34,447 nt of DNA from a virus. Its lineage: Duplodnaviria; Caudoviricetes. The first letter of the stretch is position 1; each line of letters begins with the position of its first letter. Below, piece after piece: positions 1-34,447 of this stretch. The stretch covers positions 1 to 34,447 of IMG/VR virus record IMGVR_UViG_3300022670_000478. One strand, given 5' to 3'. The notes under the pieces were generated by a model. It did not search any database, was not told the origin of the DNA, and worked only from the letters and a program-made list of their open reading frames with translations. The position numbers and the translations under genes were made by a program.

Positions 1-141
1 GTTGCACCCGGCATGGCCCCAGCACCAGGCGTTGCACCCGGCATGGCCCCAGCACCAGGCGTTGCACCCGGCATGGCCCCAGCACCAGGCGTTGCACCCG
101 GCATGGCCCCAGCACCAGGCGTTGCACCCGGCATGGCCCCA
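1..141 (+). repeat. Perfect 30-bp coding tandem repeat GTTGCACCCGGCATGGCCCCAGCACCAGGC, at least 4.7 copies
   Basis: Identical units at 1, 31, 61 and 91, plus a 21-nt partial copy at 121-141. Confidence 0.98.
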
Positions 142-252
142 AACGCTGCCCTAGGTGTGGTGGCTGGTGCGCCACCTACAACGCCACCCTTGACGACTGC
201 ATCCCCTACTAATGTGCAGCCATATAACGGGTATATGACTCCGCAACAATAA
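1..252 (+). CDS. 3' end of a protein with a Pro/Ala/Gly repeat tail (5' end outside the window); possibly an ssDNA-binding protein
   Basis: Frame 1 is open from base 1 (VAPGMAPAPG repeats) to TAA 250-252. The SSB guess rests only on its position upstream of the DNA polymerase. Confidence 0.6.
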   Translation, partial: VAPGMAPAPGVAPGMAPAPGVAPGMAPAPGVAPGMAPAPGVAPGMAPNAALGVVAGAPPTTPPLTTASPTNVQPYNGYMTPQQ

Positions 253-261
253 CCCAATGTT

Positions 262-287
262 CCCGGCGCCGCATCAATGGCGCCGGG
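262..287 (+). terminator. GC-rich hairpin (possible terminator or mRNA stabiliser)
   Basis: CCCGGCGCC (262-270), 8-nt loop, GGCGCCGGG (279-287), just after the stop at 252; no clear U-tract. Confidence 0.45.
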
Positions 288-309
288 TTACCATCACTTG
301 AAAGGCTTA

Positions 310-2193
310 ATGGTGATTGATTATATTTACGATATTGAAACTTATCCAAATATGTTTTGCATCGGTATCAAGACTGCAGAAAGCGGTATCCGGTGGCGGT
401 TTGAAATCAGCGACCGCGTAAATCAATCAGCGGACTTACTTCAATTATTAAATCAATTTGCCCGGATCAATGGACGAATGGTGGGATTCAATAACATTGG
501 GTTTGATTACCCTGTTATTCATCTTCTTATGACCACACCCAATGTCACAGCTAAAGATTTGTACGATAAAGCCATGTCGATCATAAATTGTGATTGGAAT
601 GACAGGTTTAATCATACGGTCTGGGACAATGAAATAATCATTCCTCAACTGGATTTATTTAAAATCCACCATTTCGATAACGTGAGTCGGTCAACATCAT
701 TGAAGCAAATCGAATTTGCGTTGCGGATGGAAAACATCAAAGATCTGCCGTTCCCTGTGGGTACCATTCTTAATGACGATCAGAAAAATGTATTGCTTGA
801 TTACATGGATCATGACATTGACGCCACCCATTTATTTTATAATGAAACCGTCAAACAAATTGAATTCCGGGAAAAATTAAGCGCACAATACAATCATAAT
901 TTCATGAACCATAACGACACCAAGCTTGGCAAAGATTATTTCATTATGGAGCTTGAGAAAAAACTACCGGGATCATGCTATTATCAGGTTAATGGGCGAA
1001 AAGAAAAACGGCAAACACCCCGCCCAGAGATACATTTAAAAGATGCGGTTTTTCCTTACATCAAGTTCCGCACCCCGGAATTCCAAAGGATTTGTGACCA
1101 CTTCAAAGGTCAGACAATCACTCAAACCAAAGGTGTTTTTGATAATCTTTGTTGCACCGTCAAGGGCTTTGAATATGTGTTTGGTCTTGGGGGTATCCAT
1201 GGTTCTGTTTCGGCCCAAACTGTCAGCAGTGATGACGACCATGTTTTAATTGATCTTGACGTTGCCAGCTATTATCCGAACATCGCCATAGCGAACCGGG
1301 TTTATCCGGCCCACCTGGGGGATGCATTTTGTGATATTTACAAAGACCTGTATGAGCAGCGGAAAGCGACGGATAAAAAAGACCCAATCAACGCCATGCT
1401 GAAGCTTGCATTGAACGGGGTGTATGGTGATTCAAACAGCCGATACAGCCCGTTCTATGATCCGCTCTACACAATGACGATCACTATCAACGGTCAACTG
1501 CTTCTGTGTATGCTGGCGGAAAATATCCTGACAATCTCAGGTGTGGAAATTATTCAAATAAACACCGACGGCCTGACGGTTAAAATCCATCGGTCGCTGG
1601 TCCCCTTACTGGAATCCGTTGCAAGGGCTTGGGAGCGTTTCACCTGCTTGGAATTGGAGTCTGTTGAATACAGTCATATGTATATTCGTGACGTGAATAA
1701 TTATATTGGCGAATACTATGACGGATCCCTGAAACGAAAGGGGTGTTACGAGCATGTCCACCCCCGGGACAGGAAGCCCACGGGGTGGCATCAGAACCTG
1801 TCCGCTCTTGTCGTGGCCAAAGCTGCTGAAGCCGCCCTTGTTGATGGTGAGGATATTGAAACGTTTATTTTAGATCATGATGACCCTATGGATTTTATGC
1901 GGTTTGCCAAGGTTCCCAGAAATAGCATTCTGACCCTGGGCGGCCAACAAATTCAAAGCAAGTCCAGATATTATATTTCGACGGATGGTCAGGAATTATT
2001 AAAAATCATGCCACCATTACCTAAACAAATTGCAGTTAATCCGGACGCGCCGAACCGAACGTTCGCTATGCCTGGGTGCAAGGGTTGGTTGGTGACGGAA
2101 TGTAACGATTATTCACCACCGGAGAATATAAATTACCAATGGTATATTGAAGAAACCAAAAAAATTGTTAATCCTTTGCGTGCGGTGAAATAA
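310..2193 (+). CDS. Family B DNA polymerase with 3'-5' exonuclease
   Basis: ExoI YDIET, ExoII GFNNIGFDYP, ExoIII YMDHD, motif A DLDVASYYPN, motif B KLALNGVYG, motif C QINTDG. Start moved from 277 (inside the hairpin) to ATG 310, which follows AAAGG. Confidence 0.93.
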   Translation: MVIDYIYDIETYPNMFCIGIKTAESGIRWRFEISDRVNQSADLLQLLNQFARINGRMVGFNNIGFDYPVIHLLMTTPNVTAKDLYDKAMSIINCDWNDRFNHTVWDNEIIIPQLDLFKIHHFDNVSRSTSLKQIEFALRMENIKDLPFPVGTILNDDQKNVLLDYMDHDIDATHLFYNETVKQIEFREKLSAQYNHNFMNHNDTKLGKDYFIMELEKKLPGSCYYQVNGRKEKRQTPRPEIHLKDAVFPYIKFRTPEFQRICDHFKGQTITQTKGVFDNLCCTVKGFEYVFGLGGIHGSVSAQTVSSDDDHVLIDLDVASYYPNIAIANRVYPAHLGDAFCDIYKDLYEQRKATDKKDPINAMLKLALNGVYGDSNSRYSPFYDPLYTMTITINGQLLLCMLAENILTISGVEIIQINTDGLTVKIHRSLVPLLESVARAWERFTCLELESVEYSHMYIRDVNNYIGEYYDGSLKRKGCYEHVHPRDRKPTGWHQNLSALVVAKAAEAALVDGEDIETFILDHDDPMDFMRFAKVPRNSILTLGGQQIQSKSRYYISTDGQELLKIMPPLPKQIAVNPDAPNRTFAMPGCKGWLVTECNDYSPPENINYQWYIEETKKIVNPLRAVK

Positions 2194-3083
2194 TGGGATT
2201 AGCATATTATAACGAAATAGATCCGTTCGCGGCGGAATGGTTGAGGCAGTTAATAAAAGCGGGTCATATCGCACCCGGTGTGGTTGACGAACGTGACATA
2301 AGGGATGTTTTACCAAGTGAATTATCAAAATATACACAGTGTCATTTCTTTGCTGGAATCGGTGTCTGGTCTTATGCGTTGCGAAAGGCAGGGTGGCCGG
2401 ATGATCGACCCGTCTGGACAGGAAGTTGTCCTTGCCAACCTTTCAGCCCGGCAGGCAAGGGAGAGGGGTTTGATGACGAGCGGCATCTGTGGCCCCACTG
2501 GCTCCATATCATTACCCAGTGCAAACCTGACGTCATTTTTGGTGAACAGGTTGCAGGAAAGGACGGACTCGCTTGGCTCGACACTGTACAAGCTGACCTG
2601 GAAACCGTGGGTTACGCCGGCGGGGCGGTCCCTTTTCCTTCTGCGGGCATCGGTGCGCCGCACCAAAGAGAACGAATTTACTTCGTGGCCCACCGTGACT
2701 GCAGTAGATGGTCGTCGGGGTGTGGAAACTCTGGAAAGCAGGACGAAGCGGGGTCGGAAACCCGGCATACCCTTGAACGAAGCGGTGGTTTTGACATCGT
2801 GGCGAACAACAATGGCTTGCGACGGTCGAGGATCTGCGGGGATGGGCAAAAAGGAATTACCAAATCAAGTGCGATTAGTGCCGGCGCACCCGGTCCGGTT
2901 AACGGCTTTTGGAGAAATGCTGACTGGCTCGGATGCACAGATGGGAAATTCAGGGCAGTTGAACCCGGCACATTCCCGTTGGTTAATGGGGCTCCCGCCA
3001 GAGTGGGACGCCTGCGCAGTTATGGCAATGCAATCAATGCCGAACAAGCGAAAATCTTCATTGAAGCGTACTTAGGATGTTAA
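2193..3083 (+). CDS. C5 cytosine DNA methyltransferase, catalytic (alpha-type) polypeptide
   Basis: FFAGIG (motif I), GSCPCQPFS (IV), EQV (VI), [11 protein letters not shown] (VIII), RLRSYGNAI (X). TAATG coupling to the polymerase stop. Confidence 0.92.
2473..3075 (+). CDS. Nested +1-frame partner (beta-type) polypeptide of the C5 methyltransferase
   Basis: Frame open 2305-3075; ATG 2473 preceded by AGGGAGAGGGG; two W(P/R)T..A.DGR repeats; motif IX-like [18 protein letters not shown]. Confidence 0.75.
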
Positions 3084-3400
3084 CACCCGCCGCCATACAA
3101 CGACTCCTGTCGCCTCGATATGATGCGGTTTCAACGGTTGCGGAAAAAATAAAGCAGCGTCGGACCCAAATGTTTATGCACAGTTATTTATATTATGGAT
3201 TGGACCAACCGACCATTGATGACGCCACGTTTGATAGGTGGGCATATGAACTAGTGGAGTTGCATAAAATCCATCATTTCATAGGGTTTTATGATAATGA
3301 TTTTTTAGATTGGGATGGCTCGACCGGTTGCCATTTGAAAACACCAGGATGGATAATAGAAAAGGTTAGGAACTGTGACAGATATCAAACGACAACTTGA
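3077..3400 (+). CDS. Stand-alone protein resembling subdomain Ia of NAD-dependent DNA ligase
   Basis: HSYLYYGLDQPTIDDATFDRWAYEL matches the LigA Ia pattern H.Y.YY..D.P.I.D..YD....EL; no KxDG adenylation domain. Confidence 0.75.
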   Translation: MLTPAAIQRLLSPRYDAVSTVAEKIKQRRTQMFMHSYLYYGLDQPTIDDATFDRWAYELVELHKIHHFIGFYDNDFLDWDGSTGCHLKTPGWIIEKVRNCDRYQTTT

Positions 3401-3689
3401 GGAGTGGGCAAAGCAGACGGACGTGTTCGGGTTCTTTGATCCTCAGGTTACCGACCTGATCACTCTTGTGGAATCCCACGTTGCGCTTTGTGAAAAACAA
3501 TGGCGGGACGGGGCCCGAAAAGAATTATGCATGTCAGAGTGTTACACTGTCCATGACCTATCGAAACGAACCCTTGAAGATTTGGTTAAACACCAACCCA
3601 TGATAAAATTTTTGGGCCCGGAAAAAATATGGGTGATCATTGAAAAACGAATGGTGTCCCTCCAAGAAATATTGATCAAACAATTATGA
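3375..3689 (+). CDS. Hypothetical protein
   Basis: 104-aa ORF, GTG start after AGGAAC, ATGA overlap with the next gene. Confidence 0.65.
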   Translation: MTDIKRQLEEWAKQTDVFGFFDPQVTDLITLVESHVALCEKQWRDGARKELCMSECYTVHDLSKRTLEDLVKHQPMIKFLGPEKIWVIIEKRMVSLQEILIKQL

Positions 3690-4819
3690 CCAGCGTAAAA
3701 CTTTTCCTTGGTGACATGCGGGGCATTCTTCCCCTCTTGCCTGAAAATTCCATTGATAGCGCCGTGATCGATGGACCCTATAATCTTGACACGATCCGCA
3801 AACGTTTTGGAAAGTCAGGTTCCGCGCCGGCACAATTCGGCACAGACGGGGCATACAGCAGGGCATCACGCGGTTTCATGGGTAAAGAGTGGGACAATGA
3901 CATAATAAACGATCCCGACACCTGGCGCCACGTCCTGCGCGTCCTCAAGCCCGGGGCAATGCTGATTTCGTTTGGTCATAGTCGCACCTTCCACAGAATG
4001 GCCACAGCGATCGAGGACGCCGGTTTTGAAATTCGTGACCAGATCATGTGGCTTTATGGGTCAGGATTTCCTAAAGCCCACACCATCCAGCCCGGATGGA
4101 AGACCGCATTGAAGCCAGCCCACGAACCAATATGTGTGGCCCGGAAACCTTTAAGCGAAAAAACCAATATCAAAAATATGGAACGGTGGAGCGTTGGTGG
4201 GTTCAACATCGATGCTTGCAGGGTTGGTAAGGACACCCACGGGTGGGAAGGTGGCGGCAAGGGATTATCAGGTTGGGGTGAGAAAAATGTCATGTCATCA
4301 GGTGAATCAAGACCCGTAACCGGACGTTTCCCGGCAAATGTTATTCATGACGGGTCAGAAGAAGTTTTAAATTATTTTCCGGATACAAAAGGCGCCGGCG
4401 CAATTAAAGGAACAGAACCCTCACCACAAACAAACGGGATATATGGCGATTACTCAGGTCGTGCCGCAAGTTCTGCACGGGAGTCGGGCAGTGCTGCCAG
4501 ATTTTTCTATTGTGCCAAAGCTCCCAAATCGGAACGGCCCTGGCACTGTGAAACCTGTGGTCATGGTGGCGCGTCGAATAAACCCACTCATTGCCCGGGG
4601 TGCGGGGGCCGTGACATGACGGGACACCCTACGGTGAAGCCTCAGGCACTCATGAGATATCTTTGCCGCCTGGTGACCCCTACCGGTGGCACGATCCTTG
4701 ATTGTTTCGCCGGATCCGGATCAACGTTACAGGCTGCACAGTCTGAGGGGTTTAAATCAATAGGGATTGAATTGGGGAAAGATTACCATTCTGACATTTT
4801 AAGGAGACTAAAGCTATGA
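3686..4819 (+). CDS. N6-adenine/N4-cytosine DNA methyltransferase (beta class)
   Basis: Catalytic DPPY-like DGPY near the N-terminus, RVLKPG, HPTVKP, C-terminal SAM motif LDCFAGSGST. Confidence 0.92.
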   Translation: MTSVKLFLGDMRGILPLLPENSIDSAVIDGPYNLDTIRKRFGKSGSAPAQFGTDGAYSRASRGFMGKEWDNDIINDPDTWRHVLRVLKPGAMLISFGHSRTFHRMATAIEDAGFEIRDQIMWLYGSGFPKAHTIQPGWKTALKPAHEPICVARKPLSEKTNIKNMERWSVGGFNIDACRVGKDTHGWEGGGKGLSGWGEKNVMSSGESRPVTGRFPANVIHDGSEEVLNYFPDTKGAGAIKGTEPSPQTNGIYGDYSGRAASSARESGSAARFFYCAKAPKSERPWHCETCGHGGASNKPTHCPGCGGRDMTGHPTVKPQALMRYLCRLVTPTGGTILDCFAGSGSTLQAAQSEGFKSIGIELGKDYHSDILRRLKL

Positions 4820-5130
4820 ATAATTTCCGAATGAGTTGGTATGATTTTGAAAATTGTCAATTCATATTCAATGGCGTTGTTTATCAGATATCTACTAGAC
4901 CGACACTATTGACTAACATTATTTTCCTATTAAATATCCATAGGGGGCGGTTTGTTGACTTGGAAGATATTATTGAATTTTTATGGTATGACCAGGATCC
5001 GGACAAATGGCCAGAAAACCAAAAAGGCGTTGTGAGAGTGTCGATATGTCGTTTGAAGAAAATTCTTCCAGATGGGGTTACTATAACAAGTGGCTCTAAT
5101 TTTGGATATAAATTAGAGGTGAAACAATGA
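4816..5130 (+). CDS. Stand-alone OmpR/PhoB-type winged-helix DNA-binding protein
   Basis: LL..HRGRFVDLEDIIEFLW...VVRVSICRLKKIL...ITSGSNFGYKL follows the Trans_reg_C pattern; no receiver domain. Confidence 0.75.
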   Translation: MNNFRMSWYDFENCQFIFNGVVYQISTRPTLLTNIIFLLNIHRGRFVDLEDIIEFLWYDQDPDKWPENQKGVVRVSICRLKKILPDGVTITSGSNFGYKLEVKQ

Positions 5131-5405
5131 GACAGACCAAAAGACAATCCTTAATTGAAGCTATGACAAACACAGGGATAGCGTTTTGTATCAGTCTGTT
5201 TATTGCCTGGGTGGTCTACCCTTTGTATTACCCAGAAACATCTTTTCGGGACACGTTCGAATTAACTTTGATTTTCACAGTGATTAGTATTTTGAGGGGT
5301 TATATTATCCGTCGATTTTTCAACAGGAAACAAATCACCCCTGTTAAATTCGCCCAATGCATTCATGGTTGCACCTGGGATAAGTGCCCGGAATGTCGTC
5401 ACTGA
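5127..5405 (+). CDS. Small two-TM membrane protein
   Basis: Two hydrophobic segments, QSLIEA..N and RGYIIRRFFN, C-terminal C..C....C..C; ATGA overlap. Confidence 0.7.
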   Translation: MRQTKRQSLIEAMTNTGIAFCISLFIAWVVYPLYYPETSFRDTFELTLIFTVISILRGYIIRRFFNRKQITPVKFAQCIHGCTWDKCPECRH

Positions 5406-5789
5406 TTACTTTTCTTTCCAGACTTTAGCCACTTTTTCCGCCGACCGCCCGACCACATAGCCGCCGATCCCGATTTTGATCAGGGCCATCAATTCAAGTT
5501 CAACCGCTTCACTGATCGTATGATCTGTCAGGCCAAGCCAACGGCACACAACAAGCCCTACAAAGGTCAGCATAGTAATAGGACGCCAGTTTCTTTGCAA
5601 CCATCCGCCCTGGGCCTCCGCTACGATGATAGAGGTCGCATTTTTGACAAGATCACGGCCTTGATCCATGATCGCCATTTCAATTTTATGGTGAAGCTCC
5701 TGGCGCAAGTTCTTATCTGTGACGGCCTTATCAAGAACGCCTCCGATAATTTCCGTGACTGGTTTGAATATTGTTGAAAAAATACCCAC
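5406..5789 (-). CDS. Holin (GTA 3TM-holin-like)
   Basis: WLQRNWRP, two TM segments, GGYVVGRSAEK; next to the endolysin. Start set to GTG 5789 after AAGGA. Confidence 0.82.
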   Translation of the reverse strand: MGIFSTIFKPVTEIIGGVLDKAVTDKNLRQELHHKIEMAIMDQGRDLVKNATSIIVAEAQGGWLQRNWRPITMLTFVGLVVCRWLGLTDHTISEAVELELMALIKIGIGGYVVGRSAEKVAKVWKEK

Positions 5790-5790
5790 G

Positions 5791-6246
5791 TTAAAATTCC
5801 TTGTAAAATTTCCCGTCAAAAATCAAGCATTGTTTTCGATTATCATCTGGCCCAACGTATGAACAGTGAACCCACCCACTTGAAGGATCATCCGGATTGT
5901 GGAATTCAAGAATCAATTGGTCAAAGGTCAGGTTTTCCTTGATCCAGTCGGCCAGGTCCCGGTTGGGTATCCCGGGCACCTCGAAATCAGCCGCCTGACC
6001 GCTTCTATGTTGTGAGGTGTCTTTCGATCCTGCCAAGGCGTTAACCTTCTTTGAACGAAAACCGCTTGATGGACTGAATGGAATCCCGAAGTGATCCCGG
6101 ACAGGCTGTAGGATCTGTTCGGCCAAAAGACGTAACCTATGTATTTCTTCCTTGGTTGGCGTGTTTCTCACACCATGACGTAATGCTAAAGCACTGTGGG
6201 TTAATTCTTCCAGGGTGAAATTTGCCGACAGCATTAATCGCCTCAT
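5791..6246 (-). CDS. Endolysin, peptidase M15-type Zn peptidase
   Basis: LSANFTLEEL, SSGFRS, SQH..GQAAD, WVH Zn-ligand pattern. Confidence 0.9.
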   Translation of the reverse strand: MRRLMLSANFTLEELTHSALALRHGVRNTPTKEEIHRLRLLAEQILQPVRDHFGIPFSPSSGFRSKKVNALAGSKDTSQHRSGQAADFEVPGIPNRDLADWIKENLTFDQLILEFHNPDDPSSGWVHCSYVGPDDNRKQCLIFDGKFYKEF

Positions 6247-6467
6247 CTATCTACCTTTTTATTAAGCCGGGCATTCACTCGGTCTAATTTATTTTCAATT
6301 CTTTTCAGTGTTTGGTTTCCATAACCCTGACCAACTTCCACAGTGGTTAATCTTTTCTCTACTGACACCCCCCAAGCAACCAAACTGAAAAACATACAAA
6401 TGGTTGTTACAATATGACCATATGAAATTTCTTTTTTTATCTGCCAGCCAGAATTATCTTTAGACAT
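6243..6467 (-). CDS. Small single-TM protein with coiled-coil tail (lysis cassette)
   Basis: TM segment HIVTTICMFFSLVAWGV followed by LKRIENKLDRVNARL; ATGA overlap with the endolysin. Confidence 0.7.
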   Translation of the reverse strand: MSKDNSGWQIKKEISYGHIVTTICMFFSLVAWGVSVEKRLTTVEVGQGYGNQTLKRIENKLDRVNARLNKKVDR

Positions 6468-6774
6468 TTAACCCTCCAAAATTAAGATATATTAACGATA
6501 CAATCAATGGTGTAATGAAATCGAAAATTTCAAACTGTGCAGGCGGATAAATGCCGGGCCCCCACTCCCGGTGCGCATACCATCCCACCGCAAAAACTGC
6601 CCCAAACCATCCAACACCTAATAGATGAAAGATTCCTATGCACCATGTTGTCAGTAAACCATGATGCAATCCCAGCGCACAAATCCATCCCTTTTGCCAC
6701 TTGATAACGAACCGTCGTTTTTTAATTGGACCCACTGTTATTTTCCTGTAAATTTTTCTGCTGGTGACCCCCAC
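6460..6774 (-). CDS. Hypothetical membrane protein
   Basis: Basic N-terminus, 2-3 hydrophobic segments; overlaps both neighbours. Confidence 0.6.
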   Translation of the reverse strand: MGVTSRKIYRKITVGPIKKRRFVIKWQKGWICALGLHHGLLTTWCIGIFHLLGVGWFGAVFAVGWYAHREWGPGIYPPAQFEIFDFITPLIVSLIYLNFGGLNV

Positions 6775-7133
6775 TGATTCACCAGTGCGTTCATTTCTTC
6801 AATTTTATATTTTTGTTGAACTGTCATGTTACAACATTCTTCTATCATTGCGGTAACTTTTTCAGCAAAATTAATATTAACCATATTTTCCAAAGTAATG
6901 GTGTGACCTTTTGAGCATATGTAATAATTCCCGTCAGCACGTTTTATGGCTTTTCCTTTGCCATCACAGGCGGATCCCGTTACATGCAAAGTTATTGCCT
7001 GCGGGTTTGTGATTAAACCACCCCTGTGGATATCCTGTCTGATCATCCTGACTTTAATCAAAACCCCATCACAATCGAAAATTCGATCTGTATGGTTGAT
7101 GCCTGGAAAATCCGCCCTGTTTCGTTCAATCAT
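6738..7133 (-). CDS. Hypothetical protein
   Basis: 131-aa ORF with AAGGA RBS directly after the tail tip gene. Confidence 0.65.
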   Translation of the reverse strand: MIERNRADFPGINHTDRIFDCDGVLIKVRMIRQDIHRGGLITNPQAITLHVTGSACDGKGKAIKRADGNYYICSKGHTITLENMVNINFAEKVTAMIEECCNMTVQQKYKIEEMNALVNQWGSPAEKFTGK

Positions 7134-7143
7134 TTGTATTTCC

Positions 7144-9132
7144 TTAAGGTATTATTTCCAGACCACCACCACCAGATGATCCGCCACCGCCAGCACCCGA
7201 AGAAGGCGGATCCCCAAGGTCTGGCGTTATGATAGTCCCAACATAATGACGACCACTATCTTCAGCTAGTTCAGTAATTTTTGTTGTCGCAATATACGTG
7301 ACTGCGCCACCCTCAAACAGTGGATCATCAGCATAAATATAGTGAACCGTATTAACCACCAATCCCGCCACTGATCCCGCATTTATAAACTGTTGGCCGA
7401 ACCCTGTAAATAGTGTGTGCGCTGCAATGTCAATCGTCGCCACACCACCCGACTCACTGGCGGTCAAAAATACTGTGCTGAGTGGGTCAGTTGTCACCAG
7501 AGTCCCAGCAACTTGCAGGGCCGGTAAATTTCGCTGGTCATTGTGCTTTTCGTTTTTAACTGACGTAGCGACAGAGAAAACAGGTTGTTCATCAACCGTT
7601 GCCTGCCAACCATATATTGTGTCGTCTTCTTCAAGCAGCGTCATTGGAAAGACAAACCCTATGTTATTCTGATCATCCTTGACGAACCTGATTCCCCACT
7701 CTTGAATGATATATTTTTCGTTAGTAATATTGAATGGTGTATAGGTGAAATTCACAGTATCCATGGCCTGATCTTGAAGACCCACAGCATTGAACGTTAA
7801 ATCAAGTTGACGTTGGAATCTGTTCCTGAATAAGAAAATCTTTGATATCCGTTGGGCCCGAACTGCATTCGTGGTGAAAGGTAAGTCAAGCTGCAACCAT
7901 TGTTCGTTGCCCCCATCCTCAGTGACAAAAGCAGAAGGTTGTAGGGGTGTATAGTCTCTAATCTGGAAGTCTTCATCTTCAGAAGCAAACACACCCCGCA
8001 CACCGTTGGATTTTGAGGCAAGGCTATTTTGGGCCCGGAAACTGATCCCCCCGACCAGGTCGTTCGTGGTTCTGGATTTTATCGCTGCCCGTGGTGCGCC
8101 GGCATAAACCCGCCACTTGCCTGATTGCGGTACAACGTTTCCTGCCATGGAGCTAGCCAACATATCCAAATTTGTTCTGTGGTCGTTTTGAGGATCAACA
8201 ATTCCATCGCAAGTATATCTTGACTGTGTCTGTAATAATGTTGCATCGAACCCCGTATCAAACCCACTATCAAACCCCGCGGCTTTCACAGGTATTTGCT
8301 CATCACAAATATTCGCTTCTGCAATAATGTTTGGCCAGTCGATTCGAGTTTCTGCAAACCCCATCCCTGCAATCAGAACCCCGTCGTATGTGCCTGGCGT
8401 GTTATTGATCCGGATGCCTCGCAAATAATCGACAATACACAATGCAGGATTATTTGAAAATTCCCAGGTGGTTGGGTCTTCCCGTCGATGCGTTCCAGAT
8501 CCGCCGTTCGTGTCATCTTTCCGAGGATCATAAATTTTCCGGCCTTTAATGATTTGCACAGGATTTTGAAAACCCTGCTTGAATTTTTCCGGATCAAAAA
8601 CCAGTTTGAAATGGTAATAAGCTATTCCACGTAAACGGTGGGCGGCGGTCCATTTTGCTGAATTGGCGTCAAGATTTACGTCAACGGTTTGGGCATCGGT
8701 CCCAAGGTGGTTGAATCTTTGCATGACTCCGGCAAATGTTCCGGTGGCGTTATCCCCAGTGAATGGAACTTCAACACCACCAAAAGTAAATTTTTCAAAC
8801 GATTCAATTTCGTGGCCGGCCACCGCAATTATGAGGGACATGAATTTATTATTTGGCCCGTATGCTTCCCGATAAAGCAATGATCCAGATGTTGCAGCCG
8901 TACCATATACAATCTGCCTTGTGGCTGCCGTATCAATTCGAAGCTGAAGATTAACACCCTGTTGATTAGTCAGATTTCCGGCCTGGGGTTTAGGCCCAAG
9001 CAATGCCGATACTGAACTGAGCCCCACTACAACACCGGCCTTGATCAAAAACGGATTGCCTGTTAAAACTCCAGCCGTGATCAATACAGCACTCGCAATG
9101 AATCCCCCTACTTTTTTAACAAATTTACCCAA
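7144..9132 (-). CDS. Tail tip/hub protein (host-specificity J-like)
   Basis: RQIVYG, HRLRGIAY, KGRKIYDPR, EFSNNPALCIVDYL, ANICDE, LDLPFTTN..RAQRI; position after the NlpC-like gene. Confidence 0.88.
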   Translation of the reverse strand: MGKFVKKVGGFIASAVLITAGVLTGNPFLIKAGVVVGLSSVSALLGPKPQAGNLTNQQGVNLQLRIDTAATRQIVYGTAATSGSLLYREAYGPNNKFMSLIIAVAGHEIESFEKFTFGGVEVPFTGDNATGTFAGVMQRFNHLGTDAQTVDVNLDANSAKWTAAHRLRGIAYYHFKLVFDPEKFKQGFQNPVQIIKGRKIYDPRKDDTNGGSGTHRREDPTTWEFSNNPALCIVDYLRGIRINNTPGTYDGVLIAGMGFAETRIDWPNIIAEANICDEQIPVKAAGFDSGFDTGFDATLLQTQSRYTCDGIVDPQNDHRTNLDMLASSMAGNVVPQSGKWRVYAGAPRAAIKSRTTNDLVGGISFRAQNSLASKSNGVRGVFASEDEDFQIRDYTPLQPSAFVTEDGGNEQWLQLDLPFTTNAVRAQRISKIFLFRNRFQRQLDLTFNAVGLQDQAMDTVNFTYTPFNITNEKYIIQEWGIRFVKDDQNNIGFVFPMTLLEEDDTIYGWQATVDEQPVFSVATSVKNEKHNDQRNLPALQVAGTLVTTDPLSTVFLTASESGGVATIDIAAHTLFTGFGQQFINAGSVAGLVVNTVHYIYADDPLFEGGAVTYIATTKITELAEDSGRHYVGTIITPDLGDPPSSGAGGGGSSGGGGLEIIP

Positions 9133-9535
9133 TTTTAAACACCTTCATAAGCTTCAAGGTGGGATATTCAATCAAACCTTCAGGCTCCACAAAAACAGAC
9201 TGTTGACCAAGACACATGCCGATAACCGGGCCATCATCCCGAAGCGTGTAAACAACATCACCACGCATGGCGTTGTGGATTGGCAGGGCTGGCCCCAGAA
9301 CGTCTTCAAGAGTGTCTGATAGGTTACGCTGCCCATGGGCTCTAATGGCTCTTAGGGCCCCTCTTTTGCTACCATATGTTATGAATGCTTCAGTGACTGG
9401 ATTATGACCAGTGATCACCTTGACGGCTTCCCCACACATCCGGCAACAATCCCACGATCGCCAGTCAAAACCTTTCGTACGGATGCCATCAATGAAACGA
9501 ATGAAATCAATTTCCCATGTGTGTGTTCTAATCAA
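9125..9535 (-). CDS. Tail assembly protein, NlpC/P60-like
   Basis: FDW..WDCC and RGDVV motifs; position in the tail tip module. Confidence 0.75.
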   Translation of the reverse strand: MIRTHTWEIDFIRFIDGIRTKGFDWRSWDCCRMCGEAVKVITGHNPVTEAFITYGSKRGALRAIRAHGQRNLSDTLEDVLGPALPIHNAMRGDVVYTLRDDGPVIGMCLGQQSVFVEPEGLIEYPTLKLMKVFKIG

Positions 9536-10176
9536 AACCTGATCCTTTGGCCAAGATCCCCGTCACCGCCTGGATCTGTCCCGCTGCCACGGCCCACCGT
9601 TGACACATCGCCCGAATTTCCCCAAATAATTTGTTCATCTAAATCAGTGACATGTGAAAGCCCTAAATCTCCATCAAAAATCTTTTGCTGTGCGTCATTG
9701 GTCATTCTGACAAAATTATTCCGAGTCAATAAAGCTGTTTCTGTTACAAGATCAATCGTGATCCCTCCCCCGTCCGCATCAACAGCTAATTGAATTTGAT
9801 CGATAAACCCAACGGCAAGAATAACAGTACCCAAAACAACCCGATCGTCATCAAAGAACACAATCAAAAATTCGAACGGTCGGAATGTTGTATCCTGAGT
9901 TGTCACCTCGTCCACAAGTTCAGGCATTAAATCCGTCATGATGTGAGACAGGGTGGCCTTAAGAACCACGTCAGTTAAGTCCGTGACCTCAGTGACTCCG
10001 GACAGGCTGCCCATGTCTCCCAGGCCTTGCCAGGTTTTACTATTGGCGATAAGCTCACCACCCCCAGACCAAACGTTTACCGTACCAGAATCGAAGCCAA
10101 GCTCAAGAAGCAGGCCCCAATTCTGCTTACCACTGGAAATAACAGTATCAACTGGTCCGGTGAGTGATCGAGTCAT
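9532..10176 (-). CDS. Minor tail/baseplate hub protein
   Basis: LLELGFDSGTVNVWSGGGEL...WQGLG, T...QQ..F.GD.G, IIWG; position in the tail tip module. Confidence 0.75.
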   Translation of the reverse strand: MTRSLTGPVDTVISSGKQNWGLLLELGFDSGTVNVWSGGGELIANSKTWQGLGDMGSLSGVTEVTDLTDVVLKATLSHIMTDLMPELVDEVTTQDTTFRPFEFLIVFFDDDRVVLGTVILAVGFIDQIQLAVDADGGGITIDLVTETALLTRNNFVRMTNDAQQKIFDGDLGLSHVTDLDEQIIWGNSGDVSTVGRGSGTDPGGDGDLGQRIRF

Positions 10177-11363
10177 CAGACACCCTCAAGAGTTTTAATC
10201 CGGCCCTCAAGTTCTTGAACATAGGCCAGTATAGGTGAAATAAATTCTGACAAGCGCAGGACGTGTGTATCTTCACCTTCTTCATCATGATAAGCATAAC
10301 CGGCCCAATCAGTCACACCTGCGTCATCCATTGCTTGTTTGACATCTTGCGCCATGAAACCAGTGTGAGGGCGACCATGTGAAACAACAACTTTTTTTTC
10401 TGCCGGCGCGGTGTAATTCTCCATCACTGGCATAGGATGTTTTACAACTTTGCCTTTCTTGTCCTTTATCGAATTACCGCTTGCGTCCTTTACCGTCACC
10501 ATTTTAAAAACTGACCTCTCCACATCCACAGTTGTGAGTACAGGAACACCATTGATTATTTCAATTTTTTGCTCTTGAACGATTTCGGTTTTTTGCCGTT
10601 CCAGGGTTTGTGCCGGGATAGCATCTTTTATGGTTTTAGATTTGAATGAGAAAACGCGAGGCTTTAAAAGTTTCATGACAGGAATCAGATCAGACGCACT
10701 TCCCAGATCATTTTTTCGGCGCTTGTCTGAAACTGTGGGTGCATTTTGTACGAACAGATTATTCCATTCTTTTGTAGTTGAACCAAGGTCCAAGGTTTCT
10801 GTTACAGCTGGGTCAACATCACCGCTGAATGTCCCTGCGCCAGTATTGCTAATATTAAATATTCCGGATCCTGCTGAATCTCTGAACTCATACGCAAGTG
10901 CTGAACCGTTTGATTTGAAGTTCATTCCACCAGCGGCATCACCGTTGATCTGCCAATCACCATTCGCAGCAACTGCTATTGCAGTAGCGGTAGATCCTCT
11001 AATTGCGCCGCCGGTGGCAATACTGAATAAAGCCGCGCCAGCCCCATTTCTGAATTCATACGCAAATACAGTACCGTTTGATCTGAGATTCATGCCACCA
11101 GCAGCATCACCGTTTATCTGCCAGTCACCATTCGTTGCAACTGCAATCGGAGCAGCGGCGGCACCTTTGATGGATTTTGAAAGTATGTTGTTGCCCGATC
11201 CATCGTATGTTATCGCATTAGGGCCGGCTGCTTCGAAAGTTATCTGGCCAAAAATTTCGTCAAAATTATCATTGATTTTGTCGCCACCGGTTCGCAAATC
11301 ATCGCCAGTATCATCATTTGGAACAGTGCCCAATCCGATTGATTGTTGTGCATAAGCTGCCAT
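10176..11363 (-). CDS. Tail fibre with T4 gp9/gp10-like N-terminal anchor and C-terminal peptidase S74-type intramolecular chaperone
   Basis: N-terminal QSIGLGTVPNDDTGDDLRTGGDKINDNFDEIF; SDKRRKN and GFMAQDV chaperone motifs; terminal coiled coil; strong RBS TAGGAG. Confidence 0.85.
   Translation of the reverse strand: MAAYAQQSIGLGTVPNDDTGDDLRTGGDKINDNFDEIFGQITFEAAGPNAITYDGSGNNILSKSIKGAAAAPIAVATNGDWQINGDAAGGMNLRSNGTVFAYEFRNGAGAALFSIATGGAIRGSTATAIAVAANGDWQINGDAAGGMNFKSNGSALAYEFRDSAGSGIFNISNTGAGTFSGDVDPAVTETLDLGSTTKEWNNLFVQNAPTVSDKRRKNDLGSASDLIPVMKLLKPRVFSFKSKTIKDAIPAQTLERQKTEIVQEQKIEIINGVPVLTTVDVERSVFKMVTVKDASGNSIKDKKGKVVKHPMPVMENYTAPAEKKVVVSHGRPHTGFMAQDVKQAMDDAGVTDWAGYAYHDEEGEDTHVLRLSEFISPILAYVQELEGRIKTLEGV
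10835..11147 (-). repeat. 56-aa (168-nt) internal duplication in the fibre
   Basis: IAVA(T/A)NGDWQINGDAAGGMN..SNG...AYEFR starts at 11147 and again at 10979. Confidence 0.95.
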
Positions 11364-11374
11364 TTTTTCTTCTC

Positions 11375-11866
11375 CTAAATTATTGCATTATCAAAAGTGA
11401 TCATGTCATTGTCAAAGGTTATGTTTGAATTATCAAACGTAAAGACGTCATTTATTGCTTGCCACCCACCCTGCAAGGTCATGGTAATATCCGCTGTTAC
11501 CGCTTCTTCCACCGCGCCGGTCCGAGTCAAACTTGTCACAAATGCGATCGCCTGTTCTTTGTCCACGCCTTTGAATTGTCGCCTTACAAAAATTGGTTGC
11601 CGTGTTCTAATCCGGTTTTGAATTTCTGTAAATGCCGCATCCGATGGTATAATAAAATCTGTTATATCTAAAACAGTCTTTTTCTGGCCTGATATTGGTT
11701 GAAAATTACCCCCGTCACCTTTGCTTGAAACATCAACTTCAGCCCCGGTTTCATCCCAGGAAAAATTTGTTTGCCCTCCAAGCGATGTATAAACGTTTGG
11801 TTGACCGTTTCCGGTTCTTATCACCGCTGCAATCGTGGTGCCGTTATCAACTGACGATACTGCCAT
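11375..11866 (-). CDS. Second tail-tube-like protein (paralog of 15608-16024) with a (TFDxxxx)3 C-terminal tail
   Basis: TNFSWDETGAEVDVSSKGDGGNFQPISGQKKT aligns without gaps to TNFSFEETRAEIDVSSKTSAGNFQGIPGQYKT. Confidence 0.85.
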   Translation of the reverse strand: MAVSSVDNGTTIAAVIRTGNGQPNVYTSLGGQTNFSWDETGAEVDVSSKGDGGNFQPISGQKKTVLDITDFIIPSDAAFTEIQNRIRTRQPIFVRRQFKGVDKEQAIAFVTSLTRTGAVEEAVTADITMTLQGGWQAINDVFTFDNSNITFDNDMITFDNAII

Positions 11867-12558
11867 TATATCACCTCTTCAAATCCTATTGTTATGGGCA
11901 AAAATGCCACCTCATCCGTCTGGAAGGGTATTGTGCTGCTTATTCGCCGGGCAATTATTTGAGCCTTTTTGGTTTTAATCAGGGTATTATCCGCGGGGCT
12001 GGTCCTGATTGCTGGTTCAAATTGTAATGTGACCTTTCCAAACGCATCGGTCACCGCGTCCTCAGTCAACATATGAGCCTGGACTTGTTGCTGGAACATG
12101 TCCCCAGTCTTCATTATAGTGACACTCACGGGCCAGTCACGGGTGTTTAAACTGTCTCCCGACTGGCCTGCACCGTCCACGGCTCCAACCCCTGGGAATT
12201 CCCCCGCATCAAAGGTTATTATATCAGAATCAAATTTATCTGTCGTGCTGTCAAATGTTGGGCCCGGGTTAATGATAAACGTCTGGGGAAATTCTCTTTC
12301 TGCGTCATGCACTAAAAACGTTTTTTGACGACCCTTGAGCGAATTAATCCAACCAGTCAAATTTAACCAATCTGATTTTTTTAAGTTGTTTGTTGTGAGC
12401 AAACCGGTGAACCGGTCGGTTGTTCCGGCACCATGGGATTGAGTGTTGACTATTCTGGAAATATCACTTTCGAAAACCGTGTCATTCACATCAAGGGTAA
12501 AACTATCTTTGGCAGTTTTTAAACCAGTAGGTAATTCCCGGGGAAAAATTATGGTCAA
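11866..12558 (-). CDS. Distal tail protein (Dit-like)
   Basis: Directly after the tape measure gene; WINSLKGRQKTF, V.GAGQSG.SL, F.PAIRTSPAD. Confidence 0.78.
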   Translation of the reverse strand: MTIIFPRELPTGLKTAKDSFTLDVNDTVFESDISRIVNTQSHGAGTTDRFTGLLTTNNLKKSDWLNLTGWINSLKGRQKTFLVHDAEREFPQTFIINPGPTFDSTTDKFDSDIITFDAGEFPGVGAVDGAGQSGDSLNTRDWPVSVTIMKTGDMFQQQVQAHMLTEDAVTDAFGKVTLQFEPAIRTSPADNTLIKTKKAQIIARRISSTIPFQTDEVAFLPITIGFEEVI

Positions 12559-14966
12559 ACGCGCCTCCCACTCAGTGCCGCAATGGTTGCTTGTTTGGAT
12601 GCATTGATCAGAAGTGGGGCCAGGTTGGCTATTTCTTCCCGAACCGTGGCTTTCACATCCGGTGTGAAATTATTGATCTGGGTGATTGAGACATTGTCAT
12701 TGCTGACACCCTCCGCACTGATACCGAGGCCGCCCCCGGCCACCCGGGTTAAGGGGAATATTGCTTCATTACCAGCCTCACCGGCCAGACCCTGGCCACC
12801 ATTCGCCATGGGAAAGGTTGTTCGACCGGAAATGATCCCACCGTCAGCAAACGGCACCGGTGCGCCGCCACTGAAAACATTACCCTTGGCGGATCCAAAC
12901 AGACTGCCTAAGAGCCCACCACCGCCCGGGGCACCAACTAGACTACTGATTATCGAACTGATAATCGCATTTGCAACATTTCGCAAGGCATCAAGGGCGG
13001 ACGTTGCACCGGTAACCACACTAGTGATCGAACTTGAAATCGTTCCACTGACATCAGTCAAGACCCCTTTGATTGAATCGGCTGTGGATTTCGTTTTTGT
13101 TTCCAAATTACCAATACCATCAGTCAGTTTTTTTAAAGTCTCATCAAAATTTGCACTGATTGATTTATTTAATTCGGTGATTGAGTCTTTAAATTTCCCG
13201 GCAAGTTCTGGAAATTTGTTTGCAAGGGCATCAAAGCCAGGTATATCAATGGCTCCGGCAAGAATATTTTTGATAGCCTCAAAGCTTGTTTTTATACCGG
13301 CTCGGATTCCGTCAATATCCGCAACAAACTGATCTTTGGTTGCCTTAAATTCAAATGCATTTTTAATATCATCTCTAATTTTTTGCAGATCATTTTCGGT
13401 AGGGCCTTCAATGCGGAACTTTATAGCGTCTAAACCCACCAGGTCACGCACTGTGTTAATGCCGTCAATTATTTTATTGATAACTGCAGCAAACCCTTGC
13501 GCGATAAGTGCAAAAGAAAGTTTGAACGGTCCAAATATTATCGTTCCGAGACCCTTGAATGCCTCGACAATCGTTTTTCGAAAAAGAAATATTGAAGTTC
13601 CAGCAATAACAATCAATCCAGGAATGGAGAATATAGCCCCAAGAATTGACCCGACAGCCGTCAAAGCCACGCGACTTAAAAGAATGAACCCGGTCGCCAC
13701 CACTTTCAAAGCTGTCACCACACTGGCAATCGCGCCCAGCATGAGGCCAAAGATGATCAGTGCCGGGCCCAGGGCTGCAGCCAAAGCCAATCCGGTTAAA
13801 ATTGTTTCTTGCATTTCCGGGGCTAAATTTGCAAAGGCATTTCCCGCCGTGATCACCGCCGCCGCTATTTTAGTGATTACCGGGGCCAGTATGGGTAATA
13901 TGACCTGGCCTAATTGTGTGGCCGCCGTCTGCATGCTGACCATGGCCTGGGTGAATTTAAACGCGCCGGTATCGGCAACCGATCGAAAAGCTTTGTCTAA
14001 ATCGTTCTCTGTGGTTTCTGCCAATGCTTTAAAAGTATCATCAACAATACCGGCGTCAATATTTAGGATCCCCATGGCACCGGCGAGGGCTGAACTATCT
14101 TGAAAAAGCTCGCTGAGTCGTGTTCCGGTTCGATTGGCTTCAGTTTGGAGGGTTCGCAAGGTGACAAGCAACCCGTCCTGTTGTAATTTGTCCTGAACAT
14201 CCTGAAAGCTTAACCCAAGTTTTTTCAATGCCTCTTCAAGTATGGGTGTGGACCGAAGCAAACCTCTAAAAAGTGCTTCCAGTTGGGTGGCTGCAACCGC
14301 TGCATTAGGAGCAGTAAGCGAAATCACCGCCATGGCCGCCCCGGCTTCATTAAGGGCGATGCCCAGGGCTGCAGCGAATGGCGTTACCCTGGAAAATGTA
14401 TTGGCCAATTCCGAACCTTCGAGATTCCCTTTTTTAACGATATTGACAAGAGTTGATATGGTTTGGGCGGCTGTAAGATTATCCTTGGCAAAGGCTTGCA
14501 TTGCACTGGCCGTGGCTTTCGCCACATCCTCAGTCTGTCCCAAGCCAGCAGTGGCCGCCTTGGCCGATGCAGTTAAAAGATCAAGGGCTTTTTGTCCCCG
14601 GGCCCCCGCTGATGTGATAGTAAATAATGCTTGGGCAAGTTCGACCGGTCCCTTGCCTACTTGTGGCGCAAGCTCCAAAACGGACTTTCCCAACGAATCA
14701 ACCTCATCAGCAGCCACACCAACCAGGCCGACAATCTTGGCCATATTTAATTCAAATGTTCCGGCGACTTTACCGGATGCAATACCAGCGGCCAATAGAG
14801 GGGCCGTCAACGCAATTGAAAGGGCTTTCCCTGCCCGGTCGGCACCTCTTTGGATATTGCGGAGACTGCTGGTGAATGACTTTTGGGCTTGGCCTAGGCC
14901 CCGCGTCAAAGTCGCGGTGTCAAGTGTTAATTCAACAAACCCTTCTGCAACTTTACTATCAACCAT
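12555..14966 (-). CDS. Tape measure protein
   Basis: 803 aa, Ala/Leu-rich helical sequence with hydrophobic middle; C-terminal FADGGII...GLAGEAGNEAIFPL.R. Confidence 0.95.
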   Translation of the reverse strand: MVDSKVAEGFVELTLDTATLTRGLGQAQKSFTSSLRNIQRGADRAGKALSIALTAPLLAAGIASGKVAGTFELNMAKIVGLVGVAADEVDSLGKSVLELAPQVGKGPVELAQALFTITSAGARGQKALDLLTASAKAATAGLGQTEDVAKATASAMQAFAKDNLTAAQTISTLVNIVKKGNLEGSELANTFSRVTPFAAALGIALNEAGAAMAVISLTAPNAAVAATQLEALFRGLLRSTPILEEALKKLGLSFQDVQDKLQQDGLLVTLRTLQTEANRTGTRLSELFQDSSALAGAMGILNIDAGIVDDTFKALAETTENDLDKAFRSVADTGAFKFTQAMVSMQTAATQLGQVILPILAPVITKIAAAVITAGNAFANLAPEMQETILTGLALAAALGPALIIFGLMLGAIASVVTALKVVATGFILLSRVALTAVGSILGAIFSIPGLIVIAGTSIFLFRKTIVEAFKGLGTIIFGPFKLSFALIAQGFAAVINKIIDGINTVRDLVGLDAIKFRIEGPTENDLQKIRDDIKNAFEFKATKDQFVADIDGIRAGIKTSFEAIKNILAGAIDIPGFDALANKFPELAGKFKDSITELNKSISANFDETLKKLTDGIGNLETKTKSTADSIKGVLTDVSGTISSSITSVVTGATSALDALRNVANAIISSIISSLVGAPGGGGLLGSLFGSAKGNVFSGGAPVPFADGGIISGRTTFPMANGGQGLAGEAGNEAIFPLTRVAGGGLGISAEGVSNDNVSITQINNFTPDVKATVREEIANLAPLLINASKQATIAALSGRRV

Positions 14967-15291
14967 TGTCTGTCATCTTTTCTATTGCTGCTAACTGTTC
15001 TCTTGCGTGATCAGATGCGCTCTTTGCCAATCTTTTCGGTTTCAAAATCCCTAAAATTTCATGCTTTAAATCAGGCAATTTTTTCACCCTTTGATAATAA
15101 GCTGCCATCCATGCACCGGTTATCATTTGCACCCGTTCATTCTGTCGCCGATGTCCAGCAGCAAGAAACAATTCACGCGGGGTCATGGCCCAATATATCT
15201 CAGGCGTCAAACCAAGTTCGCCAATCGCTATGGCATAACCTTTTTCATAGGGGAAGAATCGGCCGGCTTCTTCCTCTACTTCGTGGGGTCC
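14959..15291 (-). CDS. Tail assembly chaperone, frameshifted extension (gpGT-like)
   Basis: GELGLTPEIYWAMTPREL; the -1 frame is open back across the upstream chaperone stop; no RBS at the annotated TTG 15210. Confidence 0.7.
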   Translation of the reverse strand, partial: GPHEVEEEAGRFFPYEKGYAIAIGELGLTPEIYWAMTPRELFLAAGHRRQNERVQMITGAWMAAYYQRVKKLPDLKHEILGILKPKRLAKSASDHAREQLAAIEKMTDNG

Positions 15292-15608
15292 GTTGCTGTA
15301 TCGTCCTCACCCTTTGGGGCATCTGGTGAGCTTGCAGCAAAGGCTTTACCGACCGCCTCCGCGAATTTTTGCATCCCTGACAGGTCGCCCATAAGGTCAC
15401 CCACTTCATTGATCGTCAGGTTGGGTTTGTCCCAAATCAATCCCGCCCACACCATAGCCCGGACAGCACCAATAGAACCAGCCTGTGACGCTGCCATAAG
15501 CTGGTTCATGTCTTTATATTCTGTGGCGGCTTCAAGCTCACAAAGACTATTAACAGTATATTTAAACTGGTAAAGCTTGCCGTTAATTTTTGCTTTTGTC
15601 GGTTTCAT
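15276..15608 (-). CDS. Tail assembly chaperone (gpG-like)
   Basis: MKPTKAKINGKLYQFKYTVNSLCELE...RAMVWAGL; TAATG coupling to the tail tube stop. Confidence 0.85.
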   Translation of the reverse strand: MKPTKAKINGKLYQFKYTVNSLCELEAATEYKDMNQLMAASQAGSIGAVRAMVWAGLIWDKPNLTINEVGDLMGDLSGMQKFAEAVGKAFAASSPDAPKGEDDTATDPTK

Positions 15609-16024
15609 TATACAATCGCCCCAGGTTGACCACACAGGGTACCAGACAGTGAATATGTTGCTGCTTCTTCATTGCCGCCTGTCCGGGTGAAAGAGGTAAT
15701 GATATAATCAAACTGATCAACCTCAACACCGTTTTGGAAACGTCGAGCCCGTCCCGTTCCTGCCCCACGAATTGCCGTTTCGATCACGGCAATATCCGTA
15801 TCAGCGTCAATGATCATTCCATCAACAGTGAATGTCGTTTTATATTGACCGGGGATGCCCTGAAAATTACCAGCAGAAGTTTTGCTTGAGACATCAATCT
15901 CAGCCCGGGTTTCTTCAAAGCTGAAATTTGTTTCTTCGGTGAAAAGATTATAAACATCAGGCCCGGTTGAAACGCGGTTCTTGATGGTGAAAAGTGTTCC
16001 GTTCAAAACTGTACTTAATGCCAT
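15608..16024 (-). CDS. Major tail tube protein
   Basis: NGT, EIDVSSK, G.....T.DG, ITSF, ATYSLS pattern; strong RBS TAGGAG; canonical position. Confidence 0.88.
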   Translation of the reverse strand: MALSTVLNGTLFTIKNRVSTGPDVYNLFTEETNFSFEETRAEIDVSSKTSAGNFQGIPGQYKTTFTVDGMIIDADTDIAVIETAIRGAGTGRARRFQNGVEVDQFDYIITSFTRTGGNEEAATYSLSGTLCGQPGAIV

Positions 16025-16034
16025 TTTTATTCTC

Positions 16035-16457
16035 CTATGGACAGACTTGCATTGTCGCCTGTAGTGTTAATATTCTAGCGTAAACATCTTCTTCGTCCCT
16101 GGCAATTGGACCCGTAACGCTGGCGATTATAACGTCAAAACCTGTGATTGTGAATGGTTTCCTGTGAAAAAGAAATCTTACCCTTTCGGCAATGTCCTCA
16201 ATCACATCAGTTGAACCACTTGCATTGGTCGCATAACATTTAATATCCCGCACAAAATCCCGCCCATCTGTGGTCTTGGTATCGAACGGCGTATCACTGA
16301 CCTGCCCCGCCGTTACAATATAGGGCAATGTGGCTTTCAAGGGTGCCGGGTCCGTGGTGAATATCGCCGGGTCACTATCGAACGTTGATAAGAGCGCGGT
16401 CAATGTTGCGTCCCCATTCAACACATTAAAAATTGCTTTGGTGATTTCCCGGCTCAT
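16035..16457 (-). CDS. Tail terminator (DUF3168-like)
   Basis: AIFNVLNGDATLTALL, P....LPYIV, IAERVR.L; position before the tail tube. Confidence 0.82.
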   Translation of the reverse strand: MSREITKAIFNVLNGDATLTALLSTFDSDPAIFTTDPAPLKATLPYIVTAGQVSDTPFDTKTTDGRDFVRDIKCYATNASGSTDVIEDIAERVRFLFHRKPFTITGFDVIIASVTGPIARDEEDVYARILTLQATMQVCP

Positions 16458-16849
16458 CCTAACAAGATCCTTTTGATTGTCTTCTTATTGCGGAAAAACA
16501 CAGGTCGCAAAAAGGGACGGGCTTTTAATTTTCGGGTTCCAAATTCTAGGGCAAGTGGATAATCTTTCACATTTGTCCCATAACGACCAATAATTTTCCT
16601 GCCAACCTTTTCAACCTGAGTTGCAATAGAATTTCGCAATCGCCCCGTGACACGCTTGGGAAACTCGCCAGGTTTGGACGGGTCAAGCCCTGCCAGTGCC
16701 CTACCCGACCGTTTAGTTTGTTGGGTCCGGCTCAACCCTTTAACCGTCTCATCCCTCAGGAAAATGACAGTACGACCCATGCGGCGGACAAGATCCGCGT
16801 CAACTTCTTTTTGAAACTGTGCCCCCCGCCATCTAACGCCCCTGGTCAT
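16454..16849 (-). CDS. HK97 gp10-like tail completion protein
   Basis: SKPGEFP..VTGRLRNSI, TNVKDY..ALEFGT....ARPFLRP. Confidence 0.88.
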   Translation of the reverse strand: MTRGVRWRGAQFQKEVDADLVRRMGRTVIFLRDETVKGLSRTQQTKRSGRALAGLDPSKPGEFPKRVTGRLRNSIATQVEKVGRKIIGRYGTNVKDYPLALEFGTRKLKARPFLRPVFFRNKKTIKRILLG

Positions 16850-17427
16850 CCTGACAACCCCACCACTGTAAAATTAATACGTTTAATTGTCACATTTGCA
16901 GTACCAGATTCATTTGAAATGAATAATTCAATGAAATCATCTTCCGATAATGTCATGTGCCCGATTACTGATATTGAACTAATTTCAGACCCTGTCCCAT
17001 GAGTACGCTCCTGAATTGTGGTAAGGCTTTCTGTGTCAACCACACTCCCATTTTTAGCTATTATAAAATTGATTAATTGGTTGTTTGATGCGGCGATCAT
17101 TGAAATTGATATACCAATCACAAAGGTCCGATTATCCAAGAGTCCAATATATTGCAATCTGTTATCGGATGGCATGGTGAATTGTACAGAATTAGGAGTA
17201 ACAACAGTTGTGCCAGCAGCTTTAACAAAAGTACTTATCGTTGCAATAACTGTTTCAACTTCTGCTGAAAGATGAAACCCGCCGAAGGGTGTTTGTCCTG
17301 ATGCTATAATATTTTTGTTCAGTTCCCGGACGTCTTCAGGTGATACAAGACCTTGCGTATTATCAGGTATATTTGTATCTGCCTCGATGCATAGATCTTC
17401 AGATGTTTTTATAATCCCAGCAGCCAT
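16846..17427 (-). CDS. Putative short trimeric fibre/spike with C1q/BclA-like C-terminal domain
   Basis: Helical N-terminus with IPDNTQGLVSPEDVR, then an all-beta domain with F.IAKNG and V.G...L..DD.IELFI.N; fold call is by pattern only. Confidence 0.6.
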   Translation of the reverse strand: MAAGIIKTSEDLCIEADTNIPDNTQGLVSPEDVRELNKNIIASGQTPFGGFHLSAEVETVIATISTFVKAAGTTVVTPNSVQFTMPSDNRLQYIGLLDNRTFVIGISISMIAASNNQLINFIIAKNGSVVDTESLTTIQERTHGTGSEISSISVIGHMTLSEDDFIELFISNESGTANVTIKRINFTVVGLSG

Positions 17428-17750
17428 TACAGAATAACCTCCATCAGAATTTTAAGGTGATCAGGGGAAGACGGCGGCAAGAGTGAAAGAACTTTAAATT
17501 TCGTACCCAGTATTTCTTCCGTCACCACATCGTCCCGGATCACATCCACACCAGCCTCAAAATACCCCACATGGGTGACCCGGTCAGCGTCACGATTGGC
17601 GATAGTCCGGTCCCCAGCAGTCGCTGGATCAATCTTGGCCCTGAGTGTGGCAATGGTGGCCGGGGTCCGGGCATGGCCGCCGGCGCCGTCCGCCGCTGTC
17701 GTGTCTCGATCGATTGTCACAGTTTTATTTAATAGGTGCAGGATGCTCAT
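17427..17750 (-). CDS. Head closure (stopper) protein
   Basis: LLNKTVTI.R......DGAGG, TH..YF, D.V; start moved to MSILHLL at 17750. Confidence 0.82.
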   Translation of the reverse strand: MSILHLLNKTVTIDRDTTAADGAGGHARTPATIATLRAKIDPATAGDRTIANRDADRVTHVGYFEAGVDVIRDDVVTEEILGTKFKVLSLLPPSSPDHLKILMEVIL

Positions 17751-17754
17751 ATCA

Positions 17755-17904
17755 TCACCGTTTTGACTGAGGCATAGGTGGGACATTTGATCGCGGACCC
17801 CTGTAACCACTTGTCGGCGGATTAGTTGAACCGCTTGACCGTGAATGAGACGTTCCGCCACCAATTAACACACCGATAACAAGACCAATAAAAAACCACA
17901 TCAT
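17755..17904 (-). CDS. 49-aa single-TM protein absent from the ORF track
   Basis: MMWFFIGLVIGVLIGGGTSHSRSSGSTNPPTSGYRGPRSNVPPMPQSKR*; ATGA overlap with the adaptor stop; fills the gap almost exactly. Confidence 0.65.
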   Translation of the reverse strand: MMWFFIGLVIGVLIGGGTSHSRSSGSTNPPTSGYRGPRSNVPPMPQSKR

Positions 17905-18758
17905 ATCATGCTTGCCCATCTGCCTAATGCTCTGGCTGTCGTGGCGGGGATTATCCCGGACCCCTCGACATATGTTGTTGAATGATCACCGATTGACTCG
18001 GCCTTGATATCCCGTGACCGGGCCCGGGCATTGAACATACTGGTTACGATTTCAATGGCGGCATGTTGCAGGGATGCCGGCAGGGTTTCAACAGTCATGT
18101 TTATTCCCGGCCCGGCTGCCTCAGTCACTAGCGTTGCTGTCACGATAATCTTGGCACCCGTGCGACTTACCACCGGGAATGTTCCGTTATTGGCAGGGTC
18201 GGCAAAGCCAGTTACCTTGATCGCTTCACCCGCCACCAATAAGGGGAACACCCCAGAAAAATTAAATGAATTGTCAACTGAACTCGCGCTTATGTTGACA
18301 TCGTTGATTATGTTATCCCCGGGCATTAAAAAACCACCTGTGTAATCGAATGACCAATCTGGTAAATCTTGGTAGTTGATTGCCTGTACGGTGAGGTCCG
18401 CCCGGTGCGCCTGGGTAGATTCAAACACTTTTTCCCGCGCGACGATTCCCGCATCAGCATCAATAATCCTTATATCAGTGATATCATCAAGAACCGTACC
18501 CCTTAACCTGACTACCTCGATAACCAGTACAGGCGGATAAAACAACAACAATCGTCTGAGCCCTGTACTAACTACATCATCTGTGACCGCCGCCCGGGCA
18601 AATTCCCGGCGCGTAAAATGTAAGATTTCATCAGTCGCGCGCACAATCAATTTATTGAGAAAGGCGTCATCCGTGGTGACAGTAATGCCTAGGGCCTCTT
18701 TGACATCTGCCAAAGAGGTGAAATCAGTATTAAACGGACGTGTGCGGAAAGTGATCAT
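17901..18758 (-). CDS. Head-tail adaptor with an inserted beta domain
   Basis: TSLADVKEALGI...DDAFLNKLI..A...I...T.R.F, YTGGF, LPASLQHA, ESIGDHS.TY, L.RW. Confidence 0.85.
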   Translation of the reverse strand: MITFRTRPFNTDFTSLADVKEALGITVTTDDAFLNKLIVRATDEILHFTRREFARAAVTDDVVSTGLRRLLLFYPPVLVIEVVRLRGTVLDDITDIRIIDADAGIVAREKVFESTQAHRADLTVQAINYQDLPDWSFDYTGGFLMPGDNIINDVNISASSVDNSFNFSGVFPLLVAGEAIKVTGFADPANNGTFPVVSRTGAKIIVTATLVTEAAGPGINMTVETLPASLQHAAIEIVTSMFNARARSRDIKAESIGDHSTTYVEGSGIIPATTARALGRWASMI

Positions 18759-19069
18759 TTTTGAACAGGTGCCCCTGCTGGTTTGGTTTCGCGGTCATCC
18801 ACAACACCGGGTGGGTTCGGTGGCCCTCCCTTGGCTTCTGCTTCTGCCTTGGCTCTTGCTTTTGCCTTGGCTTCTGCTAGGGCTCTTGCCTTGGCTTCGA
18901 TTTTATCCTGGGCTTTTTCAGCAGCAGCCTCGGCTTTTGCTTCTGCTTTGGGGTCATAATGTTCAGCAACGCCATCCTTGACCAGATCATCAGCATGGTC
19001 ATCTGGCCAGCCTGCTTTTTCGCCGGCACCATATCCATTATGGTTCGAAATATATTTTATAACTTTCAT
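18755..19069 (-). CDS. Small head-associated protein with Ala/Lys/Glu-rich linker
   Basis: Y.AGE.AG.PDD.A..LV..GVAE then AKAEAK repeats; start MKVIKY chosen because the longer start lies in a hairpin. Confidence 0.7.
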   Translation of the reverse strand: MKVIKYISNHNGYGAGEKAGWPDDHADDLVKDGVAEHYDPKAEAKAEAAAEKAQDKIEAKARALAEAKAKARAKAEAEAKGGPPNPPGVVDDRETKPAGAPVQK

Positions 19070-19096
19070 GATTTTTCTCACATTAAAGGGATGGAA

Positions 19097-19114
19097 TGGG
19101 GGCCGAAACCCCCA
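19097..19114 (-). terminator. Hairpin after the capsid/decoration genes
   Basis: Minus strand TGGGGG-T-TTCG-G-CCCCCA followed by a pyrimidine-rich tail. Confidence 0.6.
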
Positions 19115-19122
19115 CCACAATA

Positions 19123-19533
19123 TTAAATAGGTTCGACTTCAGAACCCCCAAGGGCCAGGGTCGACGCAACCGGAATAGCAGGGGTTGTGCCCCCCGTAAA
19201 GGCCACGGTTACCACCACTTTGATGAAGGCTTTCGCACCGCTCAAGTCAATATCGACTTCAGCGTCACTATCATCCGCCGTGATCTGGGTAATGGCCCCA
19301 CCGGGGAAGTCAACAAAGCTCCCGCCGCTGGTCGCGCTGTCCTGGATCTTGGCATCCACAGTTTGAGCCGATGGGGCCCCTGTGGCCGCGCCAGCCGCCG
19401 CATGAAGGATACAAGAGTTAAACCCGGTCCGATCAATGGCCGCACCGGTAATGGTTGCTGCTGCACTGTCTTCGGGGTCAATGGCTTTTTGCAGTTTTAC
19501 ATAATCACCTGCATTAGTTCTACGAGTTGTCAT
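19123..19533 (-). CDS. Capsid decoration/cement protein
   Basis: Directly after the capsid gene, GGAG RBS, beta-rich with TGAAIDRTGF and KIQDS. Confidence 0.75.
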   Translation of the reverse strand: MTTRRTNAGDYVKLQKAIDPEDSAAATITGAAIDRTGFNSCILHAAAGAATGAPSAQTVDAKIQDSATSGGSFVDFPGGAITQITADDSDAEVDIDLSGAKAFIKVVVTVAFTGGTTPAIPVASTLALGGSEVEPI

Positions 19534-19590
19534 AGTCTTTTCTCCAATTATGACTCGTTGATTTTAAAAGATTCCGTAACCTACGGGCAG

Positions 19591-20832
19591 TTAATTACCG
19601 TAGGTCACAGCGGTCAATGTCGCAATTGCTTCATTGTGCTTCGGGATCATGTCATGAGCGGACATCATTTTGATAACCGTTTCATCATTGGCGAAAGCCG
19701 ACCGATCATTGCCAGCTGAGTCTTTATATGTCGCCTCGGTTGACACTTTCAATCGGAATGAATCAATAGCGTCGAAAATAACTACTTCACTCATTTCAAC
19801 AAGATAGATTTCCGATTCATCACCGCCACCACCAAGATTACCAGGAATATTATTGGTTTCATTCACTGGTTTACCACGAATATTACCGTTAAGCGCAAGT
19901 GTAAATTCGTTGGTTTCGCCACCTGCCGTTTTCAGATCTTCCAGGAAACCCATAGACTGAGTTGTCATCAACCATGTTGGCCTGATATTTGGCACGTTGG
20001 CATTGCCCAGGAAATCAATCAAGGCCCGGATATCAGCACGAACATCGGCAACAGCCTCACTAGTTTGCGCCTGGGTATTAGCTGCAAAGTTCAACAAACC
20101 CTTAGGCTCGAATTCAGTGCCGGTCCCGCGCAAGAATGCCAGGTCTTCCCGCAACGCCATGACCCGAAGTAAATCGTCTTGGGCGACACGCTGTGACTGC
20201 TGATTGGTGAAATCATTTAACAAATCAGAAATAGCGGTTAAAGATTCCAGGATATGCGGCGTTGGAATAATTTGATCATTGGTCAACTGGCTTGCATTGG
20301 TGGTCGTGCCTTCGCCTTTATACCGAGCAACCGCACCACCCGTGACACGGGCCTGTCGGAATGCGCCGGTGGGAATTTGGCGACTGGTTGCAAGGTTCCG
20401 AACAACAGCCATAGGTCGCAATAGCTCAATAATATCACTTGCAACTTCTTCAGTAATCAACACACCTCCGCTTACAAGGTTAGTCGTGTTCAAGGCTTTG
20501 CCAATATAAGGCAAGTCTTTGAACACCTTTTCAGCAAGCTCAAAGGCTTGTCGTTCGTTGGACTTCAATAGCCCAGTAAGGGCCATCAATTTACCAAGCT
20601 TCAGATTATCGTTTTCAGGGTTGCCAATAAAGTTCTTCGCCTGATCCTGATTCACTTGTTTGATGTGGTGGGCAAACGTTTCGAAAGTTTTATCTTCCTT
20701 TTTCTCGTTTGCTTTTTTATCGGCGGCCAATGCGTCGGCCACTGCTTTTGCTGATTTGTCAGAAATCATTTTCTCCAATTCAGATTGGGTGATTTCAACA
20801 ACATTATCGTCTTTCTTTTTGCCTTCAGGCAT
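19591..20832 (-). CDS. Major capsid protein, HK97 fold
   Basis: SGGVLI.E....IIELLRP, EDLAFLRGTG...EPKGL, AFANDETVI; charged N-terminal scaffold-like region. Confidence 0.95.
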   Translation of the reverse strand: MPEGKKKDDNVVEITQSELEKMISDKSAKAVADALAADKKANEKKEDKTFETFAHHIKQVNQDQAKNFIGNPENDNLKLGKLMALTGLLKSNERQAFELAEKVFKDLPYIGKALNTTNLVSGGVLITEEVASDIIELLRPMAVVRNLATSRQIPTGAFRQARVTGGAVARYKGEGTTTNASQLTNDQIIPTPHILESLTAISDLLNDFTNQQSQRVAQDDLLRVMALREDLAFLRGTGTEFEPKGLLNFAANTQAQTSEAVADVRADIRALIDFLGNANVPNIRPTWLMTTQSMGFLEDLKTAGGETNEFTLALNGNIRGKPVNETNNIPGNLGGGGDESEIYLVEMSEVVIFDAIDSFRLKVSTEATYKDSAGNDRSAFANDETVIKMMSAHDMIPKHNEAIATLTAVTYGN

Positions 20833-20883
20833 AATTTTTCTCCAAAATTTGTTTTACATTTAACCTTGTGCAAGGTGTCGCGG

Positions 20884-22071
20884 CTATGCAGGCGCCTTAT
20901 CAGGAACAATCCGAAACCGTTTTTCACCATGCAGTGAACGGGCCCGGGTTATGTCCGACGTTAATTCTTCAATTTGTGCGGATTGTTCTTCGACCGCCTT
21001 TCGTAATTCTGCTGTTTCTTTCAGTGCAGATTTTAACTGACTGGTCAACAGCTCAAGACCATTTTTGATTTGACCGTCACCATCTAACATCAGGGTAGAG
21101 TCTTTCAACGTCTGATCGTCAACAGCCCTGAACTCTGGGGGCTCTTTGTCAAATTCCCGATAATGCTTTGCCAGGTGATTATAAACCCCGCGCCGGTCGC
21201 TGTCTGGAATATCAACCCCGCCCCGGGCCCCCAGCAAGGCACCCATTGCCCCAACGACACCCCGGAACACCACAGCATGACTGCCCCGTTCCCGATGGTG
21301 AGGAAGCTTAAAATCACCTTTCTTGAGTTCTTCACCGGTTCGCTCGACAAACGTCGCCATAACCTGCAAATCATCAACATCAGCCGCCGCGACCTGTGCT
21401 GGGCCGTCCCACGCTTCTGTTTCAGGCGCGATGGGTGTTCCATCCGGATGCGCTTCAGCAAATGTAATCGTGTCTTTTTTCGCGGTGTTGATCGCTTTGC
21501 GGATCAGGTCACCGGCTTTGTTCATCTGCTGCCTTGAAAAAATCGCGCAATCTTTGGTTTTCTCCCAATCATCCAAATAATCTTTGAACCAATCCTTCAT
21601 TGGCGCCAGGTCCAGGCCCTTGGCGGTTACCAAGGCTTCGGGATTGGATGGGATGGGAACAATGGAGAATTCAAGCAATTCCTGTTTGATGAATTGAATA
21701 CCACCGTCGCTCCGTTCAAACTCAATCGGAGAAAAACCAACACTCGTCGCATTAAGAAAACCAGCCTTGACCATCCGGAAAACAGACTCAGCGAGCGGAT
21801 TCATGCCAGCATCAGCAAACTTGACGGATGCTTTTAGGGCCCCGCCTTCCAGTCTAATATTCTCCGCCTTACCCACGGGCAATGATCTATTATCGTGACC
21901 AAAGAGAACCACAGGGTTTTTAAGAAAGTTCGTTAGGATCCAACCCTTGGGGTCAATTGTATCCCCGTCCCGGTCTTTCGCCGCTGTGGAAATGATGAAA
22001 TCAACCGTCCTATCCTCATCGTCGTGAGAGAATTTAATTTCAGTTTTCGTTTTGAGCCTGACAATTTTCAT
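20884..22071 (-). CDS. HK97-family prohead protease with extra C-terminal domain
   Basis: DRDGDTI, NPVVLFGH, GFLNATSVGF, LLEFSIVPIPSNPEA. Confidence 0.92.
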   Translation of the reverse strand: MKIVRLKTKTEIKFSHDDEDRTVDFIISTAAKDRDGDTIDPKGWILTNFLKNPVVLFGHDNRSLPVGKAENIRLEGGALKASVKFADAGMNPLAESVFRMVKAGFLNATSVGFSPIEFERSDGGIQFIKQELLEFSIVPIPSNPEALVTAKGLDLAPMKDWFKDYLDDWEKTKDCAIFSRQQMNKAGDLIRKAINTAKKDTITFAEAHPDGTPIAPETEAWDGPAQVAAADVDDLQVMATFVERTGEELKKGDFKLPHHRERGSHAVVFRGVVGAMGALLGARGGVDIPDSDRRGVYNHLAKHYREFDKEPPEFRAVDDQTLKDSTLMLDGDGQIKNGLELLTSQLKSALKETAELRKAVEEQSAQIEELTSDITRARSLHGEKRFRIVPDKAPA

Positions 22072-22079
22072 GATGAATA

Positions 22080-24083
22080 TTACCTGTTGTTGTTCGAATT
22101 TTCAAGAGCCTTGATTATAGCCCGTTCCTGGTCCCGGAAAGCACGCTTAAATATCCGGCGCAATGTCCCCTCATGTGAGCGTCGGCGGTCATCAAATATC
22201 TTAGAAACTTTCAATCTGAAATCCACAGAATTAGCTGCTGCCCTTGATTCTGGTGTGACAGCCAATACAGCACAGCGACAATTGATAGAGTTTTCCGCCC
22301 TTGAGAATTGACCGGGCCCCGCGCCTGTGTCGCCGTCTGGTGTTGTGAAGTCTTGCCCTACCTTAACAATGTCCCCATCAAGTGCAACGTGGCTATCCCT
22401 GACCCTACTATCAAAGGACGCAAGCCACATTTTTTCGCTCACACCTGCTTGTTTCATAGCCAATTCAGCAGAAAACGTTGAACCACGCACCGTTTCCGTT
22501 CGAGCAATGCTTTCTGCACGGGCAAGGCGAACATCAAACACCTGAGTCACCCGCTCAGTCAGCTTTGTAAATGAATCACCAGCCGCCACACCTTCAGCAA
22601 GCGTTGATTTAACGGCCCGTCGTGTTGTTTCATCAATAGCCCGTACACGAGCAGCCCCAAACTCCGACAGGAATACTTGAGAACGTGTATCGGCCAGATT
22701 GAAATCAAAAGTTATATCAAGCTGGTCGAATTGATCTTCCCCGAAATCACGGATAACTTCCCGCATGGCAATGGTTGCATCTGAGGCTGCACTATTACCA
22801 ACCACAGCGTTCTCAATATCACGATCACTTGGTATGTTCTGCTTCATTATCAACGCTTGCGACCCTGTCAAACCGGTTTTGCGGTTGACCATAATTATAG
22901 AACGTTCTGCTGGTTCTGTGCCGCCATCGATATCACCTATCGTTAGGTTGAATGGAACGGCAAACACTTCATCGAAGCCGTCAATGTCTGGCTCATCAGC
23001 CGACCGGCGGATTTCATTTATACTAAAGGCGTGTGGGTGCTTGGCCATGATTTCGATCTTATCCGCTTTATCCTCTTGGATTGGATTCACAAAATCAAGA
23101 AACACATTGTCCCCAAACATCGGGGCAAGAGTTTTGTTCAGGCTGGATTTAATCAATTCGAGTTTAGGCGCAATGACAAACCGCATTGCGATTTTCATAG
23201 CTTCTTTTGATGTGGCTTGATTGCTGCTATCGACAATACCGAAAATCTCAGGCGGGAATCCATAGAACTGCATAATAGCATCACGATCAGAGTCGTTGAT
23301 ATCCTTGAGTGCTAGGTCTTTCAGTGCCTGACTCAACTCTTTGACCCAAACTTTGCCGGGCAAAAAGAATGGTTTATGTCGATTGAGCGCACCCGATAAT
23401 TTTTGAAGCCATGATTCTTCGAGGGCTTTTTTAGCATCTTTGCCGATTGGGGTGCTTGCGTCATCACTGGCAATCAATAGATCAGGTCGGGCCCCGTTCT
23501 CAAAGAACGTTTTGGTAAATTTACGGGCATTAAAATCAGTTTCAAGAATATCCCCCAAGCTTTCCGCCACACCAATCGGGGCAAGGTATGGTTCGGCAGG
23601 GTCGGGAATCTTGATATGACAAATGTCTTCGGGCTTAAAGGTTAGGGTTTTCCCCTGATTGGCGTTGATTTCCCATTGACCAGTTCCCAGGGCCGGGCGC
23701 TCAGTGATCCAATTGGGCGGAATGGGCCAAAGGTCAGTGACAGGCACACCAGGCGTCACAGCACGCTTTAAGAGGATTGCTTCATTCGTTAGGCAAAGGT
23801 GCTTGATGATCAGTTGTCGATTGACCAGGCCAGAAAATTCACTATTACCATCGTCCATCAACTTCTCAAGGGGATGATCGAGAATCCGTTCACCGTCTTT
23901 ATCAACGACGATCCAATCAATGGCCGCGCCAATTTCCGCTATCTTATCGACAACCTGACGCAACAAACGCCATTTGCCGTAATCTTCCAGTATCCTGTTA
24001 TTTGTGAGACTGCCCCCGATGGTCGTTCGAGGCATAAAAATGGAAAACGCGTTTCCCTTGGCTGCCTTACTGAAAAACTTCAT
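22080..24083 (-). CDS. Portal protein fused to a Mu gpF/SPP1 gp7-like minor head domain
   Basis: HPLEKL, FFENGARP, YGFPPEIFG, SINEIR; then IARTET, KMW....D.RVRDSH..LDG, INCRC. Confidence 0.9.
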   Translation of the reverse strand: MKFFSKAAKGNAFSIFMPRTTIGGSLTNNRILEDYGKWRLLRQVVDKIAEIGAAIDWIVVDKDGERILDHPLEKLMDDGNSEFSGLVNRQLIIKHLCLTNEAILLKRAVTPGVPVTDLWPIPPNWITERPALGTGQWEINANQGKTLTFKPEDICHIKIPDPAEPYLAPIGVAESLGDILETDFNARKFTKTFFENGARPDLLIASDDASTPIGKDAKKALEESWLQKLSGALNRHKPFFLPGKVWVKELSQALKDLALKDINDSDRDAIMQFYGFPPEIFGIVDSSNQATSKEAMKIAMRFVIAPKLELIKSSLNKTLAPMFGDNVFLDFVNPIQEDKADKIEIMAKHPHAFSINEIRRSADEPDIDGFDEVFAVPFNLTIGDIDGGTEPAERSIIMVNRKTGLTGSQALIMKQNIPSDRDIENAVVGNSAASDATIAMREVIRDFGEDQFDQLDITFDFNLADTRSQVFLSEFGAARVRAIDETTRRAVKSTLAEGVAAGDSFTKLTERVTQVFDVRLARAESIARTETVRGSTFSAELAMKQAGVSEKMWLASFDSRVRDSHVALDGDIVKVGQDFTTPDGDTGAGPGQFSRAENSINCRCAVLAVTPESRAAANSVDFRLKVSKIFDDRRRSHEGTLRRIFKRAFRDQERAIIKALENSNNNR

Positions 24084-25363
24084 GTGAGGTCATCCCATTT
24101 GAAATGACTGCCACCACTTAATTCAGTCATGGCCCAAACGTTGGCGTCCATTCTGTCGGGGCTACCGTCGCGGGTTCGGTCGTAATCTAACGTGAATTCT
24201 GCCATTTGATCCTCAAGCGTTGGGAATGATCCGACATGATGGACTTGCGCCTTTTCATAGAGCATTGCGATTGGTTCGGCCCGTATCGTTTTGCCGCGTG
24301 TTGCGATGACTTTGTTATAACTAACATTTTTATCCACGTTACGCAAGACCGCCTCAATCATATCCCCGCCGTTGTTGGCTTCACCTATGATTTTATCAGC
24401 TTGCCACTTATCATAGGCCGTTACCGCGACCCGGGCCCACTCAGTCGGCGCATACCGTCCGGATAGGTCTTCAAGTACGAAATATTCTTCATCCCTACGG
24501 GCTGCCACAATGATACCTGTTTCGTCTGATTCCTCACCCGACGTTACAGCGGGGTCAATGGCGACAACGATGCGATCCATGGCGTTTTTATCAATCGATT
24601 TAACCCTGTCCCGATCAAACCAAGCACGATTCCATAGAGCCCCGGCGACATCTTCCAGGATTTCGGCGTTAATTTCCTGGCGTCCCTTACGGGTTCCTTC
24701 ATACCGCTTGACGATCTTATCAAAGAATGCCTTGGGAAGATTAGCCTGGTTCTCGTATGTGGTGCCCCGGGTGATAGCAGTAGTTTCATCCCTCAAAAGC
24801 TCTTTAAAGAACTTAAGGGGTCGCGGGGTGGTCGTCACACATACCTGAGGATCGACACCCAAACGCAAACCAAACAGAAGATTATCCCATGTGTCCTTAA
24901 GATATTTCCATTTGGCCGGTTCATCGCACCAAGCGTAATGATGTTGAGGGCCGCGGAGTTGGTCGGGTTCTTCTGCTGAATATGTCTTTGCTATGGATCC
25001 ATTAGGCCAAGTCAGTTGGCGTTTGGAAGGCTCGTAGCGGGGTCTATTCCATGGTGGGCAGACTTCCATAATCCCGCTTTCCCCCTCGATCATCACGTCC
25101 CTTGCATCCGCTGCAGTCTCAGCCACCAATGCAAGTCTAAGCTTTGTTTTCGGATTGCTTTCAACAAGATTTCTTATCCATTCGGCGCCCATGCGGGTTT
25201 TACCATACCCACGACCAGCAAGCACTAACCAACAGAACCAAAGGCCCTCAGGGGCAAGTTGCTTATCTCTGGCCCACTGCTCCCATTTATAGTTTAAAAC
25301 GGCCCGTTCAGCTTCAGTTAATTCTGGTACTAGTTTCTGAAGTTCGTTCAGCGTCAATCGCAT
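24080..25363 (-). CDS. terL: Terminase large subunit
   Basis: Walker A AGRGYGKT, Walker B AWCDE, VTTTP, nuclease VAIDPA and SPDRMDA; start 25363 follows GAGG. Confidence 0.95.
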   Translation of the reverse strand: MRLTLNELQKLVPELTEAERAVLNYKWEQWARDKQLAPEGLWFCWLVLAGRGYGKTRMGAEWIRNLVESNPKTKLRLALVAETAADARDVMIEGESGIMEVCPPWNRPRYEPSKRQLTWPNGSIAKTYSAEEPDQLRGPQHHYAWCDEPAKWKYLKDTWDNLLFGLRLGVDPQVCVTTTPRPLKFFKELLRDETTAITRGTTYENQANLPKAFFDKIVKRYEGTRKGRQEINAEILEDVAGALWNRAWFDRDRVKSIDKNAMDRIVVAIDPAVTSGEESDETGIIVAARRDEEYFVLEDLSGRYAPTEWARVAVTAYDKWQADKIIGEANNGGDMIEAVLRNVDKNVSYNKVIATRGKTIRAEPIAMLYEKAQVHHVGSFPTLEDQMAEFTLDYDRTRDGSPDRMDANVWAMTELSGGSHFKWDDLT

Positions 25364-25802
25364 GTAATTTTTCCTCAAGGGATTCTTGTGCTTGGGTTAT
25401 TTTAGCGGTGAATTCATGCTCAACCTTAACATTCGTTTGGTCGCGCCATTGTTCAGGTTGACGATTTTTCAGCCAGAATATACATGATGTTGGGTCAGGC
25501 GGATAGTGCTTCATTATCGGCGTTATCTTGATCAGACCCTTAAAATTGGAGATATGGACGTCTGCATGACTATAACCAATCGCCCTTTGAAACAATGACT
25601 TACGCACCCTACCGTCCGCCTCGTCCTTGCCTTCTTTTAGGGACTGGAGGAATTGAGGATGCATGATCTTCCAGGTATTAACCGTTTTCTCATCAACGCA
25701 GAAGAACGTGGCAAGCTCTTTATCCGTCGCCCCCAATAGACACAGTTCTCTAGCTTGGCGGCAATACATGGGTTTATATTTGCTTGGTCGTCCTGCTGGC
25801 AT
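25314..25802 (-). CDS. terS: Terminase small subunit
   Basis: GRPSKY, LGATDKELA.FF.V...T...W...HP.F, PPD....IFWLKNRQPEQWRD; start set at MPAGRP. Confidence 0.9.
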   Translation of the reverse strand: MPAGRPSKYKPMYCRQARELCLLGATDKELATFFCVDEKTVNTWKIMHPQFLQSLKEGKDEADGRVRKSLFQRAIGYSHADVHISNFKGLIKITPIMKHYPPDPTSCIFWLKNRQPEQWRDQTNVKVEHEFTAKITQAQESLEEKLHAIDAERTSETSTRIN

Positions 25803-25991
25803 TTGTTGCACCTTTAAATTAAGTAGCTGTGCCCATAAATTCCCATGTATTACCGTGCGCCGCGATAGGTTAACTCGTAGTGAGCATTTACGGTGAAGAC
25901 CACAGCCAAGGCCAGGGGAGGAGCGGCAATGTCTAACGTTACAATAATCTGTTTCGTATCCTATTGCAAGTTGCCAATAATCCACCTGACC

Positions 25992-26097
25992 TATGGCATC
26001 CAAAAATCGTTTAAAATCAATCGTTTGCAAGGTAGAATCAATATGTTGACAGACATTGACGTTGGGTATGGCATCCAAAAATCGTTTAAAATCAATC
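25992..26097 (+). repeat. Perfect 31-bp direct repeat TATGGCATCCAAAAATCGTTTAAAATCAATC
   Basis: Copies at 25992-26022 and 26067-26097; a 15-bp partial copy at 26327-26341. Confidence 0.97.
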
Positions 26098-26348
26098 ACT
26101 TATAACGTAAAAACATCATGTAACAAATATTAGGAGTTCCCTAGGGTAAAATGCTGTAATACTTAACACAGTATGTATGACAGCATGTATGACAGGATTC
26201 CGCCTGGGAGAGTCAAAAACAGGTTCTCTAAGGCGTCTTATAGTAACCTCTTGATTCTAAAGGCGTATAGGTCGACGGAAGGGGTGATTTCCCAATGGCG
26301 TCTCTGCCAACATGTGCAACTACACGATCGTTTAAAATCAAGGGGTTA
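26015..26348. promoter_or_regulatory. Five IHF-consensus sites (WATCAANNNNTTR)
   Basis: Exact matches at 26015-27, 26036-48, 26090-102 and 26336-48 (+) and 26244-56 (-). Confidence 0.78.
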
Positions 26349-26369
26349 GCAATTTTGCTATATTACAGG

Positions 26370-26398
26370 TTGACATACTTAGTGTGTTATGCGACAAC
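26370..26398 (+). promoter_or_regulatory. Possible sigma70 promoter for the + strand gene cluster
   Basis: TTGACA 26370-75, 17-nt spacer with TGn, weak -10 GACAAC. Confidence 0.45.
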
Positions 26399-26436
26399 AA
26401 TACAGTTAGTTACAAACTAAATAAGGATAATAAGAA

Positions 26437-27009
26437 ATGAAATGTTATCACATCAATACCGGTAAGAAAAAACAACATATGCGGATTCATACCCGTGCTT
26501 GGGTCGATACGGCCATAAAAATGACGTCTCAACGGGTGGATGATTTCACCGTCCAAGAGTTGGAAGTTTGGGCAGATGCAACAAGAAGTCAAAACATCGT
26601 CGGGTATGTCATTAAAGATTTAGCATCAGACATGTTTGTTTGTGGTCGTCACGCAAAGGGTAAAGCGGTTCTTGACAGTAACCAACCACCTAGGGGATAT
26701 CGGTCTTTGCGTAGTGCCCATAAGGCGACCTGTTTATTTCAGGCTGCTAATCCCGGTATAATTTTAAACCTAGTAATATTGGGGCTACGATTGATCAGAG
26801 AGTATGACCCGAAAATTGACACCATGTCACCAGTGAGCAACGAAGATGTATTAGACACGCTTGGGCCCATCGCTGCAGCGTTTGCCACACCCCCAACGCC
26901 ACCCGTGCGCGCGCTCATACCCCCAGCGCCACCCACACCCCCAACGCCACCCGGGCCCATCGGGGGCCCTCCACGACCACCACAGCCGGTGAAGGGCCCA
27001 GGGTCATGA
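26437..27009 (+). CDS. Hypothetical protein with Pro-rich C-terminal tail
   Basis: 190 aa, AAGGA RBS; 21-bp direct repeat at 26885 and 26933. Confidence 0.7.
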   Translation: MKCYHINTGKKKQHMRIHTRAWVDTAIKMTSQRVDDFTVQELEVWADATRSQNIVGYVIKDLASDMFVCGRHAKGKAVLDSNQPPRGYRSLRSAHKATCLFQAANPGIILNLVILGLRLIREYDPKIDTMSPVSNEDVLDTLGPIAAAFATPPTPPVRALIPPAPPTPPTPPGPIGGPPRPPQPVKGPGS

Positions 27010-27356
27010 TTAAGCAACTTTTGATTATCCGTGGTGACGACAGAAAACCACTCTGCTATCTAAAGAAGGAAGATGTCAGATTCGGTTGTTATAAGCGTTG
27101 GTGTACGATCACCCCGGGCAAAGTTGTGAAACCCAGAGAATCAATCAATGCCGATCTTTTGGGGTGGGTGATCGCTCATAACACGGGTTTTCTGTCCCAC
27201 AGTCCCAATCAAAAACGAATTATGATTTTCAAATATGTGGCGCATGCTCAGACAAGAATCGAACAGCATCGCCGTAAATATAATTCGTTAAAAGGCCCAC
27301 GATTAATGGCACTTGTCCGGGATGCCCGACAGGTCGAATACTGGAGAAAAGAATAA
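27006..27356 (+). CDS. Hypothetical basic protein
   Basis: 116 aa, ATGA overlap. Confidence 0.65.
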   Translation: MIKQLLIIRGDDRKPLCYLKKEDVRFGCYKRWCTITPGKVVKPRESINADLLGWVIAHNTGFLSHSPNQKRIMIFKYVAHAQTRIEQHRRKYNSLKGPRLMALVRDARQVEYWRKE

Positions 27357-27538
27357 TGACCGTGGATGACCGAAAACGCTTGGCTATAACTCAAAAAATG
27401 GCCGATCAAGAATATTGGCAGCCAGTAAAATACGTAAGTCCAATAGTCGAATATAAACTTTATTCCCGGCGTGGGAAGCTAGCCTTTAGAAATGTGAAAA
27501 CTGGGGAAATGTCCCCAGTAGAATTAAAAGCCCTTTAA
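27356..27538 (+). CDS. Hypothetical protein
   Basis: 60 aa, TAATG overlap, GGAG upstream. Confidence 0.6.
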   Translation: MTVDDRKRLAITQKMADQEYWQPVKYVSPIVEYKLYSRRGKLAFRNVKTGEMSPVELKAL

Positions 27539-27555
27539 CAAAAGGAAACACCGAC

Positions 27556-27765
27556 ATGATTAAAGCATGGTTGATTGACAGCGGCAGACTAGCCCTAGGT
27601 TATACTTATGGGTGCGATGTGTTTAAATTTTACACTTATAATGACGAAAGGGTTATCCGATTTTCCCGACAAAGTGACGCGGACAGGGTCATCCATTTAA
27701 TGAGACGTGAAGACCCAAAGAAAGCCGCCAACCTGATTCCCGTTGAACATATTTGGAGCGATTAA
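27556..27765 (+). CDS. Hypothetical protein
   Basis: 69 aa, AAGGA RBS. Confidence 0.65.
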   Translation: MIKAWLIDSGRLALGYTYGCDVFKFYTYNDERVIRFSRQSDADRVIHLMRREDPKKAANLIPVEHIWSD

Positions 27766-27766
27766 A

Positions 27767-28207
27767 ATGAATATATCAGAACAATACACCGCATCAAGAG
27801 AGAAGCGGGAAAAAGCGGTTGACGAAATATCCCGCGAAATTCATCGGATCGAATGTGGAAAGAGTCGACTTTCCCACAACGACCATAATCATTTGATGCA
27901 GATGAAAAACCAAATGCATCAATTGAAAAAAGAAAGATACCGGGAAACTCTATATAAAGGTCAGGATTTCGTGGGGTATGCCTTGCTCAATCAATATGAC
28001 ATGAACCTGTTGAAAAAAGGATGTATGTTAACCGCGAATCCTATGGATAAAGATTCTGTTTTCCGTCCCACTAAACCTACAGATTTTTGGTGTTTGGAAT
28101 GGGTCGAAGACTGTGTAAAAATAGTAGCCGCTGGCAAATTAAGAAATCTATATCTTTCATTCGATTGCCATATTCTCCTTAATCAAACGGCAATTAATCA
28201 TAGGTAG
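27767..28207 (+). CDS. Hypothetical protein with N-terminal coiled coil
   Basis: ATG 27767 after GGAG; charged helical N-terminus. Confidence 0.65.
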   Translation: MNISEQYTASREKREKAVDEISREIHRIECGKSRLSHNDHNHLMQMKNQMHQLKKERYRETLYKGQDFVGYALLNQYDMNLLKKGCMLTANPMDKDSVFRPTKPTDFWCLEWVEDCVKIVAAGKLRNLYLSFDCHILLNQTAINHR

Positions 28208-28236
28208 TTGACACTCTGGAAAGAAGTTGTTATAAA
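28208..28236 (+). promoter_or_regulatory. Near-consensus sigma70 promoter
   Basis: TTGACA (28208-13), 17 nt, TGn extension, TATAAA (28231-36). Confidence 0.75.
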
Positions 28237-28239
28237 TCT

Positions 28240-28296
28240 GTTTCCCTACCCCAGAAACTTTAACGGTACCGTGTTGCGTATCGGGGCCGTATTTTT
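28240..28296 (+). ncRNA. Candidate small RNA of about 55 nt
   Basis: Promoter, then GTTTC-CCTACCCCA-GAAAC hairpin, then terminator-like hairpin with ATTTTT; no ORF. Confidence 0.45.
28263..28296 (+). terminator. Intrinsic terminator-like hairpin
   Basis: ACGGTACCG...CGGGGCCGT stem with one G-U pair and one mismatch, then ATTTTT; lies between convergent genes. Confidence 0.6.
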
Positions 28297-30649
28297 ATGA
28301 TACTGCATAACCCTGGGCCACCATGTAAGCCTTCTTTACTTCATGTCCTGGCACCCTAGTCAGCCCACCAAACGCTTGAATATAAAGAACTGGACGCGCT
28401 TTAGGGCCCTCTAAAAATATATAACCACTTGCCCGACCGTCTTTCAATTCTGGGTGTCTGATATATCCCAGATCATCAAGCATCTGACTGACTTTGTTAC
28501 GGTTCATTCTGATACGGTGATTATCCAATAATTCCTTAAGTTTGATCGATGAAATCCAACCACCACAGAACCCCGGTTCCCCGGCTTCCACTGCCTCAAT
28601 AATCTCTTGTTCGGCTCTACCCATACTTTCACGTATGGCGGCCTCGTTGCTGCTGGTGTCCGGCGCAACATGGCAAGTTGTCGCCGGGTTAAATTCATCA
28701 TTGATTGGGAGATTCTTCAAGTAATGCGCCACATATGCATAACCACCAGATGCAAGCCAAGAAAACAGTCTGGGGAAATATTCACCGGTCATCCCGTCCC
28801 GCGCCAGGTCGGGTGCATGCTGTTGGGCTGTGAAGAATATAGAATATCGCCGCCCATTCCGTTGCTTTATGACGGCGTCACGATGGTTTGTTGTGAATAT
28901 CCAATTAGCGCGATTATCACCTGTCACCTGATCGCCACCTTTTTTCTGAATTTCAATTCGATCATCAGTAACGAATTTTTTCAATGCGTCCTGAATATCC
29001 TGATTACCTTTGAAGTGGATTTCATCACAAGCTATTAATAATTTCCCGTAGATCCAATGATTGAATTTATTGGCTATGTCGTCGGCATTCGGTTTATGGG
29101 TGTATCGTTCCCCGATAGCTTTGGATAACGCCTTGACCATCAGTGATTTACCGTTACCTTCCACACCCTGGATCACCGGACACCATTGAAATTTGACCCC
29201 GGGATACTGAACGCAGGCCGCGATGTATGAAATGAGGATTTCTTGATCCCTGGGATCCGGAATAAGTTTGGCGATATGATTTAAGAATGGTGTCACATCG
29301 CCCGGCCGCATATCCACATTGGCCGGAACGTATGTATTGACCAGTGTACGACCTTCTTCGTTAACACAGGCCCCTGGGGGCACCTCCGGCCTGAAACAAA
29401 GCCCTTGAGCCTTGGGGAACATAGCGATTCTGGATTGGGTGAAAGCCTCCCATGCGTTTATCGTGAGCTTACCATTAAAATCAAATGAGAATTCATACCC
29501 CCCATACATCGCTTTGAATTGCTCCGTGCCAAGCAACGACCCATCTGGGATTAATATCTTGTGAGGATCCTGAATATAAATACAGCCTTCGAAGTGAATT
29601 CTTTGCTGCTCAACATCAAGAAACTGCAAGCCCTGCCTATATTGAAACATGGTGTTGGTTTCGGTGGGTTCGACCGGGGCCGCGTCACCTGGCGCAACGT
29701 TGGTATAGACATTTTGAGTGACTCTGCAAGCTTCCAGGATGGTGTTTCGCATGTAATCCACACGTTCCCACTTGGGACGCATCAGGGCCGACATTCTGAA
29801 AAGGCGGTCTATCCTGGCGCAATCTTTCCCGGTCCAGAACGCAAGATGAAGACATAAACCCATATCAGCACTTGAGTGATCGAAGGATTTATCTGAAGAA
29901 CTTGGATAAGTTAAAGAGAGTGCATCAACGCTACCGGCCCACAGATCCTGCACCGTGGCCTTACCCCCACCTGACTGACCATCAAACGCCATTCCCGCGG
30001 TGATTTTCCGCCCACCACTGGCCAACATCTTTGATATTAATTCACTATCATCCTGTGACCCTGTGAACTCAGCAACAGGGGTATCAGTCCAGTTTGCAGG
30101 GACGTTTGATACTGACCCACCAACCTGGGCAATGACGGCATTCAGGGCCCCGGTGTGGTCCGTATTGGCGTCACCTGTGGGACTGTGACCCAAGGCAATA
30201 AAACGCTTTCTGGTGTAAACCTCAAGCCCTGGCAAATCTTTGATTTTAACCCTGTGTTCTCCTGGCAACGCATCATATCGACCAAAGATGTGCAAGCCTG
30301 TTCCTGAATAAGAAATTTCCACAGCGGCGCCGGCGAAAAATTCTATCATGCTTAAAGCGTATGGTGACCACTGGCCGTCCGGCAATAATTGATTATCAAG
30401 ATCAATACAGAAAAACGGGTCATTCTCAGTCAGAACAAAAGCCACCCCACATTTATGAAATTGGGCCAGTCTAACCGCTTCGTCCGCTGTCATCCAGTAT
30501 TGTGGATCGTGTGCGCTCGCTGCTTGTCCGGTCTGAGAATCAAAGGGAATCTTGCTTAATTTCGGTTGTCCCCTGTCTTCCAGCCGCCACAACATGAATT
30601 GACGAAAATCTGTAAGTGGCACCAGCGGCGCCTCTAATATAAAATCCAT
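28295..30649 (-). CDS. Primase-polymerase fused to SF3 helicase (NrS-1-like architecture)
   Basis: CIDLD, EISYSGTGLH, LEVY...RF; helical bundle D.S.AD..L...LAFWTG.D...IDRLFR.S.L.R.KW; Walker A GVEGNGKS, CDE, FTTNH...RRY. Confidence 0.9.
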   Translation of the reverse strand: MDFILEAPLVPLTDFRQFMLWRLEDRGQPKLSKIPFDSQTGQAASAHDPQYWMTADEAVRLAQFHKCGVAFVLTENDPFFCIDLDNQLLPDGQWSPYALSMIEFFAGAAVEISYSGTGLHIFGRYDALPGEHRVKIKDLPGLEVYTRKRFIALGHSPTGDANTDHTGALNAVIAQVGGSVSNVPANWTDTPVAEFTGSQDDSELISKMLASGGRKITAGMAFDGQSGGGKATVQDLWAGSVDALSLTYPSSSDKSFDHSSADMGLCLHLAFWTGKDCARIDRLFRMSALMRPKWERVDYMRNTILEACRVTQNVYTNVAPGDAAPVEPTETNTMFQYRQGLQFLDVEQQRIHFEGCIYIQDPHKILIPDGSLLGTEQFKAMYGGYEFSFDFNGKLTINAWEAFTQSRIAMFPKAQGLCFRPEVPPGACVNEEGRTLVNTYVPANVDMRPGDVTPFLNHIAKLIPDPRDQEILISYIAACVQYPGVKFQWCPVIQGVEGNGKSLMVKALSKAIGERYTHKPNADDIANKFNHWIYGKLLIACDEIHFKGNQDIQDALKKFVTDDRIEIQKKGGDQVTGDNRANWIFTTNHRDAVIKQRNGRRYSIFFTAQQHAPDLARDGMTGEYFPRLFSWLASGGYAYVAHYLKNLPINDEFNPATTCHVAPDTSSNEAAIRESMGRAEQEIIEAVEAGEPGFCGGWISSIKLKELLDNHRIRMNRNKVSQMLDDLGYIRHPELKDGRASGYIFLEGPKARPVLYIQAFGGLTRVPGHEVKKAYMVAQGYAVS

Positions 30650-30665
30650 TCCTCACCGCCTGTAA

Positions 30666-30986
30666 TTATACTAGTGTTTTGAGTGCTGCATTTCGTAAAT
30701 CATCATGCATAAGATCTGCAGCCGGTTCCTTATTTACAATGGCAACAGCCAGAATATCAAGGTCACCGCGAATTATGGCCATCCTGATCACGGCGTGTCG
30801 AATGCCTGCAAGTGAAGAAAAATAATATTTAACCGTGGATTTACTGCATTTCACTGGGCAACCTTGGGCAATATTTGCAATGCTCATTGTCATCAGGTTT
30901 CCGCCCTGGGCAAGCTTAAAAGCTGAATCAAGAATTTGGTTTTTGCGTTGTTCAGGGGTGAGCCTGACTGTGGTGTATTTACTCAT
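30666..30986 (-). CDS. TetR-like HTH protein
   Basis: RLTPEQRKNQILDSA...IA......SKSTVKYYFSS. Confidence 0.75.
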   Translation of the reverse strand: MSKYTTVRLTPEQRKNQILDSAFKLAQGGNLMTMSIANIAQGCPVKCSKSTVKYYFSSLAGIRHAVIRMAIIRGDLDILAVAIVNKEPAADLMHDDLRNAALKTLV

Positions 30987-31246
30987 GTCATCGAGCTTTC
31001 TTCTAGTTTTTTACCTTCTGGCAATTGCAACCGTCTCCAGAACCAGATTGATAAATCATAGTCCGCCTCAATCATTGGATCATGTTCATCATCGTTTAAA
31101 ACCCAACAACATCCTTCATCCTCATTGCTGGCGTCCCACCATGCTATATACACGCACGGCATGACTGAATTAAAATGCATCAATTCTAATATTGTTCCGT
31201 CTTTGAGGGCTGTGGCCATGGTCTGCCAGCCATATTCATCTACCAT
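30983..31246 (-). CDS. Hypothetical Trp-rich protein (DUF551-like)
   Basis: WQTMATA.KDGT.L...W...W....P pattern. Confidence 0.6.
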   Translation of the reverse strand: MVDEYGWQTMATALKDGTILELMHFNSVMPCVYIAWWDASNEDEGCCWVLNDDEHDPMIEADYDLSIWFWRRLQLPEGKKLEESSMT

Positions 31247-31743
31247 TTTTTAAACCTTTCAATAGCATTTATATAATCATCTTTTGACGGAGCAAAGCAA
31301 CCTATCCCACCCATGGCCCTAACAGTCATCAGGAAATTTTGTTGCGCTTGGCCTGTTTCGTCAGATGGTAAAAGTTTCCAGCCGGATTTTTTGACCTCAG
31401 CAGCAGTGAAAACTCCGAAGTGTCGCCCCACATGATGGGGTTCTACCAATACTGAAGTTATCCCGATCAGATCAGATGATTTGAAAACAGAATTAATTTT
31501 CTTGGAATCATTTGCCAAACCATAACGAATGTGACGATCACCATCAGTGGCAACACCATTGTTATTCCGCCACAGTGCCCCGTACCTGGGGGATTCGAGT
31601 CTGATAGTAGCTTGAACTGCTGCTTCACTGGTTGGAAACCCTGTTCCTATAGGCGTGACTGGATTTAAGGCTTGAATCAACTCATCAACAGCCAAAGAAC
31701 TGACATGGTGTTTCATGCACCAAGCGTGTATTTCAGGGGTCAT
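31240..31743 (-). CDS. VRR-NUC-like PD-(D/E)xK nuclease
   Basis: SEAAVQ, LWRNNNG, RYGL, SSDLIG, AAEVK, Q.NFL..V...GG. Confidence 0.85.
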   Translation of the reverse strand: MTPEIHAWCMKHHVSSLAVDELIQALNPVTPIGTGFPTSEAAVQATIRLESPRYGALWRNNNGVATDGDRHIRYGLANDSKKINSVFKSSDLIGITSVLVEPHHVGRHFGVFTAAEVKKSGWKLLPSDETGQAQQNFLMTVRAMGGIGCFAPSKDDYINAIERFKKW

Positions 31744-31954
31744 CAGTTGTCTCCTTTTCTAAATGTTTAGGCGGATATTCACCGATTAAACCATGTGACT
31801 CAAAATCTTTAAATTGAATCTGTTCGCATCTTGGGCAAAACGTATCCGGGGTCGTCTCAGCATTAATCTGGGGTATGGAATAGCCGTCTATTGTGCAGCG
31901 GCGAAATTCTGCGAACTTAGCACCCAACTTGATCACATTAGTCAATTTCTCCAC
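31733..31954 (-). CDS. Hypothetical protein
   Basis: 73 aa with CPRC; overlaps neighbours in operon fashion. Confidence 0.55.
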   Translation of the reverse strand: MEKLTNVIKLGAKFAEFRRCTIDGYSIPQINAETTPDTFCPRCEQIQFKDFESHGLIGEYPPKHLEKETTDDP

Positions 31955-32145
31955 GTCCTTGTATGAATGTTGAAATTTTTCAGTTCTTTTTTAAAGGCGA
32001 TTAAGTCGGAACTGTCACAATGTCTGAGGCGACCCACTAAAAGCTCCGCGATCGAGGCTGCAACACTGTCAGCATTACGCATAACTTCATTGGCTTCAAT
32101 CACCGTTCGTTTCATTTGCCATAGTTTTTGAATGGTGTCAGTCAT
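31942..32145 (-). CDS. Hypothetical protein
   Basis: 67 aa, AGGAGGAG RBS, ATGA overlap. Confidence 0.65.
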   Translation of the reverse strand: MTDTIQKLWQMKRTVIEANEVMRNADSVAASIAELLVGRLRHCDSSDLIAFKKELKNFNIHTRTWRN

Positions 32146-32465
32146 TTTCTCCTCCTGCGTCTATGATTAAGATTAATTCGTTGGTGGAATTTCAATGGTT
32201 TCCCAGGCTTTTCAAAAACCTCAACATGGTTCATTGGGGGGATGGTGAGCGATTGAAGATCTTCGGGTTTGACCCCACCAAACTCATTGCACAACTTTGA
32301 GAATTCTCGCATGACATCACAAGTTGGACCAACGGCTGCTTGAAGCCGCTGAAAAGATCGATCTAGTTGGTCAAGTTCCTGATTTGACCAAAGAAATCGT
32401 CTATCACATCCTGCGTCTATCACAACGGGGTTGTGGTTGCTGTTGGCTATAAAACTACCTGACAT
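32142..32465 (-). CDS. Hypothetical protein
   Basis: 107 aa, AAGGAG RBS, basic C-terminus. Confidence 0.65.
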   Translation of the reverse strand: MSGSFIANSNHNPVVIDAGCDRRFLWSNQELDQLDRSFQRLQAAVGPTCDVMREFSKLCNEFGGVKPEDLQSLTIPPMNHVEVFEKPGKPLKFHQRINLNHRRRRRK

Positions 32466-34119
32466 TCAATTTCTCCTTCAGTTTAATTGCGTCCTTGGTA
32501 CCCAGTGCCATAGCGGACATGACATCAATACTAAACCGCCAATAGAATTCTTTCTGTATTTCAGAATCACCCATGCCGGCCGCATGACGCGACCCACCCC
32601 ATACGGCCATAGCTTCCCTGAGATTGACTTGACTGGCAAGCTTATCATTTTGATTGTTCGCGGCGGCCCGGGCAACAATATCATTATGCCCTTGGTTTTT
32701 CATCCAGGTTTCAATCTGACCCGGCGATAAATCCGCTTTGTTAATCTCACCCCTCATTTTTCTAAGTGTGGCTTCATCCAATTCGAACAGATCACCGTCA
32801 ACAAATTCAACACTGGTTCGGGCTTCTGGTTCGGCCTTGTGGCCACAGTGGGGACAAGTCGATAGAAAGCCACTGTAGGGCATGAAACACGCCACACATG
32901 CCGTAACCGGTGGCACATCCTTATTCGCACCACGGGTGGCTTTGTCACGTCGATCAAGGGTCCATACACGCGGGGCATCCGGTAACCCATGGCGAACAAC
33001 ATTCCTGACATGGTCAATAATTATCCCGTGGGTTTTTCCTGGGTGTGGTCGTAAGGCCCTGCCAAATTGCTGAGAATATAACCCAAACGATTGAGTCGGA
33101 CGGGCCATAGAAACGACCTCCACAGCCGGTAAATCAAAACCTTCCCCGAACAAATCAACATTGACTAGTTGCAACAATTCCTTATTTTTCAGGCGCCTGA
33201 CTGCCTCGTTCCGAATGTGATCCGGGGTTTTTGCGTTGATCATCATTGCCGGCACACCCGCTTGATTATATCGGTTTGCTATATTTCCAGCGGTTTCAAC
33301 GTCAGTTGCAAAAGTTATACCAGTTTTTCCCCTGGCGAACTTCAAATAATGTTCAATAACATCCCCAATAATATGCGATTTATCGGATGCTTGTTTCAGT
33401 CCGGGCTTGGTAAAATCCCCATCTTTCCCCGTCTTTAACCCGGTTAAATCCATATCTGAAGGTGGGCAAAATATCCGATATTCAGTCAGATAACTTTGCT
33501 CAATTAGCCAGCGCATGGACGGGCCTTCGATCATGATATCAAAAACACCATCATGATGCGAACCAAGCCCGTTCCCGTCTGCTCTTAAAGGGGTTGCGGT
33601 GACCCCAAGACCTTTAGCGTTGGGGAAAATTTCAATGATCTTACCCCATTTATTTGATTTAAGAACGTGGTGCGCTTCATCCTGTGCCCATAATGAAACC
33701 TGTTGACGCCATTGATGGATCGACCCCGGGGCATACACAGGCAACGTACTTTTTAATTCTTTTTTGTAACGTGCAATAAGCGTATCAATCGAGACTGCAC
33801 CAATAGGGGCCCCGGGGTCTATATGAGGTTTACCGGTTTCACGGTGGTTGTTCATTGAAATAAATTTTATAATATTATCTGGTGCAATGATGCGGTGTTT
33901 AGCTTCAAATTTCGATAGCGCCAAGGATGTTTGACCAACCAATTCAGATCTATGGGCAATGACCGCCGCCGCCCTACCATGGGAATTCAACAGGTCCGCC
34001 ATAATAATGGTTTTCCCGGCACCCGTCGCAAGCACCAGAAGCACGTTCTTATAACCAGCGGCCCAAGCCGCAAGGACTCGATCACATAATTCGCGTTGGT
34101 ATGGTCTGAGTTCGATCAT
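32455..34119 (-). CDS. SF2 (DEAH-box) helicase with C-terminal Zn ribbon
   Basis: LRPYQ, LATGAGKT, QDEAHH, TATP, EGFDLP, QQFGRALR, CVAC...CPHC. Confidence 0.93.
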   Translation of the reverse strand: MIELRPYQRELCDRVLAAWAAGYKNVLLVLATGAGKTIIMADLLNSHGRAAAVIAHRSELVGQTSLALSKFEAKHRIIAPDNIIKFISMNNHRETGKPHIDPGAPIGAVSIDTLIARYKKELKSTLPVYAPGSIHQWRQQVSLWAQDEAHHVLKSNKWGKIIEIFPNAKGLGVTATPLRADGNGLGSHHDGVFDIMIEGPSMRWLIEQSYLTEYRIFCPPSDMDLTGLKTGKDGDFTKPGLKQASDKSHIIGDVIEHYLKFARGKTGITFATDVETAGNIANRYNQAGVPAMMINAKTPDHIRNEAVRRLKNKELLQLVNVDLFGEGFDLPAVEVVSMARPTQSFGLYSQQFGRALRPHPGKTHGIIIDHVRNVVRHGLPDAPRVWTLDRRDKATRGANKDVPPVTACVACFMPYSGFLSTCPHCGHKAEPEARTSVEFVDGDLFELDEATLRKMRGEINKADLSPGQIETWMKNQGHNDIVARAAANNQNDKLASQVNLREAMAVWGGSRHAAGMGDSEIQKEFYWRFSIDVMSAMALGTKDAIKLKEKLNVR

Positions 34120-34370
34120 TTTTTAACTGTGGTTACAGGTTTAATTTTTGAAATTATGAAAGGTAAACCTGTGCCGGACAATACTTCACTTGAAAATTCA
34201 TCAAGACAGTTCTCGAAGTAACCTTCCATATCTTCAATGAAATCGGAACTTTCAACGCTGCTAATATCAAACTCTTTAGATTCCTTGTGATCAAGACCAT
34301 GCTCATCACATTCGTCTTTTGTCGGACGTCTTACAGATATCAATAGCGTTACTTCCACCGTGTGTGTCAT
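34116..34370 (-). CDS. Hypothetical acidic protein
   Basis: 84 aa, AGGAG RBS, ATGA overlap with the helicase. Confidence 0.65.
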   Translation of the reverse strand: MTHTVEVTLLISVRRPTKDECDEHGLDHKESKEFDISSVESSDFIEDMEGYFENCLDEFSSEVLSGTGLPFIISKIKPVTTVKK

Positions 34371-34409
34371 ATCATTAATCTCCTGGCGTTCAAAATAAAT
34401 TACACTTTC

Positions 34410-34447
34410 TTATTATACCCTATTGACTATGAGGTCAAGAGAGTATA
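34410..34447. promoter_or_regulatory. Dyad-symmetric divergent promoter/operator element
   Basis: TATAC..T.TTGAC-N6-GTCAA.A..GTATA; minus strand has TTGACC and TATAAT; plus strand has TTGACT and TATA (cut off by the window end). Confidence 0.6.

Follow-up and report, generated by a model that had tools for sequence, protein, structure and literature searches.

By the window we mean the whole stretch of DNA analysed, 34,447 nucleotides long, from an uncultured phage. The genes for the hub, the distal tail protein (Dit), a tail-tube paralog and a fibre all lie on its minus strand, as do three FD triplets – short repeats with a period of seven or four residues, hereafter tags – found in the first three of these proteins. 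The features, with the basis for each in brackets, are:

7144-9132, minus strand: gpJ-like hub (central tail-tip) protein of 662 aa that bears the period-4 tag (phrog_5616, E 1e-86; phrog_31, E 2e-35)
8242-8277, minus strand: period-4 tag GFDS-GFDT-GFDA, hub residues 286-297, predicted plug for anchor C (sequence, comparison with homologues)
10176-11363, minus strand: fibre, 395 aa, with anchor A (gp9/gp10-type), a variable body and an S74 chaperone-like C-terminus (PF07880, E 6e-6; PF13884, E 3e-5)
11241-11351, minus strand: anchor A, spanning residues 5-41 of the fibre and predicted to form a trimeric socket that takes period-7 tags (T4 gp10 match, co-occurrence)
11283-11285, minus strand: Gly27 of the fibre, a position where Phe tags are matched by Gly/Ala and Ala tags by Phe (covariation)
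11361-11377, minus strand: ribosome-binding site of the fibre gene (sequence)
11375-11866, minus strand: tail-tube paralog, 163 aa, C-terminal carrier of a period-7 tag (PF06199, E 4e-6; phrog_1407)
11378-11440, minus strand: period-7 tag TFDNSNI-TFDNDMI-TFDNAII, (TFDxxxI)x3, the last 21 residues of the tube paralog (sequence)
11866-12558, minus strand: Dit, 230 aa, T5 pb9-like, internal carrier of a period-7 tag (phrog_1302; model match)
12196-12258, minus strand: period-7 tag TFDSTTD-KFDSDII-TFDAGEF, Dit residues 101-121 (sequence, homologues, model)
16846-17427, minus strand: short fibre, 193 aa, anchor C plus a TNF/C1q-like jelly-roll head, likely trimeric (model pLDDT 77, fold matches)
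17293-17409, minus strand: anchor C, residues 7-45, a helix, a DNxxGx[IV]SPxD[VI]R loop and a helix, predicted socket for the period-4 tag (co-occurrence)

The earlier note on this DNA had placed the triplets on the hub, the tube paralog and Dit and had read them as added segments, and both claims hold. The 48 window proteins (11,195 aa) contain exactly three FD triplets at periods 3-12; when these proteins were shuffled, one FD triplet arose in 11 of 5000 shuffles and two in none of the 5000, and the same dipeptide triplet in three proteins was obtained in 0 of 100 shuffles for any dipeptide. Sequence comparison with homologues confirms that all three are additions. The hub tag sits within a 15-aa insertion relative to 10 homologues and has the same sequence in the relatives L001 and L002, and tags in the hub family of the window come in three kinds, each at its own site. 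The Dit tag is an insertion of ~20-26 aa relative to 11 homologues, and falls in a low-confidence loop (residues 84-120) that separates two ordered parts of the Dit model (pLDDT 58; fold match to the DT57C/T5 Dit, pb9, E 8e-6). The tube-paralog tag is a C-terminal extension of a kind that the major tail protein does not have; an Ala version of it is present in a protein that is 83% identical (P0004), the locus of which we looked for in JGI metagenomes and did not find; its fibre would be expected to carry Phe at the Gly27 position.

Gene order in the window is Dit, tube paralog, fibre, so that both period-7 genes lie upstream of the gp9/gp10-type fibre, just as had been noticed earlier. The N-terminus of the fibre belongs to PF07880 (27 bits, 28.8 in another run, as compared to the curated cut-off of 25). 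Against the PDB the fibre matches residues 2-37 of T4 gp10 (E 8e-7, covering fibre residues 6-41 only), with gp9 at E 0.056. L001 and L002 retain anchor A, yet their fibre bodies differ (206 and 212 aa). Judging from the gp9 and gp10 trimers and the S74 match, the fibre would be a homotrimer. The likeness of its ribosome-binding site, TAGGAGAAGAAAAAATG, to that of the major tail protein, TAGGAGAATAAAAATG, is as described before; as an argument for high copy number we set it aside as weak, since the GGAGAA core is also found at the major capsid gene and at 19123-19533, and the TAG is the stop codon of the tube paralog.

Scans of the IMG/VR collection covered 6, 8 and 15 of its 64 parts. Anchor A is present in 58 of 80 period-7 loci as compared to 11/80 period-8 and 2/80 period-4 loci, and lies no more than 500 bp downstream in 45/80 period-7 loci versus 2/80, although the scans are partial and the loci redundant, and Fisher p-values therefore overstate independence. 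When the period-7 tag is C-terminal, a gp9/gp10-type anchor follows in 53 of 58 cases. Period 8 was intended as a negative control and is a conservative one, because it includes some real variants, which use anchor A as well. Anchor A is absent from 22 of the 80 period-7 loci, eight of which have a third anchor, B, instead. Tags occurring independently of anchor genes would speak against any pairing; what we see is period-7 tags with the gp9/gp10-type anchor and period-4 tags with a second one, with hardly any cross-over. The proposal of two orthogonal pairs is thus sustained as regards class-specific pairing, but period is not the whole code, given the period-8 variants on the same anchor and the third anchor. 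That period-7 tags pair with anchor A is, on this evidence, very probable.

Within anchor A, the tags covary in size with one residue, large for small. The position of Gly27 is occupied by Gly or Ala in all 60 distinct anchors that accompany FD (Phe) tags, and by Phe in all 30 that accompany TAD (Ala) tags, and the three units of a tag switch from Phe to Ala together. This column has the top mutual information among the 43 anchor columns. The rule is also obeyed in a pair of 57%-identical carriers (L439/L043) and in all four anchor-bearing loci among 121 from GTDB; in the two apparent exceptions a second small-residue site is present. Anchor A follows 36 of 39 C-terminal TAD triplets, and is missing within 4 kb in 46 of 78 TAD loci. 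Phe can no longer be regarded as a fixed tag residue, as had been supposed, since natural Ala triplets occur, with Phe in the anchor.

About six changes on the tree underlie the swap, and supported branches require two of them (the sign test, low in power, gives p 0.5). So few independent changes would also fit repeats that are low-complexity, ion-binding or host-binding loops hitch-hiking with fibre genes and making no direct contact with the fibre; tags and anchors are often neighbouring genes, where linkage alone yields co-occurrence, and FD repeats at period 8 are frequently plain low-complexity sequence. We nevertheless consider hitch-hiking very improbable, given the class-specific pairing over dozens of unrelated carriers, the internal insertions remote from the anchor gene, the size-complementary swap at a single anchor position and the fact that the T4 loop is a known gp9 site.

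The second anchor, which the earlier note had postulated and left unnamed, is present as the N-terminus of the 193-aa protein. The only family match of this protein is the unnamed phrog_3614 (E 1e-5). Foldseek with its model retrieved the A-1(L) short tail fibre CBD, ExsF/BxpB and TNF-family proteins (E 7e-8 to 8e-5, TM about 0.5), and the head is predicted to be a TNF/C1q/BclA-like jelly roll. Anchor C matches 3218 protein clusters at E<=0.001; Pfam yielded no consistent family among 39 members, and nothing significant in the PDB matched the sequences of anchors B and C, the hub or either tag profile. Among the tag loci, an anchor C profile seeded with the window, L001 and L002 only matches 9/80 period-4 loci (one being L001’s own contig) versus 0/160 others. 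Conversely, a period-4 tag on the same strand accompanies anchor C in 31 of 46 loci, in 24 of them within 400 bp upstream; none lies on the opposite strand, and a strict period-4 tag is absent in the other 15. A covariation of G/A in the tag with ISP/ISA in the anchor (17 G-P and 12 A-A of 34) looks largely clade-bound and was left unused. The period-4 tag probably pairs with anchor C.

For the window itself, the distance between the two partners raises a different possibility, namely that the period-7 pairing is right, the hub tag binds something else, such as another fibre encoded outside the sequenced part, and it is at the neck that the 193-aa protein docks. The gene for this protein lies between the head-closure and neck genes, about 9 kb from the hub tag; the virus record reaches only 68% completeness; of 21 GFD tags that are plausibly coding, 13 lack an anchor C within 10 kb; in one locus (L267) a different N-terminus follows the tag; and in another (L317) the tag, on the tail terminator, and anchor C form a pair at the neck. 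Still, a search of the window for a second period-4 tag at the neck found none, the hub tag being the only coding one. The structural module, from terminase through the lysis genes, is complete, tag and anchor C are also far apart in L271 and L257, and anchor C matches period-4 loci only. We therefore regard another partner for the hub tag as unlikely, and keep to the pairing of this tag with anchor C.

Tags are found on many unrelated virion proteins, including head-closure, terminator, wedge, sheath, hub and adaptor proteins and proteins of 40-80 aa; the tagged terminator of L317 has an untagged homologue in the window. Among cultured phages, Ruegeria phage Tedan has a 39-aa gene that ends in a period-4 tag and precedes an anchor C gene, while anchors B and A occur in Roseobacter phage CRP-831 and Synechococcus phage S-SM1, respectively. 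Most tags have exactly three units: 73 of 76 FD tags and 29 of 32 AD tags, under a selection that required at least three, and 24 of 27 distinct tags beside anchor C. In our proposal, a single fibre trimer would offer three like pockets at its N-terminal end, one for each repeat of a tag. Alternatively, the repeats may bind anchors separately or as an extended strand on one subunit: some tags have 4-5 units, the spacing may be 8, and for T4 the placing of the three gp7 aromatics in three gp9 pockets is a prediction. The strong preference for exactly three units, their joint switch from Phe to Ala opposite one residue presented thrice by a homotrimer, and the TssG-TssK precedent make this distinctly improbable.

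Considering the Phe/Ala swap, the T4 precedent and the class-specific co-occurrence, the tags are likely portable plugs, and we put the probability that the triplets attach fibre trimers via class-specific sockets at roughly 0.75. In the window phage, the Dit and tube-paralog FD tags would directly bind the gp9/gp10-type anchor on the 395-aa fibre, at up to 12 sites if both rings are hexamers, and the hub GFD tag would hold the unrelated anchor of the 193-aa protein, at three sites assuming a trimeric hub. In more than 100 other phage sequences, each tag class is accompanied by a predicted fibre socket particular to it. We give even odds to a broader claim, that tailed phages use a general peptide address code with three or more classes of anchor (gp9/gp10-type, DNxxGxISPxDVR-type and xQxFPxxRxDLN-type) plus the Phe/Ala subclass, with triplets of 12-24 residues. 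If so, grafting a tag onto a virion protein of any kind, or onto a mini-adaptor of 40-80 aa, would add a chosen trimeric fibre at that address with no cross-talk, and the one-off T4 contact would become a sequence-readable rule for fibre placement on the virion and copy number. The findings point to a likely role for an unnamed N-terminal domain in ~3,200 protein clusters and for many small unannotated virion genes, suggest that phages gain or relocate receptor-binding fibres through very short insertions, and offer natural connectors between peptide and trimer that may be orthogonal and include a bump-and-hole pair of their own.

Among known systems, the T5/DT57C tail tip, in which a tube-like ring next to Dit carries the side fibres, is similar in the fold match of Dit to pb9. 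As in the p140/p132 arrangement of T5, a tube paralog adjoins Dit and would mark the fibre-bearing level; here, in contrast, the tube paralog and the fibre are not separated by a collar gene of its own, and the tags would replace the collar.

The closest likeness is to T4, in which the docking loop of gp7 (258-292) binds the gp9 trimer, a loop of a monomer thus holding a trimer. Anchor A is homologous to its T4 counterparts and has Gly at the swap position. W264/F271/F278 in the docking loop are the only match to the period-7 aromatic pattern in gp7, with I/V five residues past the aromatic, and the pattern is kept in two other T4-like loci. The period-7 tags of the window resemble this loop in having aromatics seven apart (three of them) in an exposed loop, but their carriers are Dit and the tube paralog rather than a gp7-like wedge: the loop is found apart from gp7, grafted onto siphovirus proteins. 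Furthermore, the anchor is fused straight to the fibre body, whereas in T4 it is a connector, and neither the second anchor class nor the swapped Ala/Phe class has a T4 counterpart. Of the earlier premise that gp9 and gp10 trimers both sit on monomeric gp7, the gp9 contact is documented; for gp10, a review of T4, as far as its text was available, places gp12 rather than gp7 on the N-terminal domain.

A looser parallel is the type VI secretion system, where, according to two reports (PMC6300606, PMC8406304), TssG inserts three LG repeats into three pockets of TssK and a three-repeat peptide mimic binds TssK. By analogy, three spaced hydrophobics of one chain would meet three pockets at trimer N-termini. 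The differences are clear: TssG has LG repeats of variable spacing, a beta-sandwich partner and a fixed carrier, and in place of LG repeats and a TssK beta-sandwich shoulder we find FD/GFD repeats and PF07880 or helix-loop-helix anchors. No portable three-repeat tag code was found in the literature searched, including the accessible text of PMC12609058, PMC12917162, PMC10276861 and PMC10966104.

The principle is already known from T4 gp7-gp9 and TssG-TssK, and a 2016 atomic study of the T4 baseplate may already describe the three gp7 residues in gp9; what would be new is the proposed portable, multi-class tag code.

The three FD triplets that the earlier note placed in the hub, tube paralog and Dit are borne out in the sequence, where they and the two candidate partner proteins lie as follows:

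8242–8277, minus strand: GFDS-GFDT-GFDA, the period-4 tag of the hub (7144–9132)
11378–11440, minus strand: period-7 tag of the tube paralog (11375–11866)
12196–12258, minus strand: period-7 tag of Dit (11866–12558)
10176–11363, minus strand: 395-aa fibre with a gp9/gp10-type N-terminus (PF07880), ‘anchor A’
16846–17427, minus strand: 193-aa protein with a different N-terminus, ‘anchor C’

No other FD triplet at periods 3–12 is present among the 48 window proteins, and shuffling (n = 5000) produced one such triplet in 11 cases and two in none. As judged by comparison with homologues, the hub tag is a 15-residue addition (10 homologues), the Dit tag an addition of about 20–26 residues (11 homologues), and the tube paralog tag a stretch at the C-terminus without counterpart in the major tail protein. 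The Dit tag lies within a low-confidence loop (residues 84–120) of a predicted model (pLDDT 58) that matches T5/DT57C Dit. All three tags recur in two close relatives, with different spacer residues in the period-7 ones; both relatives conserve the first 40 residues of the fibre, its body being swapped for another.

The window spans an entire virus record of 34,447 bases, which CheckV rates as 68% complete. Its minus strand carries a siphovirus structural module: terminase, portal, protease, capsid, neck genes, major tail protein, chaperones, tape measure, Dit, tube paralog, fibre, hub genes and lysis genes; the portal is fused to a Mu gpF-like domain (22080–24083). On the plus strand, an ORF at the contig edge (13–252) consists mostly of tandem MAPAPGVAPG repeats, and two long ORFs of 296 and 256 aa (2193–3083 and 2305–3075) overlap almost fully in different frames. 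Since the former resembles a DNA cytosine methyltransferase in its motifs, the pair is possibly a two-frame enzyme.

The proposed co-occurrence of tags and anchor genes holds for both tag classes. Scanning IMG/VR for FDx5FDx4TFD gave an estimated ~1,300 stretches, and its period-8 counterpart 118. Among the matches listed, the anchor A profile matches 58/80 period-7 as compared to 11/80 period-8 loci, anchor A lies within 500 bp downstream of the tag in 45 and 2 of these, respectively, and it is encoded next in 53 of the 58 cases of a C-terminal period-7 tag with sufficient flank. The biggest cluster of period-7 carriers (68 rows) comprises large, T4-like structural proteins forming a single linked group; the other carriers spread over many unrelated clusters. 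Several period-8 matches are genuine variants; in the window’s hub family, L154, L169, L184:8957–11887 and L194:8945–12445 carry a period-8 FD triplet within a 35-residue insertion at a different site, an anchor A gene being next.

Anchor A is missing from 22/80 period-7 loci, eight of which encode gpJ-like hubs with period-7 FD repeats about 170–210 aa before the end, followed by fibres beginning xQxFPxxRxDLNxAL (‘anchor B’):

L016:7685–11409, hub followed by anchor B
L019, L026, L035, L062, L067, L072 and L076, the same pair
L365:7815–12404, a further case of the pair, in Roseobacter phage CRP-831

Anchor B, found in 8/80 period-7 and 0/160 other loci and without a PDB sequence match, likely makes a third tag/anchor class with these repeats.

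The period-4 class tracks anchor C. The pattern GFDxGFxxGF returned about 530 stretches, many low-complexity or non-coding; a profile seeded only with the N-terminus of 16846–17427 and its orthologues in the two close relatives matched 9/80 period-4 loci (one relative’s contig among them) versus 0/160 period-7 and period-8 loci. In reverse, 31 of 46 loci picked by anchor C have a same-strand period-4 tag, within 400 bp upstream in 24 and on the opposite strand in none, as compared to 1/80 and 8/80 control loci on either strand; some loci missing a strict tag have degenerate ones immediately upstream. For 13/21 plausibly coding GFD tags, anchor C is absent within 10 kb. The profile matches 3,218 clusters; among the 150 best matches it lies, with few exceptions, at or near residue 1, in proteins of 44–864 aa; anchor C has no match in Pfam or PDB. 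The 193-aa protein is predicted to form a helix-loop-helix and a TNF/C1q-like head, and among 69 bearers scanned, nine have YadA head repeats and two a phage tail tip domain. In cultured Ruegeria phage Tedan, a 39-aa gene with a terminal period-4 tag directly precedes the anchor C gene. The C-terminal period-4 tag of L267:3077–5686 is followed by a gene whose N-terminus is unlike anchor C and may be another anchor class.

In a tube-paralog relative (83% identity), all three units read TAD, Ala replacing Phe. About 960 stretches fit the pattern (TADx4)3; anchor A lies within 4 kb in 32/78 loci and is next after 36/39 C-terminal TAD tags. The position of fibre Gly27, the most informative column of the anchor A alignment, is Phe in 30/30 distinct anchors after Ala tags, and Gly or Ala in 60/60 after Phe tags. 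All anchor-bearing loci divide into 79 Phe-tag/small, 44 Ala-tag/large, 2 Phe-tag/large, 6 Phe-tag with another or unparsed residue, and 12 with no strict tag; both Phe-tag/large exceptions have a second, small-residue site that is homologous to a TAD triplet. Two carriers of 57% identity (L439 and L043) differ in both tag and anchor, in the predicted sense, and a separate GTDB scan, with the anchor in only 4/121 loci, obeyed the rule in 4/4. An anchor tree with informative columns removed has about six trait changes, two forced by supported branches (sign test p = 0.5). Such a bump-and-hole swap between two proteins is the best indication of direct contact to be had from sequence, though it rests on few events. 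At L415:3809–5656 and some 20 loci like it, a family of 616-aa proteins bears a TAD triplet at residue 65, with no anchor A within 4 kb.

Searches demanded at least three units, and exactly three are present in 73/76 FD and 29/32 AD tags; among distinct tags adjoining anchor C the figure is 24/27, with no tag in 13 loci. PHROGs names among 57 carriers scanned include head-closure proteins, tail terminator, wedge subunits, sheaths, Dit, hubs and head-tail adaptor, many carriers being unnamed or 40–80 aa. One terminator (L317) has a period-4 tag that the homologous window terminator lacks. Mini-genes of 39–80 aa, a leader and a tag with the anchor gene directly after (L025:8425–8577, L068:9908–10054, L414:2750–2956, L438:3989–4153, L656:9870–9989), are candidate stand-alone adaptors.

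Most likely, each tag would form a closed triangle over the threefold axis at the fibre’s N-terminal end, with one hydrophobic residue per fibre subunit. This predicted binding and geometry is proposed by likeness to the three LG repeats of TssG, which bind TssK in the same manner according to excerpts of two papers (PMC6300606; PMC8406304). The 395-aa fibre would have up to 12 putative sites on the Dit and tube-paralog rings, and the 193-aa protein three on the hub; these numbers take the symmetry of each ring from homologues, and full occupancy is not required. The fibre’s RBS, nearly identical to that of the major tail protein, had been read as a sign of high copy number; the shared core is compatible with this and proves little.

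The T4 contact and the principle are already known; in the open-access literature we found no paper that describes the size swap, anchor C or a use of the docking loop as a portable tag. Fibre residues 6–41 match T4 gp10 (E = 8e-7) and, more weakly, gp9. We take the partner of the gp10 N-terminal domain to have been later reassigned to gp7. In an excerpt of a 2010 review (PMC3004832), this domain carries gp12; in one of a 2026 preprint (10.64898/2026.03.06.709160), the gp9 trimer binds a gp7 docking loop (residues 258–292). Within this loop, W264-F271-F278 (T4 sequence record) is the sole match to the period-7 pattern among gp7, gp9 and gp10, the gp7 C-terminus having only a doublet. Cyanophage S-SM1 carries a canonical FD triplet in a giant protein upstream of gp9. 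Finally, genes beginning ...DNDSQGFRxNF (L028:707–1336, L468:1–249, L475:1442–2365), possibly a divergent gp9/gp10-like anchor, adjoin carriers with both Ala-type and Phe-type triplets, an arrangement reminiscent of the two trimers on one gp7 in T4.
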